From positions 1-64,000 of IMG/VR virus record IMGVR_UViG_3300046332_000238: a stretch of DNA of 64,000 nucleotides, one strand, 5' to 3'. The DNA comes from a virus. The notes beneath the pieces are model-generated. The model was not told where the DNA came from. It saw only the letters and a program-made list of their open reading frames with translations, and searched no databases. Both the position numbers and the translations under genes were made by a program. Below are positions 1 to 64,000 of the stretch, one piece after another; position 1 is the first letter of the stretch, and the number at the start of each line of letters is the position of its first letter.

Positions 1-2
1 GC

Positions 3-269
3 ATTAATCATGTAGATACAAATAGTTATTGCCTTAAAACATCGGTTGCGATACAATTAGCATCTGCATGGCATGGAGGTTGGGGACAAGATCGTGTTTT
101 CTTAGCAACCGTTTCTAAGTATTTTCCTAACTATGATTGCACAAAAAAATATAGCGTCAACTATCGAGTTGATGGAAATGCCGGATCAGTTACTGGTGAT
201 TTCTTCCTAAATGGCAATGAAGTGATGAACAAAAAATATAATGGAGTTTTCCCATGGAATACAATTTAA
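3..269 (+). CDS. C-terminal fragment of probable glycosyltransferase (5' end outside window)
   Basis: Open frame INHVDTNSYCLK...WHGGWGQDRVF...VNYRVDGN ending TAA at 267-269; heads a glycan cluster. Confidence 0.55.
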   Translation: MNHVDTNSYCLKTSVAIQLASAWHGGWGQDRVFLATVSKYFPNYDCTKKYSVNYRVDGNAGSVTGDFFLNGNEVMNKKYNGVFPWNTI

Positions 270-1123
270 TTATCGGTGCAGCAACCGGTTACAACTACAA
301 TCAACTCAAGCCTTGGGCAGAATCTATTGGTAAAGTTTGCGATGAATACACCGATAAGGTGTTGTTTGTCGGTAATATGTCAGAAGAAACTAGATCGAAA
401 CTTATCGAACAGAATTTTCTTCTAATTGAAATGCCTAATCTTCCAGGTGTGCCAGTTCATGTTGCACGTTTTCTTGCAATCTATGACTACCTAAGAGATT
501 CACACAGACAATACAAATATGTTGTTACCACTGATGTAAAGGATGTTTATTTTCAAACCAATCCATTTAATTGGATGGATAAGATAATGACACCAGGTTC
601 AATGTGTCGTTTGGTTGTTGGTTCTGAAAGTATGTTGTATAAAGATGAACCTTGGGGCAATGAGAATCTTTTGCAAACTTATGGTCCATATGTACATAAC
701 ATATTCAAAGAAAATAAGATTTATAACGTTGGAGTGATCGGTGGTCATTCTGAATATGTAAAAGACTTAGTGTTCAACATATTCAGCAATGCGACCAACA
801 GGCCTATTCCTATCGTTGACCAAGCGGTCTTTAATGTATTGATACAGACCAGACCATACAAAGATGTAATTTACTTTGCAGAACAATCAGATGGTTGGGC
901 TTGTCAGGCAGGTACGACAGTTGATCCATCAAAAATTGAACAATTCCGACCATTCTTAACTGAAGCAGAACCAAGTTTCAAAGAAGGTATTGTATGGACA
1001 AGTAAAGAAACACCATTCTGTATCGTACACCAATATGATCGTGTACCAGAATGGAAGAAATTCATACAAGAGAAATACGAACAAGACGATCCAAATAACT
1101 TTTTTACATATAGGACAGCATAA
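254..1123 (+). CDS. Putative nucleotide-diphospho-sugar (GT-A) glycosyltransferase
   Basis: TTDVKDVYFQ DxxD-type motif, YNVGVIGG, DQAVFN, IVHQYDR. Confidence 0.65.
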   Translation: MEYNLIIGAATGYNYNQLKPWAESIGKVCDEYTDKVLFVGNMSEETRSKLIEQNFLLIEMPNLPGVPVHVARFLAIYDYLRDSHRQYKYVVTTDVKDVYFQTNPFNWMDKIMTPGSMCRLVVGSESMLYKDEPWGNENLLQTYGPYVHNIFKENKIYNVGVIGGHSEYVKDLVFNIFSNATNRPIPIVDQAVFNVLIQTRPYKDVIYFAEQSDGWACQAGTTVDPSKIEQFRPFLTEAEPSFKEGIVWTSKETPFCIVHQYDRVPEWKKFIQEKYEQDDPNNFFTYRTA

Positions 1124-1692
1124 TGAGTGATGTGATTAAATTTAACACCGAAACACAGGCATTTGGTATCATACCAGGACAATTCAAATGTTCAGGTTAT
1201 GGTCTTGCAGAACTAATCAAAGACATTCCTAATTCAAGAGGAATTGAAATTGGATGTGATGTTGGTGACACCACAGAATTTCTATTGAAAACACATCAGA
1301 CTTTAATGCTTGATGGTGTTGATCCATACGAAAATTATGTCGATTGGAACGGTAACAACCTAAACGAACGACAAGTTGTTTATGATAATTTCATGCAACG
1401 AGTAAAACCATTCGGTACACGATTCAATTTGTTCCGTGAATATTCAGATGATGCTGCAAAAGAAATTGCAGATGAACATTACGACTTTATCTTTATTGAT
1501 GGTTTACATACTTACGAACAGTTGACCAAAGATTGTGCAAACTATTACTCTAAAGTGAAACCTGGTGGTATCTTTGCAGGACACGATTACAATGCCATTG
1601 AAGGTGTTCGTCGGGCTGCTGATGAATTTGCTGCAAGTGTCGGTAAAGAGATTCTTAAAACTGAATGTGACGTTTGGTACTGGGTAAAATGA
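1123..1692 (+). CDS. Class I SAM-dependent methyltransferase (Methyltransf_24-like)
   Basis: IEIGCDVG, VDPY, DFIFIDGLHTYE, KPGGIFAGHDY. Confidence 0.85.
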   Translation: MSDVIKFNTETQAFGIIPGQFKCSGYGLAELIKDIPNSRGIEIGCDVGDTTEFLLKTHQTLMLDGVDPYENYVDWNGNNLNERQVVYDNFMQRVKPFGTRFNLFREYSDDAAKEIADEHYDFIFIDGLHTYEQLTKDCANYYSKVKPGGIFAGHDYNAIEGVRRAADEFAASVGKEILKTECDVWYWVK

Positions 1693-2390
1693 AAAAGTGC
1701 ATAGTGTTGTCGGGTGAATATAGAACTTTCGATAAGACATGGCAAAACATCCAAAAATTCATTGAGTTGAATGATTTGGATGTTTATTGCCATGTGTGGG
1801 CAGATAAAAATTCAACCGAAAATAAAAGACAATTCCATGCGATTCGTGATAGGTTAAAACCGAAACAAATGTTGCAAGAACCAATGGAACCATATTGTGA
1901 CATCTTTGATGGCATCGACCAACACATTAGATTCAATAATCCAAAAGGTCCTAATCAAGACCGTCTTGCAGGTAATGCTTCGATGCATTATAGTAGAAAA
2001 AAGGCATTTGATTTAATCAAAGAAGAATATGATGTGTTGGTATATTGCAGATATGATATAGCAATTACCCCATTTGAGTTTCATGCAAATATTCCTGTAT
2101 TGTTGTCACCAACGGAACAGGCATATAATATCATCTCTGATATTTTTGCAATCATGCCGTTTGAATTTGCACCAGATTACTTTTTGTATGATAATTATGA
2201 ACAACTACATTCCACACCGTTTGAACCAGAGTTTGAGAACTGGTTGCGCGATGTGAAAAACTATGGTGAAGAAAATATCAGAATACATAAAGAAGATCGA
2301 TATTGTCCTCATATGATGTTATTAAATAACTTAGTCATGAATGATGTTCCTTACACACTATTAGATTTGCCTGTACAAATACAACGATGA
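1689..2390 (+). CDS. Putative glycosyltransferase-like protein
   Basis: N-terminal CIVLSGEYR, DVYCHVW, YCRYD; paralogous to next ORF; ATG overlaps upstream stop. Confidence 0.5.
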   Translation: MKKCIVLSGEYRTFDKTWQNIQKFIELNDLDVYCHVWADKNSTENKRQFHAIRDRLKPKQMLQEPMEPYCDIFDGIDQHIRFNNPKGPNQDRLAGNASMHYSRKKAFDLIKEEYDVLVYCRYDIAITPFEFHANIPVLLSPTEQAYNIISDIFAIMPFEFAPDYFLYDNYEQLHSTPFEPEFENWLRDVKNYGEENIRIHKEDRYCPHMMLLNNLVMNDVPYTLLDLPVQIQR

Positions 2391-3061
2391 AAATTGCATT
2401 ATGTTTTTCTGGCCAAGCCAGATCATTTGAAAAAGGTTACGAATACTATAAACGTAACCTGTTGGATCATTATGATGTGGATGTGTATATTCATTCTTGG
2501 AAATTCCCAGAGAGTGAGAAGATGATTGAATTGTACAGACCTAGAGCCTGTCAATTTGAAACACCACTTGTCAATGATGCTAATGAGAAATACACCAATA
2601 CTCCAAACGCATCCAAATACCCTCCACAGTCTACATTCAATATGTTCTATTCGATGTTTGAATGTAGTCAGATGATTGGCAAGGAGTATGATTGGATCAT
2701 TCGTTCACGACCTGATTATGCACTGAATGTAAAGATTCCGTTTGAAGAACTAGATAACACCAAGTTATACATTCCTAATTGCAGAATGGTACCAGAAAGA
2801 GATTTTGGTAATGACCAATTTGCATTTAGTAGTTGGGAGAATATGTTATCGTATATGTCAACATATATTTTCTTAGATGATTATTATAATGAAGGAGCTC
2901 AGTTCATTGGTGAAGATTTAATGCAGGCAAATCTACGTCATAGAAATCTTTGTGGAGAAAATCTTGTTTATGTCAATATGAACAATCCATTCCCACCAGG
3001 TAAACATAATGGAACTTGGCATTCTCTGATTAGAGATGATTACGAACAATGGACAAAGTAG
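2387..3061 (+). CDS. Putative glycosyltransferase-like protein
   Basis: MKIALCFSGQARS, DVYIHSW, YDWIIRSRPD, NDQFAF; pattern typical of phage glycan clusters. Confidence 0.55.
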   Translation: MKIALCFSGQARSFEKGYEYYKRNLLDHYDVDVYIHSWKFPESEKMIELYRPRACQFETPLVNDANEKYTNTPNASKYPPQSTFNMFYSMFECSQMIGKEYDWIIRSRPDYALNVKIPFEELDNTKLYIPNCRMVPERDFGNDQFAFSSWENMLSYMSTYIFLDDYYNEGAQFIGEDLMQANLRHRNLCGENLVYVNMNNPFPPGKHNGTWHSLIRDDYEQWTK

Positions 3062-3792
3062 TAAAGGAATTTAAAGGACATTCTGGAAGTAAAGTGTATC
3101 TCATGGAAGATATGGACACACTTTACGTTAAGAAGATTGGTAATATAGAACGGAACATAGAGAGGTTAAAAGACCTTCATGATAAAGGTTATCCTGTTCC
3201 TAAATTGTATTACTATGATGAAGATTATGTTTCTATGGAATACATCCATGGAATGGATATGAAGAACTACTTGATCCATAATAATATAAACCAATTAAGC
3301 CGGTTTATAATTAACACCTTAAGCAGTTTTGGTGTTTCTTCAACATCAAAATACTACACCGATATATATGACAGCAAGATTTCATGGATTGATGGAACAG
3401 AAGGTTTTCCATTCAAAAAAGAAGAATTAATAGCAAGATTACCAGAATATCTACCTCAATCCACATATCATGGTGATATGACACTAGAAAACATCATGTC
3501 TGGTAACAAACAATTCTACATGATTGATGCTGTATCGATTGAATATGATTCATACATATTTGATATAGCCAAGATGAGACAAGATTTGGAGTGTAAATGG
3601 TTTATCAGAAATGATGATGTCAAACTGGATGTCAAGTTAAAGAATCTTCAGGATAGAATACTAGAAAAGTTCCCATTAGCAAACAATGATTACCTTCTAA
3701 TACTGATGTTGTTGCGTGTCTATAAGCATACAGTAAAAGGTGATCCAGAACATGAATTTATAATGAAAGAGATTAAAAGATTATGGAAATAA
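3049..3792 (+). CDS. APH/choline-kinase-like phosphotransferase
   Basis: GHSGSKV Gly loop, MEYIHG, HGDMTLEN catalytic loop, MID. Confidence 0.75.
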   Translation: MDKVVKEFKGHSGSKVYLMEDMDTLYVKKIGNIERNIERLKDLHDKGYPVPKLYYYDEDYVSMEYIHGMDMKNYLIHNNINQLSRFIINTLSSFGVSSTSKYYTDIYDSKISWIDGTEGFPFKKEELIARLPEYLPQSTYHGDMTLENIMSGNKQFYMIDAVSIEYDSYIFDIAKMRQDLECKWFIRNDDVKLDVKLKNLQDRILEKFPLANNDYLLILMLLRVYKHTVKGDPEHEFIMKEIKRLWK

Positions 3793-4811
3793 TTGTACCT
3801 GCAGCCGGATTGTCGACCAGATTTCCGGATATGAAACCAAAATATCTGCTGTATGATTACAAACATGAATTGATGTTAGCGAATGCCATTAAACCATATT
3901 TGTATCTGGGCATTAAAGTCAACATTGGTATTCTGAAAGAACATGATGAGAAATACAATGCGTCAGAATTCCTGAAACATGAATTTGGTCATGATATTAA
4001 TATTGTTGTCTTAGATCAACCAACCAAAGGTCCTGCTGATACTGTGTACCAGATTCTGATGAAAACTGGTTTACATACATCACCAATTCTCATTAAAGAT
4101 TGTGATAGTTTCTTCAATCATGATATTGATACAGGAAATTATGTTTGTGTTTCGAAAATATATCAACACGAAGTCTTGAAGAAATTATCTTCTAAAAGTT
4201 TTGTGGTTTCGAACGAACAAGATATCATTACCGATATTGTTGAGAAACGAGTTGTTTCGGATACATTCTGTGTTGGTGGTTACAAATTCTCCAGTGCAGC
4301 ACTATACAAAGAGACATATCAACAAATTTCACAACAGAATGAAATCTTTGTTTCGGATGTTATTGGTCGATGCATCAATTCAGGTTCAATCTTTACTGAA
4401 AAAGTTGTGACTGATTATACCGATGTTGGTACCGCACAAGATTGGTTTGAGTATAATGATAAGCCAGTAATCTTCTGTGATATTGATGGTACAATCATTG
4501 AGGCACAATCTCGTGTTGGTAAAAATGATTATTCGTCACCACCAGTTGTGTTAACCAAGAATGTTGAACGTCTTTTGGAATTATATAATAAAGGTGCTCA
4601 GATCATCTTTACAACTGCACGACAATCATACCATATAAAAGTCACCAGGAAGATACTGGACGATTTAGGATTCATTAATTGTAGTCTGATAATGGATTTG
4701 AAGAACGCTCGTAGGATCGTAATTAATGACTTTAATAATGCAAACCCATTCCCAAGAGCAGAAGCAATCAACATAGTTAGAAATTCGGATACATTATGCA
4801 ATTACCTATAA
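3783..4811 (+). CDS. Sugar nucleotidyltransferase fused to HAD phosphatase
   Basis: IVPAAGLSTRF..KPK NTP-transferase motif; C-terminal CDIDGT, TTAR HAD motifs. Confidence 0.8.
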   Translation: MEIIVPAAGLSTRFPDMKPKYLLYDYKHELMLANAIKPYLYLGIKVNIGILKEHDEKYNASEFLKHEFGHDINIVVLDQPTKGPADTVYQILMKTGLHTSPILIKDCDSFFNHDIDTGNYVCVSKIYQHEVLKKLSSKSFVVSNEQDIITDIVEKRVVSDTFCVGGYKFSSAALYKETYQQISQQNEIFVSDVIGRCINSGSIFTEKVVTDYTDVGTAQDWFEYNDKPVIFCDIDGTIIEAQSRVGKNDYSSPPVVLTKNVERLLELYNKGAQIIFTTARQSYHIKVTRKILDDLGFINCSLIMDLKNARRIVINDFNNANPFPRAEAINIVRNSDTLCNYL

Positions 4812-5503
4812 TTCCAGATAAAAACCTGTTCATAGTAACTTCTGCTGTCAAACCAGTAATTGGTGTTTTTGACCATGATGAAAGGTTTGAACAAACAATC
4901 ACATCACTGAAATCTATACGAAATAAAGTTCCTGATGCGATCATATTGTTGGTTGATTGTTCGGTATCAACACTAACCCATGATGAGAAGAAGTTGCTGA
5001 CTGAAAACTCCAATATTTTTCTGAATTTGTCATCAGAACCAAATTGTGCCCATTTTTCAAAGACGGGCATGAAAAGTCATGCAGAAAATGCCATGTTGTT
5101 TTTCACATTACAGACATTGAAGAATAACAAAGATATCAGTAACCTATTAAACACAGTCAAAAGAATTTTCAAGTTTTCTGCAAGGTCTGAGTTGGATGAT
5201 ACCTTTGATATTACTGAATATGACAACCTTTTTGGTAAATTTGTATTCAAAGATCGCCTTCCAACATGGATGTCAAATGTTCAACATGGCGCAGACCACC
5301 TGTTTATTACCAGGATGTTTTCATTTTGTCCGTCTTTGATCGACACATATTTGCAGGTTATACAGAAAAATATGCAGGTTTTGGATACCTTGGATACCGA
5401 ACATGCACACTTTGTAAACATTCCCAAAGACAACCTGGTTGAATTTGTAATGATACATTGTCATGGATGGCTTGCGGGAAATGGCGAAATCGAATATTAT
5501 TGA
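4796..5503 (+). CDS. Hypothetical, glycosyltransferase-like
   Basis: Last ORF of glycan cluster; FIVTS...ERFEQT..SIR..P..IILLVDCS GT-A-like start. Confidence 0.4.
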   Translation: MQLPIIPDKNLFIVTSAVKPVIGVFDHDERFEQTITSLKSIRNKVPDAIILLVDCSVSTLTHDEKKLLTENSNIFLNLSSEPNCAHFSKTGMKSHAENAMLFFTLQTLKNNKDISNLLNTVKRIFKFSARSELDDTFDITEYDNLFGKFVFKDRLPTWMSNVQHGADHLFITRMFSFCPSLIDTYLQVIQKNMQVLDTLDTEHAHFVNIPKDNLVEFVMIHCHGWLAGNGEIEYY

Positions 5504-5536
5504 CAACTATATATCGATCCCAACAATTCTATTTTC

Positions 5537-5577
5537 TTGCCATTTTTGGCCAGATGAGTTATAATATTGTATAAATA
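5537..5577 (+). promoter_or_regulatory. Sigma70-like promoter plus T4-type late promoter
   Basis: TTGCCA(5537)-17-TATAAT(5560), then TATAAATA at 5570-5577 and a GCAAC-N8-GTTGC hairpin before the RBS. Confidence 0.7.
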
Positions 5578-5624
5578 ACCTAACAAGGCAACCATAGTGT
5601 GTTGCATTTCTTAAAGGTATTCCA

Positions 5625-6842
5625 ATGAAATCATTTATCTCCTTCTTAAAAGAAGAAACTGAAGAATCTAGTCAGCTGAAACATATTCATCACGCTGAAG
5701 ATCGTCCACTAATGCATGGCCATGCGGGTTTCGAACACGCATTTGGTGCTCTACATCAGGCTCATGCACATATTAAGGCTGGTCACCAGAGCAGCAATCT
5801 AACGATGAAATATGATGGTTCTCCATCAATTGTCTTTGGTCACCACCCCAAAACTGGTAAATTCTTTGTTGCAACGAAGTCAGCATTCAACAAGAATCCA
5901 AAGATCAATCACACCGAAGCGGATATTGACAAGAACCACGGTCATGCACCAGGTCTTGCACATACACTAAAACATGCTCTGAAACATCTACCTAAAGTAA
6001 CACCAAAAACTGGTGTTTACCAAGGTGACCTGATGCACCATGCAGATACCAAGACCTTACATGAAGGTTATATGGTTGAAGCGAAATCAAGTAAGGTTTC
6101 GTTTACTCCAAACACCATCACTTATACTGCTCACGGTCCAGAAGCAGAAAAGATCAAGAAATCTAAAGTTGGTGTGGTTGTTCATCAACAATATCACGGT
6201 TCGGATATTGACAAGATGCACGCTTCTGCTCATCCTGATATGAGCAAGTTCAAAGAACATCCAGACGTTCACTTACATGGTGCAGAACATGATACCAGTA
6301 AAGTTAAACACAGTGAACAAAATGAAAAGACCTTCCAGAAGCACATGACTGCTGCCAAAGAGATTCATGACACACATGGTCATAAAATGTATGATGCGGT
6401 TCATCCAAAACACTCAGGTGAGACTGGCCATCTATCGACATACATTAACCATACTGTAAGACACGATGAAGTTCCTAGTGTTGAAGGATTTAAGAAACAT
6501 CTGAAATCTCAACATGATAAGATGGCATCTAAAGTCAAAACAGAAAAATCAAAAGCAGAAAAGACTAAACAAGGCGAATCTGAACTTGCACACGTTGAGA
6601 AACATAAAGCACACTATGGTAATCTTTTTGCAATGCATCATCACCTACATCAGGCAAAAAATGCATTGGTCAATTCTTTAGAGACACATGAAGGTAGATA
6701 TCAACACCACATTGAAGGTAAGAAATCAAAGCCAGAAGGTTTTGTAGTTAATCACAAACCAGAAGGTGGAAAAGAAGAACCTACTAAGTTGGTCAATCGT
6801 GCTGAATTTGCAAAACAGAATCTATTAAAAGTTAGAAAATGA
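5625..6842 (+). CDS. His-rich ligase-fold nucleotidyltransferase (DUF6267-like), probable internal virion protein
   Basis: KYDG (motif I), QGDLM, PEGFVV (IV), TKLV (V); N-terminus MKSFISFLKEE; about 53 His in 405 aa by hand count. Confidence 0.6.
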   Translation: MKSFISFLKEETEESSQLKHIHHAEDRPLMHGHAGFEHAFGALHQAHAHIKAGHQSSNLTMKYDGSPSIVFGHHPKTGKFFVATKSAFNKNPKINHTEADIDKNHGHAPGLAHTLKHALKHLPKVTPKTGVYQGDLMHHADTKTLHEGYMVEAKSSKVSFTPNTITYTAHGPEAEKIKKSKVGVVVHQQYHGSDIDKMHASAHPDMSKFKEHPDVHLHGAEHDTSKVKHSEQNEKTFQKHMTAAKEIHDTHGHKMYDAVHPKHSGETGHLSTYINHTVRHDEVPSVEGFKKHLKSQHDKMASKVKTEKSKAEKTKQGESELAHVEKHKAHYGNLFAMHHHLHQAKNALVNSLETHEGRYQHHIEGKKSKPEGFVVNHKPEGGKEEPTKLVNRAEFAKQNLLKVRK

Positions 6843-7465
6843 TATCCTTTAAGGACTTTTTAGTTGAAGAACAGAAACCAAAAACACTTCATGCATTTGA
6901 CATGGATGAGGTGTTGTTTCACCACGACAATTCAAAAGTAAAGGTTCATGTAAAAGACAAAGAAGGTAAGCACGTTAAATCATTGACGAATCAAGAATTC
7001 AATTCACACAAATTAGAGCCAGGTCATAAGTATGACTTTAGTGAGTTTCGTTCTTCTAAGGTGTTCAAGAAATCTGCACATCCTATTCACAAAATGATTA
7101 ACAAATTAAAGGCGATACATAAGAATAAACAAGATGTTAATATCGTAACTGCTCGTGCAGATATGGATAATAAACATCATTTTAAAGATACACTACATAA
7201 ACATGGTATTGATGCTGATAAAGTTCATGTTCGCCGTGCTGGTAACTTGAATGCTCCTAGTCCAGGAGAAGCAAAACATAAAGTAATTAGTGATTTGATT
7301 AAAAAACATGGTTACAAAAAGGTTCACTTGTATGATGATTCTAAGGATAACTTGCATCACTTCTTAAAATTAAAGCATGAACATCCGAATGTTGAATTAC
7401 ATGCTCATCACATTGAACACAATCCAGATACTGGCCACGTTAAAACTACAACTACCGTCAAATGA
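6839..7465 (+). CDS. His-rich HAD-family phosphatase (PNKP 3'-phosphatase-like)
   Basis: FDMDEVLF, VTAR, K, LYDDS HAD motifs; N-terminus MISFKDFLVEE. Confidence 0.7.
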   Translation: MISFKDFLVEEQKPKTLHAFDMDEVLFHHDNSKVKVHVKDKEGKHVKSLTNQEFNSHKLEPGHKYDFSEFRSSKVFKKSAHPIHKMINKLKAIHKNKQDVNIVTARADMDNKHHFKDTLHKHGIDADKVHVRRAGNLNAPSPGEAKHKVISDLIKKHGYKKVHLYDDSKDNLHHFLKLKHEHPNVELHAHHIEHNPDTGHVKTTTTVK

Positions 7466-9270
7466 AATCGTTTTTAGAATTAGTAGAAGAAACAAAAGCA
7501 CCAGAGCATCACCATGTGATGACTTTTGGTCGAATGAATCCGCCTACAACCGGTCATCTTAAATTAATTGACAAAGTAAAAGAGATTGCAAAGAAGCACA
7601 ATGCAACTCATACTGTTGTCACATCACATTCACAAGATGCTAAAAAGAATCCATTATCTGCTGAACAGAAGGTTAAACACCTGAAACGTTATTCGCCAGG
7701 TACAAACTTCCAAGCGTCTACCAAAGAACATCCAACATTCTTGCATCATGCCGCAGAACTACACAAGAAAGGTGTAACTCACCTTCATATGGTAGTTGGT
7801 TCTGATCGTGTAAAAGAAATGAAGGAGAAGTTACACAAGTATAATGGTACACACGAAGGTGCATTGTATAATTTCAAGAAAGTTACTGTACATTCTGCTG
7901 GCGAACGTGATCCTGATGCAGAAGGTACTGAAGGTATGTCCGGCACTAAGATGCGTGAACATGCTAAGAACAAAGATGTGAAATCTTTTAAACAAGGTGT
8001 TCCATCTCATGTTTCAGACACACACGCAAAAGAATTGATGCATGATACCCGTACAGGTATGGGACTGCACGAATCTGCATATCACGGTATCTTCAAAGCA
8101 ATTTTTGTTACTGGTGGACCTGGTTCAGGTAAAGATGTTGTTATCCGTGAAGCGATTGCAGAACAACGTGCTGTTGAATTGAATTCAGTACAAGCATTTG
8201 AATACTTGGCAGATAAACAGAAGTTATCAGAAAAGACTAGTGATTATCGTAGAGAAGCAATTCGTAACCGTACACCATTAATCATCAATGGTCCTGCAAA
8301 CGATAATGAACGCATCTTGTACATCAAAGAAGAATTAGAAGAACTTGGTTACTCCACACTGATGGTTTTTGTGGACACCAATGAACAAGCAAGTAAAGAG
8401 AGAAATGAAAAACTGACTAAAATGGTTTCTGAGTCGGTTCGCCATGATAAATGGTTGCAATCACAAAGAAACAAAACAACTTTCTCCAAGAAGTTTGAAG
8501 ATTTCATCTATTTTGACAACAGTGCGTCATTCGTCGATGACGAGATAATGACGGAAACATACCAACAAGTTAATGCGTTCATTGATGGAAAATCATACAA
8601 TGATGTAGCATTCTCATGGTTGGAGAACCAAGGTAAACTGAATATCAACGGTTCAATTAAATCTCTCTATAAGGAAAACAAAAATGTTAACAAAACTAGT
8701 AACCAAGATTCTAAGTCTATTCAAAAAACCAGAGGTGTTACCATCACCGCCGGTAGAAGTCCAAAAGCAGACGGTCCAGACGATTTCACCCCAGACAATC
8801 AAGCAACCGACCCCAACGCAGACAACATCAAGTGGGACGCCAACAAAAAAAGAGGCGGTTACACCTTCAAAACCTACACCGAAGCCAAAGGGTCAGCCAA
8901 AGAACCCACCATCAAAGTCTATCCCGAACCCAAAGAAACCAAGTTCAGCAAAGACAAAGAAAAAATAAAGAATTCGAAATGGTTAAATAGTCCATCAGGT
9001 GCCATTAAAGCTCCAGGAATTGGACCAGAATATGACACCCGCACCCAAGGAACAGTATATCCTATGTCAGGTATGGGTGATGTGACGTACCGAGAAGAAA
9101 CAAACTTCAAGTCTTTCAGAAACAGAATTAAAGAAGCCATCGATGATCCAGGTGCAAACGACATGGGTGTTGGTGGTGTCTTAAATGGTGCTTCGAATAA
9201 AGAACCTTTAGTTACACCACAAGATGTTAAAAATGGTGGATTACTAATAAAGAAAAAAAAGAATCGTTAA
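7462..9270 (+). CDS. Cytidylyltransferase-like (HxGH) domain plus P-loop kinase domain
   Basis: FGRMNPPTTGH, KNPL, VGSDR, MSGTKMR; second domain VTGGPGSGKD Walker A. Confidence 0.75.
   Translation: MKSFLELVEETKAPEHHHVMTFGRMNPPTTGHLKLIDKVKEIAKKHNATHTVVTSHSQDAKKNPLSAEQKVKHLKRYSPGTNFQASTKEHPTFLHHAAELHKKGVTHLHMVVGSDRVKEMKEKLHKYNGTHEGALYNFKKVTVHSAGERDPDAEGTEGMSGTKMREHAKNKDVKSFKQGVPSHVSDTHAKELMHDTRTGMGLHESAYHGIFKAIFVTGGPGSGKDVVIREAIAEQRAVELNSVQAFEYLADKQKLSEKTSDYRREAIRNRTPLIINGPANDNERILYIKEELEELGYSTLMVFVDTNEQASKERNEKLTKMVSESVRHDKWLQSQRNKTTFSKKFEDFIYFDNSASFVDDEIMTETYQQVNAFIDGKSYNDVAFSWLENQGKLNINGSIKSLYKENKNVNKTSNQDSKSIQKTRGVTITAGRSPKADGPDDFTPDNQATDPNADNIKWDANKKRGGYTFKTYTEAKGSAKEPTIKVYPEPKETKFSKDKEKIKNSKWLNSPSGAIKAPGIGPEYDTRTQGTVYPMSGMGDVTYREETNFKSFRNRIKEAIDDPGANDMGVGGVLNGASNKEPLVTPQDVKNGGLLIKKKKNR
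8684..8968 (+). CDS. Candidate overprinted Pro/Thr/Lys-rich small protein (+1 frame inside 7462-9270)
   Basis: AAGGA RBS upstream, amphipathic N-terminus, local shift of host-frame third positions to C. Confidence 0.5.
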   Translation: MLTKLVTKILSLFKKPEVLPSPPVEVQKQTVQTISPQTIKQPTPTQTTSSGTPTKKEAVTPSKPTPKPKGQPKNPPSKSIPNPKKPSSAKTKKK

Positions 9271-9283
9271 TACGGAGAAAACT

Positions 9284-11191
9284 ATGATTAATAAAAAGGT
9301 TGCAGCAGTCGCTGATGCTGTTAGAGATATTTTACAACAAGAAGCAAAAGAATTATCAGCAAAGCAGAAGAAAATTGCTGCTCTTGCTGGTGATAAAGAT
9401 AAGATCGATGCAGAAGATTTTAAAAAACTTCGTGGTGAAGAACTTGAAATTACCATGACTGCTGAAGAATTTGAACAATTGGATGAATTGTCTAAAAAAA
9501 CTTTAGGTGCTTATATAAAGAAAGCTTCTGTTAATAATATGGCTCAAGGTATTAAATTTGGTTCACACGCAGAAAAAGGTGAAACAGATGATGCCATTAA
9601 GGTTGGTAATAAGTTTAGTAAACGTAGTGGTAACATCGGTAAAGCTACTGATAGATTAACCAAAGAAGAAGATAGTACACAATCAGCAATGTCTATGTTT
9701 TCTAGAATCATGGAAAAAGTTGCTGAACGTGAACTAGATGAAGCATTCCCTACTGTTGCTGATGCTCGAAAAAAAGCAAATGCGCCACAACCAAGTGGTG
9801 GTGCAGGTATCAAACAAGGTACACGTTACGGTGGTGGTCGTCAAGCACCTGATGTAGAACCAGAAGATGATGACGAAAAGAAACCATTTACTCGTATGAG
9901 TGGTGCTCACAAGAATCGCAGAACAGATACCAAACTGTATAAAGAAGAAGAAGTTGACGAAGCTGCTGGTAAGCTAGCCGAGGAAGGTGTAGTAAAAGAT
10001 ATCAAGCGTTTGGTTACTGGTAAAGATGCAAAAAGTCGTGCTGGCCAAGAAATTGCTAAATCACAAGATGCTAATATGAAAGGCGACTACAAAACCTCTA
10101 AGAAGCATTTTGACCGTTTTGATAAATTAGATAAATTAACACAAAAAGAAGAATTTGAATCTGTCGATGAAGCTAAAGATGAATATGACAAAATGTTTGA
10201 TAAACTTATGAAAAAATCTGGTGACAGATTGACGAAAAAGTATTCAAATGATGTTAAAAAAACAAAAGATAACAATAGCGGTAAATCATTGGATAAACAC
10301 ATCAAGAAAAATCCAAATGTAATCAAAACCTATTCAAATGATGTTCAAAGAACAAAAAAAATGTATGGTGAAGAAGTTGATGAATCTGCATTCGATCCAT
10401 TAAAACACGTTAAGAATCCTACTCCAGGTGAAAAGACTGCTGCGAAAGATGTTAAACGTGGAAGTTATGCTGATCGTGCTGCAATGTTAAAATCAGCAGA
10501 AGCTGGTGGACGTTTGAAGGAAGATGGAAATCCACCATGGGACGGTCCTTCTACCAAAACCAAAGGTGATGTGAAAGACAAGTCTGGTGCTGTTCATACT
10601 GCTGCTTCTCGTGCAAAAGATTCTGCACAAAAAGGTATGAAAACTTTTGCTCAAAAGAGAAAAGAATTGGAAGAATCTTTATCAAAAAAAGCACCGCCAG
10701 CAGACTGGATTCATGATTTTGTCCATAGTGACAATCCAAAGTTTGCTGGCAAATCAACAAAAGAACGTCAGAAAATGGCTTTAGCAGCATACTATGCAAA
10801 GCAACGCAATGAAGAAGTTGATATGGATGAAGCATTTGATACTACCAATCCACAATCTTATAGTGTAACTGTACACCATAAAACAAAAGATGGTGAAACT
10901 GGTAAAGCAGAATACAAAATCAACAAAGCAAATTCTGGTACACATGCTAAACATATTGCAATGCAACGTCATGAAAAGGCTTTATCTGCATCTGGAATTA
11001 AAGTTAGTTCAATGCACACAGATTCACAAAATGTTAAACCATTGGGTGAAGGTCGCGGACCAACAAGTCAAGTTGATGAACCATTTGTGACTGATGATTC
11101 TAAACCATTGCAAAATGCAAAAGATTTGGCCAAATCAACAATGAAACGCATCAAGACTGAAATGATGGGTAAAACCGGAACTTCTGAATAA
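9284..11191 (+). CDS. Probable internal head protein with many protease-site-like motifs
   Basis: Charged modules separated by QLDE, ELDE, EVDE, SVDE, ELEE, DMDE. Confidence 0.55.
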   Translation: MINKKVAAVADAVRDILQQEAKELSAKQKKIAALAGDKDKIDAEDFKKLRGEELEITMTAEEFEQLDELSKKTLGAYIKKASVNNMAQGIKFGSHAEKGETDDAIKVGNKFSKRSGNIGKATDRLTKEEDSTQSAMSMFSRIMEKVAERELDEAFPTVADARKKANAPQPSGGAGIKQGTRYGGGRQAPDVEPEDDDEKKPFTRMSGAHKNRRTDTKLYKEEEVDEAAGKLAEEGVVKDIKRLVTGKDAKSRAGQEIAKSQDANMKGDYKTSKKHFDRFDKLDKLTQKEEFESVDEAKDEYDKMFDKLMKKSGDRLTKKYSNDVKKTKDNNSGKSLDKHIKKNPNVIKTYSNDVQRTKKMYGEEVDESAFDPLKHVKNPTPGEKTAAKDVKRGSYADRAAMLKSAEAGGRLKEDGNPPWDGPSTKTKGDVKDKSGAVHTAASRAKDSAQKGMKTFAQKRKELEESLSKKAPPADWIHDFVHSDNPKFAGKSTKERQKMALAAYYAKQRNEEVDMDEAFDTTNPQSYSVTVHHKTKDGETGKAEYKINKANSGTHAKHIAMQRHEKALSASGIKVSSMHTDSQNVKPLGEGRGPTSQVDEPFVTDDSKPLQNAKDLAKSTMKRIKTEMMGKTGTSE

Positions 11192-11199
11192 GGCACAAA

Positions 11200-12519
11200 A
11201 TGAGCAATAAAGCAAAAATATTAAAAGATATTGTCAAAGGTGTGCCTGCAAAGGTCACTTTTGGCACCGACCCGAAAGATCCTTGGTCGACTAAAGCAAA
11301 TATTGCTGAAGATGCTGCTTTGAACAAGTTTCTTATGTCAAGAGGTATTAATCCTGAGTTTGTTAGCAAAGATACTAAGGTGTCACATTCTAAATCGGGT
11401 GAATTCCTAAAGTGGAAACAAGACCATATGTTGGAATCAATGCATGTGTTGGATAAGAAGGATACAATTACCTTTGATATTCCATTGTTGATTCGCGTGT
11501 TGGAATTGACAAGAGAACATATCAAGACTGATATCAATCTACATAAGATGGTGGAGAAGTTAATTAATCTGCGTAAACGCGGTGTATTGACTATGGATGA
11601 TTACAAATATATTACTCAAATTCGTGAATCATTTGAAATTGAGGAAGATTGTTCATGCAATATCAAAACCCAAAAAGACTGGGAGAAGTTTGCTCAGATG
11701 GCAGCAGAGAAGTGGAGACTGAAACAACTGAAAAAGATTGATGAAGTATCTACACCCAGAGAAAAGTTCAATGCTGGGTTAAAGAAGTCTGGTTACGATC
11801 CTCATGCTGGTGCAAAACGACTTACTGATTTATTGGCAAAACAGAAAGCAGAACGTGAAGCACACGAAAAGAAGTATGCTCATTTGTATGCTAATGAAGA
11901 TGTTTATCAGGACCCAAAAGCTGCAACTCAAACAGTTTTTGACGGTGCAAATAATACTGATGACACTTCAATGAAATCAGAAAGATCAAAGTCTGCTCGT
12001 ATCATTAAATCAATATACAAGAACAAAGGTGTAACTGAAAATATTGATGTTGTTTTGGATGAATCGATTACCACAAAGAAAATTGCCAATGGCCAGCACG
12101 CTGTATATTGGAAAGATGCACCAACGCAGTATGAAATTTATAATGCAGATTCTGGTTCCAGTGGACATGGTGGAAATATGTATGGTATTCACAACAAAGA
12201 TACTCAAAAACATCAGCTTGTTGGAAGTTTGCAAAAAGCAAAAAAGATGTTACATCTAACAATGTCACAAAAAGAAAAAACCAAAGTTACTGAAGAAATC
12301 TACGATCATGAGAAAGAAGATAAATCGGTTGCAACTTATGGTAAGAAACCTAATGTGAAAGTGAATGACTCAAAAGGCCAAGGTGATAATCCAGATAAAG
12401 CTGCGATTATTGTTAAAGGCGGTAAAACATTAACAGGACAAGGTAGAGATACTTTAGAGATTGACCCTGAAATGAAGCGTCCTAGTAAACCAGGCGCACC
12501 AAAAGACGAAAATAAGTAA
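11200..12519 (+). CDS. Hypothetical, probable internal head protein
   Basis: Similar modular structure with IAE, MLE, IRE, IDE, LDE, VTE motifs. Confidence 0.5.
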   Translation: MSNKAKILKDIVKGVPAKVTFGTDPKDPWSTKANIAEDAALNKFLMSRGINPEFVSKDTKVSHSKSGEFLKWKQDHMLESMHVLDKKDTITFDIPLLIRVLELTREHIKTDINLHKMVEKLINLRKRGVLTMDDYKYITQIRESFEIEEDCSCNIKTQKDWEKFAQMAAEKWRLKQLKKIDEVSTPREKFNAGLKKSGYDPHAGAKRLTDLLAKQKAEREAHEKKYAHLYANEDVYQDPKAATQTVFDGANNTDDTSMKSERSKSARIIKSIYKNKGVTENIDVVLDESITTKKIANGQHAVYWKDAPTQYEIYNADSGSSGHGGNMYGIHNKDTQKHQLVGSLQKAKKMLHLTMSQKEKTKVTEEIYDHEKEDKSVATYGKKPNVKVNDSKGQGDNPDKAAIIVKGGKTLTGQGRDTLEIDPEMKRPSKPGAPKDENK

Positions 12520-12563
12520 CAGATAAATAGAACTATAACCCTCGGTTAAAAGGAGAAATAAAA

Positions 12564-13214
12564 ATGTCATCTTGGGGCAATAACGATAATGCAGCGAACA
12601 CACCATTGTGGGCTGCGATGCAAGTAAAAAGAAAACCAGATAGTACAAATACCACTTTATTATTCGCTAATACCACTGCTGATGCTTTCATCACTGGTGA
12701 AACAATTGGCGTATTTGGTGTTGATGCACAAGAATCCGCAGTAAATCATGGTGCTCACACTGGTTGGGTATTAAGAACTGTTGGTTCTGGTGGTCGTGCT
12801 GGTCGCGTACAAGAAGAAGTTCTTGTTGCAATGAACACAATGAATACTGATGGTGATGGTCAAACATACGCAAACGTGTCTATCACATTTGGTGGACCAT
12901 CAAATCAAACAGTTCGCGCTAATACTGCAAATGCTAATACTGCCGTATTCAACTCATCAGTTACATTAAAAGGTAACACTGCTGCAACATTGACATATCA
13001 ATGGCAAGTAGATACTGCAACAGGTTCATTAGGTTGGACTAACGTCGCAAATGCTACACCGTCGAATACAACATACACTGGCGGTACTTCTGCTGCATTG
13101 ACTGTATATCCATATGCTGTTGATGCAAATACCTATGTGTATCGTGTAGTTGTTACTGCTGCTGATGAAGGTGTAACTGCAACTTCTGCAAACGCAACAT
13201 TAACTGTACTTTAA
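12564..13214 (+). CDS. Virion structural protein with C-terminal Ig-like domain
   Basis: LTYQWQ...W...YVYRVVVT...TSANATLTV Ig pattern; strong RBS; GATAAATA late-like element upstream. Confidence 0.65.
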   Translation: MSSWGNNDNAANTPLWAAMQVKRKPDSTNTTLLFANTTADAFITGETIGVFGVDAQESAVNHGAHTGWVLRTVGSGGRAGRVQEEVLVAMNTMNTDGDGQTYANVSITFGGPSNQTVRANTANANTAVFNSSVTLKGNTAATLTYQWQVDTATGSLGWTNVANATPSNTTYTGGTSAALTVYPYAVDANTYVYRVVVTAADEGVTATSANATLTVL

Positions 13215-13226
13215 AGTAACCAATTA

Positions 13227-13258
13227 GTGGGAGTGGACGCAAGTCCCTCCCATTTTTT
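13227..13258 (+). terminator. Rho-independent terminator
   Basis: GTGGGAG-T-GGAC-GCAA-GTCC-CTCCCAT followed by T run. Confidence 0.8.
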
Positions 13259-13271
13259 ATAAGCATAAACT

Positions 13272-13658
13272 ATGTTTGATGATTTGAATGAAGAAAACTT
13301 TACAATGTATGCAGTTAAATGCTATACTTCACCTCACTGTATTATGTCAGAATTTGAAGGTGATATAAAGAGAACAAAGTATTTAAAAAGATTGTTTCGT
13401 AGATACAAGACTTCAAAATCTTTAAAAGAACGACTAATCATCAACCATATCATCTTATTGAATAATGTTTTTGGTACAGAAGTTACTGCAAGAATACTAT
13501 TCTATAAGATAGATGAACGTGACTATGATATACTAAAAACCTTTTTGGGTTATTTGAATATCATGCCAGATTTTGTTTATGGCATCCGTGGTAAGAATAT
13601 AATTTCATCTGAAATTCCCATCGATTTACATATCGCAGAGATATTGAGCAAAATATGA
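13272..13658 (+). CDS. Conserved-looking T4-like phage hypothetical protein
   Basis: YLKRLFRRY...LKERLIINHIILLNNVFG. Confidence 0.6.
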   Translation: MFDDLNEENFTMYAVKCYTSPHCIMSEFEGDIKRTKYLKRLFRRYKTSKSLKERLIINHIILLNNVFGTEVTARILFYKIDERDYDILKTFLGYLNIMPDFVYGIRGKNIISSEIPIDLHIAEILSKI

Positions 13659-14491
13659 AAACATTCAAAGAGTTTTTCGCCGAAAATAAATCAGGAGATT
13701 CTTCTCTACATGATTGGTTCACCAAAAGCAAATCTTCCGATGGAAAACCTGGATGGGTACAATTAGGTGGCAAATATGCAGGCAAGTCTTGTGCAAAACA
13801 ACCAGGTCAAACAACAAAGCCAAAGTGTGGAAGTTCCAAAATGGCATCATCTATGAGTGACAAAGAAGAAAATGCTGCAGCAAGAAGAAAACGAGAACAA
13901 GATCCAAATGCAGACAGAAAAGGTAAAGCAATAAATGTTGCTACTGAGGAAACTGTATTTGAAGATGCTTGTACAACAAAAGTGAAGTCTCGATACTCTG
14001 TCTGGCCAAGTGCATATGCATCTGGAGCTTTGGTTCGTTGCCGTAAAGTTGGTGCAAAAAATTGGGGTAATAAAACAAAAAAAGAGGAAATGCAATTGCT
14101 TACTTTTAAATCATTTGTGGCCGAACATTGCTGGCCTGGTTATAAATCTGTTGGTATGAAAGAAAAGAACGGCAAACAAGTTCCAAATTGCGTACCCGAA
14201 GAAACTCAAATAGAAGAAGTTGCTGCATGGCAACGTAAAGAAGGCAAACGAGAATCTGGTGGATTGAATCAGAAAGGTGTTGATTCTTATCGTAGAGAAC
14301 ATCCAGGTTCAGAATTGAAAACTGCGGTCACAACAAAACCTTCAAAATTAAATCCAGATTCAAAATCAGCAAAACGACGTAAGAGTTTCTGTGCAAGAAT
14401 GTCTGGCATGAAAAAGCGATTAACCTCTGCAAAAACTGCAAATGATCCAGATTCAAGAATCAACAAGTCATTGAGAAAGTGGAATTGTTAA
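13655..14491 (+). CDS. Modular basic internal protein (DUF6321-like C-terminus)
   Basis: MKTFKEFFAE start; modules WPSAYASG, CWPGY..VPNCV, RRKSFCARM..WNC separated by xxE sites. Confidence 0.6.
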   Translation: MKTFKEFFAENKSGDSSLHDWFTKSKSSDGKPGWVQLGGKYAGKSCAKQPGQTTKPKCGSSKMASSMSDKEENAAARRKREQDPNADRKGKAINVATEETVFEDACTTKVKSRYSVWPSAYASGALVRCRKVGAKNWGNKTKKEEMQLLTFKSFVAEHCWPGYKSVGMKEKNGKQVPNCVPEETQIEEVAAWQRKEGKRESGGLNQKGVDSYRREHPGSELKTAVTTKPSKLNPDSKSAKRRKSFCARMSGMKKRLTSAKTANDPDSRINKSLRKWNC

Positions 14492-14685
14492 TGAAAACAT
14501 TTAAGCAATATGTAAAAGAAGATGGCATGGGTGGAGGTGCTGTTGCAGCTGCACCTACTAATGTCGTAGGTGGTGGTTCTATTGCGGGCAGTGGTGGTAA
14601 AGGTGGTGAACCTGGTGTCAATTTAAAGAAGAAAAAGACACCAGTAATGATGCCTGTCGTGTCACGCAAATCACCAAAGATGTAA
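14491..14685 (+). CDS. Small internal-protein-like ORF
   Basis: MKTFKQYVKE then Gly-rich APTNVVGGG. Confidence 0.55.
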   Translation: MKTFKQYVKEDGMGGGAVAAAPTNVVGGGSIAGSGGKGGEPGVNLKKKKTPVMMPVVSRKSPKM

Positions 14686-14687
14686 TC

Positions 14688-15116
14688 ATGTGGATACTTA
14701 CATTTCTTCCTGATTGGGTTTTCTATGCAATATTCTTTGCTGGCGTAATTGGTTTACTATCAGCATTTGCATTAAAGTTTATTCCATTCGTGTCGAGTTA
14801 TACTTTACCAATTCAAATTGTTTCAATCATATTAGTATTGATTGGTTCATTTATGTCAGGTGCAATATCCGACAATAATGAATGGAAATTAAAAGTAGAA
14901 GAAATAAAAGTTAAGAATGCTGAAGATGCTGCAAAGTCAGCACAAGAAAATGTACAGATTGTAACTAAGATTGTTAATAGAACTAAGATTGTTAAAGAAC
15001 ATGGTGAAGATGTAATCAAATACATCGACAAAGAAGTGGTTAAGTATGACGATAAATGTGTAATACCCGTTGAATTCGTCAAAGCACTAAATGATGCAGC
15101 GGAGGCACCAAAATGA
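14688..15116 (+). CDS. i-spanin (Rz-like)
   Basis: N-terminal hydrophobic segments, coiled coil, C-terminal Cys; precedes lipoprotein and endolysin. Confidence 0.65.
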   Translation: MWILTFLPDWVFYAIFFAGVIGLLSAFALKFIPFVSSYTLPIQIVSIILVLIGSFMSGAISDNNEWKLKVEEIKVKNAEDAAKSAQENVQIVTKIVNRTKIVKEHGEDVIKYIDKEVVKYDDKCVIPVEFVKALNDAAEAPK

Positions 15117-15367
15117 GATATCTACTAATTTGTTTAATTCTTTCTGGTTGCTCATCAATCTTTCCATCAAGTCTTAAATTCCCAGAAGCACCAGAACTAT
15201 TGACACAAAAATGCCCTGCGCTAGGTAAGTTGGAAGAAGGCGCAAAATTGAGTGAAGTCGCCAAATCCGTTTCTAATAATTATACTCTATATCATGACTG
15301 CTCAGATAAGAATGATGCCTGGAATGACTGGTATCAAAGACAGAAGAAGATATATGAGGATAATTAA
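15113..15367 (+). CDS. o-spanin lipoprotein (Rz1-like)
   Basis: Signal peptide with LSGC lipobox, Pro-rich, two further Cys. Confidence 0.75.
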   Translation: MRYLLICLILSGCSSIFPSSLKFPEAPELLTQKCPALGKLEEGAKLSEVAKSVSNNYTLYHDCSDKNDAWNDWYQRQKKIYEDN

Positions 15368-15981
15368 TGCAATTGACATTACAACAATTAAAACAACTAT
15401 TACCTAAAAATCAACACGTTGACCATTGGCATCATGTTCTGGAACAATTATTCCAGGATTATGAGATCAATACACCACAACGTATCGCTGCTTTTATAGC
15501 ACAATGTGCTCATGAGTCGGCTGAGTTTGCTATCATCAAAGAAAATTTAAACTATAAATGGGAAAGTCTGCGTAAGATTTTTTCAAAGTATTTTCCAACC
15601 GATGAACTAGCACAACAATACGCACACCAACAAGAAAAGATTGCAAATCGCATTTATGCTAATCGTATGGGCAACGGATCAGAAGAATCTGGTGACGGTT
15701 ACCGATATTGTGGTCGTGGACTGATTCAATTAACCGGCAAAAGTAATTATCAGGCATTTGCTGATAGTTTAGAAATGGATGTCAATGATGTTCCAGAATA
15801 TCTTGCAACATTTGAAGGTGCGGCACAATCTGCATGTTGGTTCTGGGAAAACAATAACTTAAACAAATTTGCAGACACTGGTGATATCTTAAAGATGACC
15901 AAAGTAATCAATGGTGGTACATTAGGCCTAGAAGAACGCAAAGCAAACTATCAACATGCACTAAATGTGTTAGGAGTATAA
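15367..15981 (+). CDS. Endolysin, glycoside hydrolase family 19
   Basis: AAFIAQCAHES, ENLNY, YANRMGNG, GRGLIQLTGKSNY, INGG. Confidence 0.9.
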   Translation: MQLTLQQLKQLLPKNQHVDHWHHVLEQLFQDYEINTPQRIAAFIAQCAHESAEFAIIKENLNYKWESLRKIFSKYFPTDELAQQYAHQQEKIANRIYANRMGNGSEESGDGYRYCGRGLIQLTGKSNYQAFADSLEMDVNDVPEYLATFEGAAQSACWFWENNNLNKFADTGDILKMTKVINGGTLGLEERKANYQHALNVLGV

Positions 15982-15982
15982 T

Positions 15983-16303
15983 ATGGCTGAAGAATCCGCA
16001 AAAGGTGCCCTAGTAGAGAAGATAACATTTGCGATATTACCGCTTTTGTTTAGTTGTGTAGTATATTTGATGAACGCACTTAGTAATCTTTCACATGAAG
16101 TAACTATTCTGAATAGTAAAATCTCTTTAGTTGTTACAAGTGATAATAAACAAGCATCAAATACAGGTGCCGAACTTGCTCGCGAAAAACTCAGACAAGA
16201 TTTGGAAAAAGAAATTCAAACGAATCGTGACATGATTAATGAAAACAAACAACATATTGCAGTATTAAATGAACAAGTTCAGCAAGCAATAAAGGGCAAG
16301 TAA
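15983..16303 (+). CDS. Single-TM coiled-coil protein in lysis cassette
   Basis: One hydrophobic segment followed by heptad-rich region. Confidence 0.55.
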   Translation: MAEESAKGALVEKITFAILPLLFSCVVYLMNALSNLSHEVTILNSKISLVVTSDNKQASNTGAELAREKLRQDLEKEIQTNRDMINENKQHIAVLNEQVQQAIKGK

Positions 16304-16304
16304 T

Positions 16305-16769
16305 ATGGCAGAAGAACAAAAAGTCATGAGTGAAAGTGAATTAAAAAAAGAAGATTGGATGAACTCCAAGTGGCGACCAATGATGGGTTGGATGTACATG
16401 TTGGTCTGTACTTGTGACTTTGTGATCTTTCCTGTATTATGGAGTGTAATACAATCAATTGGCCACGGACAAGTAAATATACAGTGGCAACCAATTACAC
16501 TGCAAGGTGCTGGTCTATTCCACATTGCAATGGGCGCCGTTCTTGGTATTGCTGCATTTGGTAGAACACAAGAGAAACTTGGTGGTGCAAATAATGGCAA
16601 TGTAGGTTCGGTATATGTTCCACCTGCACCAATAAATAATAATTCTACTGTGCAACAAAATACACAATCCTCGTATTATGCTCCGCCAGTACAACAACCA
16701 ACAACAACAATTTCGATAGGATATGGTGGCAAACCTGCACCACCTCCTGCGTATCAACCAGTTATCTAA
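16305..16769 (+). CDS. Holin-like protein (GTA 3TM holin type)
   Basis: WRPMMGW...FHIAMGAVLGIAAFGRTQEK. Confidence 0.7.
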   Translation: MAEEQKVMSESELKKEDWMNSKWRPMMGWMYMLVCTCDFVIFPVLWSVIQSIGHGQVNIQWQPITLQGAGLFHIAMGAVLGIAAFGRTQEKLGGANNGNVGSVYVPPAPINNNSTVQQNTQSSYYAPPVQQPTTTISIGYGGKPAPPPAYQPVI

Positions 16770-16780
16770 AAGGAAGCATA

Positions 16781-16945
16781 ATGAAAAGATCATTATTAAT
16801 TGCTCATCTATTATTAATTGCTTCTATTGGGATTGTACAGGCAGCAGAAATTAAAGAAGTGTGCCATAAAGAGACCAAAAACGGTAAACAAGTGAATGTT
16901 TGCAAAAAGATCAAAGTACACAAGAAATTGAGTACGGAGAAGTGA
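16781..16945 (+). CDS. Small secreted protein, 54 aa (not in ORF track)
   Basis: AAGGAAG RBS; MKRSLLIAHLLLIASIGIVQA signal peptide; two Cys. Confidence 0.6.
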   Translation: MKRSLLIAHLLLIASIGIVQAAEIKEVCHKETKNGKQVNVCKKIKVHKKLSTEK

Positions 16946-16946
16946 T

Positions 16947-17393
16947 ATGGCAAACATTCAACCGGATCAAGATTGTATTGCAATAAAAGTAGATGTTGGT
17001 GTTTTAAAACAACAAGTGTTGACACTGACACAATTGTGTGATAAAATGGACAAAGTAATTGAAAAACTAGTCGATAACCACGACCGTATGGTCGAACAGA
17101 TTTATACCGACATGGAAACAAGAAAAAAAGATACGGTTAATGACATTAAGGAACTTCATTCTAGGATTACTACGGTCGACAGAAACCTAGGTGATAAGAT
17201 TGAACTTACCGAACGTCGTATTATGGAAGAAATTAAAAGCTTACGCAATCAAATTTCAGAACATAATAAAAAAGAAGATGGTGAACTACAAAAGATCCTG
17301 CAATGGAAATGGACTGCTGCAGGTGGAATAGTTGTAATCTTATGGTTACTTTCCAACATCAAACTTGACATACTGACAAAACTACTGAATTAA
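16947..17393 (+). CDS. Coiled-coil protein with C-terminal membrane anchor
   Basis: Heptads, then WKWTAAGGIVVILWLL. Confidence 0.6.
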   Translation: MANIQPDQDCIAIKVDVGVLKQQVLTLTQLCDKMDKVIEKLVDNHDRMVEQIYTDMETRKKDTVNDIKELHSRITTVDRNLGDKIELTERRIMEEIKSLRNQISEHNKKEDGELQKILQWKWTAAGGIVVILWLLSNIKLDILTKLLN

Positions 17394-17414
17394 CCTTTTT
17401 TATTATATTATATT

Positions 17415-18461
17415 ATGAGCATTTTTATTGATCGAACTTTCTTACTGAGAGTTTCCCCTAAGCTTCCAAAATTCGCGCAGAAAAAAGAGGACCTGTATAA
17501 CTTCAGGTGTCCTCTTTGCGGCGATTCTGAAAAACACAAAAACAAAGCACGCGGTTACATCTATAAAAAGAGTAACAATTATTTCTATCGGTGCCACAAT
17601 TGTGGTGCATCAACCTCTTTCTATAATTTCTTAGAACAGGTTGATCCATCTTTGTTGAAAGAATATGCACTTGAACGATATAAGAACGGAGAAGTAGGTC
17701 CAAAAGATAATTATATCAAACCAACATTTGATGAATTTAAGGCACCTGCACCAAAGTTTAAAAAAGGTTTTAACATTCCGACTATTGAATCTTTACCAGA
17801 AGATCATTATGCAAAAGTCTATGTGAAATCTCGTAAGATTCCAGAGAATCATTATAACGATTTATATTTCGCACAAGACTTTAAAAAGTTTGTTGAAGAT
17901 TTGCAGATTGAAAAAGAAGGTTTGAAGGAAGATGATCCTCGATTGGTATTACCTTTCTATGATGTAGATAAGAACCTTATCGCATTTCAAGGTAGATCAC
18001 TTGGTGAATCCAAATTGCGTTACGTCACAGTTAAACTTGATGATGATAACAATAAAGTGTTTGGTGTCAACAGGATCGATCCAGAACGCATGATCTATGT
18101 GGTTGAAGGTCCAATTGACTCACTATTTCTAGACAATGCGGTGGCCACTGCCGATTCAAATCTGCAAGCTGTCACCAAACTCTATGATAAATCCAATGTG
18201 ACATTGGTGTTCGATAATGAACCACGAAATAAAGATATTTGTAGGCAGATGGAAAAAGCAATAGAAGATCATTTCAATGTGGTTATTTGGCCAGAAATGA
18301 TTGAGAGTAAAGATATTAATGATATGATTCTGGAAGGTTTTGCACCAGATGAAATTCAAGATATAATAAGTAAGAATTCCTTTGTGAATTTGAGAGCAAA
18401 GATGGAATTTGTTAATTGGAAAAAAACTGATAATTTAATGGAGAAAAAGAAATGGACGTGA
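17415..18461 (+). CDS. 61: DNA primase, T4 gp61-like
   Basis: NFRCPLCGDS..KARG, CHNC zinc finger; VEGPIDSLF, FDNEPRN, KDINDM TOPRIM. Confidence 0.95.
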   Translation: MSIFIDRTFLLRVSPKLPKFAQKKEDLYNFRCPLCGDSEKHKNKARGYIYKKSNNYFYRCHNCGASTSFYNFLEQVDPSLLKEYALERYKNGEVGPKDNYIKPTFDEFKAPAPKFKKGFNIPTIESLPEDHYAKVYVKSRKIPENHYNDLYFAQDFKKFVEDLQIEKEGLKEDDPRLVLPFYDVDKNLIAFQGRSLGESKLRYVTVKLDDDNNKVFGVNRIDPERMIYVVEGPIDSLFLDNAVATADSNLQAVTKLYDKSNVTLVFDNEPRNKDICRQMEKAIEDHFNVVIWPEMIESKDINDMILEGFAPDEIQDIISKNSFVNLRAKMEFVNWKKTDNLMEKKKWT

Positions 18462-19096
18462 AACTTATATCATACACACAAGGAGCAGACGGCAAGAACC
18501 TTTTAGAACAGGTTGCATTTGCTGCACGAGTGTCTAATCCTGCCAACCAGGACAACGCAGAGACTGCGGAAAAATTAGTTAGGTATCTTATCAAGAATCA
18601 ACACTGGTCGCCTCTGGAGATGGTTAACATCTGTCTGGAGATCACCACAACGCGAGATATTGCTCGTCAGATTCTAAGACATCGCTCGTTCTCTTTCCAA
18701 GAGTTTAGTCAGCGTTATGCAGTTGCTGACCTTGGTTGGGAATACAAAGAAGCAAGACTACAAGATTTGAAGAATCGTCAAAATAGTGTAACTACTGAAG
18801 ATGATGATTTACAAAAGTGGTGGAGAAAAGCACAATTTGACTTGTCTATGCAAGTTGAAGAAATCTATGCTGGTGCGCTTAGTCTTGGTATTGCAAAAGA
18901 ACAAGCTCGAGCAGTATTACCAGAAGGTATGACTGTATCTCGATTGTATATGAATGGAACCTTGCGTTCTTGGGTTCACTATATACAACTCAGGTCGGCA
19001 AATGGTACACAGAAAGAACATCAAGATGTTGCCATTGCTTGTGCCAGAGAAATTGAAACTGTTTTCCCTATGATTAAGGAGTTTGTGAATGTATAA
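18452..19096 (+). CDS. thyX: Flavin-dependent thymidylate synthase
   Basis: HWSPLE, RQILRHRSFSFQEFSQRY signature. Confidence 0.95.
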   Translation: MDVKLISYTQGADGKNLLEQVAFAARVSNPANQDNAETAEKLVRYLIKNQHWSPLEMVNICLEITTTRDIARQILRHRSFSFQEFSQRYAVADLGWEYKEARLQDLKNRQNSVTTEDDDLQKWWRKAQFDLSMQVEEIYAGALSLGIAKEQARAVLPEGMTVSRLYMNGTLRSWVHYIQLRSANGTQKEHQDVAIACAREIETVFPMIKEFVNV

Positions 19097-19436
19097 TGAT
19101 GTAAAGACTTTTATTGAAGCATGTGACCAAGAACGTAATGATGACAATGCTTATTTGTATCAGAAATTAATTAAAGAAGAATATACTGAATTTTGGGAAG
19201 CAGAAGCAGTAAGTGATGAAGTAGAAGAATTGGATGCTTGCATGGACATGATCTGGGTGATTCTAGGTTATTGTTACATGAAAGGTTGGGATGTGAATGG
19301 TGCATGGAATGAAGTTGCTCGTTCAAATCTAGCAAAAATTAATCCAGAAACAGGTAAAGTAAACAAAAGAGCAGATGGCAAAGTCCTTAAACCAGAAGGT
19401 TGGACTCCGCCACAATTAGAACAATTTACAAAATAA
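19089..19436 (+). CDS. MazG-like NTP pyrophosphatase (PRA-PH type)
   Basis: EEYTE, ELDACMD, SNLAK, DGKVLKPEGW. Confidence 0.8.
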   Translation: MYNDVKTFIEACDQERNDDNAYLYQKLIKEEYTEFWEAEAVSDEVEELDACMDMIWVILGYCYMKGWDVNGAWNEVARSNLAKINPETGKVNKRADGKVLKPEGWTPPQLEQFTK

Positions 19437-19458
19437 AAATAATAAGGCAATTTTAACT

Positions 19459-21243
19459 ATGGAACATTTAGGTATCAAAATAGATTTAGATAGGGATAAA
19501 CTATTTGATGAATTGGGAATCAAACGATTAAAAGAATCATACATGAAAGATGATGAAACATCACCGCAAGAACGTTTTGCTTATGTTTCTCATGCTTTTG
19601 GTAGTAACCCGCAACATGCACAAAGACTTTATGAGTATTCAAGTAAACATTGGCTTAGTTACAGCACTCCTATTCTTAGTTTCGGTCGTGCTAAGCGTGG
19701 TTTACCTATTTCATGCTTTCTCAACTATATTGAAGATACCGCCGAGGGATTAGTTGATAATTTATCCGAAACTAATTGGCTTAGTATGTTTGGCGGTGGG
19801 GTTGGTATTGGATTTGGCATTCGTTCTGCTGATGATAAGTCTACTGGTGTTTTACCCCACCTCAAAATGTATGATGCTTCGTCGTTGGCTTATCGACAAG
19901 GGAGAACTCGTCGTGGTAGTTATGCTGCTTATCTCGACATTAGCCATCCTGATATTATTCCTTTCTTAGAGATGCGTAAGCCAACCGGAGACCCTAATGT
20001 TCGGTGTTTGAATTTACACCACGGCATTAACATCACCGATGACTTCATGCAGATCATTGAAAACTGTATGGTAAATCCTGATGCAAGTGATGATTGGCAA
20101 TTAATTGATCCAAAATCACAAGAGGTGCGTGAAGTTGTTTCTGCAAAACATTTGTGGCAAATGATTCTCGAATTGCGTATGATGACGGGTGAACCGTATG
20201 TACACTTTATTGATACAAGCAATCGTTTCTTACCACAACACTTAAAAGACCATGGATTAAAAGTTCATCAATCAAATCTGTGTTCTGAAATTATATTACC
20301 GACTAATGAACAAAGAACAGCAGTTTGTTGTTTATCTAGTTTGAATTTGGAGACTTATGATGAATGGAAAAATGAACCTTTATTCCTCAAAGATGTGGCA
20401 GAAATGTTGGATAATGTTCTCCAGTATTTTATTGATAATGCACCTGACAGTATTTCGAGAGCTAGATACTCCGCTAGTCGTGAGCGAAGCATTGGTATTG
20501 GCGCTCTCGGCTTTCATGCTTACTTACAACGTAATGGGATTGCTTTCGAAGGAGTCATGGCTAAAGTCACCAACAATCGTATATTCAAATCGATTCGTGA
20601 AGGACTAGATCGTGCAAACATCGAACTTGGCACAGAACGTGGTGAAGCTCCTGATGCAGTTGGTACTGGCCATCGTTTTAGCCACGTTATGGCTATTGCT
20701 CCCAATGCTTCATCATCAATTATTATGGGTAACACTTCTCCTTCCATTGAGCCTTACCGTGCTAATGCATACCGTCAAGATACTTTATCGGGAGCATTTC
20801 TCAATAAGAATAAATGGTTGGAAAAGTTACTGAAATCCAAAGTTCTACTTGAAGATGAATTGCCTGATATTTGGTCAAGTATTATTGCGAACGATGGTTC
20901 GGTACAACATCTAGCAATATTGACTGATGATGAAAAAGCAATCTTTAAAACATCAATGGAAATTGACCAACGATGGGTTATTGAACTTGCTGCTGATAGA
21001 CAAGTGTTCATCGATCAAGCACAATCATTGAATCTGTTCTTTAGACCAGATGCACACATTAAGTATGTACATGCTATGCACTTCATGGCATGGAAAAAAG
21101 GTTTGAAAACTTTATACTACTGCCGTTCAGAAAAGATTGGTAAAGCAGATAAAGTATCTAAAAAAATCGAGCGTCAAGTAATTAAAGAACTTGATATGTC
21201 ACAATTAGCACAGGGTAATGACTGTATTGCTTGCGAGGGGTAA
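19459..21243 (+). CDS. nrdA: Class I ribonucleotide reductase alpha subunit (no ATP cone)
   Basis: ISCF, SNLCSEI, APNASSS, KTLYY, C-terminal CIACEG. Confidence 0.95.
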   Translation: MEHLGIKIDLDRDKLFDELGIKRLKESYMKDDETSPQERFAYVSHAFGSNPQHAQRLYEYSSKHWLSYSTPILSFGRAKRGLPISCFLNYIEDTAEGLVDNLSETNWLSMFGGGVGIGFGIRSADDKSTGVLPHLKMYDASSLAYRQGRTRRGSYAAYLDISHPDIIPFLEMRKPTGDPNVRCLNLHHGINITDDFMQIIENCMVNPDASDDWQLIDPKSQEVREVVSAKHLWQMILELRMMTGEPYVHFIDTSNRFLPQHLKDHGLKVHQSNLCSEIILPTNEQRTAVCCLSSLNLETYDEWKNEPLFLKDVAEMLDNVLQYFIDNAPDSISRARYSASRERSIGIGALGFHAYLQRNGIAFEGVMAKVTNNRIFKSIREGLDRANIELGTERGEAPDAVGTGHRFSHVMAIAPNASSSIIMGNTSPSIEPYRANAYRQDTLSGAFLNKNKWLEKLLKSKVLLEDELPDIWSSIIANDGSVQHLAILTDDEKAIFKTSMEIDQRWVIELAADRQVFIDQAQSLNLFFRPDAHIKYVHAMHFMAWKKGLKTLYYCRSEKIGKADKVSKKIERQVIKELDMSQLAQGNDCIACEG

Positions 21244-21244
21244 A

Positions 21245-21490
21245 ATGAAAAGAGTATTAAGATTTACAGCTTCTTGGTGTTCACCGTGCAAAATGTTAGC
21301 ACTTCAATTAGAGGATATCGAAAACAAACCTCTAATTGAAGTTATTGATATTGATAGTGAATCAGAAGTTGCCATCGAATATGGTATCAGGGGTGTTCCC
21401 ACTTTGATTATGTTGGATGAAAATGGTGAAATTAAAAGAAAAACGGGAATGATGCAAAAAACAGAATTAGAGAGTTGGTTAAATGATTAA
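21245..21490 (+). CDS. Thioredoxin
   Basis: WCSPC active site, GVPT. Confidence 0.9.
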   Translation: MKRVLRFTASWCSPCKMLALQLEDIENKPLIEVIDIDSESEVAIEYGIRGVPTLIMLDENGEIKRKTGMMQKTELESWLND

Positions 21491-22469
21491 AAAAACAAAT
21501 TTAAATTTAACAGAAGAAAGAAATTCGTTTAAACCGTTCAACTATCCATGGGCATATAATGCATGGTTGAAACATGAACAGTCACATTGGTTACATACTG
21601 AAGTTCCAATGTCAGAAGATGTTCAGGATTGGAAGAAGAAATTAACAACTGAAGAAAAACAATTCTTAACCAACATCTTTAGATTTTTTACACAAGGAGA
21701 CATTGATGTTGCTGGTGGTTACGTTAACAATTATCTTCCTCATTTTCCTCAACCCGAAGTGAGAATGATGCTTCTCGGTTTTGCTGCTAGAGAAGCATTA
21801 CACATTGCTGCATATTCACATCTGATTGAAACCTTAGGTTTACCTGAGACTACATATAATCAGTTCTTAGAGTATGCAGAGATGAAAGAGAAACATGAAT
21901 ATGTATTAGGCATTTCAAACAATTCTGATAGTAAAGAGAACACCGCAGCAAACATTGCAGTATTCTCAGCATTTACTGAAGGTATGCAACTGTTTAGTTC
22001 ATTCATCATGTTACTTAACTTCCCCCGCCACGGTAAAATGAAGGGTATGGGTCAAATCGTTACATGGTCAATCGTTGATGAAACACAACACTGTGAATCG
22101 ATGATTAAATTGTTCAGAACATATATAGAAGAAAATAAAGAAATTTGGAATGATGAATTGAAGGGTAAGATTTATTCCATTGCAGAAAAGATGGTAGAGT
22201 TAGAAGATAAGTTTATTGATCTATCATTCAGTATGGGTGGGATGCAAGAACTATCATCAGAAGATGTGAAGTCATACATTCGTTATATTGCTGATAGACG
22301 TTTAATATCATTGGGTCTAAAAGGCATCTTTAAAGTGAAAAAGAATCCTCTGCCTTGGGTAGAAGAAATGATTAATGCACCAACACATACAAACTTTTTC
22401 GAAAATAGAGCAACCGATTATGCAAAGGGTGCTTTGTCTGGAGATTGGGGTGATGTTTGGGCTAACTAA
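21483..22469 (+). CDS. nrdB: Ribonucleotide reductase beta subunit
   Basis: EALHIAAYS, TEGMQLFSSF, DETQH, NFFE. Confidence 0.95.
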   Translation: MIKKTNLNLTEERNSFKPFNYPWAYNAWLKHEQSHWLHTEVPMSEDVQDWKKKLTTEEKQFLTNIFRFFTQGDIDVAGGYVNNYLPHFPQPEVRMMLLGFAAREALHIAAYSHLIETLGLPETTYNQFLEYAEMKEKHEYVLGISNNSDSKENTAANIAVFSAFTEGMQLFSSFIMLLNFPRHGKMKGMGQIVTWSIVDETQHCESMIKLFRTYIEENKEIWNDELKGKIYSIAEKMVELEDKFIDLSFSMGGMQELSSEDVKSYIRYIADRRLISLGLKGIFKVKKNPLPWVEEMINAPTHTNFFENRATDYAKGALSGDWGDVWAN

Positions 22470-22477
22470 GGAAATAT

Positions 22478-22678
22478 ATGACCGAAAAAATAATAACAGC
22501 AGAATGTAATAGCTGCGAATCTAGTTATGTTGTACAATATGTGGAGGAACTAGTGTCTGAACATTACCCTGAGCATTGCCCGTTTTGTGGTGAAGTCATT
22601 GAAGAATTAACTGAAGAATCAATGGATGAAGATGATGAAGAATTTGACGATGATGAACAAACTAAATGGGACAACTAA
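22478..22678 (+). CDS. Small zinc-ribbon protein with acidic tail
   Basis: CNSC and CPFCG. Confidence 0.65.
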   Translation: MTEKIITAECNSCESSYVVQYVEELVSEHYPEHCPFCGEVIEELTEESMDEDDEEFDDDEQTKWDN

Positions 22679-23082
22679 ACTGGTTACACAACGGTATAGA
22701 GTTTGTCGATGAGTTGATTGGTGATAACTACGGTTTTGTATATGTTATCACCAATCTAACTAACAATAGAAAATACATCGGCAAGAAATTCTTTTACTCG
22801 TCAAAGACAAAACAAGTCAAGGGCAAGAAGAAACGTTATAAGGCATCATCTGATTGGAAAACATATTACGGTAGTAGTGATAGTTTAAAACAAGATGTTG
22901 CATTACACGGACAAGATAACTTTAAAAGAGAAATCATTCACCTATGCAAAACAAAAGGCATATGTGGTTATCTTGAAGCCAAAGAGCAATTTATTAATAA
23001 CGTTTTAGAGAGTGATGATTATTACAATACATGGATCATGTGTAGAGTAAGGAATTCACACATTAGGGATTTGAATGCTTAG
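22666..23082 (+). CDS. Short GIY-YIG nuclease-domain protein
   Basis: GFVYVITN...KYIGKK; no C-terminal DNA-binding repeats. Confidence 0.75.
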   Translation: MGQLNWLHNGIEFVDELIGDNYGFVYVITNLTNNRKYIGKKFFYSSKTKQVKGKKKRYKASSDWKTYYGSSDSLKQDVALHGQDNFKREIIHLCKTKGICGYLEAKEQFINNVLESDDYYNTWIMCRVRNSHIRDLNA

Positions 23083-23416
23083 TTTTCTGAATAGTGTGAA
23101 AGAGTTTGATGCACTAATGTTTTTACCTGATGACGAAGAAGATACAGTCAGGTTTGAAGTATGTACATATAAAGATGCAGGAGAACCTGTTGGTGGTAGT
23201 GAGATGGGTTTAGAATACCATATTGTGTTATTTAAAGTTAAAGATGGTAATGCATATGGGTTTGATTCCTATGATGCAATCCTGGTAGAACCTAGGACTT
23301 ATATTGCCATGTTGATTCCTCAGGACTTTTATGGTCTGGTTGCTCGAAAAACAACAACCTCCATCAATTTAGTGAATACCATGAAAGAAACAATTGACAA
23401 CACAGATTTTTCATGA
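23075..23416 (+). CDS. Hypothetical protein
   Basis: ORF overlapping upstream gene end. Confidence 0.55.
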   Translation: MLSFLNSVKEFDALMFLPDDEEDTVRFEVCTYKDAGEPVGGSEMGLEYHIVLFKVKDGNAYGFDSYDAILVEPRTYIAMLIPQDFYGLVARKTTTSINLVNTMKETIDNTDFS

Positions 23417-23452
23417 TACTATGGTGTTTTTGAAACTAAATGAAAGTTTGTT

Positions 23453-24313
23453 ATGATTCTCGTTGACCTAAATCAAGTATTGCTTTCTGGACTGATGGCA
23501 CAAATCTCAGGTCAAAAAGGTGTTAAGTTGGAAGAAGGATTGATTCGCCATATGATCCTAAACATCATCAGGACTCACCTGAAGAACTTCCGTAAAGACT
23601 ATGGCGAAGTCGTGTTGTGTTCTGACAACCGTAAATACTGGCGTAAGGAGTTCTTTCCTTTCTATAAAGCTGGTCGCAAAAAATCTCGTGAAAAATCTGA
23701 CCTGGATTGGCATCTTATCTTTGATATGTTGGCCAAGTTTAAGGTTGAACTGAAAGAAAACTTCCCATACAAGGTAATTGATGTAGAAGGCGCAGAGGCA
23801 GATGATATCATCGGTACTTTGGTTCCTCGTCACATCATGCATGAAGATGTACTAATCATTTCCAGTGATGGTGACTTTTTACAACTACAACAATACAATG
23901 GTCGTAGTCAGTACAAAGTTAAACAATATAATCCAGCACAAAAGAAATTTCTTGTGTCTGAAAATCCATTGATTGAACTGAAAGAGAAAATTATCAAAGG
24001 TGATAAGGGTGATGGTATTCCAAACATCATGTCTCCTAGTGATTGTTTCGTTCGTGATCTGCGCCAAACACCTGTTACTAAAGGTAAGTTGGAGAAGTTC
24101 ATGAAAGAAGATAACAATGAATATGACGATACTGCAAAAACTGGTTATTCACGCAATAGTGTATTGATCGACTTGCGGAACATTCCAGCTGATATTCAAA
24201 CTGGAATTATAAATAGTTATGAAGAAACTAAACCAGTATCAAAACAAAAGATTCTGGACTATTTCATTGCACATAAAATGAAAAATTTAATTGATGTTAT
24301 TGAGGAATTTTAA
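23453..24313 (+). CDS. rnh: T4-type RNase H / 5'-3' exonuclease
   Basis: YWRKEFFPFYKAGR, EADDIIG, SSDGDFLQL, GDKGDGIPN. Confidence 0.93.
   Translation: MILVDLNQVLLSGLMAQISGQKGVKLEEGLIRHMILNIIRTHLKNFRKDYGEVVLCSDNRKYWRKEFFPFYKAGRKKSREKSDLDWHLIFDMLAKFKVELKENFPYKVIDVEGAEADDIIGTLVPRHIMHEDVLIISSDGDFLQLQQYNGRSQYKVKQYNPAQKKFLVSENPLIELKEKIIKGDKGDGIPNIMSPSDCFVRDLRQTPVTKGKLEKFMKEDNNEYDDTAKTGYSRNSVLIDLRNIPADIQTGIINSYEETKPVSKQKILDYFIAHKMKNLIDVIEEF
24208..24215 (+). promoter_or_regulatory. T4-type late promoter inside rnh 3' end
   Basis: TATAAATA about 100 nt upstream of next ORF. Confidence 0.5.
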
Positions 24314-24738
24314 TGAAAAACGTATATGAAATTTTTGATGATTTTGAAGAAGCCAAAAACAAAAAAGAACGAATGGCAGTGATTGAAAAAAATCTATCTG
24401 CAACATTGGTTAAAGTTTTGGAACTCACCTTTCATCCGAAATATCAATGGAAAGTAAAAGAACTACCTGAGAACTATAAGTTACCCACTGATATGTTGCC
24501 AGGTATCACACATGACAATCTGAATTCACAATTGCGTAGATTGTATATGTTTGTAGAAGGCGATGCAACAGCAGAAAGTCTATCACCTCGTCGCCAAGAA
24601 GAAATTCTATTGCAGATTTTGGAATCTATTGAACCTCGTGAAGCAGAAGTTATTCTAGGCATCTTCCAAAAAGATTTGGGAGTAAAAGGTCTAGATTATA
24701 AGTTCGTCAAAGAGGCATTCCCTAATCTTATCCCATGA
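24313..24738 (+). CDS. T4-like phage hypothetical protein (DUF6433-like)
   Basis: RRQEEILLQILESIEPREAE...VKEAFP. Confidence 0.6.
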   Translation: MKNVYEIFDDFEEAKNKKERMAVIEKNLSATLVKVLELTFHPKYQWKVKELPENYKLPTDMLPGITHDNLNSQLRRLYMFVEGDATAESLSPRRQEEILLQILESIEPREAEVILGIFQKDLGVKGLDYKFVKEAFPNLIP

Positions 24739-25106
24739 TTAAAAAAGAACGGATCATTATCACTTCTGGTGAGTTTGATCCCTTTACACCTAACGACTTA
24801 AAGTTCCTCAAATATTGCAAATCTAAAGGCGATTGGCTAATCGTTGGCCTTCACACAGATATGTTTTTGGAACTTTGTCGTGGTGGTCACACTTACGATT
24901 ATGAAGATAGAAAAGAGATTGTAAAAAGATTAGGAATTGCAGATGAGATATTTGCGTTCAGTGATGGTGATGGCACCGTCTGTAACTTATTGAAGTTAGT
25001 AAAGTATTGCTACCCAATGTCGGAATTAACTTATATTACTGATATTGATATGCATAATATGCCAGAGATGAAAATCCGAGGTATCACATTTGAGACATTA
25101 AAATAG
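24735..25106 (+). CDS. Degenerate cytidylyltransferase-like protein (TagD/RfaE-C fold)
   Basis: SGEFDP..GDWLIVGLHTD; canonical HxGH replaced by TPND. Confidence 0.6.
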   Translation: MIKKERIIITSGEFDPFTPNDLKFLKYCKSKGDWLIVGLHTDMFLELCRGGHTYDYEDRKEIVKRLGIADEIFAFSDGDGTVCNLLKLVKYCYPMSELTYITDIDMHNMPEMKIRGITFETLK

Positions 25107-25377
25107 GAGCTATAAAGTGTCGAAATACGGAAGTCAGTCTCACAAAATTAGAGACTACAACGAAGATGATTATGATTACGAGTACGTTACTAAGAAGAAA
25201 CGTAAGTTAGAGAATGAAGAAGTGAAAAAGTCCAAAAAATATAGTAGGGAAGAAGTAGATTATTACGATCCTGCATATGTCAAAGAAAGTCGCCGTAAAA
25301 TGCGCTAAATCCATACTGTTGTAAAAAAACAACACTGGAGTTGACAATTATCCTGACTATGTTATAATGGTCACACT

Positions 25378-25713
25378 ATGATAATATATACAAACTCCAG
25401 AAGTTCCAAGAAAAAGAAGAAACCCAATGCAAAACAGAGGGAATTAGACGATTCTTGGAATAAACTAATGAAGAAATATCCCGAAAAGACCTTGAAAGTT
25501 AAGGCTCCCAAGGTATATTCCATTGCAATCCCTCCAGGTCGAGAAACCGTTAAATATCCTAGTCTAAACAGCAATTATCACGATTGTTCTAAAAAACCTA
25601 CGCCTGTATATACAGGAACTAAGGTCAAGGGCATTGGTACTATGCATAAATCAAACGCTGTTCCTATCTTTTCTGATGAGGAAGCAGTGGATATCGCAAC
25701 AATGAGGAGATAA
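25378..25713 (+). CDS. Basic hypothetical protein
   Basis: YTGTKVKGIGTMHKSNAVPIF; own upstream promoter. Confidence 0.65.
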   Translation: MIIYTNSRSSKKKKKPNAKQRELDDSWNKLMKKYPEKTLKVKAPKVYSIAIPPGRETVKYPSLNSNYHDCSKKPTPVYTGTKVKGIGTMHKSNAVPIFSDEEAVDIATMRR

Positions 25714-25715
25714 CA

Positions 25716-25853
25716 ATGAAGAAATCAAAATTTGTAGTAGAACTAAAGCGTCCGGTGTGTCGAACACCGATCAAACCAGTGACAAAACACAAAAATGTCG
25801 CCGGATATCTAAGGAAAAGCAAGCATCCACTGAAAGTGTCGGAAAATGACTAA
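25716..25853 (+). CDS. Small basic protein, 45 aa (not in ORF track)
   Basis: GAGGAG RBS; MKKSKFVVELKRPVCRTPIKPVTKHKNVAGYLRKSKHPLKVSEND. Confidence 0.55.
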   Translation: MKKSKFVVELKRPVCRTPIKPVTKHKNVAGYLRKSKHPLKVSEND

Positions 25854-26005
25854 CGAAACAATGAAAATGTCGCAAAATAACTTACCTGACCTGTTTAAAG
25901 ACAGTTCCGATTCACTTAAAGAGTTGGAACTGATTAACCGAAAGTGGGTTACTATGTCTTTACATGAAAAAGATCAAGATTGGTATAAAAAACTCAAAGA
26001 AAGTT

Positions 26006-26179
26006 ATGAATAAACACTTTTACAGCGAAGTTAAAGAAGTTGGTGATGGAACCGGCGACGTTTCCATTGAATTACCCGAAGAACTGCTGAATGAATTAGG
26101 TTGGGAAGAAGGAACTGTACTAAATTACAAGATTGAAGATGGTTTTGTTACTCTAACCGCAAAAAAAGACAATATATAA
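26006..26179 (+). CDS. AbrB/MazE-like DNA-binding domain protein
   Basis: IELPEELLNELGWEEGTVL pattern. Confidence 0.65.
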   Translation: MNKHFYSEVKEVGDGTGDVSIELPEELLNELGWEEGTVLNYKIEDGFVTLTAKKDNI

Positions 26180-28332
26180 TGCAATTAATTGATTCTAAGT
26201 CCATTCTCGCCAAACTCATGGCGACAGAAAATCTTACCGTCGAACAACGACCAGTAACGACTGCATGTTTTGATGTTAAAAATCGTGTGCTTACTGTTCC
26301 TGTTCTAGATAAAAACATTTCAAGTCAACTTTATGACCTATTCATGGGACATGAGGTTGGCCATGCTTTGTACACACCTCTGGAAAGTATGATGAAGGCA
26401 AGAGCTGACAAAGTAAATATGTCGGTGCTGAATGTCGTGGAAGATTCCCGTATCGAACGTAAAATTAAAAATCGATATCCTGGACTTAGGAATTCATTCG
26501 TTCGTGCATATACCGAACTGATTGAAAAAGATTTCTTTGAAACTGAAGGTAAAGATTGTAATGCAATGAATTTCATTGACCGTATTAATCTCCACTGTAA
26601 AGGTGGTGCAGGCCTGCGTATTCAATTTAATGAAGAAGAACGTGAACTACTTGATGAAGTCGAAACTACTGAAACTTATGATGAGGTAATTGACCTTACT
26701 AATCGCATTTGTGAGTACATGAAGAAACAACAAGAGGAAGAACAGGAAAAAAAGAAGGAACAGAAACAAAAACAGAAGCAAGAACAGGAAGAAGAACAAG
26801 AACAGGAAGAGGACGAAGAAGAAAAAGATGAACCTCAACCGAGTCCAAGTGGTGATGTTGGTGAAGATGAAGAACCAGAAGAAAATGATTCTGAAGATGA
26901 ACCTGAACCACAATCTGATGATGATGATGATGAAGAACCAGAACCTGTTCCCGAAGAAATTCGTTCATACACCGATGATGCATTCCACAAGAATGAAAGT
27001 CAGTTGTATGAAGAACGTCCTGGTGAATATGGTTATGCAAATGTACCAAAAGTGGATATCACCAAAGTAATCTATGACCACAAAGATTTGTGGAAACGGT
27101 ATAAAACAGAAGGACATAATACATCACATGATGAATATCTCCGTCTGAAAAAAGAAAGTAACAAAGTCGTTTCTTACCTTGTCAAAGAATTTGAACTCCG
27201 CAAAAATGCAGATCAAATGAAACGATCCACTGTTGCCAAAACTGGTGACCTGAATATGTCTAAGATTTTCTCTTATCAATTCAGTGAAGATATCTTTAAA
27301 AAGGTTTCTGTCGTTCCTGGTGGTAAGTCACATGGTCTTGTTATGTTTCTTGATTGGTCTGGTTCGATGTGTGACCATTTGAGTAACACTGTGAAACAAC
27401 TAATCAATTTGGTTATGTTTTGCAAGAAGGTTAACATTCCATATGAAGTATATTCGATTGTAGATGCAGCTGACATGTCGCTCGATTATACGCCAGTACC
27501 AAAAACTGGTGATCTGAAAATGCTGGGTTTCTCTTTGATGAATATTCTATCCAGTAGAATGTCTGTCGCTGAATACACTTATGCGGCATCAGCATTAGTA
27601 CAAATGGCAGGTATCGGTTCAAACCGTCGTAATGGTTATGTTCCTCAATGGATGCAACTGAAAGGTACTCCATTAAACGAAGCAATCATTGCTGCAATGG
27701 AAATCGTTCCACACTTCCAGAAGATTAACAAACTGCAAGTAGTCAACACTGTATTCCTTACCGATGGTGAAGGTCGTACATTGGTGCATGTTTATGATGA
27801 CCGTAAAATGTATCCATATGAAACCGGCAAATATGCAGGTATTCTTTGTGCGCCAGATATTACTGCTGGTGGTAAAACACATGTTGTGATTCGTGACACG
27901 GTCAGTAAACACCAAGAGGTTGTGGATGTTACTCGTGCCGCAGGTGGTAGAGGTAACTTTGTCAAAGAACAAACATCAGCATTGATTAAGTTACTGAAGG
28001 CAAGAACCAAATGTAATATCATTGGGTTTTATATTATCTCCGGCAGAGACTTCAACAAAAAGGTATATGATTTCTTTCCAAATACACCAGTTGAAAAAAT
28101 GGAAGTTATTAAAGATAAGTTCAAAAAGGAACGATACACTATTCAAACCAATGCAGGTTTTGATGAGTATTATATCCTAAGATCAAATGCACTAGATACA
28201 GATGAAGAAGCAACACTTAATGTGAGAGACAATCCAACTACTCGTGGTCTTGTAAATGCTTTTTCGAAATATACAAGTAATCGTATAACAAACCGAGTAG
28301 TCTTGAATCGTTTTATTGGATTAATTGCTTAA
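26179..28332 (+). CDS. Metallopeptidase-like plus VWA domain protein (CobT-like partner of MoxR ATPase)
   Basis: HEVGH, NVVEDSRIE, acidic linker, MIDAS DWSGSM, GTPLNEA, LTDGE. Confidence 0.8.
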   Translation: MQLIDSKSILAKLMATENLTVEQRPVTTACFDVKNRVLTVPVLDKNISSQLYDLFMGHEVGHALYTPLESMMKARADKVNMSVLNVVEDSRIERKIKNRYPGLRNSFVRAYTELIEKDFFETEGKDCNAMNFIDRINLHCKGGAGLRIQFNEEERELLDEVETTETYDEVIDLTNRICEYMKKQQEEEQEKKKEQKQKQKQEQEEEQEQEEDEEEKDEPQPSPSGDVGEDEEPEENDSEDEPEPQSDDDDDEEPEPVPEEIRSYTDDAFHKNESQLYEERPGEYGYANVPKVDITKVIYDHKDLWKRYKTEGHNTSHDEYLRLKKESNKVVSYLVKEFELRKNADQMKRSTVAKTGDLNMSKIFSYQFSEDIFKKVSVVPGGKSHGLVMFLDWSGSMCDHLSNTVKQLINLVMFCKKVNIPYEVYSIVDAADMSLDYTPVPKTGDLKMLGFSLMNILSSRMSVAEYTYAASALVQMAGIGSNRRNGYVPQWMQLKGTPLNEAIIAAMEIVPHFQKINKLQVVNTVFLTDGEGRTLVHVYDDRKMYPYETGKYAGILCAPDITAGGKTHVVIRDTVSKHQEVVDVTRAAGGRGNFVKEQTSALIKLLKARTKCNIIGFYIISGRDFNKKVYDFFPNTPVEKMEVIKDKFKKERYTIQTNAGFDEYYILRSNALDTDEEATLNVRDNPTTRGLVNAFSKYTSNRITNRVVLNRFIGLIA

Positions 28333-28341
28333 GGAGTCTTT

Positions 28342-28545
28342 ATGTTAATTTCAGAATATTATAATGATGGTCGTAGTGCCACAGTAACAAGAGTTGAAAC
28401 TGGTGGTGGTACATATTGGGCTGTGGAACTATTTCTTGATGATAAGTTTTTTAATAAAAGTGTGGCACACAATGTGGAACACGCCGAAGATATTGCAGAA
28501 GATTTTGTCAACCAAACCGGTAGTCCGAGTTTTCTGAGCGAATGA
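28342..28545 (+). CDS. Hypothetical protein
   Basis: AAGGAG RBS; AEDIAEDFV. Confidence 0.55.
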   Translation: MLISEYYNDGRSATVTRVETGGGTYWAVELFLDDKFFNKSVAHNVEHAEDIAEDFVNQTGSPSFLSE

Positions 28546-28829
28546 TGATGAACGACCAGATAGAGGAAATTCTTCATATTACACAAGAGGAATGTGCTGA
28601 AGTGGTACAGGCCATTTCCAAGGTTTTTCGATTTGATTTTGATAATAGAAATCCTGTAAATACTCAAAAGACAAATAGAGAACACCTGGAGGAAGAAATA
28701 GGAGACCTCCTCTGTATGGTTGACATTCTCATGGAGAAGTGTATAATATCTGATAGTAACGTGAATAAAGCAAGACATGCAAAACGAGACAAGTTGAAAC
28801 GCTGGTCCAATATCAAGGATTTAAAATGA
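28542..28829 (+). CDS. MazG-like nucleotide pyrophosphohydrolase
   Basis: QEECAEVVQAISK...EEEIGDL. Confidence 0.8.
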   Translation: MMMNDQIEEILHITQEECAEVVQAISKVFRFDFDNRNPVNTQKTNREHLEEEIGDLLCMVDILMEKCIISDSNVNKARHAKRDKLKRWSNIKDLK

Positions 28830-29864
28830 CACCTAGAGAATTTTGTTTTTGGTTGCAAGGACACCTTTCAACAGGAAATATTGCTACGCCGGTTGTAAGA
28901 GAAAAACTATCCAAAGTTGACATGGATCTTCCTCCGGTTTTCCCCAGTTTTCCTACACCATTCATACCAACACAAGATGTATTTAAGAACTGTTCTAAGT
29001 GTGGGTTATCATTGAGTGGTATCATGAGTTATTCATGTTCACAACCAAATTGTCCAACCGGACTTGGTTCACCAATGTGTTGATATGACAAAACGATACT
29101 CCGCAGTATATGACGCTTACTATGATGACGAATCTCTCTTATGGTTGGAAGAAGTCTGTGGAGATAATCGATGTAGTTATTGTTCCGAACGACCAGAGCG
29201 CCCCGAAAAATCCGATCTTGATGATGTAGTTACTTGTGAAGTACCAAAATAATGTCCAGCTTTCATCTATTTGATATCTCGTTATACCAACTGAACCTTT
29301 TCTCGTTCATGTTGGGAATGACTTACACCGTCTGTGGTAGTTTATATCAACGATCTTCAACCAGAACTGTTATCGGTTATTGGATGCTCTTGGGTGCCTA
29401 TTACGCCTTCTTATATTATTCTACACAACCAAAATGAACTTTATACCACTATCTCCTCAATCAATGACAAAAGAAGAATTTATGATTGCATGGGTTTTGG
29501 CTCGTGCTGCCTTTAAAGAAAATTTGGAGGGTATTAACGCTGTTAGAACTGCCGCTGATGTTTATGATGCAATCCAACAACTTAAAGTGAAATGATACCC
29601 GTTTTTATTATTGCTGGTAACCTGCGTGAGTTTGAAGAATTCACTAATAGAAAATACAAAGAACATCCTCCTACAGAACCGTTCCCAAAGTATGTCTATG
29701 TGACCACTGTTGATACACTAAGGGGTTTCCACAATCCACACGGTTTGTTTATTGGTTCATATAAGAGTAGGGGAGATATCCGCGATATTGTTTATCAGAT
29801 TGCAACTAGTTCAATGAATCCAATACCGGATATTATTGTACAATTATGGAATGAAGTGAGATGA
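28826..29864 (+). CDS. Run of about five small coupled hypothetical ORFs
   Basis: Overlapping start/stop codons; two are Cys-rich. Confidence 0.5.
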
Positions 29865-30289
29865 AAACTATCATTGCCGGTTCCCGAGACTTTACCAATT
29901 GGTCTTATGTCAGTGCTCATCTAAACATCATCATACCACCATGGGAAGAAATCACTGAGGTTGTATCTGGTGGTGCCACTGGGGTTGATGCGCTTGGTGA
30001 ACGATATGCAAAGAAATATAATATTCCTGTGCGGGTTTTCCCCGCTGATTGGGATACTCACAAGGCCGCTGCGGGTCCAATACGGAACAGAGAGATGGCA
30101 GAGTACGCAGATGGATTGATCGCTTTCTGGGATGGTCAATCAAAAGGTACTAAGAATATGATAGAAACTATGGAGAAGAAATCAAAGTGGATCGTAGTAA
30201 TCCGCACTGATATTAAATGGGAGAAAGAGATGGTGAATGGTGTGCCAAAGTTGAATAATGCATTTGGACGATTCGGGGTGTTGGTATGA
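29861..30289 (+). CDS. YspA/SLOG-family (DUF2493-like) protein
   Basis: IIAGSRDF, VVSGGATGVD, AGPIRNREM, FWDGQSKGT. Confidence 0.85.
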   Translation: MKTIIAGSRDFTNWSYVSAHLNIIIPPWEEITEVVSGGATGVDALGERYAKKYNIPVRVFPADWDTHKAAAGPIRNREMAEYADGLIAFWDGQSKGTKNMIETMEKKSKWIVVIRTDIKWEKEMVNGVPKLNNAFGRFGVLV

Positions 30290-30619
30290 GCGACGATATT
30301 AAAGAACTCATTCTGATGCGAATGGATCGTCTGTATCAAGAACTACCCATTGAGTGGTGTGGGTATGCTTTGAGTGCTATTGAAGATATTGAGAAATTAT
30401 TGTATTCCGTTGAGGACGCTCCTGAGAAAAAAATTTAGGAGAGAAAAGATAGAAAATTTAGTGGATGCTTGGGAGCTCCAGAAAATAAATTTTGGAGAAA
30501 AAGAGTTTGACCAGGTGGTGCTTTTTATTAACTTCATACACACTATACCATGCACCCCCTATAACCCCATAACACTGCTCATCCGCTAGTGCCCGCTAGT
30601 GCTCACCACCAACCACTGC

Positions 30620-31263
30620 TCAACCCCAGCCCAAGTCCTCCTCCGAACGAGCATCCGAATAAGCCTGTGCCGCAATTCGAGTTTCCACCAAGTCCATATA
30701 ATATTCGAAGTCCTCTAGCGATACAGTGCCCGCCTGTATTGCTGCAAATATATCAGAGCGACTGGAGTATTGTATATCGGTTTTAGTCATTTTGTTACTC
30801 CTCTTCCATTTCTTCTGTATCAATACCGACCACACTGTCCACGCCATCCAGACCATACAGGCGAGTGATGATATTGTTTTCCATTTGAGTGGCATCCTCA
30901 TATGAGTCCGCTTCTACTTGTACTGCCACGTTAATAGTGTATGTTGCCATTTTATTGTGTCCTTTTGTTATCACTTTGTTAGTCAATGAAACCATTATAC
31001 GCTGTGGCAGGATAATGGCAACCACTATTTTACAGATATTCTACCACTTCCAGCACGTCCACTGGTTGACCTAATTCGGACTCAGCATAACCTAACTGGT
31101 CAAAACCTAACAGCAGAGCGCGCTCTTTGGAGAAATCATATTCCTTGGCCAGCCGTACGGACTCAGCATCCACATAAGCCAGCACGTCTTTTACCGAACC
31201 GAAAACACCCAACAGGTCCGAACCCTCATAATCATTGAAACCTACCAGCGAGAATACTTTCAT
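30620..31263 (-). CDS. Three small acidic early ORFs (31263-31030, 30950-30795, 30790-30620)
   Basis: Each with AGGA-type RBS; the first two have their own promoter. Confidence 0.6.
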
Positions 31264-31318
31264 TTTTTTGTCCTTTTCTTTAGTTGATGAAACCATTATA
31301 CTGGTCTGGAGGATATTG

Positions 31319-31972
31319 TCAAGCGGCTTTCAGCATAATAACCTTTTTCATTTTGTGGCCGTGGGACGGATATGCAATGGTCTCCACGGTCTTGTCATAG
31401 CAAGCACGGCAACCATTACACTTGCCATCGGTTTCATAGGCACCGCATGGCTTAGTGCCTGCTGGTGGAGTGGTACCCATTGGGTATATCACTGAACCGT
31501 GGACGCCTTTGGTGAATTCACCTACAACCGAATCAGCAGAGAAGCGAACCATTACATTGTCAAGCGCTTGCATTTTCGCTATGATGGCATTGAATTTTGG
31601 AAACTTAGCCATGCGAGTGGGCAACCAGTGTTTTACCTGTGGAGTAGCTTCCATAACAGCAAGCATTTTCTCTGCCAAGTCCACCGAATACATATCACCA
31701 GAATCGAACCAGCGGAAGAATTTCTGCTTTTTCAGTGATGATACCATATCAGCAACAAAACCTTCACGCTTCCAGTCCTCCTTGTTGAATTCACGGGGAG
31801 CCTTGACGGTCTTGAAAGCATACATGCCAGTGGTTGCATAGCAGCCAGAGCAAGCGTCAACCAGTTTGCCATTGGCACCGATTGAACCAGGACAGGTGTC
31901 CAGTGCTTGCAGGGACCAGGACAGGATGCCATCCAGCTTGGAAGTTTTGGAGAGTTTCAAAGTGGTTTTCAT
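31319..31972 (-). CDS. GP88-family Cys-rich protein
   Basis: TCPG..ACSGCYA, FRWFDSGD, HWLPTR, C..C..CRAC. Confidence 0.7.
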   Translation of the reverse strand: MKTTLKLSKTSKLDGILSWSLQALDTCPGSIGANGKLVDACSGCYATTGMYAFKTVKAPREFNKEDWKREGFVADMVSSLKKQKFFRWFDSGDMYSVDLAEKMLAVMEATPQVKHWLPTRMAKFPKFNAIIAKMQALDNVMVRFSADSVVGEFTKGVHGSVIYPMGTTPPAGTKPCGAYETDGKCNGCRACYDKTVETIAYPSHGHKMKKVIMLKAA

Positions 31973-32037
31973 AATTTTGCTTTCGTTTCTTTAGTGTATG
32001 GTGTTATTTTACAGGAGACCAGGTTATTGGCAACAGC

Positions 32038-32238
32038 TTATTTGCCAGTCATAAAATCAACCTGGTCTTGCATTTCCTGCAACACCTTTGGATTTTGCGC
32101 CATCAACCGCTGCAGCAGACCCATAGCGTAACCAAAACCGAAGGCGGCCTGTCCTTCATCGGACATATCATTCACGCGGTTACGGATGGCTGCTTCTAAC
32201 TGAATTGATACTGCTCTTGCTTTTTCTACGTTTTTCAT
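32038..32238 (-). CDS. Hypothetical early protein
   Basis: ORF with RBS directly behind promoter 32273-32300. Confidence 0.55.
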   Translation of the reverse strand: MKNVEKARAVSIQLEAAIRNRVNDMSDEGQAAFGFGYAMGLLQRLMAQNPKVLQEMQDQVDFMTGK

Positions 32239-32272
32239 TTTTTACCTTTCGCTTTATCTAATCAATACAGCC

Positions 32273-32402
32273 ATTCTACAGGAGACCATCCTATTGGCAA
32301 TGGTTTGTGGCAAACTTTTTTGTGTTGTTTTTTGGCAACATCCTGGGTTCCAGGAGATTTTCGCGCCCAGGAGCTTGCCAATATCCTGGACACCTGTAGA
32401 AT
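32273..32402. promoter_or_regulatory. Divergent early promoter pair with central TGTTG-N8-CAACA palindrome
   Basis: Minus TTGCCA-16-TAGAAT (32300-32273); plus TTGCCA-16-TAGAAT (32375-32402); palindrome 32323-32340. Confidence 0.75.
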
Positions 32403-32976
32403 CCTTATCATACAATCAAATAAGAAAGCAAATTATGAAAACAGCAATTATTGTCCTGGTCTCCCTTATCACTGGTGCCTATTTTAACCAATTGGTTTTG
32501 AATGCCACCGCGTTTACCTGTAAAGCAGGCGTGGACTGTATCGTAGGGATGGCTAGAATGATTTTGCAAATATTTGCCTAATCTGGTTGCCAATAGTGGC
32601 ACCACCTGTAAAATGGTTGTATTGAATAAAGAAAAGGAAATAAAATGATAGAATTATTGGTCGTGATAGCATTATCGGTCGTTATTCTAATAGTAAAAGC
32701 ATCCTTTCTGGATTATCTTGATAGTATAAGGAAGTAATATGGAAAAGGCATTGGTATTAATGGTGGGTATTCTGGCAGTGGTGGCATTAATGGTTGATAT
32801 TATTATAATGGTCAAATTATGAAACTGGTTGTTTATAGTGGTCTAGTATGCCTGCTTAATCTGGCGCTGTTATTATACGTTGGAATGCAGCATTAATGAT
32901 TCCTGGATGGAGAGCAAAGCGATCAAAACCGTCACGGAGTGCTTGCCAATTGCAGCGGTGCCTGTAAAATGGTTGT

Positions 32977-33076
32977 ATTGATTCGAAAGGCAAGACCTGG
33001 GGTGGACGTAGGGAGCGACCATATGGGAGACTCCGACTATCGCCCGCAGTAAATTGATAGTCACAATGTGCTTGCC
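32977..33076 (+). ncRNA. Candidate structured small RNA
   Basis: Promoter with no substantial ORF; GC-rich; stems GGCAAG/CTTGCC, GGAG/CTCC, GACTATC/GATAGTC. Confidence 0.4.
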
Positions 33077-33932
33077 AAGTATTCCTGGACGGAGAGCAAA
33101 CCGTATAAACTCAGCGAAAAACAATGGTTACCGGCGCTTGCCAATATCCTGTAGACCTGTAAAATGGTTGTATTGAATCGATAAACAGGAGACACCATGA
33201 GCATTGACAATATGAAAACCTTCTCAAAAGAGCAAGTGGCTCAGTCCATGATTGAATTTTTGACAACCACTGCCTATACTGTAACCACCACCCGCACTGT
33301 AAAACGTAGAAAACCTGCAAAAAATAGTGCGGTTGTTGCGTATAAACAACAGCAGACTGCTTGACAATAGTATCAGACACTGTATAATCTTATCATACAC
33401 TGAAAAAACGAAAGAGAAAAACATTATGAAAAAAACAATAACACTAGAATTTACACAATCTCAATTAGATATTATCTATGATGCTTTGTCAGAATATGAT
33501 AATATGATTGATGATGGCGAAGAAAAAGACATTATTGATGAAATAAACGATATAATGTCGATTCAATTTTTAAAATCATTATATTAATAACAGTTTAAAC
33601 TGATAATACTCAGTGTATTATTAAAATCATTATAATGCTCACAGTTTATACTGGAATATAATGTTTTTAATAATAAATTAATAATCGCAACACATTATAA
33701 GGAAATAATACTATGATTAAAGATAAAATCTCGATGGATGATGCTGAGAATATGTTCCGTGATTGTTTGGATTCGGATGCTGACTCACCAGTAATGGTTG
33801 CAGGTTGTTTATTCAATGCTTCTGAGATACTGGAAACATTGGATCCAATTGCATATAAAGAGTCCTTTATGTGTTATTTGAATTCTCTGGCTGATGATCT
33901 GGTCATTGAAGGTTATAACGATTAATAATAGT

Positions 33933-34000
33933 CAGGTAAACTTTCAGGTAACATTTTAGGTAAACTTTCAGGTAACATTTTAGGTAAACTTTCAAGTAAA
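33933..34000. repeat. 12-nt-period tandem repeat (C/T)AGGTAA(AC/CA)TTT, about 5.5 units
   Basis: caggtaaacttt caggtaacattt taggtaaacttt caggtaacattt taggtaaacttt caagtaaa. Confidence 0.9.
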
Positions 34001-34315
34001 GGTATTATATTATGAGTAAAATGGCAGAGATAGCAATGCGGCTGGATGATCTTGAGGTACTATTATATGATAAAGGTCTAGGTGACGCTGAGGTGCAAGC
34101 AGAGGCCAGTTTATTGTGTGAGATTGGTTTCACTGATGAAGTCCGAGCGTTATTCTATGAGTTTGAGAATATGCTTTATGAGGGCTCAGAGTATTAATTT
34201 CGTGGCGTCCTGGTTAATCCTGTGCGGTTTCGGCAAGGTTACCGGATCGCACACAGAAACTAAGACCTCATGGGTAACGATATACCGCGACACCTCCGCG
34301 CAATATTTCGCGTGC

Positions 34316-34356
34316 TGTGGATAACTCTGTGGACAACTGTTATTCTCTGTGGATAA
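34316..34356 (-). promoter_or_regulatory. Cluster of DnaA boxes
   Basis: TGTGGATAA (=TTATCCACA) at 34316 and 34348; one-mismatch TGTGGACAA at 34328; intergenic. Confidence 0.65.
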
Positions 34357-36396
34357 CTTAGTAGTCAGGTAAGCATTTAGGTAACTTTTTTTTATTAATC
34401 AATAGGTTAACTATAAGGGATATGATTATTACCCTTCTAATTACTCTATTATATTACTATGTTGTATCTACGCAACACTGGATTATTGCCATTTGCCTTG
34501 GTATCTGTATAATGGTGTCTAACGGTTAGTGATTTGAATGAATTACTCTTTTTAAAGGATATTATTATGTTTAATCGTACACTGGTTATTAATGAATTGA
34601 TTGATAATGATTTTGATACTATTATGAATTCTGATTATGGTCCTGAACTATTGAGAGAATATCTGGCATCTGGTTTTATTGGTTATAATAATATGACAGA
34701 TGAGCAATTGGTTGCGGAGATGAATGAGCGGGATATTTCTTATCTCTATTCTGAATTGACGACGGAGGAATGATTATGTCATTTAATACAGTAGGTGGAC
34801 GTGGTGATGTATGTGTAATGCGTATGTATCGTGGTGTTCCTACGGCATTTCAGGTACTGAACTATAAAGAGTATTCAGGTTGTTTTTCTCTATTATATTG
34901 AGGTAATGATTATGTAGGTTGTATCTGAACGGATTTATTATAAAGTATCCTATAACAGTCCTGCTGATGGTATGAAAGTGGTGTCCTTTGATAATACCCT
35001 TCATGCTTATGAGTATTATAGTGAAAAGAAACAATCGGACTATAAAATGGTTACATTACATCGGGTTATAGAATCGGTGCATATGGAAGAACTAATGAGT
35101 TAATGGAGTGGATAATGAACGAACGAATTAAAGAACTTGCTAAACGGGCAGGTGGACAAGGACTTGTGGTCAAAGATTTTATTGATACTGAAAAGTTCGC
35201 CATGTTGATTATACAGGAATGTGCTGACATTGCCAAGCACCATGTGATGAATATATCAACTTATGGTGATGCTGAATTTGTTGATGAACAGATTAAAGAT
35301 CATTTTGGAGTCAAATAATTAGTGAGGTATCATTATGAACGAACGAATTAAAGAACTACAAGAAGAAATAAACCAAATAGAAAAACAATTAGAAAAAGAA
35401 AAACTATTAGAAGAAATTTGGTTGGAATTGGGTCCTTATACTCCGCATCTAAGCAATGAATTGCGGCATAGGTTACAGGACTATTTTAATTTTGATGATT
35501 CGGAGTGATTATGAATGAATTGATTAAAGAATTTTTTCTCAAGTCGGGTGGACGTTTTTCATTTGATGAGAATGGTAGCCCATATCAATTTGAACAAGAT
35601 GAACTAGAAAAGTTTGCCATGTTGATTATACAGGAATGTGCCGACTTTATTGATTCTAAACTTGAAATGACCAAGTATAGTGGTGAAGTTGTTTCATGGG
35701 CTGATGGCGAGGATATTAAAGATCATTTTGGAGTGAAATAATTATGTTTACAATTAATCTGGTGTGTTTTGGACTGGCATCGGCAGTATTAGTAGAACAA
35801 ATGATGGAAGGTGCAAACTTTAGGACTATATTATTCACCTTTACAGTGGTGGTATTAAACCTTGCCGCAGTGGTTACTAACCTATGAATTTTTATTATAA
35901 GATAGTAAAAGACTGGGACATTAATGCCTTTGAGAATAAGGTTATAAAGTTAATGGTTGACGGTTGGACGTGTCAAGGAGGCGTATCCATGACGATTAGT
36001 ACCAATGGTGAGCGCAACTATGCACAAGCAATGACATATAAGGGATTATAATGCGGTACAAATACACAGCACCAAAACCAAAACGGCATCAATTACATGG
36101 ATTATCTCCTAGTGAATTCAAGAGCATATTAAAACGGCGTGGTTATACATTTAAACGTGATTTTATGAAATATGGTTGCGTGGCAAAGTATAAGAACAGA
36201 TTATATCGTTTCCGTTGGTATTCTGATGGAGAGTTTTTTGTTGATAAGTCCTGTATTATGTCCGAGTTTGACCGATGGGCAAATTCAGTGGATGAAGTGA
36301 AAACATTTTATAACTGGTTGGAATCGTAAAATTGATGCTTGCCAATAGGATTCTATACTGTACAATGGAGTCCTAAGTCGATGAAAGGACACCAAA

Positions 36397-36852
36397 ATGA
36401 AAAAAGGCGAAATGCTTGACAAAATGTTAATGATGGCAACTAATGCACACCATGGTCAATTTGATAAAGGCGGTGCACCATATATTCTCCATCCATTAAA
36501 AGTAATGCACTATTTAAAATCGGATGATGAAGAACTAATGTGTATTGCATTAGGCCATGATATAATCGAAGATACAGCAACCACATGGGCAGATTTGCGT
36601 GCTGCTGGTATGACCGAACGTGTTATTACTGGTATTGCTGCATTAACTAAAATGCCTGGTCAAACCTATGATGAATATAAAGAACGTGTATTTGCCAGTG
36701 CCGATGCAATGCGAGTTAAAATGGCAGATTTACGTCATAATACTGATATTCGCCGTTTAAAAGGTGTTACCAGTAAGGATGCAGCACGGATTGCCAAATA
36801 CCATGTGTTTTATATGGACATTAAAGCTAAACTGAAAGAATTGGAGGAATAA
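36397..36852 (+). CDS. HD-domain (p)ppGpp hydrolase-like protein (SpoT/Mesh1 type)
   Basis: AHHGQFDKGGAPYILHP, GHDIIEDT, VKMADLRHN. Confidence 0.85.
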   Translation: MKKGEMLDKMLMMATNAHHGQFDKGGAPYILHPLKVMHYLKSDDEELMCIALGHDIIEDTATTWADLRAAGMTERVITGIAALTKMPGQTYDEYKERVFASADAMRVKMADLRHNTDIRRLKGVTSKDAARIAKYHVFYMDIKAKLKELEE

Positions 36853-37256
36853 TGAAAGTTGTTATTAATAAGTCTTATGGTGGTTTTGGTTTATCTCATG
36901 ATGCGGTTATGTTATATGCCAAGAATAAAGGCATAACATTATATTGTGACGATTCGGAGAGTTGGTTAACTTATTATCTGTGTCCGGTTGAGGAGTATAA
37001 GAAAATTGAGCGTGAAGAACAATTAAAACCAGTTGGACCTAATCGGTATGAGAAAACAAATGCTATGAGTTTCTCTTATCGTGATATACCACGAAATGAT
37101 CCAGTATTGGTTGAAGTGGTTGAACAACTAGGAGTTAACGCCAATGGTAAGTATGCCAGTTTAAAGGTGGTTAATATTCCAGACAGTGTGGCATATGAAA
37201 TTAGCGAGTATGATGGCATGGAGCATATTGCTGAAGTCCACCGCACATGGGACTGA
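36852..37256 (+). CDS. Phage hypothetical protein
   Basis: KVVINKSYGGFGLS...RNDPVLVEVVEQLG...EYDGME. Confidence 0.6.
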   Translation: MKVVINKSYGGFGLSHDAVMLYAKNKGITLYCDDSESWLTYYLCPVEEYKKIEREEQLKPVGPNRYEKTNAMSFSYRDIPRNDPVLVEVVEQLGVNANGKYASLKVVNIPDSVAYEISEYDGMEHIAEVHRTWD

Positions 37257-37873
37257 GTGTTGTAAAAATACAACAGCGAAGCGTGCAAATAGTTGCCACT
37301 AACCGTTGCCAATAGGAACCGACACTGTATAATGGTTGTATTGAATGAGAGAACAAGGAGACAACATGAGTGCAGTCGGTTTCGAGATTAAAGTACTGGA
37401 TATCGCGTCCAAGTATCTGGACGGTGGTGAACGCGCAGAATTCTATAATGGCACATTGGTTCTGGAGTGTATAGAATCCAATTCCCGTAAGATATTTTCC
37501 CAGTTAATGAGAGAATTTGATAATAAAGTTAATGTGTCTAAAGTAGAATTCGACACTTATTTGATTGATTTTATTGAATAAGGCAGTATAATGAACAGTT
37601 TAAACCGAAAACGGCGAATTGCCACAGCATTATACAATGATATGATTATAATGCAATTGGAAATGATTGACCAAGCGGTAGAATGGTCTGATTTGCGAGA
37701 TGCAATTGAACTTATTAATTATATTAAAGGCCTAAAATGATATTGAATTCGGTGGTGCGTGAGGAAATGGTACAATCTATTCTGGCTAATGATATATTCG
37801 GTGCTCTTTGCATTGATTATATGGATATGATGTCTGACGGTGAAGTTGTTTCACTTTATACTGGAGAATAATA

Positions 37874-38182
37874 ATGGAAAATAAAATCAATGATTATTTG
37901 GATTATCTGAAGTCAGATTATAAAAAATGGGGTGATAATGTACATATTAGTTCGTCAATGTATATTGAATACTGTGATGGAGTATCGGTCAAATATGGCA
38001 GCAAATATGCCAAGGTGAGTAATAAGGGTTCGACCCATTCTTTTGTTGTATTAAAAGATAATGGCAAGTTTAAAAAAGGTGATATATTGAAGGCAGCAAG
38101 TTTCTCTGCTCCCGCAACCAATAAGTCGCGTGGTAATGTATTAACCGATGAATATGGTGTTATTTCGTGGGCAGGTGCATAA
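37874..38182 (+). CDS. Phage hypothetical protein
   Basis: GSKYAKV, GDILKAASFSAPA..RGNV. Confidence 0.6.
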   Translation: MENKINDYLDYLKSDYKKWGDNVHISSSMYIEYCDGVSVKYGSKYAKVSNKGSTHSFVVLKDNGKFKKGDILKAASFSAPATNKSRGNVLTDEYGVISWAGA

Positions 38183-41155
38183 TATGAAATTATATATTTG
38201 GACGCAAGACCAAGAGAATTATGGGGATGAAACCAACCCACACTGGAAAATGAAGGGTGGCACTGATTATTTTATTCCCAATTTTAAGGGTAATGATACA
38301 GAAGTCACTATAGCCATTATGGGTGTTCGTAATCAAATTGAGGAAGATAATCCATTTTTCAGAAGCAATATTATGGGATGGAAAATCGTCAAAGATGATT
38401 ATTTGACCGAACTTGAAAAGTACCAATTGGAATATGAGGGCGGTATTACATTTAAAACAAGAGAAATTATCTGGTAATTAATGTGTTGTTTTTTGGCAAC
38501 AACATGGTTGACAATAGGAACCTGTTCTGTATAATGGTCTGTATTGATTGATTAGGAGACAATATGAAAATTCGAGTGATTGTGAACGGTATTTCTTTTT
38601 ATACAACTAAAAAGGCATTGAAGTCTGGAATGGTCGGAGATGACACCAACGTGAATTGTGCGGTCGGTATCGCATACAATGATATGGTGGCGGGTGGATA
38701 CGCTGGAATAGCGACCACAACCCGCCATTATGATTCCAAGATGAAGCAGCACGTTTATCAGGTTCAGATATCATAATTGCAATGTGTTGTTTTTGTGCAA
38801 CATCGAAAAAGATTGTTGCCATTAGGAACCCAGACTGTATAATGGTTGTATTGAATCGATAAAGAAAGCAAATTATGAAATTAACCAATGCCAAGCGTGA
38901 CGAATTGCAAGAATTGTATGCTACCCGTGTTATTGATGATATGTCAATTGAGGAGATATTAAAATTTGCATATGAGACCGTTTTAAGTAACATGGATAAT
39001 CTGCCGCAGGATGAGTTTATCGAAAAAGTAAAGTTGTTTCACCCTGACCTATTGGAGGAATAATGTATCGTTGCATATGTGATAATGGTGATAAGTCTAT
39101 TCTATTGGATTGCATTGATGATGCCATTGAATGGGGTTATGAATCAAATATGGATTTTATTATCGTGGATGCAAAAGGCGATGAAGTCTGTATTTCAAAT
39201 GATTATGCAGTATAACATAAAGGAATAAAAAATGCAAGTACAAATTACAATTAATGTAAAAGGCAATAAACTGGACGTGGAACAGATTGTTTATGAATTG
39301 TCTGAATATGTAATCGAAAAAGATTATGAAGCGTTTGAAGAAACTAATGCTGTGGATTATATTGATATTGAAGTGATCCGCACCAAACCTTACAACCAAT
39401 CTGTTTAATAATAAAGGACATAATATGCGTGGAGATTTTGCTTGGGCTTACATGATTGCTATTCTGCAAGGCAACAAATATGAACCTATTACCGCCCTCC
39501 GTATCGCGGATGAGTTGGTTTCGGGCATCGGTACGGTTACTGGTCGCCGTCAATACCTTAAACTGTCCGAACGCCTTAGCAAGACCAATGAGGCAGCAGA
39601 ATTCGCATAATTAACCAGCGATAGTGCTTGCCAACTACACCAGGACCTGTACAATGGTCGGTGTAGTGTTTTGATGATGATTATATTATAAATTGATTAG
39701 GAGCTATATTATGGAATTCAATACTGATAAACCTGAAGTAACCTCAATGTACCTGGTTAATCGTGGCAAACAAGGCAACTATTATCGCCACTATAATGCC
39801 GAAACTGACACATGGTCGCTGACTGGTGCATCCTTTCAAGAAGCCGTGGATAATATCGGTGTGCCCTCACCAATTGGTTTCTTCCCATGGGCAGGTCCTC
39901 TCACTGGTCCACTATTCAAAGAAAATGTGGAAATTGTTAATGAGACTGAAGTAAAAGAAAAATCTAAAAAGGTCAAAGTGGCCAAGGTTAAAACGGCTAA
40001 AGTAAAGGTGGCATTGTCCACTGGTACTAAAGTTAAAGCAACTAAAACCCCTAAAACTAAACTTGCTGATGGCACTATTTTCTTCCGTGAAGATCGCCAG
40101 AAGTTCGTGGTTATTGTTGATGGTAAGCAACCATGTGCCCGTCCTACTGCTGAGGGTTGCATTAAATGGCTTGCAAAGGCATTCCCTTCAATTGCACCTA
40201 TCGTTACGGAGTAATTTATAATGAATTATATTGACGATGCAGGCACATTTATTATGGGTATGATTGTTGCGCTTTTTTTTGTATTAATCTTTACAATCAT
40301 TTTTCCCCGTGAACAGATTAAACTGTATGATAATGCCATTGTTGAATGTGAAAAGACATTACCACGGAATCAGCATTGCGTAGTCATTGCTGTACCTGTT
40401 GATAAAAACTAATAAGGATTATATAATGCGTAAACAAATTAAATTATCTCTGTTACCTTATCTGTTACTGCTTACAGTAGTATTCGGTGCCATTATAGGA
40501 TGGGTATTGAATATCGTTGCCATTTTTCATGCTGATTTTAGTCATATTACTGGTGCATTAGCATTGCGTATTATTGGTGTATTCGTTGCACCGCTTGGTG
40601 CTGTTATGGGTTGGTTGTAATGCCAATATATGCTTTGATTATATGGACCGTGATTTCTGCTTCACCTAATGGTGCATTTTATGATTGGCGACCTATTGCA
40701 TCATTTAAAGGTGAATCTTTATGTAAAGAAGGTGCTAGTAAACTGGGTATTAATGTTAGTCGTTATCGCTGTATTAGATTGGAAACTCAATGAAAACAAA
40801 TGATATTAAAAAAGGTATGCGTATTCAAATGGCAAACGGTTGGAAAGGCACCATGATGGATAATGGTCGTGGTAATACCCGTATGGCAGAGATTGAAGGG
40901 TTTGAAACGGAGATTGGTTCCGTATATGCTCATGACATTATGTGGGTTGTGGTAGATAATAAGGCAGTAAAGGTCGAGCATACTGATAAACAGTTGCAAT
41001 TAAAAGAACAAATTAATACCATGTTTGCATAAAATTAAGAATAAAAAGATAAGAAATAAGAATAATAATCTGTTGTTTTTTGGCAACACCACGGTTGACA
41101 ATAGGAATCCAGACTGTATAATGGTTGTATTGAATCGATAAACAAGGAGAAATAT

Positions 41156-41995
41156 ATGCCCCGTGGCGTCCCTAAAGCAGGTTTCCGTATGACCAAGAAC
41201 CAAAAGAATGGTCCTGTTACTGTTATTAAGAACAAAGAACCAGTGCCTATGGTTGAGTCCCGATTCTCTATTAATGAGCGTTTCGGGTTCGTATCTGATA
41301 TGGTTCAGATGCTCGCAAAAGGCGACCAAGCGTCTGTGGTCGTTACAGGACCTGGTGGTCTGGGTAAGTCCCATACTGTCACCAAGGCATTAATTGCTTC
41401 TGGTCTGACCGATGTTTCATTGGTCGAGGATATGGAAGTTGGTGATGCTGTTAATACCAAGAAAACCTTCCGTTCTATTAAGGGTTATTCTACTCCAAAA
41501 GGTCTGTACAGGACTTTATATGAGAACCGCAATTCAGTTATTGTGTTTGATGATTGCGATTCTGTATTAAAGGATGCGGTATCTCTTAATCTGTTAAAAG
41601 GTGCTCTTGATTCTTATTCACGCCGTATTATCTCATGGCGTGCAGATTTTAAAGATGATGAATTGCCACAGTCATTTGAATTTAAAGGTCGAGTTGTTTT
41701 TATCTCGAATATGTCCTCTAATCAATTAGATCAAGCAATTCTGACCCGTTCAATGGCTGTTGACCTGTCAATGACCACTAAACAGAAAATCGAGCGTATG
41801 TGGTTTCTGTTAGACCAGAAAGAATTTATGCCTGAATTTACTGAAGCACAGAAGGTAGATGCTATGGTCTTGATTGAGAACCTGCAAGATGAAGTTAAGG
41901 AATTGTCCTTGAGAACATTAATTCAGGTAACAAAGATTCGCAAGAGTGCAGGTAAAAACTGGAAGAATCTTGCTGAATACACGATTGTTGGTTAA
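41156..41995 (+). CDS. AAA-type ATPase
   Basis: Walker A GPGGLGKS, Walker B IVFDDCD, FISN. Confidence 0.8.
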   Translation: MPRGVPKAGFRMTKNQKNGPVTVIKNKEPVPMVESRFSINERFGFVSDMVQMLAKGDQASVVVTGPGGLGKSHTVTKALIASGLTDVSLVEDMEVGDAVNTKKTFRSIKGYSTPKGLYRTLYENRNSVIVFDDCDSVLKDAVSLNLLKGALDSYSRRIISWRADFKDDELPQSFEFKGRVVFISNMSSNQLDQAILTRSMAVDLSMTTKQKIERMWFLLDQKEFMPEFTEAQKVDAMVLIENLQDEVKELSLRTLIQVTKIRKSAGKNWKNLAEYTIVG

Positions 41996-42417
41996 TCAGG
42001 TAAACATTAATTTTAAACTTTAAGGTAAAATATATTATGAGCTTCGCACTTGAGATTGCATCCTTAGCCTTGAAACAAGGCACACCAATTACTATTAATG
42101 CTGATGGTTCTATGACCATTGGTCAATCAGAGGTTAAAACAGTTAAAACGATTAAGACAACCAAGACCAAAAAAGAACCTGAATATTTGTCTGATAGTGT
42201 TAATGATTTATATCATGGTTCAGTTGCAGAACAGGTGCGTAGCAATTTTAAAACCTTAGGCACTGAAGCTGTTGTTGCTGCACATAATCCAAGTTCAATT
42301 CGTAAAGCATTTAATGTAATGGGATTTGGTTGCAAATTAAGCGAAACAGATAAACCTTTTTTATTCTTGTGTAAACGTACTCGCCGAAATAAACGCAAAG
42401 GTGTTTAAAGGATTAAT

Positions 42418-42903
42418 ATGACAAGATGGATTGAAAATGTAAGCAGAGATGATGTGCGCCATGGCTGGCATACTGAGATGGGTATAAACTCCATGTTGAT
42501 CCAGATTGGTGACCCTGCAAGCATTTTCCCTAAACCAGAAAAACATTTTAAAGAGGTGCATCAATTCGAATTTCTGGATGCGGAAGATGGTGATAATTTT
42601 GATGATGGTGCCAAAATCTCCGATGAACAAGCACAGCAATTGGTTACACTGCTGCAGCACGCTCGGGATAATTCAATGAATGTTTTGGTACATTGCCATG
42701 CAGGTATTTGCCGGTCTGGTGCTGTGGTTGAAGTCGGTACAATCCTTGGGTTTACACCCACGGAAAGATTTCGCTTGCCTAATCTGCGAGTAAAGCATAA
42801 AATGATGAAGGCATTGGGATTAACCTATGATGCCAATGAAAAATCAGAACCAGTTAATATATCAACGACTGGTTCTGTTTTTATTTTACCTAATTGGAGT
42901 TGA
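42418..42903 (+). CDS. Cys-dependent (PTP/DSP-like) phosphatase
   Basis: VHCHAGICRS CX5R motif. Confidence 0.85.
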   Translation: MTRWIENVSRDDVRHGWHTEMGINSMLIQIGDPASIFPKPEKHFKEVHQFEFLDAEDGDNFDDGAKISDEQAQQLVTLLQHARDNSMNVLVHCHAGICRSGAVVEVGTILGFTPTERFRLPNLRVKHKMMKALGLTYDANEKSEPVNISTTGSVFILPNWS

Positions 42904-43029
42904 TGTGTTATTTTATCTTATTGGTCTAATACAAGGACTCACGATTGGTTACCTGTGGTTTGCACCAGAAGATGAATTTAAACGTGGCTTCATTGATGGA
43001 CTGACCATGAAATTTATATGGGGTAAAAA

Positions 43030-46000
43030 ATGACTAAAAACGAAGCAATGCAAATGGCGTTTGAAACGCTTTGGAAGTCTTTTAACGTCGAGGCTACTAG
43101 GGGTGACTTGCTAAAAGCAATCAAAATACTTGAATCATCATTAGTGCAGCCTGAGCCAAAGCCGTTTGGTTATTTTTGTGAATGGTCAAATGGTACTCAA
43201 CATTTATATACTGACGGTATCGGTAGTGCAATTGAAGATGATTGGAATCAATATCCGGAAGTTCATGAGAATTTACCACTTTACAACGCACCACCAAAGA
43301 AAGAATGTGTAGGATTGACTGAACCTGAACCGTTTGGTATTTGGCATCAGGGTGACACAGATGAAGAAAGCGATTTCTTTCTTTACAAAGATGCTGGCGA
43401 CGTAGCATGTGAAACTTGCGTGAAACTTTACACCGCACCACCCAAGCGAGACTGGCAAGAACTGACCGATAAAGAAATATATAAACTGCGTGATGTGTGG
43501 ATAGGTCGTTCGGCAAAAGAAAAAGAAATGTTGCGCGATTATTACGAACTGAATTTTAAAAAAATGATTAAGTTTATTCAAATAATTTTAAAAGAAAGAA
43601 ACAATGGATGACGTACTAGGTGGATTGTTTATATCAGTTGCAACCGGATTTGCAGTGGTTGGTATATTTTTTACTTTCGGAGATGTGCGAACATTTGATG
43701 ATATTATTAAAGATTGCAAAGAACAAGGTTACGTTCAAAATAACAAAGCACGAGTTCTGTGCAGTATAGAGGTGAAGAAATGACTAAAAATGAAACAATC
43801 CAGTTGGCATTAGAAGCATTGGAAATGTTGAAAGCGGAATTTCGTGCATTGGATTTACCTTATGGTAGTAAAGCGTACACAAAAGCTTTTGATGTTAGTC
43901 ATGTATTACGCGAAGCATTAACACAGCCTGAACGATACCTAACACTTACTAAAGATGCTAATGGAGAATTGGTGATGGTGTCTTGGCAAGATGAAGATCA
44001 TCAATTGCTTGAGGTTTTATGGGAGAAAAAACATGGTTGAAGGTTTAATTGAAGTATGTATCGGATTTTCTTTTCTCTGTGGGTTGATAGTTGGATTCAA
44101 CATGTACAGAAATAATGTAAGAAAAGTAGAACTCACGGATGAAGAAATTTGGGTTATTAAAATGAGTGGTAGAGATTTAGAATCCGTCTCGCGTATAGCT
44201 TTGTTACGGTTTGCGCGTAGGGTTGAAGCCAAGCTAAAGGAAAAGCGATGACTAACAAATTTGCATTGAATAAAATGTTGATGGCATTGTTAGGTTCACA
44301 GGAGTTTGTTGATCGTTGGTGGCAGAGTCCAAACTATGCGTTTGAAATGAAAACACCTGATGATGTGTATCTATCTGGGTTGCAAGGACGCCGCGAAGTT
44401 ACCGGTTATGTTCTTTCACATTTGGAATAAGAATGGCAACAGAGCCAAAAAAGAAAAGAGTTAAAAAAGTAGAAGAACCAGAAATGAAGTTCTTTACTTG
44501 CATTGGTTGTAATCAAAAGAAATTTGATTGGAATGAACAATGCACTGGCATACCAACAACAAAATGCCTATGGTGTTCCAAGTATCCAAAAGAAAAGAAA
44601 CGGGTGATTAAAGATGAGTGAATATAATCCACATAGATGGTTAGTTATAAAGTTGACCACTAGTGGTGTGACACACTATCGGGTGTTCGCTTCTTGGTAT
44701 GGTGGTTACACTGGTTCAGATTCATGGAAAATGAATTCCGGTATTGTTTCTGTTACAGAAGATGATGATTTTTATTTCTTTACAGGTAGTTCTGGTTCAG
44801 TGTATAACTGCAATAAACAATCACAAGGCATTAGTGGTTACGGTTCAGGCGTGTTGAATGATTTTATTAAACATGCTGTTGACCAAGGCACAGTGATTGA
44901 AATACTTCCTGAAGATGTGAATTTGATGGAGTTGGTGTATGAATGAACAAATTAAATCAGGTGCAGATCACCATGCAGGTACTGGTTACTCTGAGAGCAC
45001 CAAAGAAAAGTATCGGGCTGCTGTAGAAGAACGTATTAAGACCATAGAGAATAATATTAAGATACAAACAAAATCCAGAATTGATAAACTTGCCATAGAA
45101 GCAGGTTTCGAGTATAATCCAAGTGATTGTAATTTTTATGTGAACGATTCAGTACAATACATCAACAAAGAAATCAATAGACTAATAGAATTGGTTGTGT
45201 TAGAATGTTGTTACCTTATCGAAAAAGAAGGCATGAATATGATGCCAGGTTATCTTATGCGTTTGACTGTACCCACTGAAATTGATTTAATTAAAAAACA
45301 TTTTGGAATAAAATGAGTATCTTAATGAATTTGTTGACTGAAGAACCTGTTGATTTTAAATCAAAGATTCGCCAACGTAGATCACAAATGCTTATCCATT
45401 CTTGCCTCTACTATGAAATGGATGAATCCATTGTTTCTGACCACGAATGGCAGGCATGGGCAGATGAACTAGAACAATTACAAACAAATAATCCAGAGCA
45501 ATGCAAGATTGACTTTTTTGATTTTGAATTCAGAGATTGGACTGGTGCAACCGGCAACCATTTACCTTTGCGTGACCCATGGGTTTCTGCAAAGGCAAAA
45601 CAAATATTAAGAATACACAATGAGAAAATGGCAAGAGTTTGAAAACAAAACACATTATTATTACAATGATGAAGATGGTCTGATAATAGGACAAATTCAT
45701 AAATTTGGTAATTCGATGATGGTGTACACTGCATCAGTAAAACCAGATAATGTCGATCAAATTCTAGGACAATTTATCAGTGGTGATTTTGCAAAAAAGT
45801 CTGTTGAAAAATATTGGGATATTCAAGATCGAACATTGTTGGAGTGAATATGAACGAACAAATTAAAGAACTTGCTGAAGAAGCTGGATGGGATAATCAC
45901 CACTCACAATTTGATACTAGGATTGAAAAGTTTGCTGAGTTGATTATCAAAGAATGTTATGAACAATGTAAAGGTCAAATGCTTTCTAACGAAATAACAG

Positions 46001-47867
46001 AAACATGTGATTTAACTTACAATGATGGTGTAATGGACTGTGCTATTGGTTTACTGCAACATTTCGGTATTGGTAAATTATCGGGCAATAATCTAAACAA
46101 AGTTATCACTGATGGTGCAGAACAAATGTCAGATAAAGGCTACAGTGAAAGCACCAAAGAAAAGTATAATGAGGCAGTTAAACAACGGGAAGAATCACTG
46201 AGAAACCGTAGTACATATTTTGGTAATGATGTATGAAATATCGCATAAAAGAACACCGAAACGGTAGTGTTAGTAAATATTATACTGTAGAATTCTTAAA
46301 GAAAAACTTATTGTGGGGTGAGTCTTGGCGGGTTGAGAGCAAATATGTTGTACCAAAAATATATCTTCCGATTAGATTTGTTTCATTATCAGAAGCACAA
46401 GAATATATTAATGCACAAACAATTATTTGTTGTATTGTTGAAGAAGGTGATGTATAATGAACGAACGAATTAAAAAATTTGGGGAGAATAAAGAATGACT
46501 AAAAAGTTTGTTCGACCAACCAAAGAAGAATCAGCAGCAAGATTGGCTGCTGATATTGCTGCCAGCAAGAAAATATATGATGCCTTCATTGGTCATGATA
46601 TGTTGGACGATGATGGTTATCCTACTGATGAAGCCATGCACATCATTGAATCATGGCACTGGACTGATCCAAAAGGTTGGTTTGATTTCATCAACAGCAT
46701 CTGGCATCTGAAATCCTGGGGCTGGGGTGAAGGTGAAACTAATCATGAATACCGAAAAGATAAAAAGGTGTATCGCTATGACGTTTCAACTGCTGGTTGG
46801 AGTGGCAATGAGACCATCATCCAGTATATGAAAAGAAATGACATGATGTGGCACCTCAATTGGGTACAATCGCGCCGTGGCGGACATTACATTTTTGAAC
46901 TATATGAATTTAAGGATGATGAATAATGAGTGATATTCTAGTTATAGTGATGTTAGTATTCTTATTTTATGGTGAACCTGATGTATGGGATAAGTTGCAT
47001 GATCGTGCGATGGCTGCGGCCAGTGTCGAATGTAGTAAATAATTTAAAAGGAAAAAAATGACTGAAATGACTGTTGATACACCTGAACTGAGTATGCAAA
47101 AATTGCTTGATGCTTTTTGTTATGTAACATATTGTAAAGCAAATGGTAAACCATATAAAGATTCGATTGCATATTGCCAAATTCTTGACCGTGGATGTGA
47201 ACTACATAATTTTGAAGAAGTGCAAGTTAAACACCGCAAAGCACAAATGCAAGTTGTTGTTTGTGAGACACTATATCCGGAGTTGAAAAACAAAAATATT
47301 TAACAGGAGATTTTATGAGCACAGAAGAAGATAAAGAACGGCATTCTAAACGGTTACTCCAAAAAGAAAACCATATTAATCGTCAAATGAAAATAAGAAA
47401 GGCTCATAAGTTTACACAAGACATTAACAATGAAATTCCACACAAGTATCATAAAGTAAGTGGTACAACCTGTGGGGTTTCGAATTGTGTAATGTGCGGT
47501 AATCCAAGAAAAACTTGGAATGAAAGTACAATTCAAGAAAAAAGTTTCGACCAAACCAAACAATGGGTGGAAGAAGAAATTTAACTGTTGTTTTCTGGCA
47601 ACACCATAGTTGCCAATTGCCACGACACCTGTATAATGGTCTCTATTGAATTGATAAGGAGACAACAGGATGTCGTGGAATCTCGAAGGTAAAAAAGTTT
47701 CTGGTAAGTATCTGGGTGAATTCCCGTTCACTGGAACAGTCACCTCCACCCGCATTAAGTATGGCGGTAAAGTCACCAATACAATACAGCTGGACACTCC
47801 CCTGGTGGTTTATGGTGCAGACCGTGATGTTATCCTCATGGATTCTGATGAACTGGTTGTGTTGTAG
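43030..47867 (+). other. Array of small hypothetical ORFs including two paralogous modular families
   Basis: Coupled ORFs; shared blocks MTKNE../QPE/LYxAPP/LTDxEI and MNExIK/EKFA/HFG. Confidence 0.65.
45313..45642 (+). CDS. Stand-alone NAD+-ligase domain-Ia-like protein
   Basis: HSCLYYEMDESIVSDHEW..W..EL..L resembles LigA HxxxYYxxDxPxISDxEYD. Confidence 0.65.
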   Translation: MSILMNLLTEEPVDFKSKIRQRRSQMLIHSCLYYEMDESIVSDHEWQAWADELEQLQTNNPEQCKIDFFDFEFRDWTGATGNHLPLRDPWVSAKAKQILRIHNEKMARV

Positions 47868-47941
47868 GAAAACAACACACTGTTGCCATTTGCCACAATG
47901 CCTGTATAATGGTTTGTATTGATTGATGAGGAGACTATATT

Positions 47942-50140
47942 ATGATTCTGAATAACACCCCGCAAAACGAAGCAGTCCTGTCCAATGTAGGTCAAATTGG
48001 CGAATTCAAAATCCGCAATTCTGCGAAGGCTTTTAACATTCTATCCAGTGGTCTTTATGCAAATAAGATTCGCGCTGTGATTCGAGAATTGTCCTGTAAT
48101 GCTGTTGACAGCCATGCTGCTGCAGGTAACATGGACACACCTTTTACGGTTCACCTGCCAACCACACTAGAACCATGGTTCTCAGTGCGGGACTTTGGTA
48201 CGGGTCTGAACCACGATCAGGTAACAAATATTTACACCACTTATTTTGAATCTACTAAAACCAATTCCAATGATTTCATTGGTGCATTGGGTCTTGGTTC
48301 AAAATCTCCATTCTCTTATACTGATAACTTTACTGTTACTGCCATTCAAGATGGCGTAGAGCGTATTTACTCCGCATTTATTAATGATGAGGGTGTTCCT
48401 TCTATTGTTAAGATGGGTGAAGAATCTACTGTAAACGAAAATGGTGTGGAGATTAAATTCTCTGTGAATGAACGATATGATTTTAGTAAATTCATTTCAG
48501 AAGCACAGGTTGTTTACCAGTATTTTGCATTGAAGCCTACTGTTATTGGTGTAACCCATTTTGAATTTTCTGAAGTGCAGTATGAATTCAAGGATATTAT
48601 TCCTGGTGTTCATTCTCGTGCTACCGATTTTAGCAGAACCTCATCTGTTGCTGTCATGGGTAACATTGCATATCCAATTAATATTCCTGCATCTAATACT
48701 GAATTGGGTAATCTTCGTTCATTGTTGGATTGCAACCTTGTAATGTACTTTGGTATTGGTGAGTTGGACTTTCAGGCATCACGCGAAGGTCTATCATATA
48801 TTCCACAAACAATTGAATCAATTAAACGCAAACTGGAAACAGTGAATGGTCAATTGACTGTTCGCTTGGCTGAAGAAGCAAATAAGATTGCCAATAAGTG
48901 GGAACGATCCATTTTTCTGTATAGTAAAGCACGTACCGATCTGTGGAAAAATTCGGTGCTTCAGTATGTAAAAGATACGGCATTTGAATTGGTTGAATTG
49001 TCCAATACAGGTTATTCAACCAGTCGATATCGTTTTGAATTGATTTGTTCTGACCTTGCAAGTAAATTTAATGTCAAGTTGCGTGGTTTTAATATTCACC
49101 GTGGATCAACTACCTGTTCCATGATTAAGACTGACCATAAGAATTTTGGTTTGCTTGATAATGATGGTTATAGTGTTCGTCAGGAATATATTGATCTGCC
49201 TGTTGATGTGTCTGTTAGTTTGGTTATTAATGATACCAAGCTTGGTGTAACAGAACGTGCCAAATACCATTGGAGAAATAAAACCAGTAATAACAAATAT
49301 TCTGAGAATGTTTTTGTTGTTGAGGTTGCAGACAAAACAAAACCAATTAAGGTTAAAGAATTCTTGGAATCGATTGGTAATCCACCAGAATCAAATATTA
49401 TTCTTGCTAGTACATTGGATACAAAGGATCGTGTATCATCAGGTAAAGCTTTAGGTAAAAATATTTCATTGCTTCGAATGGAAGAGCGAGGAGGACCTAG
49501 GCATCATTCTAGTTCCAATCAATTGGTGTGGCGTGAAGCACCCAATCTAGGTGAACTGGATGATACACAAACCTATTACTATATTCCGTTGTCCGGTTTT
49601 GTTCCTGAGTTTACAACACGAAGCAGTCTTTCAGCACAGGAAGTTGTCCGATTACTCAATGCATCTGATGTGCCTGAACTGAATATACATGTTTATGGTG
49701 TTCGTAAAACAAATATTGAAACGGTTAAGGGACTGCCAAACTGGAAGAACCTTGAGGAATATCTGTTGTCTCTGATGGATAAACTTCAGGATGTTGAACG
49801 GGTTGCTTCTTCTCTTAATTCTATTGATAAGAATGCCGTTTCCATGTTTGATTTTTCGGTAATCTCTAAACAGATTGATGCGAAAAGTCCTATGGCAATC
49901 CTGATGGAGAAATTCAATAACTTGCCAAGATGCGGTAATTGGCGTACAATACACCAATTGGTAGAAATGTTTGTGAAAGAACGTAAGGTATATACTACCG
50001 ACCTCGCAAAAGAGTTTAATGATGAGTTTACAAAAATGAATGAACGATACCCATTGATTGCTGTGATGGATACATATCGTGCATCAAGTGATGATGTTTC
50101 AAATTATATTAATTTAGTTGACCAAGTGAAAGGCATTTAA
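47942..50140 (+). CDS. rIIA: rIIA-like protein with N-terminal GHKL ATPase
   Basis: LSSGLY.NKIRAVIRELSCNAVDS, DFGTGL, GALGLGSKSPF, SREGLSY; precedes rIIB. Confidence 0.9.
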   Translation: MILNNTPQNEAVLSNVGQIGEFKIRNSAKAFNILSSGLYANKIRAVIRELSCNAVDSHAAAGNMDTPFTVHLPTTLEPWFSVRDFGTGLNHDQVTNIYTTYFESTKTNSNDFIGALGLGSKSPFSYTDNFTVTAIQDGVERIYSAFINDEGVPSIVKMGEESTVNENGVEIKFSVNERYDFSKFISEAQVVYQYFALKPTVIGVTHFEFSEVQYEFKDIIPGVHSRATDFSRTSSVAVMGNIAYPINIPASNTELGNLRSLLDCNLVMYFGIGELDFQASREGLSYIPQTIESIKRKLETVNGQLTVRLAEEANKIANKWERSIFLYSKARTDLWKNSVLQYVKDTAFELVELSNTGYSTSRYRFELICSDLASKFNVKLRGFNIHRGSTTCSMIKTDHKNFGLLDNDGYSVRQEYIDLPVDVSVSLVINDTKLGVTERAKYHWRNKTSNNKYSENVFVVEVADKTKPIKVKEFLESIGNPPESNIILASTLDTKDRVSSGKALGKNISLLRMEERGGPRHHSSSNQLVWREAPNLGELDDTQTYYYIPLSGFVPEFTTRSSLSAQEVVRLLNASDVPELNIHVYGVRKTNIETVKGLPNWKNLEEYLLSLMDKLQDVERVASSLNSIDKNAVSMFDFSVISKQIDAKSPMAILMEKFNNLPRCGNWRTIHQLVEMFVKERKVYTTDLAKEFNDEFTKMNERYPLIAVMDTYRASSDDVSNYINLVDQVKGI

Positions 50141-50141
50141 A

Positions 50142-50909
50142 ATGTTCCCATATCTTATACAAGGTAATAATATTGTAGTGGTTATCAATAACAAACCACA
50201 TACTATTAGCAAGACTCATATTACCTATGAGAAAGTAAAAGAAGCAATCAAAGCAAATGATTGGCAGACTGTTCAAGACATTATCGAACCAAAGAAAATG
50301 GTTCTGAATTATGGCAAAGGCAATGTGTCTATTCAAGGTGAAAAACTGTTCTGGAAAGGTGAGGAATTGCATAACGCAATTGCTACCCGTATGATCCAGA
50401 TGTTGCAAGATGATTTCCCCATTGAACCACTGGTTCTGTTTATGGAAAATCTGATGAACAACCCGTCTTATCGTGCAGTAAAAGAATTGTATGGTTTCTT
50501 GGAAAAGAATAACCTGCCAATTACTCCTGATGGTTGTTTCCTTGCGTACAAAAAAGTGCGTGATGATTACCTTGATTGTTACAGTGGTAAAATGGACAAT
50601 TCTGTTGGTAAGATTGTTTCAATGGAACGTAACCAAGTTAATGATGATAAGAACCAAACCTGTTCTTCTGGTTTGCACTTCTGCTCAGAAGGTTATCTGC
50701 GCCACTTTGGTGGTGACCGTATTATGATCCTGAAGATTAATCCTCGTGATGTGGTTAGTATTCCTACCGATTACGATGACTCAAAAGGTCGTGCGTGTAT
50801 GTATGAGGTTGTTGGTGAAGTTGGTGTTAGTTCCGAATCATTGGAAGAAACCTTTACTGCACCGGTTCAAGAATACATCATTGACTTTCGTGCTGCTGAC
50901 GAAATCTAA
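50142..50909 (+). CDS. rIIB: rIIB-like protein
   Basis: NPSYRAVKELYGFL, ITPDGCFLAYK, CSSGLHFC, PRDVVSIP.DY. Confidence 0.9.
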   Translation: MFPYLIQGNNIVVVINNKPHTISKTHITYEKVKEAIKANDWQTVQDIIEPKKMVLNYGKGNVSIQGEKLFWKGEELHNAIATRMIQMLQDDFPIEPLVLFMENLMNNPSYRAVKELYGFLEKNNLPITPDGCFLAYKKVRDDYLDCYSGKMDNSVGKIVSMERNQVNDDKNQTCSSGLHFCSEGYLRHFGGDRIMILKINPRDVVSIPTDYDDSKGRACMYEVVGEVGVSSESLEETFTAPVQEYIIDFRAADEI

Positions 50910-50920
50910 TAGGAAATAGA

Positions 50921-52069
50921 ATGAGTTATAATAAAAACCAAAAGGCCTTTATCGAGGCTGCCGAATCTATTTTTGGTATTGGTTCTGTTCTCACTCGTGA
51001 TGGGATTCAGCACGTTGTTGAAACTAACGGCGTGCCGTTTCCTTACTGGTTTGTTACCAAGTCCGAATATCGTGATGGTCGTGGGCAATACAAGTTGCCT
51101 GACATTGGTACAATCCAAAAGGGTGTAATACAAGAAAAGGAACCTGAAATGGAAGTGGCATTGTCTGCTCAAGTGTTAACCTTCAAGCAACCAAAACTTG
51201 AGGATGAATCTGATATATCTATACCTGAAAAGTATCCTGATTATGTGCCATTTGGTTTTTATAAAGACCTAATAGATGTTATTAAATCAAATGCTTTTTA
51301 CCCTGTGTTCATTACTGGACTATCTGGTAATGGTAAGACACTTATGGTTGAGCAATCATGTGCAGCATTAGGTCGTGAATGTATCCGTGTTAATATCTCC
51401 ATTGAGACTGATGAAAGTGATCTGCTTGGTGGACCTACTCTAGTTAATGGTAATGTGGTCAACCGTGATGGTCCTGTTATTACTGCAATGAAACGTGGTG
51501 CAGTATTGCTGATTGATGAAGTTGACCGTGGTTCTAATAAGTTGATGTGTCTGCAAGGCATTCTTGAAGGCAAACCTTATTATAACAAAAAGAATGGTGA
51601 ACTAGTACATCCAAAAAATGGTTTCACTATCATTGCAACAGCAAACACTAAAGGTCGTGGTTCAGAAGAAGGTCGTTATCTGTCACAGATTCTTGATGAT
51701 GCCTTCCTTGAACGTTTTCCAATTACTGTTGAACAAGAATATCCTGATGTTAAGACAGAGAAGAAGATTCTTTCGCCTCTGATTGACGATAAAGAATTTG
51801 TGGATAACCTCGTACAATGGGCAGATGTGGTTCGTCAGTCATTTGACCAAGGTGCCACTGATGAAATTATTTCTACACGCCGTCTGGTGCATATTGCCAA
51901 GGCATTTAAAATCTTTGGTGATCGCATGAAGGCAATTGAATTGTGCGTAAACCGATTTGATACAGAAACCAAATTAGCATTCTTGGACCTGTACTCAAAA
52001 GTGGATGCCAAAGTAGAAGCACCACAAGCAAAAACAGTAGCACCAAATTACGAAGAAGTCCCATTTTAA
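50921..52069 (+). CDS. MoxR/CobS-like AAA+ ATPase
   Basis: GLSGNGKT, LLIDEVD, ATANTKGRG, AFLERF, ISTRRL. Confidence 0.9.
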   Translation: MSYNKNQKAFIEAAESIFGIGSVLTRDGIQHVVETNGVPFPYWFVTKSEYRDGRGQYKLPDIGTIQKGVIQEKEPEMEVALSAQVLTFKQPKLEDESDISIPEKYPDYVPFGFYKDLIDVIKSNAFYPVFITGLSGNGKTLMVEQSCAALGRECIRVNISIETDESDLLGGPTLVNGNVVNRDGPVITAMKRGAVLLIDEVDRGSNKLMCLQGILEGKPYYNKKNGELVHPKNGFTIIATANTKGRGSEEGRYLSQILDDAFLERFPITVEQEYPDVKTEKKILSPLIDDKEFVDNLVQWADVVRQSFDQGATDEIISTRRLVHIAKAFKIFGDRMKAIELCVNRFDTETKLAFLDLYSKVDAKVEAPQAKTVAPNYEEVPF

Positions 52070-52087
52070 TTGATAAGGAAATATATT

Positions 52088-54078
52088 ATGAGCAATGCAG
52101 TACGCAAAGGCAAACAAAACCGTCACGAGAAAATCACCGTAACCCTGTTGTCAGGCAAACCGGTTTCACCTGATGAAATCAAATCATGTTTTACTGGCAC
52201 AGACCAAGAATCGGTTCTGTATCGATTGTCCACTAATATCTATAACATTCGTCTTGATGGTGGTATCATCAAAGTAATTAAAGAAGGTCGTAAGGTTACT
52301 GGATATCAATTGGTGAACCATACAGAGTTTGATAAGAATGGTCGTTATGTTGGTCCAGTTGTTACACAAGCACCAGCACCTGTTGCAGATGTTACACCAG
52401 AGGTGGAATCAGTTGAATAAACGAGAGAGAGATAATACAAGATTTCTAATAACATCCGATTTAACTGCTCTTGCTGCATGGATTGACCAAGCAACTAATG
52501 ACGATATTAAATATGCCCTCGAATTGGCAAACACAGTACGATCAGAAATAGAAATCTATGAAATGGATCTTCAAGATGAAGTTGAAGATTTTACTGAAGC
52601 AAAATCGATTATTGATAGGATTAAAAATGTTTAGAAAATTTGCTAGTTGGATGAATGAAAATAATTCACAAGTTTCCTGGTTCTTCATTGGTTACTTCAT
52701 CAGTGAAGTATTTTCCTCTCTGTTAAAAGGTGACTATGTATGGGCTGCATGGTCGTTTGCCATAGTGATTATGAATTACATTGGTCGTAAACCTTGGGTT
52801 AGTTTGAATTGATGTTGCAGTAAAACAACAATGGTTGCCATTAACGGTGGCCATGATATAATGGTCACATAAACTGTTAAAAGGAGATAGTATGGCAACC
52901 CGTTCCGCAATTGGTATCGTTCGTGATGGTAAGATCGAAGGTGTATATTGTCACTGGGATGGTTATCCTGAACACCATGGTCACATCCTGTTGAATTATT
53001 ATGATGAGAATAAGACCAATGAACTAATGAATCACGGTTCACTTTCAGTGCTAGGACCAAATATTGGTGTCAAGCGTCACTTTAGTAATCCATATCCTTG
53101 GGGTACTCCTGCATATATTGCCGAAGAAGCATTGCATGAAGATACCTGTACATTTTATGGACGAGATCGTGGTGATGAAAATACGGCCTCGAAAACTTTT
53201 GATAGTGTTTCAGAATTTATGGATTATTACAGTGCCAGTGGTTCGGAATATTATTATCTTTTTAAAGAAGGCACTTGGTATTTGTTGCGTAATCCAGAAG
53301 AACTGGTTCCGTTGAATAAGATTGTTCCTAATGTTCGTGATGATTTAAAATAAGGATATATTATGTTAGAATTGTATCGTGGTTTGGTTGATATTATCGT
53401 TTCAAATTGCCGTGTACTAGAAGCAGATTTGATTCAACATATCCGCCGTGATGTAACAGCCAAAACTATTGCACCTAATACATTTGGTGTTTGTGGTTTT
53501 TGGAATTTGATGCTTGAAATAATTTTTGTAATGTTTGCAAAGATCACATTTGTTCTTGGTATTACTTTGACTAGTGTTTTGGCCATTCTATTCTTTCCAT
53601 TGAATGCTTTTATTCGTGCTTGTGCTACTGTATTCCGTACCAGTTCAGGTGAAATATATACATTGCCCGTTGAAAAAGAAACGAAACCTAAGGTGAAGTA
53701 ATGGCCATAACTAATCCATGGAGTGTTAATGGTGTAATACAAGACGATTATTCCTCAGCTTCTAGAGGTAGAATTGCTGACTTACCATATCCTGTTGAAC
53801 ATATTATTAATGGTAAAATGTTGATTGCTTCATATTCAATCATGGAATATAAATTTAGTGATCGCATACACATTGCTGGCCAGAAACAGACTGAAGATGA
53901 GATTAAAGATGAATTGTTGATGTTGTTGGTGAATGAAATGAAGAAATCAAACTTTATTGAATACACACGACAAATAGATATATTATCAGGTGCTGTTAAT
54001 TTCAAAGCAAGAATATTTGTGACACCTAACGATCAGGTAAGACTTATAAGAGAAATAGAACAGAGGAAAACAAAATGA
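52088..54078 (+). CDS. Six hypothetical ORFs (including 52892-53353, YCHWDGYP motif, and 53701-54078)
   Basis: ORF track, RBS, coupling. Confidence 0.55.
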
Positions 54079-54081
54079 AAA

Positions 54082-54741
54082 TTAATATAAAATACACCAA
54101 TTTTTATATGTCCTTCCTTTGTTAATAATTTCAGAAACACCACTTTTGTTTATATTGTAACATTTATAAAATACCCATCGAGTGCATTTTATTAATTCAC
54201 CAGTTTGTATATTGAAAAAACTATAAACTAAATTATCGAAACGTGAATTATTTTTAAAACTGTTATTTTTTAATTTGGCTTTTTCTGAACGAATTAATTT
54301 TAATTTATCCGACTTTTCTTTACCATATAATTCTTCGTATGATTTATTTTTGAATTTTTTTATTGCATTTTCTGATAATTTTTTCTTAACTTCGTTCGTG
54401 TGTGTTTTCCCGAACATACCATTTAATTCACCACACAATGTTGGACCCCTTTTTCCACCTGGAACTGTATTATAACCACCAACAATTGAATCATATTCAC
54501 TGATGAAATAAGATTCCATAACATTTAGTGTATGGTCTTTTTCTTTAGATTGATATAATACTTCCCATATAAAATTATTCCATCCATATTTTTTTATGGC
54601 ATTATAGAATTTTATATTGTTTTCTTTTTCTGATTCTCGTTTGTGGTCGGTTTTTCTTTTTGGCCAATGCGAATCAAAACCTATGTATCGTTGTTTTGTT
54701 ACAACATTGTAAGCGGAATAGATTGAATATATAGTTGACAC
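54082..54741 (-). mobile_element. Free-standing GIY-YIG homing endonuclease with NUMOD3-like motif
   Basis: SIYSAYN...RYIG, FYNAIKKYG, GYN, NGMFGKTHTNEVKKKLSE; antisense to neighbours, very AT-rich. Confidence 0.85.
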
Positions 54742-54763
54742 AGCTGTGTCCTTGTGATATAAT
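54735..54763 (+). promoter_or_regulatory. Perfect sigma70 promoter overlapping the endonuclease start codon
   Basis: TTGACA-17-TATAAT. Confidence 0.8.
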
Positions 54764-54808
54764 TTGACATAGAGTGAGTAGATGTTGACGCATCGTGACT
54801 CACATCCC

Positions 54809-54816
54809 TATTTATA
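54809..54816 (-). promoter_or_regulatory. T4-type late promoter for the endonuclease
   Basis: TATTTATA on plus = TATAAATA on minus, about 70 nt upstream of GTG. Confidence 0.75.
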
Positions 54817-54832
54817 TATTATGGAGAGTATT

Positions 54833-55804
54833 ATGTCTCAGAAAGGTAAAAAGGTCGGAAGCTTGCGTATTGCAATTGCTTCCGACCTGTAGCTGCATTT
54901 GGAGTTTGGTGACCTTGATTTGCATAATACAGATAATGCTGATGTGCTGATTCTTGGTGGTGATATTTTTGTCGCTAACGACCTTGTGAGTCTTGAAGAT
55001 TCCATTGAAATTGCAAAACTGGTACCAACACGAGCTCGTTTTCGTGCAGAGAAATTTTTTGATTTTGTAAAACGTTGCAGTGATCGGTTCCCTAAAGTAA
55101 TTTTGATTGCTGGTAATCATGAACATTATCATGGTGAGTTTCAGGATACATACAAAACAATCAAGAAAACCTTTAAAGAATTTACCAATGTGTATGTCTT
55201 GGATAAAGAATCGGTAGAACTTGATGGCACCATTTTTGTTGGTGGTACATTGTGGACTGATATGAACAAAGAAGATCCAATGACCATTCATGCAATTTCT
55301 GGTATGATGAATGACTTTAATTGTGTAACAAATGGCATAACACACCGTAAAGTGCCACTGTATAAAAAAGATGCATCGGGTGAATACATCATTGATGATA
55401 AACGTATTGGTTACATCGTAGATGGTTTTAAAATGAAAGAAGAACCTGCTAGATTTACTCCTAACCATGCGGTGGAAGACCACAAACAATTTCTTCAATA
55501 TTTGAAACTAGTAATGGAAAATAACACAGATAAAAAACCTGTTGTTGTTTGTTCTCACCATGCACCAAGTCGTCGCAGCACACATCCAAGGTATGCAGGA
55601 CAAACCCTGATGAATGGTGGATATAGTTCTGAATTGGACGAGTTCATTATGGATAGGCCAGATATCAAACTCTGGACTCATGGACATACACATGAACCTT
55701 TTGATTATATGGTTGGTGATACTCGTATCGTTTGCAATCCTCGCGGGTATAAAAATCATGAAAAGAGTGCAGATTATTTTGAGTTAAAATTTGTTGAAAT
55801 TTAA
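54833..55804 (+). CDS. Calcineurin-like metallophosphoesterase with in-frame TAG at 54890 (recoded or pseudogene)
   Basis: GGAGAG RBS, MSQKGKKVGSLRIAIASDL*LHLEF; GGD, GNHE, HHAP, HGHTH, NPRGY intact. Confidence 0.8.
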
Positions 55805-55813
55805 GGAGATAAA

Positions 55814-56266
55814 ATGAGTGTTACAATTAAGAATTTAGAAGCAGCATTTGCTGGTGAGAGTCAAGCACATACCAAGTACCGATATTTTGCTAAGATGGCA
55901 AGAGCACAAGGATTTGAAGATGTTGCAAAACATTTTGAACATACAGCAGAACAAGAACTACTTCATGCGTGGGGTCATTTGGAATTACTGATTGGTAAAC
56001 CAGATGTTAAACAGTGTCTTGAAATGGCCATTGAAGGTGAGACACACGAGTTCACTACAATGTATCCTACAATGCAATCAGAAGCAATTGCAGAAGGTGA
56101 TGAATTTGCTGCGAAAGAAGCAGCAGATCAAATTTTAGAAAGTAAAGAACACGCAGAACAATTTGCAACAGTTCTTGCTAAGGCAGAAAAACGTTTTAAT
56201 GCTTTGAAGAAAGTAGAACAACGTCACGCAGAAGCTTACACAAAAGTATTGGAGAATGTAAAATGA
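55814..56266 (+). CDS. Rubrerythrin-like di-iron protein
   Basis: NLEAAFAGESQA, EQELLHA, EGETHE, ESKEHA. Confidence 0.9.
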   Translation: MSVTIKNLEAAFAGESQAHTKYRYFAKMARAQGFEDVAKHFEHTAEQELLHAWGHLELLIGKPDVKQCLEMAIEGETHEFTTMYPTMQSEAIAEGDEFAAKEAADQILESKEHAEQFATVLAKAEKRFNALKKVEQRHAEAYTKVLENVK

Positions 56267-56397
56267 GCGAAACACATGTATGTGTAGTATGTGGTCATGA
56301 ACATGATGATCTAGTAGAGGGTGCATGGGGTACATTACCTGACGACTTTACTTGTCCTGAATGTGGTTGTGGTAAGGAAGAATACGAGTCAATTTAA
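56263..56397 (+). CDS. Rubredoxin, 44 aa (not in ORF track)
   Basis: HVCVVCGH...W..LPDDFTCPECG. Confidence 0.9.
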   Translation: MSETHVCVVCGHEHDDLVEGAWGTLPDDFTCPECGCGKEEYESI

Positions 56398-56747
56398 TGT
56401 CCAAAAAATTATATCTTGTTGAAACTATTTCCACATTCCGTATTCGTTATGTGGTTGAAGCAAAAGAAGAAGGTCATGCTGAAGATGAAGTCACTATGTC
56501 TGATGCTGACTTTTATGAATTCTCACAGAAACATATTGATGAATCGATTACATCAACCCGTGAATTAAGTAGGATTGAATATCTTGATCTTTTTGATAAA
56601 GACAATGAGTATCTTTCTAAATGGGACGATGAATCTAAAATGAAGTTCATCAATAAGATTAATTATGATGAAGATGATGGTAACGTAAATCTTCCTCCTA
56701 CTGAATGTGAGTTTGATGAAATTGAAGAAGCAATGAAGAACGTATGA
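56397..56747 (+). CDS. Hypothetical protein
   Basis: Coupled ORF. Confidence 0.55.
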   Translation: MSKKLYLVETISTFRIRYVVEAKEEGHAEDEVTMSDADFYEFSQKHIDESITSTRELSRIEYLDLFDKDNEYLSKWDDESKMKFINKINYDEDDGNVNLPPTECEFDEIEEAMKNV

Positions 56748-57592
56748 AGAAAATATTTATAACTGGTATCAATGGTTATATTGGTCAACACCTCTACCAT
56801 CTGTTAAAGGATGAGTATGAGGTGTTTGGCTTGGATATTACACCTGTTGATGATGTTAATCTTTTTCAGTCGGATATTCGACATTGGATACCAGATTATA
56901 TATTTTCTTTGGCTGATATGCCAAATGAATTCGATGCAGTCATTCATTTGGCTGCATTGATTCGTGTAAGTGAATCAGTAGTAAAACCTATTGAGTATTA
57001 TGAAACTAATATCATGGGCACCATCAATGCACTGAGTTGCATTAAGACAAAAAACTTTATTCTTGCATCTACTGGTGCAGCAGAAAACCCAATTAATCCA
57101 TATAGTATCTCGAAGTTGGCCGCAGAAAGTATTGTTAAACAGTATTGTGCCAGTAAAGATATTGACTATACTATTTTTAGATTCTATAATGTAATTGGAT
57201 CAAACGGATTCTTACCAACAAATGTTGATGGTCTGATGTATAACCTAATCAAGGCAAAAGAGACAGGTATATTTAATCTTTTTGGTCATCAATATGATAC
57301 AGAAGATGGTACAGCAATTCGGGACTATATTCATGTAATGGAAATCTGTCACGCAATTAAATTGGCAATTGAAACTCCTGCGAACACTGAGGTAGAAAAC
57401 CTGGGTACAGGCCTAGGACATTCCGTATTTGATATTGTTAATCGTTTTATGATTGTAAACAATTGTGATATTCAGGTAAACTTTAAACCTGCTCGGGCAG
57501 GTGACTTACCTGCAACAGTATTAAAAAATGTCTCGCCATACATGAAAAAATATTATACAATAGACGAAATGTTACGATTGGAGAATACATGA
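56744..57592 (+). CDS. NAD-dependent epimerase (GalE-like)
   Basis: TGINGYIG, HLAA, YSISK, RFYNV, DGTAIRDYIHV. Confidence 0.85.
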   Translation: MKKIFITGINGYIGQHLYHLLKDEYEVFGLDITPVDDVNLFQSDIRHWIPDYIFSLADMPNEFDAVIHLAALIRVSESVVKPIEYYETNIMGTINALSCIKTKNFILASTGAAENPINPYSISKLAAESIVKQYCASKDIDYTIFRFYNVIGSNGFLPTNVDGLMYNLIKAKETGIFNLFGHQYDTEDGTAIRDYIHVMEICHAIKLAIETPANTEVENLGTGLGHSVFDIVNRFMIVNNCDIQVNFKPARAGDLPATVLKNVSPYMKKYYTIDEMLRLENT

Positions 57593-60194
57593 AATATCTT
57601 ATTGGTTTTATTGGTGGTGTTTTGCTTTCAATTGGATTGGTAGCTAACGCTGGTTTCTTTGGTTCAGCAGTTGGTGGTGCTGTGGGTGGTGCAATTGGAA
57701 CATCTGGTGTTGAATCAAAAATTGATACAATTAATGCTCGTATTGAAGCATTGACAAGAGCATTGGATAGTGTTAAGGTGTGCAAATGAAAGTAAATATC
57801 GGACCTTATACAACTTGGATAGGACCGTATCAGATTGCGGAAAAGATACTATTCTGGATGGACAAAGACAATGATGACCGAGTTCATAACTTTGGTCGTT
57901 GGTTGTCGGGTGGTAAAGAGAAAGATTCTCTGTTACAAAAATTATGTGTTTGGATTGAATCCAAGAAAAAACGTAAAATTAAAGTAGATATTCATGGTTA
58001 TGATGTGTGGAGTATGGATTCCACATTATCTCTTATCGTTCTTCCTATGTTACAAGAACTTCAAAAGGTGAAACATGGTTCACCAATGGTTGATGCAGAA
58101 GATGTTCCTGAGTTTCTTAGAATGACTGGTCATGAAGATTGGTCACACCAAATGGAATTCAAATTTGAAGATCATGAACAGTATGAAAAAGATTCATGGG
58201 AAATCAATATGCATCGTTGGGATTGGGTTCTTGAAGAATTGATTTGGACATTCAAACAATTACAACCTGATTATGATTGGGACGATATGTATCGTTCAGG
58301 TGAAATGGACATTCAATGGTTAGATGATCCAAGTAACTCCAACTACAAAATCATGTCTCACGGACCTAATCATACATATAAAGTTGATGATGAAGGTATG
58401 AAAAAACATCAAGACCGTATCAACAATGGTTTGAGATTGTTCGGTAAATATTATCAAAATCTTTGGGACTAATCATGGCAAAATTTAAACAAGTAAAACT
58501 TATATTCACCGCAGAAATTATGATGAATAGTAATGACACATTGGATGTTGAAGCATTGCAGACTGAATTGATTGATGCCCTAGATACAGTGAACAATAAT
58601 CAATTTCTTGTAGCAGAAGAACAACTTATTATTAAAGGTTAATTATGACATTGAAACATCATGCAGAACGTGAATTGGATATTATTGGAATGACAGAAGA
58701 TTCTGTGGAAATGGATGCTGCGATGCGTAATCACATCCTTCATATGATTGATGAATTTTCTAAAGAAGGACATTCTGGATTCTCCGCATCATATGCTATT
58801 AGTATATTATCTAAACTTATGAGATATGAACCATTGACACCACTAACAGGTGAAGATTCCGAATGGATGGAAATTGCTAAAGAACAGACTGGTTCTAATC
58901 AAGGCACACTATACCAAAATAAACGAGCAAGTCATGTATTCAAAGATGATACTGGTGCATATGATATCAATGGCAAAGTATTTGTCGAATGGCGGCAAGA
59001 CAAAGAAACAGGTGAAGATTATTCCTCATCATATACAAGCAAAGATTCTCGTGTACCTGTAACTTTCCCATACACACCACATACAGATTATGTTAATAAA
59101 GGTTTTGTAGAAGAATGATTTCTCTCATACACTTTATAAGTTCTTCCAAACTACTCAAAGAGTCCGAAAAGACGGTAGTGATGTTGGGTGGTGAAGATGA
59201 AGCACCGGAGATGGTGCGAGCACAGCGTGACTTCTATCGTTTAGAAGTTGATTATTATAGGGTAGAAGCAATCAAATTTGGTTTCTTTTGTGCCGGTGTT
59301 GTATTGAGTGCATACCCAATTTATTTGTTATGGAGATTATTTAATGGCATACTTGCTTAAAAATATTTTTGGATGGTCAAAAACTAATGGCCTAAGTATT
59401 ATGGCTAATGGTGCAATGTTTGCATTGGTTATATTGTTAATAGTACCTATGTTTGCAGTGAAAAAACCAGAAGTTGAAATGAAAGACTTCAAAGATGGCA
59501 TACAAAATCATTTGACATGGTCAATTAAGAATGAATGCTTTTTTGTTAAACCACACACAGATACCACAGTGTATCTGATCCGTGTACCTGATTGTGATAG
59601 AAAATAAGGAGAAGTTATGAGTTTATTTGTTGAAGTTACCTCGATTGAAAAACAATGTAAAGTTATTGTTAATATGGAACACATTGTAGAAATTGCACCA
59701 CTTGCTTCTGGTGGTTGTGCATTGTTTACTATTGATAGTGCAGGTGTTGGTGCAAAAGCATCGATGCGGGTATCTGATGATTACAGTCAATTTATCCAGT
59801 TTGCTGTACAACCAGTATCTGCTGAAGATATTGCAAAACGTTTTCCTAAAGTATCTACCGAAGCAGAACCTAAAGCAAAATCACCAAAGGTAGAAATTCC
59901 TAAACTATGAACGATCTCCTAACAGGGATATTTTCTTGGATTAAAGATGATTATCGGACCTACCCTTTACGTTTTCTTATTGAGCTTCTTGCTTGGGCTA
60001 TCAGCATTGGTTGTAGTCTCACTATGGCGCTCACGGTACCTAATCCTCCCCTTCTTAGTATGTACCCTGTTTGGATCATTGGTTGTTGCCTTTATGGCTG
60101 GGCTGCTTACTCTAGGAAGTCTTTTGGTATGCTTGCTAACTACCTTTTGTTGGTTACCATAGATTCCATAGGACTCCTACGAATGATTAGTTGA
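57589..60194 (+). CDS. Series of hypothetical ORFs, several membrane-associated (57780-58472, 58645-59118, 59617-59910, 59907-60194 and others)
   Basis: ORF track, coupling, hydrophobic segments. Confidence 0.55.
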
Positions 60195-60247
60195 CAATTA
60201 ACTGTGGCCATGTTATAATTGTATCTCTTATATTATGAAAGTTTCTC

Positions 60248-60847
60248 GTGAATATCTTTTATCTTGACAATGACCCAGTTAAATGTGCAGAAATGCATAA
60301 CGATAAACATTGTATCAAAATGATTCTGGAATATGCTCAACTCCTTTCCACTGCTCATCGCGTTCTTGATGGCGTTTCCACTATCGGCCTTACTAGCACC
60401 GGTCGGAAAAAAACTTCCTTCGTCCTCTCCGATGCTCGGGATGCCATTCTTTATTCTGCTACTCACATTAATCATCCGTCTGCAATTTGGGTAAGACAAT
60501 CAGATAAAAATTATGACTGGTTGTTTTCTCTGTTTCAGGCATTGATGGATGAGTACACATATCGTTATGGTAAAACCCATGCCTGTTCTAAACTTGAAAT
60601 GTCTCTTGCTAGAATACCACAAAATATTCCACAAAAACCTTTCACTGAACCAACACCTGCAATGCCGCCAGAAATAAAAGTACCAAAAGCAGGACCTCGT
60701 GGTCAATTGCATTATGATTCTATTGCTTCGTATAAGAATTACTATATACAAAGTAAAGTACACCTTGCCTCATGGAAAGGTAAAACAAATTCTCGTCCAG
60801 TTCCGCAATGGTTTCAAACTGGATTAGAAAAACTAGCAGTAATTTAA
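60248..60847 (+). CDS. Pyrimidine-dimer DNA glycosylase (DenV)-like protein
   Basis: MNIFYLD..DKHCIKMILEYAQLLSTAH, HINHPSAIW; promoter TTGACA-17-TATAAT at 60191. Confidence 0.7.
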   Translation: MNIFYLDNDPVKCAEMHNDKHCIKMILEYAQLLSTAHRVLDGVSTIGLTSTGRKKTSFVLSDARDAILYSATHINHPSAIWVRQSDKNYDWLFSLFQALMDEYTYRYGKTHACSKLEMSLARIPQNIPQKPFTEPTPAMPPEIKVPKAGPRGQLHYDSIASYKNYYIQSKVHLASWKGKTNSRPVPQWFQTGLEKLAVI

Positions 60848-60873
60848 CTTGAACTTTATTAATAAGGAAACAC

Positions 60874-61452
60874 ATGAAATTTGTAAAAATCTTGGCAGTA
60901 GCAGCAGTAATGATGGCAAGTTCCGCGTTCGCACAGAACACTGGATATACTACGTTTGAATTCTCACAAGAAACTAAACGTGCTGATGATTCAGACAAAC
61001 TCAAGGGTGGTCTAGTCGTTGGTGTGAAAACACCACAAGGTCAAGACTACAGCGTTAAATTGGAATCGAGTCAAACTCGTGTTGGTGAAGGTTCGATTTC
61101 AACTGGTTTAGAAGTTCGTGCAAAACAAAACTTTGCAGATGTTGGTTATGGTATTAAACCATACCTTGGTGTTCGTCTAGGCGAGAAAATGACTAGTGAT
61201 GAACACTTTAGTCACTATGCAGTTGATGCTGGTGTAAAGTTTCCGATTGTCGGAAAACTTAGTGGAGATGTTGGTGTACGTTATCGTAATGCTTTCAATA
61301 CTGTAAATGCATTTGAAAGCACACGTTACCATGTTATCGCAGCATATGCATTGACTAAGACAGATTCAGTTGCAGTTCGTTACAGCCAAGCATATGGTGA
61401 TGTTGCAGAAGAAAAAGATGCATGGCGTTTGAGTTACACACATAGTTTCTAA
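60874..61452 (+). CDS. Outer-membrane beta-barrel (porin-like) protein
   Basis: Signal peptide ending AFA, alternating amphipathic strands, C-terminal SYTHSF. Confidence 0.75.
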   Translation: MKFVKILAVAAVMMASSAFAQNTGYTTFEFSQETKRADDSDKLKGGLVVGVKTPQGQDYSVKLESSQTRVGEGSISTGLEVRAKQNFADVGYGIKPYLGVRLGEKMTSDEHFSHYAVDAGVKFPIVGKLSGDVGVRYRNAFNTVNAFESTRYHVIAAYALTKTDSVAVRYSQAYGDVAEEKDAWRLSYTHSF

Positions 61453-61470
61453 TATTAAAGTATAAAGAAG

Positions 61471-61494
61471 AACTCTCCTTCATGGAGAGTTTTT
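61471..61494 (+). terminator. Probable intrinsic terminator
   Basis: AACTCTCC-TTCAT-GGAGAGTT then TTT. Confidence 0.7.
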
Positions 61495-61521
61495 CACTTC
61501 TTGATTACATAAAGAAATATA

Positions 61522-61800
61522 ATGCCAACATATCAATTCAAAAATTCAAAAACGGATGAAATTGAAGAACATCGTATGAGTTATACTGTACTCGATGAAT
61601 TCAAGACAGAAAATCCACACCTAACTATACATATTAGTGCTGAAAATATACCTATTCTTGGTGATGCCACGAGAATGAGTATTCCGGGTCACGGACAGCC
61701 ACATGCAGCATTCGAGACTGGAGTAATCCAACGAATGAAGGAAACCATTCCTGGCAACACCATGTCTGGTCATAAAACGAAAGCACCGAGAGAGTGGTAA
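61522..61800 (+). CDS. FmdB-like small protein
   Basis: MPTYQF start; precedes phoH. Confidence 0.5.
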   Translation: MPTYQFKNSKTDEIEEHRMSYTVLDEFKTENPHLTIHISAENIPILGDATRMSIPGHGQPHAAFETGVIQRMKETIPGNTMSGHKTKAPREW

Positions 61801-61839
61801 AAACAAAAAAACTTCCTGCTTTACTAACTAGGAGTATCA

Positions 61840-62541
61840 ATGGCAACCGCAAAAAAGAAAACAGCTGCAGCTCAGGCACAAAGTCAGCACTTTTCAGTAA
61901 AAAGAATCAAACCCCTAACAGAGAACCAAGGGAAAACGTTTGATGCATATGAGGAAGGTAATCACCTAGTATTATCTGGCTCAGCAGGTTCAGGAAAATC
62001 ATTCTTAGCAATGTATCTTGGACTAAAAGATGTATTGACCGAAAATTCACATTATAACAAGATCATCATTATTCGGTCTGCGGTACCGTCAAGAGATTTA
62101 GGTTTTGTTCCAGGTTCATTGGAAGAAAAGGCCAAGATTTACCAAGAACCATACATGAACATTGTGAATGAAATCATTGGTCGTGGAGATGCATGGCATT
62201 TCTTAATGCACAAAGAGATTGTGCAGTTTCAAACAACCAGTTTTCTTCGTGGTTTAACATTCAGTGATTGTATCATTGTGTTTGATGAATTCCAATCTGC
62301 AACCTTCCATGAAATTGATACAGTATTAACCCGTGTGGGTGATAATTGTAGGTTCATGTTGTGTGGCGACTTCAACCAAAACGATCTGAATATCAAGAAA
62401 GAGAAATCTGGTTTCACTGATATCATTCGTATTCTGGATAAATTAGAAAATATCTCACACATTAAATTTGGTATTGAAGATGTGGTGCGTAGTGGTTTCG
62501 TTAAAGATTACCTACAAGCAAAGGAAAGTTTGAGTCTATAA
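61840..62541 (+). CDS. phoH: PhoH-family ATPase
   Basis: GSAGSGKS, RDLGFVPG, SFLRGLTF, DEFQ, GD..Q.D, VVRSG. Confidence 0.93.
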   Translation: MATAKKKTAAAQAQSQHFSVKRIKPLTENQGKTFDAYEEGNHLVLSGSAGSGKSFLAMYLGLKDVLTENSHYNKIIIIRSAVPSRDLGFVPGSLEEKAKIYQEPYMNIVNEIIGRGDAWHFLMHKEIVQFQTTSFLRGLTFSDCIIVFDEFQSATFHEIDTVLTRVGDNCRFMLCGDFNQNDLNIKKEKSGFTDIIRILDKLENISHIKFGIEDVVRSGFVKDYLQAKESLSL

Positions 62542-62544
62542 ATA
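62537..62544 (+). promoter_or_regulatory. T4-type late promoter
   Basis: TATAAATA overlapping phoH stop, 30 nt before ATG 62574. Confidence 0.7.
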
Positions 62545-62573
62545 GTAGTATCTCCAACACAAACAAATTAAAA

Positions 62574-64000
62574 ATGACAATAACATCATCAAATGTTTCA
62601 TTAGATTCTATTCAAACTGAATTTGGAGGAACCAATCCAATTGACATAACCGAATATTATGCCGGTGGATTATATGTACTGCCCGGAACTACAGGAACAA
62701 ATGGTCCAATACCAAGTTCTGGGCAAATTGGTTTGTCACAGTTTATAGGAACAGCTCAACCTGGTGTGACATGGACATACCAAGATGATTTGTCGAAAAT
62801 AGGAACCATATGGGGACAAACTGAACAAGTACTTGATATTGATTACGGTACTGTATTTTGTGCTGTTGGTGATTCAGGTAAAGTTGCTACTAGTACTGAT
62901 GGTGTTACATGGACATATCAAGATGGATTAAGATCAACATCATGGGGTTCATCGGATGCCGTTAATGCCATTGCGTGGAACGGTACTGTATTTTGTGCTG
63001 TTGGTGATTCAGGTAAAGTTGCTACTAGTACTGATGGTGTTACATGGACATATCAAGATGGATTAAGATCAACATCATGGGGCAGTACCGTCACAGTAAA
63101 TGATATTGTATGGAATGGAAACATATTCTGTGTTGTTGGATCATCCACACATGTTGCTACCAGTCCTGATGGTGTTACATGGACGTATCAATCAGGTTTA
63201 ACTTCCGTAGCCAGTGGATGGACAACACAACCAGTGCATGCCATTGCATGGAACGGTACTGTATTTTGTGTTGGTGCAGAACTTGGACATATTGCTACTA
63301 GTACTGATGGTGTTACATGGACAAATCAAAATGGACTATTGTCCACAGGATGGGGTTCAGGTACTGCGGTTTTTGCTATCACATGGAATGGAACCATATT
63401 TTGTGTTGGTGGTGCTTCCGGTAAAATAGCAACCAGCACTGATGGAGTTACATGGACAAATAGAACCAGTTTGTCTGGAACAGGATGGGGATCAGTAGAT
63501 TCTGTAAGATCAATTACCTGGAATGGAACCATATTTTGTGTTGGTGGTGATAATGGCAAAATAGCAACAGGAAATTCAACAGGATCGACTTGGACATATC
63601 GTTCTGGTCTAAAATCAACCTTCTGGTATGATAATGTTGTAAATTCTGTTTTATGGAATGGCACCAAATTCTGTGCTGTTGGTGGTGTGGCTAGAGTTGC
63701 TACCAGTACAGACGGTATTACATGGACATATCAAGACGGATTAGCTAAATTCACAACAGTATTTGCTAATACCATAAAAGATTGTGTATGGAACGGATCC
63801 AAATTTTGTATTGTTGGAGAAACCAATCATGTTGCAACAAGTGATGATGGTGTTACATGGACCTTCCAATCTGGACTCATCACAACAATGGGTGGAATAG
63901 CAAATATCTTTAATGCCATTGCGTGGAACGGTACTGTATTTTGTGCTGTTGGTGATTCAGGTAAAGTTGCTACTAGTCCTGATGGTGTTACATGGACAAA
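62574..64000 (+). CDS. Tail adhesin-like protein with about 45-aa Asp-box/beta-propeller repeats (3' truncated; not in ORF track)
   Basis: MTITSSNVSLDSIQTEFGGTNPIDITEYY...IPSSGQIGLSQF, then repeats WNGTVFCAVGDSGKVATSTDGVTWTYQ. Confidence 0.75.
   Translation, partial: MTITSSNVSLDSIQTEFGGTNPIDITEYYAGGLYVLPGTTGTNGPIPSSGQIGLSQFIGTAQPGVTWTYQDDLSKIGTIWGQTEQVLDIDYGTVFCAVGDSGKVATSTDGVTWTYQDGLRSTSWGSSDAVNAIAWNGTVFCAVGDSGKVATSTDGVTWTYQDGLRSTSWGSTVTVNDIVWNGNIFCVVGSSTHVATSPDGVTWTYQSGLTSVASGWTTQPVHAIAWNGTVFCVGAELGHIATSTDGVTWTNQNGLLSTGWGSGTAVFAITWNGTIFCVGGASGKIATSTDGVTWTNRTSLSGTGWGSVDSVRSITWNGTIFCVGGDNGKIATGNSTGSTWTYRSGLKSTFWYDNVVNSVLWNGTKFCAVGGVARVATSTDGITWTYQDGLAKFTTVFANTIKDCVWNGSKFCIVGETNHVATSDDGVTWTFQSGLITTMGGIANIFNAIAWNGTVFCAVGDSGKVATSPDGVTWT

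Follow-up and report, generated by a model that had tools for sequence, protein, structure and literature searches.

Programmed translational bypassing has so far been known from essentially one example in bacterial viruses, gene 60 of phage T4 and its homologs, and from yeast mitochondria. In T4, it is the bypass insert, and not point changes, that blocks the nuclease MobA (Manning & Atkins, 10.1101/2022.08.31.505936). Synthetic stop-hops have also been built, in which 9 nt are decoded as one residue (PMC5009743; 10.1101/2024.12.09.627546), at a low level when nothing stimulates them (10.1101/2024.12.09.627546). As of Atkins et al. 2016, no natural occurrence of in-frame stop-hopping was known (PMC5009743). 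It has been proposed that bypassing is driven forward by pairing of the mRNA as it exits (10.1101/2024.12.09.627546), and refolding upstream hairpins stimulate forward shifts (PMC6321510).

Here, we focus on a locus at which such a hop would occur naturally. It lies in what we call the window, the whole stretch of 64,000 nucleotides that was analysed (positions 1 to 64,000 of the virus record IMGVR_UViG_3300046332_000238, which is 104.7 kb long and about 63% complete). The phage is of freshwater origin. Among cultured phages, only 2% of a 4-kb query was matched at the DNA level, and the closest jumbo-phage proteins to the phosphoesterase described below reach at most 36% identity. The reading that we favor, with a probability of roughly 0.7, is that a mobile cassette made of a nuclease and of the means to repair its target gene has settled in this phosphoesterase gene, that the ribosome passes the in-frame stop by a +6 hop, and that the insert bearing this stop probably acts as a shield, as in the gene 60/MobA system.

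A GIY-YIG cassette in the start of a phosphoesterase gene

An earlier note on this DNA, drawn from the letters and their open reading frames, described a GIY-YIG cassette that splits the start of a phosphoesterase gene and repairs its expression. This observation is confirmed, and the sequence and ORF list of the window hold every element that it named in its place. The upstream gene (53701-54078, plus strand, from the ORF list) ends in a TGA that overlaps the native phosphoesterase ATG at 54075. This ATG is preceded by a GAGGA (54063-54067), and the native ribosome-binding site and first three codons (54063-54083, plus strand) are now orphaned, the ATG opening only a 16-codon junk ORF (54075-54125). 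A comparable orphan start is kept upstream of the nuclease in another allele (L085). In a relative that is 97% identical (L004), the same upstream gene (3609-3974) shows the same ATGA overlap with the start at 3971, and its last 200 nt are 96% identical between the two. The overlap probably couples translation of the two genes in the uninterrupted allele. There, as had been predicted for a nuclease-free relative, the phosphoesterase begins in one piece (MKIAVCSDIH...), with no nuclease, leader or stop.

The comparison with this empty-site allele sets the limits of the insertion. Positions 54084-54901 of the window (818 nt) stand in place of 24 nt of L004 (3980-4003), and on either side the two alleles share 95-97% DNA identity right up to the junctions. 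The inserted cassette comprises 788 nt (54084-54871, with a boundary ambiguous by 3 nt and ATT at both edges) and splits the gene after its third codon. Beside the insertion point, a tract of about 30 nt has been converted, and 6 of the 9 bases at 54887-54895 have no counterpart in L004. The signature of homing, a fixed site that is filled in one allele and empty in another with converted sequence beside it, is observed in the comparison with L004, and the pairs L119/L120 and L124/L085 are further cases of a nuclease present in one allele and absent from the other. The window is placed next to L004 in the tree (support 100), inside a clade of 19 ordinary alleles, and at least three changes are needed to explain the stop-bearing trait on that tree. 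The two phosphoesterases are 97% identical in protein, with a dN/dS of 0.068. The locus is a mosaic, as judged by sequence comparison: its leader and hairpin are 84-89% identical to those of L084-L086, the enzymes of which are only 44% identical in protein to that of the window, and both elements would belong to a transplanted module. Together, L004 and the window provide a clean before/after (empty-site/filled-site) pair for homing and cleavage experiments.

An assembly or sequencing artefact was considered and rejected: contigs from three further freshwater runs, each covering parts of the stretch, match it without differences, one of them (X8) bridging the left junction and two (X4 and X8) covering the leader, the hairpin and the TAG. 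No contig of an empty allele joining across the cassette was seen in the four runs, and no RNA run was listed as containing the stretch.

The nuclease gene lies on the minus strand (54082-54741, GTG start, 219 aa) and encodes a free-standing GIY-YIG homing endonuclease, its stop codon straddling the left junction. It matches the homing-endonuclease families phrog_314 (E 7e-22) and phrog_5123, 'GIY-YIG motif' (E 5e-12), of PHROG, and its family profile aligns with the catalytic domain of I-TevI (1MK0/1LN0) over residues 6-93 (E 2e-5). An alignment of 6 homologs has invariant IY..IY, YIGF, R29, E of YFI.E and GYN, as expected for the N-terminal GIY...YIG motifs and for the catalytic Arg, Glu and Asn of the I-TevI fold. 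In Pfam, the window nuclease gave no match to PF01541 at E 0.1, and the homolog from L086 scored 17.7 bits, below the cut-off of 22.6. The nucleases found in L085 and L086 share 63-65% identity with this protein. The leader of the window nuclease (54771-54816, minus strand) carries, by position, a T4-late-promoter-like motif, TATAAATA (plus-strand 54809-54816), followed by a hairpin whose stem shows compensated changes in the 66.9-kb copy of G000 and in L129, L085 and L086, which suggests that motif and hairpin are functional.

Toward the phosphoesterase, the cassette brings a promoter, a ribosome-binding site and a start followed by a leader that includes the 5' arm of a second hairpin, a composition already proposed in the earlier note and borne out by L004. 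The promoter is a predicted consensus sigma70 promoter with an extended -10 (54735-54763, plus strand; TTGACA-17-TATAAT with the TG extension, a 12/12 match) that reads from the cassette into the phosphoesterase gene, and its -35 box overlaps the start codon of the nuclease. In the 104.7-kb record, perfect sigma70 matches number 9, against 0.04 expected. This architecture is conserved in L129, and a second copy is found at 66909-66993 of G000. The new ribosome-binding site (GGAGAG, 54823-54828), the ATG at 54833 and a 12-codon replacement leader follow (54823-54868, plus strand). Such an extra leader, of 12-14 codons, is present in 15/15 stop-bearing alleles and in 0/79 ordinary relatives; it is Lys/Gly-rich and partly conserved, and it makes the nascent chain 19-21 residues long at take-off.

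The body of the calcineurin-like metallophosphoesterase begins at the motif I His and runs to the stop codon (54896-55804, plus strand). Its frame is open past the TAG to 55804, it scores 42 bits with PF00149 against a gathering cut-off of 21.5, and it matches phrog_1649 in PHROG (E 2e-47). Motifs II-V (GD, GNHE, H, GHTH) are intact in translation. Motif I is absent as a contiguous D-x-H, the DNA reading D-L-stop-L-H, and would be restored only if 6 nt were skipped.

The stop between matched leucine codons and the hairpin before it

The proposed stop-hop site (54887-54895, plus strand) consists of a take-off CTG, a TAG (54890-54892) and a landing CTG. The TAG sits on the 6-nt insert, inside the DxH metal-binding motif. 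Using a search pattern that allowed any NTN codon around the stop, we found 14 other diverged metagenomic alleles having an extra leader, a hairpin ending on the take-off codon, a CTN-flanked stop and an intact downstream frame, which gives weight to the reading of this stop as a hop. All 15 alleles have CTN-stop-CTN (14 TAG, 1 TAA), and none of the 79 readable ordinary relatives has the leader, the hairpin or a CTN-flanked stop. The two flanking codons match in their first two bases in 15/15 alleles, while the third base differs in 12/15. Downstream, pairs of stop-bearing alleles show purifying selection (dN/dS 0.085-0.22 at dS 0.5-2.5), and no conserved restart codon follows the stop across these alleles, the first one in L084 lying about 90 codons on. 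This indicates that the downstream frame is translated.

The site has the one-tRNA take-off and landing codons, with a stop right after take-off, that are expected of bypassing, and the matched codons directly flanking an in-frame stop, 9 nt for one residue, that define synthetic stop-hops. There is no take-off stem-loop or mini-SD of the gene 60 type, the gap consisting of one stop codon alone. The one conserved structure at the site is 5' of it and ends on the take-off codon. When the genome was scanned for stops whose neighboring codons agree at the first two positions and that have long open frames before and after them, four places came up, of which only 54890 is real; that at 19417, for instance, lies between genes, ahead of a normal ATG, and is a coincidence. 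Among 50,697 phage records, the hop module found no match beyond chance hits. Literature searches returned no published natural stop-hop or bypassing in phosphoesterases, and an exact-phrase search for a CUU-UAG-CUA hop gave nothing relevant; this triplet set was reportedly used in constructs of 1987.

The hairpin (54852-54888, plus strand, 11+4 bp in the MFE fold) draws its 5' arm from the leader and its 3' arm from the native codons for A-S-D-L, and its base takes in the first two bases of the take-off codon. The fold of 111 nt of the window has a z of -4.67, and 0/200 shuffles fold as well. A 42-nt segment of the window folds at -23.2 kcal/mol, and this hairpin segment ranges from -18.5 to -24.7 kcal/mol in 15/15 stop-bearing alleles, against a mean of -2.3 in 50 ordinary ones. 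Per-sequence folds were used for this comparison because RNAalifold, run on a MAFFT alignment of the 15 sequences, gave a poor consensus, four alleles having the 5' arm shifted by one base. A core of 9 bp is paired in 11/11 in-register sequences, and changes in the arms are compensated in L087, L113, L115, L118 and L129. Codon use points the same way: Asp is GAC in 15/15 stop-bearing vs 22/50 ordinary alleles, and Ser is TCC in 14/15 vs 10/50. Across alleles, the bases of the 5' arm fall in three different reading frames, which favors a constraint at the level of the RNA. Formal covariation is weak in the 11 in-register sequences, with only 2 pairs changing on both sides, a score reached by 57/500 shuffles and 7/15 pairs that never vary; the 3' arm also has to encode protein sequence, which limits how it can change. 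No Rfam match was found in 53900-55100 at E up to 1.

The proposed passage over the stop and the place of the nuclease

These elements can be assembled into a course of events. A GIY-YIG cassette settled behind the third codon of a phosphoesterase gene like that of L004, and expression would be restored by an early-type sigma70 promoter, a new ribosome-binding site and start, and the 12-codon leader, fused in frame to native codons 3-9. The next 30 nt or so of the gene were converted as well, leaving six extra bases, including the TAG, between the Asp and the His of DxH. During translation, the ribosome would come to stand on the Leu CUG with UAG in its A site; the peptidyl-tRNA(Leu) would unpair, the mRNA would slide by 6 nt, and the tRNA would re-pair with the matched CUG, so that nine bases would yield one Leu and D-L-H would be rebuilt. 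The 3' arm of the GC-rich hairpin would be within the ribosome at take-off, and its re-forming at the mRNA exit probably drives or biases the forward slide. The yield of the hop could be small, since unstimulated synthetic stop-hops are low-level. As for the insert, it probably alters the spacing of the nuclease target in an otherwise unalterable coding sequence, so that the allele carrying it would be protected, as in T4 gene 60/MobA. We infer this immunity, as the earlier note did; the insert lies in the converted tract of about 30 nt beside the insertion point, where the cut site is expected.

The association with nucleases bears directly on this last step. The earlier note expected nuclease and in-frame stop to co-occur across metagenomes, and indeed a nuclease gene or remnant is directly upstream in 11/15 stop-bearing alleles and in 0/56 ordinary ones (Fisher p 5e-10, a statistic that ignores relatedness). 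Four alleles with leader and stop bear no nuclease trace (L118, L119, L122 and L124), because of which the linkage has to be called loose. These four alleles also come partway to what the note had named as grounds for refutation, nuclease-free relatives with the long leader and TAG. In L119/L120 and L124/L085, a nuclease-minus and a nuclease-plus allele share the same hop module, and two unrelated GIY-YIG types accompany it, in either orientation. With the nuclease-free alleles, this means that the module is portable, outliving and swapping nucleases; on the alleles compared, it is a unit of its own and not the strict partner of this one nuclease.

It also follows from the nuclease-free alleles and the presence/absence pairs that immunity against this nuclease is not needed to keep the insert. 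This opens the possibility, which we regard as a minority one though the strongest of the alternatives, that the hop is real but the insert is no anti-nuclease shield, and instead either serves as a throttle that keeps the amount of enzyme low or is carried along neutrally with the leader module. Nucleases that come and go, and of two types, beside an unchanged module fit such a role, and gene 60 is itself suspected of functions beyond immunity (10.1101/2022.08.31.505936). It is opposed by the strength of the co-occurrence, by the position of the insert in the expected cut-site region, and by the precedent of T4, where MobA is blocked by the insert alone (10.1101/2022.08.31.505936). The interpretation of the earlier note is in this sense partly supported. 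We consider it likely, if with slightly less assurance than for the reading as a whole, that a natural, hairpin-driven +6 stop-hop lies at the center of a portable gene-repair module, carried or made use of by different homing endonucleases.

The other alternatives dispense with the hop, and we find them all improbable. The first is readthrough, in which a near-cognate or suppressor tRNA would decode the stop to give D-L-X-L-H and the hairpin would modulate termination. An open frame under selection is compatible with it, and UAG followed by C is a weak terminator in E. coli. But it leaves the CTN Leu codons on both sides in 15/15 alleles without a reason, and its two extra residues would part metal ligands that exactly one residue separates in 79/79 ordinary relatives. 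The alignment of the Pfam profile starts at position 1 with L004 (52 bits) but only at position 26 with the readthrough product (42 bits), whose motif I it no longer covers. Genome-wide reassignment of TAG was rejected, as TAG ends 5/103 ORFs of at least 70 aa in the window and no other gene needs readthrough. A suppressor tRNA was also rejected: no tRNA gene was found in the window or in the 104.7-kb record, although such a gene could lie elsewhere, the record being incomplete, and the one allele with TAA would argue against a TAG-specific suppressor. To our knowledge, moreover, the stimulators of readthrough are 3' of the stop, and not 5' as here.

Slightly less probable still is a knock-out, the gene being a pseudogene or deliberately silenced and the conservation reflecting the recent spread of one cassette. 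Decay does occur, since in L113 the frame is additionally shifted after about 58 codons and the nuclease gene is disrupted, and only a small minority of the hundreds of relatives bear the stop. However, these alleles have diverged to 44-50% protein identity and are still full-length, at the low dN/dS given above and with dS up to 2.5, their catalytic motifs II-V are all intact, and a promoter, a ribosome-binding site and an in-frame leader would be pointless for a dead gene.

The least credible is termination followed by re-initiation, in which a 19-21-residue peptide bearing the Asp would assemble with a separately started body: the CTG and TTG (54899) of the window could be weak starts, but the other alleles have no conserved start codon or SD after the stop and have CTA, CTC or CTT as landing codons, and both the matched codons and the hairpin position would go unexplained. 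We know of no precedent for a 19-residue peptide giving one metal ligand in trans. Such a two-piece enzyme would resemble the nuclease-split nrdA or T4 topoisomerase, and homing endonucleases do split genes whose pieces reassemble (10.1101/2022.08.31.505936).

Relation to known systems

If the hop reading is true, the locus would hold the first stop-hop found in nature and a minimal counterpart of T4 gene 60/MobA, independent of it, with a module that lets nucleases occupy the catalytic motif of a conserved enzyme of the phage and leaves that enzyme intact. Selfish nucleases would then have arrived twice at recoding as the way to keep an insert in a motif that must not change. With its 9 nt and a single 37-nt hairpin, the site would be the smallest conceivable bypass signal, easily dissected by reporter assays, single-molecule work and cryo-EM, and a direct test of whether forward sliding is driven by mRNA pairing where the message leaves the ribosome. 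Such genes will be truncated by gene callers and called pseudogenes by annotators.

The locus has features in common with several described systems. Like the free-standing Seg-type enzymes and the intron-encoded I-TevI of T4-like phages, its nuclease has a GIY-YIG catalytic domain, is a free-standing gene beside its presumed target, has a short converted tract at the junction, and is preceded by a late-promoter-like motif and a leader hairpin. Unlike them, it lies inside the first codons of the target ORF, and not between genes or in an intron, and the damage is repaired by a replacement start and, as proposed, by recoding. In the nrdA of Aeh1, split by MobE, an endonuclease also sits inside an enzyme gene whose function is rescued by sequence that the element added; there, two tailed proteins reassemble (10.1101/2022.08.31.505936), whereas a single chain with a replaced N-terminus is proposed here. 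The 'byp' elements of Magnusiomyces capitatus mitochondria are likewise short coding inserts that are bypassed, leaving the protein intact, as the hop would do here, but there the A site is occupied by an unused sense codon, the surrounding sequence matters little, 81 sites are affected and there is no link to a nuclease (PMC5009743). The stop-hops made in E. coli (Weiss et al. 1987 and O'Connor et al. 1989, as cited in PMC5009743 and 10.1101/2024.12.09.627546) are engineered, low-level and without stimulators, whereas the hop candidate in the window is natural, conserved in 15 diverged alleles and equipped with a dedicated hairpin.

The closest parallel is gene 60 with MobA. In both, a nuclease-linked cassette lies in a metal-binding motif of a conserved enzyme, an Asp precedes the take-off residue, and the element supplies new N-terminal sequence. 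In both, the module survives loss of the nuclease and occurs with different nuclease families; in T4, the insert also protects against the nuclease. The differences are nonetheless marked. The gap is of 6 nt and in frame here, as against 50 nt in gene 60, with no room in it for a take-off stem-loop or a mini-SD, and the 5' hairpin is conserved, while the 5' stem-loop of gene 60 is not. The nascent chain at take-off, of the length given above, is short compared with that of gene 60. Finally, the host gene is a phosphoesterase and the nuclease a GIY-YIG enzyme, where T4 has a topoisomerase and the HNH enzyme MobA, and the gene of the window, unlike that of the gene 60 system, is not split into two ORFs.

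The cassette and its empty site

The start of the phosphoesterase gene is split in the window by a cassette whose parts can be followed one after the other. The upstream ORF (53701-54078, plus strand) ends on a TGA that overlaps the ATG at 54075, and this ATG, preceded by GAGGA, now opens only 16 codons. The nuclease gene follows on the minus strand (54082-54741, 219 aa). It matches the PHROG homing-endonuclease families phrog_314 (E 7e-22) and phrog_5123 'GIY-YIG motif' (E 5e-12), it stays below the threshold of the Pfam GIY-YIG model, and a profile built from this protein together with five homologs hits 1MK0, the catalytic domain of I-TevI (E 2e-5). A TTGACA-17-TATAAT promoter with a TG extension (54735-54763, plus strand) overlaps the start codon of the nuclease gene, and downstream of it come, on the same strand, a new RBS (GGAGAG), a new ATG (54833) and twelve new codons. 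The coding order is then native I-A-I-A-S-D-L, TAG (54890-92), L-H-L-E-F-G-D and 300 further codons of a calcineurin-like metallophosphoesterase (PF00149, 42 bits; phrog_1649, E 2e-47). All the parts that the earlier note had ascribed to the cassette (antisense GIY-YIG gene, sigma70 promoter, RBS, and 12-codon leader giving the 5' arm of a hairpin) are found at the locus.

The source record, whose first 64 kb make up the window, is linear (104.7 kb, ~63% complete, 37% G+C) and resembles jumbo phages. It contains 9 perfect TTGACA/TATAAT sites where 0.04 would be expected for a record of this length, which argues that these are real promoters of this phage. The eight others (TTGACA-N16-18-TATAAT) lie at window 25341, 28720, 33361, 38508, 41095 and 60191 and at 65321 of the full record on the plus strand, and at window 31322 on the minus strand. 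The majority of them, reading TTGACAAT...TGTATAAT, are probably early promoters. On the minus strand, upstream of the nuclease gene, a T4-late-promoter-like TATAAATA (54809-54816) is followed by a hairpin (54771-54806). This arrangement also precedes the nucleases of two other stop-bearing alleles (L085 and L086), and the whole 104.7-kb record has just 8 occurrences of the octamer.

A scan of viral contigs gave 444 phosphoesterase relatives. Among the best 80 of these, all 79 with a readable start begin M-K/R-I/V/L-..-S-D-x-H-L/I/V-E/D-F, and none of the 79 has a leader or a stop. The nearest one, L004, is 97% identical in protein to the window enzyme. It shares the upstream gene and the ATGA overlap with the window, and its phosphoesterase gene then runs through 311 codons without a break. 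At the DNA level the two agree at 96% of positions in the 200 nt that end at 54083, and their identity from 54905 on is 95-97%; the 818 nt in between (54084-54901) correspond to 24 nt in L004. The excess of 794 nt equals a cassette of 788 nt plus 6 nt. With a contiguous gene and near-identical flanks, L004 bears out the prediction that a relative lacking the nuclease would have an unbroken start. Matches to L004 fall to only 67% of the bases across the 21 nt preceding the stop and to 56% across the 9 nt that follow the landing codon; the whole pattern is that of homing with a short tract of conversion. The window thereby contributes a natural pair of empty and filled sites, and it shows a cassette landing inside the first codons of a gene and replacing its promoter, RBS and start. 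L004 also carries three extra genes (2028-2703 and 3043-3618), two small membrane or lipoprotein-like ORFs and one of 191 aa, where the window has the flanking genes side by side; the mosaicism of the region extends past the nuclease cassette.

The stop and the hairpin in other alleles

The stop is genuine and does not reflect an altered code. TAG terminates 5 of the 103 window ORFs of at least 70 aa, and no tRNA gene was found in the 104.7-kb record (~63% complete). Contigs from three further freshwater runs show zero differences over the parts of the stretch that they cover; one of them (X8) bridges the left junction, and two (X4 and X8) span the leader, the hairpin and the TAG.

Other alleles were searched for with the pattern Asp, any NTN codon, stop, any NTN codon, H-L-E-F-G. 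With TAG as the stop it matched 4 viral and 16 metagenomic stretches, and with TAA or TGA 4 viral ones, leaving 14 distinct stop-bearing alleles besides the window once chance matches and duplicates were removed. In all 14, the start lies 16-19 codons ahead of the Asp owing to a leader, a hairpin is present, the enzyme is in frame after the stop, and the site reads CTN-stop-CTN (mostly CTT-TAG-CTA, also with CTA/CTA, CTT/CTC or CTT/CTT flanks, and CTT-TAA-CTA in L129). Their enzymes are only 44-50% identical to that of the window. Downstream of the stop, dN/dS is 0.085-0.22 at dS 0.5-2.5 between stop-bearing pairs (0.068 between the window and L004), which argues that translation of the frame after the stop has persisted while these alleles diverged over a long time. 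No restart codon after the stop is conserved among these alleles, and in L084 the first ATG, GTG or TTG comes ~90 codons past it. In L113, the enzyme goes on in the +1 frame after an extra frameshift ~175 nt (~58 codons) past the proposed hop site, which could reflect decay, a faulty contig or a further recoding event; its nuclease gene is interrupted too. Another candidate hop site, AAT-TAG-AAC at window 19417 (upstream fold of -15.6 kcal/mol), was rejected as lying in the spacer before a normal ATG (19460).

In the hairpin of the window (54852-54888, plus strand, 11+4 bp), the new leader supplies the 5' arm and the A-S-D-L codons the 3' arm, which ends at the first two bases of the CTG that precedes the stop. 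The hairpin has a fold z of -4.67, and 0 of 200 shuffles folded as well. In all 15 stop-bearing alleles, the 42-nt segment that ends with the take-off codon has a folding energy of -18.5 to -24.7 kcal/mol, against a mean of -2.3 and a best of -6.5 for the equivalent 42 nt of 50 distinct ordinary alleles. In the 3' arm, the Asp codon is GAC in 15/15 stop-bearing versus 22/50 ordinary alleles, and the Ser codon is TCC in 14/15 versus 10/50. Leader changes accompany 3'-arm changes, for example in L087, L113, L115, L118 and L129, and in L118, L119 and L120 the bases of the 5' arm stay the same but are read in a different frame, hence as different residues, which argues that the constraint acts on the nucleic acid and not on the peptide. 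Among 11 in-register sequences, 87.9% of the cells are paired (31-49% with slid partners) and the core 9 bp are paired in all; only 2 pairs change on both sides, and 57 of 500 shuffles have a covariation score at least as high. This formal count is modest, so the case rests on the contrast with the ordinary alleles and on the out-of-register ones.

Nucleases beside the proposed hop module

The window, L085, L086, L087, L114 and L120 have a complete nuclease gene immediately upstream, and L084, L111, L113, L115 and L129 a truncated gene or remnant. This makes 11 of the 15 stop-bearing alleles; of 56 distinct ordinary alleles whose upstream sequence reaches 800 nt or more, none has one (Fisher p 5e-10, with no correction for relatedness). 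The expected co-occurrence of nuclease and stop is hence found in most alleles, but L118, L119, L122 and L124 have the leader and the stop with no trace of a nuclease upstream. Two unrelated GIY-YIG types are found beside the module on either strand, phrog_314 (as in the window) and the I-TevI-like phrog_15526. L129 shares with the window the antisense arrangement, the promoter and the leader hairpin, and L085, like the window, retains ahead of its nuclease gene a native start that has been orphaned. A tree of the enzymes pairs the window with L004 as sisters (support 100) within a group of 19 ordinary alleles, nests L129 among ordinary ones too, and requires the trait to have changed at least three times; because the sampling of ordinary alleles was centred on the window, the view of the other stop-bearing clades is biased.

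Elsewhere in the full record, a second copy of the promoter and leader hairpin (G000:C1 66909-66993, 79% identical, with compensating changes in the stem) overlaps the beginning of a GIY-YIG-like ORF, which is on the minus strand and ends after ~60 codons. Two nuclease paralogs were found by tblastn at 67361-67834 (minus strand, 41% protein identity, just upstream of a gp59-like gene) and 90710-91360 (plus strand, 35%), and the hop-site scan found no stop-hop site beside either. In L084, where a 22-residue remnant is all that is left of the GIY-YIG gene, an HNH endonuclease (999-1505 in oriented coordinates; phrog_99, E 9e-65) sits two genes ahead of the hop allele.

In T4, MobA is blocked by the bypass insert and not by point differences (10.1101/2022.08.31.505936). 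Here, the six extra bases lie within a ~30-nt converted tract adjoining the insertion point, in codons that tolerate little change, and our best guess, by analogy, is that they are a spacing change protecting the carrier allele. They may also be throttling or neutral: nuclease-free alleles keep the insert, and nucleases come and go beside one module (nuclease-minus and nuclease-plus pairs L119/L120 and L124/L085), so that it persists without selection by the nuclease.

Decoding of the stop

The Asp-His spacing is D-x-H in all 79 readable relatives among the best 80 of 444. Readthrough would yield D-x-x-x-H, while skipping exactly six bases gives back D-L-H; the Pfam profile starts at position 26 on the readthrough product versus position 1 on L004. 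From these sequences, we infer the hop, the role of the hairpin and the efficiency. When CUG occupies the P site and UAG the A site, the peptidyl-tRNA(Leu) would unpair and re-pair 6 nt downstream. At take-off, the 3' arm of the hairpin would be in the mRNA channel, with the 5' arm and the inner stem already outside, and re-zipping would pull the mRNA forward through the ribosome. Such a drive is supported by the pairing of exiting mRNA proposed for gene 60 bypassing (10.1101/2024.12.09.627546) and by the forward frameshifts that refolding upstream hairpins stimulate (PMC6321510).

No natural stop-hop was known as of Atkins et al. 2016 (PMC5009743), and our literature search found no report of one, or of bypassing in a phosphoesterase. 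In synthetic constructs, stop-hop takes place at matched codons around a stop, nine bases being decoded as one residue (PMC5009743; 10.1101/2024.12.09.627546). The gene 60 cassette was called unique by Manning and Atkins 2022 (10.1101/2022.08.31.505936). Gene 60 and the window are alike in having an Asp before the take-off residue, and in gene 60 this Asp weakens termination and aids bypassing (Manning and Atkins, 10.1101/2022.08.31.505936).

Follow-up and report, generated by a model that had tools for sequence, protein, structure and literature searches.

How could a viral gene still yield its enzyme when an in-frame stop codon splits the enzyme's catalytic motif? A 64,000-nt stretch of viral DNA (positions 1 to 64,000 of IMG/VR record IMGVR_UViG_3300046332_000238, hereafter the window) raises this question. 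In one of its genes, TAG separates the aspartate and the histidine of the first metal-binding motif of a metallophosphoesterase (MPE). We consider it likely that ribosomes pass this stop by a programmed +6 hop, which would restore the motif as D-L-H, and that the signal for the hop was brought in by a cassette linked to a homing endonuclease, as in T4 gene 60/mobA.

The gene is interrupted inside its first metal-binding motif

A ribosome binding site (GGAGAG, 54823-54828) precedes a start codon (ATG, 54833-54835) that is in frame with the downstream MPE; both lie on the plus strand, as does the rest of the gene. From ATG 54833 the frame runs for 19 codons, meets the TAG and then stays open for about 300 codons. 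Its translation is MSQKGKKVGSLRIAIASDL, a stop and then LHLEF (continuing as LHLEFGDL...), until TAA at 55802-55804. The stop (54890-54892, followed by C) stands between two CTG leucine codons, the putative take-off codon (54887-54889) and the putative landing codon (54893-54895). At take-off the TAG would be the A-site codon. An earlier note on this DNA had drawn attention to CTG-TAG-CTG, and its reading of GGAGAG, ATG 54833, the frame and the coordinates of the three codons is exact.

After the landing codon follows CAT, the histidine codon of DxH, at which decoding would resume. Together with the rest of the MPE frame up to and including the TAA it occupies 54896-55804. The post-stop ORF is a calcineurin-like MPE (Pfam PF00149, Metallophos, E = 1.5e-10), and the GD, GNHE and GHxH motifs are retained. 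The Metallophos match spans profile positions 28-191 only. Because it begins so late in the profile, motif I is missing from the post-stop ORF. The D-x-H of motif I is not found in one frame: the Asp precedes the stop and the His follows it (D-L-stop-L-H). Only when 6 nt are skipped does D-x-H arise. Gene callers annotate only a 301-aa ORF that starts at TTG 54899.

The TAG site at 54890 is bridged by contigs of three further freshwater metagenome runs (X4, X5 and X7), which carry the 6 nt and show 0 differences and 0 gaps. Since the three agree with the window, both the TAG and the 6 additional nucleotides are real DNA and not an assembly error.

Related genes show what the uninterrupted form looks like. 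We compared the window gene with 80 related viral loci, of which 79 have a readable start (the start of L034 is unreadable and was left out). All 79 begin with M-[KR]-[IVL]-x-x-x-S-D-[LIV]-H-[LIV]-E-F and contain no stop. Among them the x of DxH is Ile 35 times, Val 25 times and Leu 19 times. The closest protein homologues likewise begin with the same pattern, free of stops. With 97% protein identity and 95% DNA identity, locus L001 is the nearest relative; it has MKIAVCSDIHLEF in place of the interrupted start. Because the homologues read S-D-x-H without a stop, the window gene holds exactly 6 extra nucleotides. The earlier note had proposed that skipping 6 nt rebuilds SDLHLEF, and a plain S-D-[LIV]-H in 79 of 79 readable starts agrees with it.

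The stop recurs between leucine codons

To find further cases, viral and metagenome contigs were scanned with degenerate DNA patterns for S-D-x-stop-x-H-x-E-F, which allowed any NTN codon on both sides of the stop. The scans gave 24 distinct MPE loci with a stop, spread over roughly three dozen contigs, and all 24 read S-D-Leu(CTN)-stop-Leu(CTN)-His. The family of the window gene (family 1, about 300 aa) accounts for 21 of them. The other three (L147, L163 and L143) belong to family 2 (about 181 aa), whose normal members start with M-x-x-W/F-I-T-S-D-L-H-F-D-H. In L147 the 9 residues before the stop and the 172 after it add up to the 181 residues of a stop-free twin (P0123, 98% identical). Three contigs from an exact 21-mer scan (L103-L105) were discarded, since their matches had arisen by chance in an unrelated gene of the opposite strand. 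Two pattern scans of 185,579 species genomes found no family 1 case and a single chance match for family 2 (L169), and hence no cultured carrier of a stop-bearing gene among these genomes. No RNA datasets carrying the element were listed among public runs.

The identity of the stop varies across the 24 loci (TAG 17, TGA 5, TAA 2), and C always follows it. The take-off codon is CTT in 22 loci, CTA in one and CTG in one. Take-off and landing codons combine as CTT/CTA (15 loci), CTT/CTC (4), CTT/CTT (3), CTA/CTA (1) and CTG/CTG (1). The last pair occurs in the window alone, where both flanks have changed together. All 48 flanking leucine codons are CTN, compared to 44% of the leucine codons in these genes. 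TTR leucine codons are absent from both flanks, yet make up the other 56%. Real MPE genes gave only CTN/CTN, although the patterns permitted NTN on both sides. Thus the recurrence of the stop between matched codons, which the earlier note had left to be looked for in homologues, is found in 24 loci.

Could the stop simply be read as an amino acid? A near-cognate or suppressor tRNA would then insert a residue at the stop and produce D-L-X-L-H, in an enzyme that tolerates two extra residues in motif I. Of the alternatives considered here readthrough survives best, and we still regard it as improbable. In its favour are the C that always follows the stop, a weak termination context, and the frame that stays open beyond. 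Against it stand the three different stop codons at the site, a genome without a tRNA gene and the strict D-x-H spacing in all 79 readable stop-free loci. Readthrough also leaves unexplained why CTN leucine codons are invariant on both sides, and why what is added in length is exactly a stop and a repeat of the codon before it. Finally, known readthrough stimulators are located 3' of the stop, whereas the structure described below lies 5' of it.

A reassigned code or a dedicated suppressor tRNA can be rejected. We found no tRNA genes in the 104.7-kb genome, and TAG is a normal stop elsewhere in it, terminating 21 of 163 long ORFs. Moreover, one reassigned codon or one suppressor tRNA would be insufficient, because TAG, TGA and TAA all occupy the site. 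The same genome contains four stops between codons that share their first two bases, and only TAG 54890 has the expected shape. One of the other three is visibly an ordinary gene start.

Purifying selection on the sequence after the stop

If the insertion of an endonuclease gene had inactivated the MPE, then the sequence after the stop would be a pseudogene, or would yield a product that starts at TTG 54899 and is without the first metal ligand. We consider this very unlikely. The 301-aa ORF is, as said, all that gene callers annotate, and in L113 a further +1 frameshift follows about 55 codons past the stop (either through decay of this copy or through an error of the contig). The window allele is also young (95% nucleotide identity to L001). 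Its own low dN/dS (0.06 against L001) therefore proves little.

The other stop-bearing loci are more informative. The 24 loci are diverged, and with the exception of L113 their post-stop ORFs are intact where the contig allows (247-302 codons in family 1, 172 in family 2). Every full-length stop-bearing ORF has the GD, GNH[ED] and GHxH motifs. We calculated dN/dS for pairs in which both members carry the stop (L107/L128, L106/L108, L106/L107, L114/L125 and L122/L123; pairs further apart are saturated). The values are 0.08-0.22 at dS 0.5-2.6, with synonymous sites near saturation. The stop and the hairpin are conserved in these genes and not decaying. These comparisons show that purifying selection acts on the sequence after the stop. 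The earlier note had asked how this sequence evolves; values of 0.06-0.22 past the TAG are not those of neutral evolution.

The position of the first in-frame ATG, GTG or TTG differs between loci: it is +3 in L108 and the window (TTG 54899), +18 in L107, L109 and L110, and +89 in L106. We rejected restart at TTG 54899 as a general mechanism, as the restart codon is not conserved among stop-bearing loci, which counts against a dead gene with a truncated product as well. As no restart is conserved, the genome lacks a tRNA gene and TAG serves it as a normal stop, ribosomes that started upstream must pass the stop. Only a 6-nt skip would yield a product collinear with the homologues.

A covarying hairpin reaches into the take-off codon

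Directly upstream of the stop the window can form an RNA hairpin (54852-54888, plus strand), with a 5' arm at 54852-54862, an inner stem (54863-54866 with 54872-54875) and a 3' arm at 54878-54888. The arms form an inverted repeat, AGGTCGGAAGC and GCTTCCGACCT, of 11 nt with 100% complementarity and 15 nt between them. Hence the 11-bp stem of the earlier note is confirmed, including its end within the take-off codon: the 3' arm covers the Ala-Ser-Asp codons and the first two bases of the take-off codon. The predicted fold has a free energy of -25.1 kcal/mol (z = -4.76), and 0 of 200 shuffled sequences are as stable.

The same hairpin is found in 18 of 18 stop-bearing loci of our first set, with -19 to -25 kcal/mol (mean -21.2). 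For the equivalent region of 50 distinct stop-free alleles the mean is -3.1 and the best value -8.4 kcal/mol; the hairpin is absent. The 3' arm always consists of the x-Ser-Asp codons and the beginning of the take-off codon, and in many loci the entire CUU pairs with an upstream AAGG.

Nine core pairs are all formed in 18 of 18 sequences. Compensatory changes replace A-U with G-C in four sequences, G-C with A-U in L113 and L135, and G-C with C-G in L110 and L118. In the 13 sequences that are in register, 92% of the cells are paired, compared to 29-50% when the partners are slid. Three pairs in the aligned set change on both sides. For the 13 sequences in register, changes on both sides are found in 7 cells, compared to 2.7 in shuffled data, and only 2 of 500 shuffles reach 7. 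G.U pairs are frequent, which is compatible with the sense RNA strand only. Covarying in the examined set and absent from stop-free alleles, the hairpin is a conserved RNA element.

The peptide encoded by the 5' arm is a different matter. The earlier note had described the nascent peptide as Lys-rich and had counted it as a possible signal. There are only 3 Lys among the 19 residues in the window, and Lys richness is not conserved. In L118 and L122 the 5' arm is encoded in another reading frame; peptides vary (GVGSL, GGRKL, VGRSL) while the RNA is kept. Three loci (L146, L147 and L163) are without the N-terminal extension altogether. Their 5' arm lies at the start codon, and the peptide before the stop is only 9 residues long. 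A nascent-peptide signal is thus not borne out. Because the RNA is kept and the peptide is not, the N-terminal extension of the window gene encodes the 5' arm of the hairpin rather than a peptide signal.

A hairpin in this position could also act on the polymerase. The 6 nt would then be lost at the RNA level, when the polymerase realigns on the repeated CT under the nascent hairpin or when the transcript is cut and its ends are joined again. Stem-loops are known to stimulate transcriptional slippage, the hairpin is placed where a terminator-like hairpin would act, and TTT comes right after the stem in most loci. Yet the chance of such a loss appears very small to us: the repeat is just 2-3 nt long and no homopolymer run, the T-run is missing in the window (CTGTAG) and in L109, no intrinsic terminator or terminator-like site was called in 54000-55000, a conserved stop of any of three kinds would have no role, and a 6-nt skip of this kind in RNA has no precedent known to us.

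A probable hop between matched codons

Among the explanations considered, a stop-hop between matched codons, aided by the hairpin, is the only one that fits all of the comparative data. Recurrence, CTN flanks, selection, the lack of a restart and hairpin covariation all support the proposal of the earlier note that a programmed hop over the stop rebuilds DxH.

In the model that we propose, a ribosome starts at ATG 54833 and translates until CUG is in the P site and UAG in the A site, where it would pause. Instead of termination, the peptidyl-tRNA-Leu would leave the take-off codon and re-pair with the CUG 6 nt downstream. Decoding would restart at CAU (His), and the product (...SDLHLEF...) would be collinear with the normal homologues and have an intact metal-binding DxH. 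Nine nucleotides would thus specify one leucine. The hop predicts the junction peptide ...IAIASDLHLEFGDL, and readthrough predicts ...SDL-X-LHLEF. In the 15 loci with CTT/CTA the two codons are not identical. Hence re-pairing at these loci would need one tRNA-Leu that reads both.

The hairpin probably refolds as the mRNA exits the ribosome, which would pull the message forward and hide the take-off codon. The earlier note had made such refolding the driving force of the hop, a detail that goes beyond the comparative data. Pairing within the exiting mRNA has been proposed as a driver of gene 60 bypassing (PMC5009743; 10.1101/2024.12.09.627546). Wills et al. note a distance of 26 nt for the 5' stem-loop of gene 60 and suggest that pairing drags the message from the ribosome (10.1101/2024.12.09.627546). 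In our loci the hairpin loop precedes the P-site codon by 16-24 nt, a distance near that of gene 60, and the model of Wills et al. would fit this hairpin. However, at take-off the 3' arm would still be inside the ribosome, and after a move of 6 nt only partial pairing would be possible, which makes the action of the hairpin uncertain.

Relation to known bypassing systems

Efficient natural bypassing in bacteria and phages has so far meant T4 gene 60 and its topoisomerase homologues, plus a candidate in phage Hau3. Hops over a stop have been made in E. coli reporters (Weiss, Dunn, Atkins and Gesteland 1987; O'Connor et al. 1989; cited in PMC5009743, 10.1101/2022.08.31.505936). Synthetic stop-hops between matched codons, in which 9 nt specify one amino acid, work in E. 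coli (PMC5009743; 10.1101/2024.12.09.627546), and when unstimulated they are described only as low-level (10.1101/2024.12.09.627546). Those constructs are artificial and have no stimulators, whereas the element described here is natural, deeply conserved and equipped with a dedicated covarying hairpin. Concerning natural hopping over an in-frame stop, a 2016 review states that 'no occurences are known', though they had long been expected (PMC5009743). Our own searches of a paper library found nothing on bypassing together with metallophosphoesterases. Going by the comparative evidence, we most likely have here the first example from nature of ribosomes that hop over a stop codon.

As in T4 gene 60, the take-off and landing codons would be readable by one tRNA, and the stop lies directly 3' of the take-off codon. 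There are also differences. The move would span 6 nt, compared to 50 nt in gene 60, and there is no coding-gap stem-loop, mini Shine-Dalgarno or conserved nascent-peptide signal. As the gap consists of the stop codon alone, it has no room for a take-off/A-site stem-loop or a mini Shine-Dalgarno. The hairpin abuts and includes the take-off codon, whereas the one in gene 60 lies 9 nt upstream. The host gene is a metallophosphoesterase instead of a topoisomerase and is not split in two, and no sequence homology to the gene 60 cassette exists. A 2022 survey placed gene 60-type cassettes in topoisomerase genes only (10.1101/2022.08.31.505936). Without a nascent-peptide signal, gap structures or homology the element does not belong to the gene 60 family. 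We would class it as programmed bypassing in a new form.

In Streptomyces phage Hau3 the terminase gene is a candidate for a 10-nt, frame-changing bypass over the rare codon UUA (PMC10732093). It resembles our element in being a short phage bypass with a slow A-site codon and a proposed 5' stem-loop stimulator (PMC10732093). In Hau3, however, the bypassed codon is a rare sense codon, the frame changes, the proposed role is regulatory and no link to an endonuclease is reported.

For questions about peptidyl-tRNA release and re-pairing and about the refolding of 5' mRNA, the element would be a much simpler system than gene 60. The family also offers natural variation, with three stops, five codon pairings and hairpins with or without an N-terminal extension. 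For annotation the element is a reason for caution: when a catalytic motif is interrupted by an in-frame stop with matching codons on either side, the gene is not necessarily a pseudogene.

The element lies on an endonuclease cassette

Where did the interrupted 5' end come from? A comparison of L001 with the window (BLAST) shows that it was inserted. Positions 53793-54083 of the window align with L001 2689-2979 at 95% and end at codons 1-3 of the L001 MPE. In the window these three codons are left behind as a stranded original MPE start (ATG AAA ATT, 54075-54083, plus strand), which overlaps the stop of the upstream gene and marks the left edge of the cassette. The inserted cassette comprises 818 nt (54084-54901) and replaces 24 nt of the L001-type allele, namely codons 4-11 (A V C S D I H L). 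These nucleotides (L001 2980-3003) have no counterpart in the window, and homology restarts at 54902, which corresponds to L001 3004, again at 95%. Cultured phage records contain only distant stop-free relatives of the gene, and no match to the cassette.

The cassette contains a gene of 219 aa on the minus strand (54082-54741) that matches phrog_314 ('homing endonuclease', E = 7e-22) and phrog_5123 ('GIY-YIG', E = 5e-12) and, weakly, NUMOD3. From its sequence we predict a free-standing, intergenic homing endonuclease of the GIY-YIG type. The homologue in L108 matches the Pfam GIY-YIG family at E = 0.0046, below the curated cut-off. Toward the MPE points a sigma-70-type promoter-like site (54735-54763, plus strand; TTGACA-17-TATAAT with a TG extension), which is recognized by its 12 of 12 consensus matches and would drive the rebuilt gene. 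The cassette also brings the new ribosome binding site, the start codon and the 5' end of the gene with the hairpin and the stop. GIY-YIG endonuclease, promoter and new 5' end together would thus have replaced the first codons of an L001-like gene.

Endonucleases of several families are found upstream of stop-bearing genes. GIY-YIG genes of the window type lie directly upstream in L107, L108, L145, L146 and L162, and a second GIY-like family in L109, L114, L123 and L127. HNH genes occur upstream of L110 and, at 645 nt, of L106. An ORF with NUMOD3 (Pfam, 24.1 bits; cut-off 20.4) lies upstream of L163, with look-alikes in L143 and L155 and a remnant in L147. Remnants of endonucleases are also present in L112, L113, L115, L116 and L135. 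The C-terminal 115 residues of the window endonuclease are 55% identical to the L123 enzyme and the N-terminal domains are unrelated; the C-terminal likeness suggests a shared DNA target. Different endonuclease families at the same site are also a property of gene 60 cassettes (Manning & Atkins; 10.1101/2022.08.31.505936).

Of 17 stop-bearing loci, 14 have an endonuclease gene or remnant in the 1.5 kb upstream, compared to 0 of 72 stop-free loci, for the same queries, which were drawn from the stop-bearing loci themselves. As a control we compared 105 upstream ORFs of stop-free loci with the PHROGs. RegA, Hsp20 and clamp loader are the commonest matches, and none of the 25 commonest families is a named homing endonuclease. 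Three of the control ORFs match PHROG 2297 ('DNA endonuclease'). The best candidate for such an ORF, L050:2607-2966, has no Pfam nuclease domain.

The cassette appears to be mobile. In a tree of MPE genes the window gene is sister to the stop-free L001 (support 100), distant from the other stop-bearing genes, and the presence of the stop requires at least three state changes. Hence the 5' module has been transferred. The close relatives L107/L128 and L122/L123 differ in the presence of the endonuclease, and the stop is kept in both members of each pair. Such a presence/absence polymorphism is known from the free-standing seg/mob endonucleases of T4-type phages. The arrangement is similar too: a GIY-YIG or HNH gene lies beside a conserved gene, and the flanking sequence, which in our case means codons 4-11 and the new 5' end, is co-converted. 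Unlike in seg/mob endonucleases, the tract includes a stop, in frame and within a catalytic motif, that selection then keeps. The link to a homing endonuclease on a mobile cassette is shared with T4 gene 60/mobA, and bypassing would be linked to homing endonucleases a second time.

What might the insert be good for? We infer that the 6 nt likely break the target of the endonuclease in the DNA that encodes DxH, and so make the allele immune to the endonuclease that it carries, while the hop keeps the enzyme. This immunity role is argued from the association with endonucleases and from the mobA/gene 60 precedent (10.1101/2022.08.31.505936).

Taking this one step further, we tentatively suggest, with somewhat less than even confidence, that the hairpin, CUN, stop and CUN form a minimal portable module, which needs no nascent-peptide signal, moves between unrelated MPE genes together with homing endonucleases and carries the insert as a mark of self-immunity, with the hop as the cost of keeping the enzyme. 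If this were true, then phage mobile elements would have a general strategy in which an endonuclease target is disrupted and bypassing comes to the rescue, and T4 gene 60 would be one instance of it. The hairpin would also be a clean natural test of whether exiting mRNA pulls the ribosome.

Paralogues of the endonuclease in L081-L102 do not lie at the 5' end of an MPE gene. In the genome of the window itself, two other GIY-YIG paralogues sit between ORFs.

Sequence elements around the stop

In nearly all loci, the hairpin that precedes the stop has a purine-rich motif, AAGG(A/T), immediately on its 5′ side. Besides pairing with the take-off CCUU, this motif resembles a Shine-Dalgarno sequence. 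In L143 and L155, among the other stop-bearing loci of the calcineurin-like metallophosphoesterase (MPE), a strong AAAGGAG together with an out-of-frame ATG is found 30–45 nt 5′ of the stop, within or beside the 5′ arm of the hairpin. The in-frame ATG lies 23 codons upstream.

Another stop-bearing locus, L113, also needs a +1 shift for the MPE frame to continue, about 55 codons past the stop at 1823 (in the orientation reported). Here frame 0 ends in ...AFFRRV*, and frame +1 then gives ...YPNVIYVMGNHE. The adjoining endonuclease gene is truncated. The extra shift may reflect a decaying copy, an error in contig assembly or a second recoding site.

Upstream of the window gene, a stretch of about 35 nt (54770–54804) between the promoter-like site and the RBS is also present on other metagenome contigs, where its flanks are quite different. 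These matches, on contigs of three other freshwater runs (X4, X5 and X7), have loose ends on both sides. It appears to be a short repeated element, regulatory or associated with promoters, that different phages share or that has been copied within them.

Genomic context and carriers

Beyond the window, the same genome encodes two paralogues of the GIY-YIG endonuclease, at 67229–67837 (minus strand) and 90698–91447 (plus strand). Both are sited between ORFs and share 35–44% identity with the window endonuclease. In the genes adjoining these two paralogues we found no in-frame stop between matched codons.

In the related viral loci L001–L080, the upstream neighbours of the stop-free MPE genes include genes for the RegA translational repressor, Hsp20 and the clamp loader. 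Such neighbours suggest that the carriers are freshwater myoviruses of the T4-like kind.

In the interval 55814–56397, directly 3′ of the window MPE gene, a rubrerythrin-like ORF (Pfam PF02915, E = 7e-16) is accompanied by one of 44 aa that carries two CxxC pairs and looks rubredoxin-like. Such a pair is unusual for a phage. The MPE coding region itself contains a 22-nt near-palindrome (55024–55045) centred on GAGCTC.
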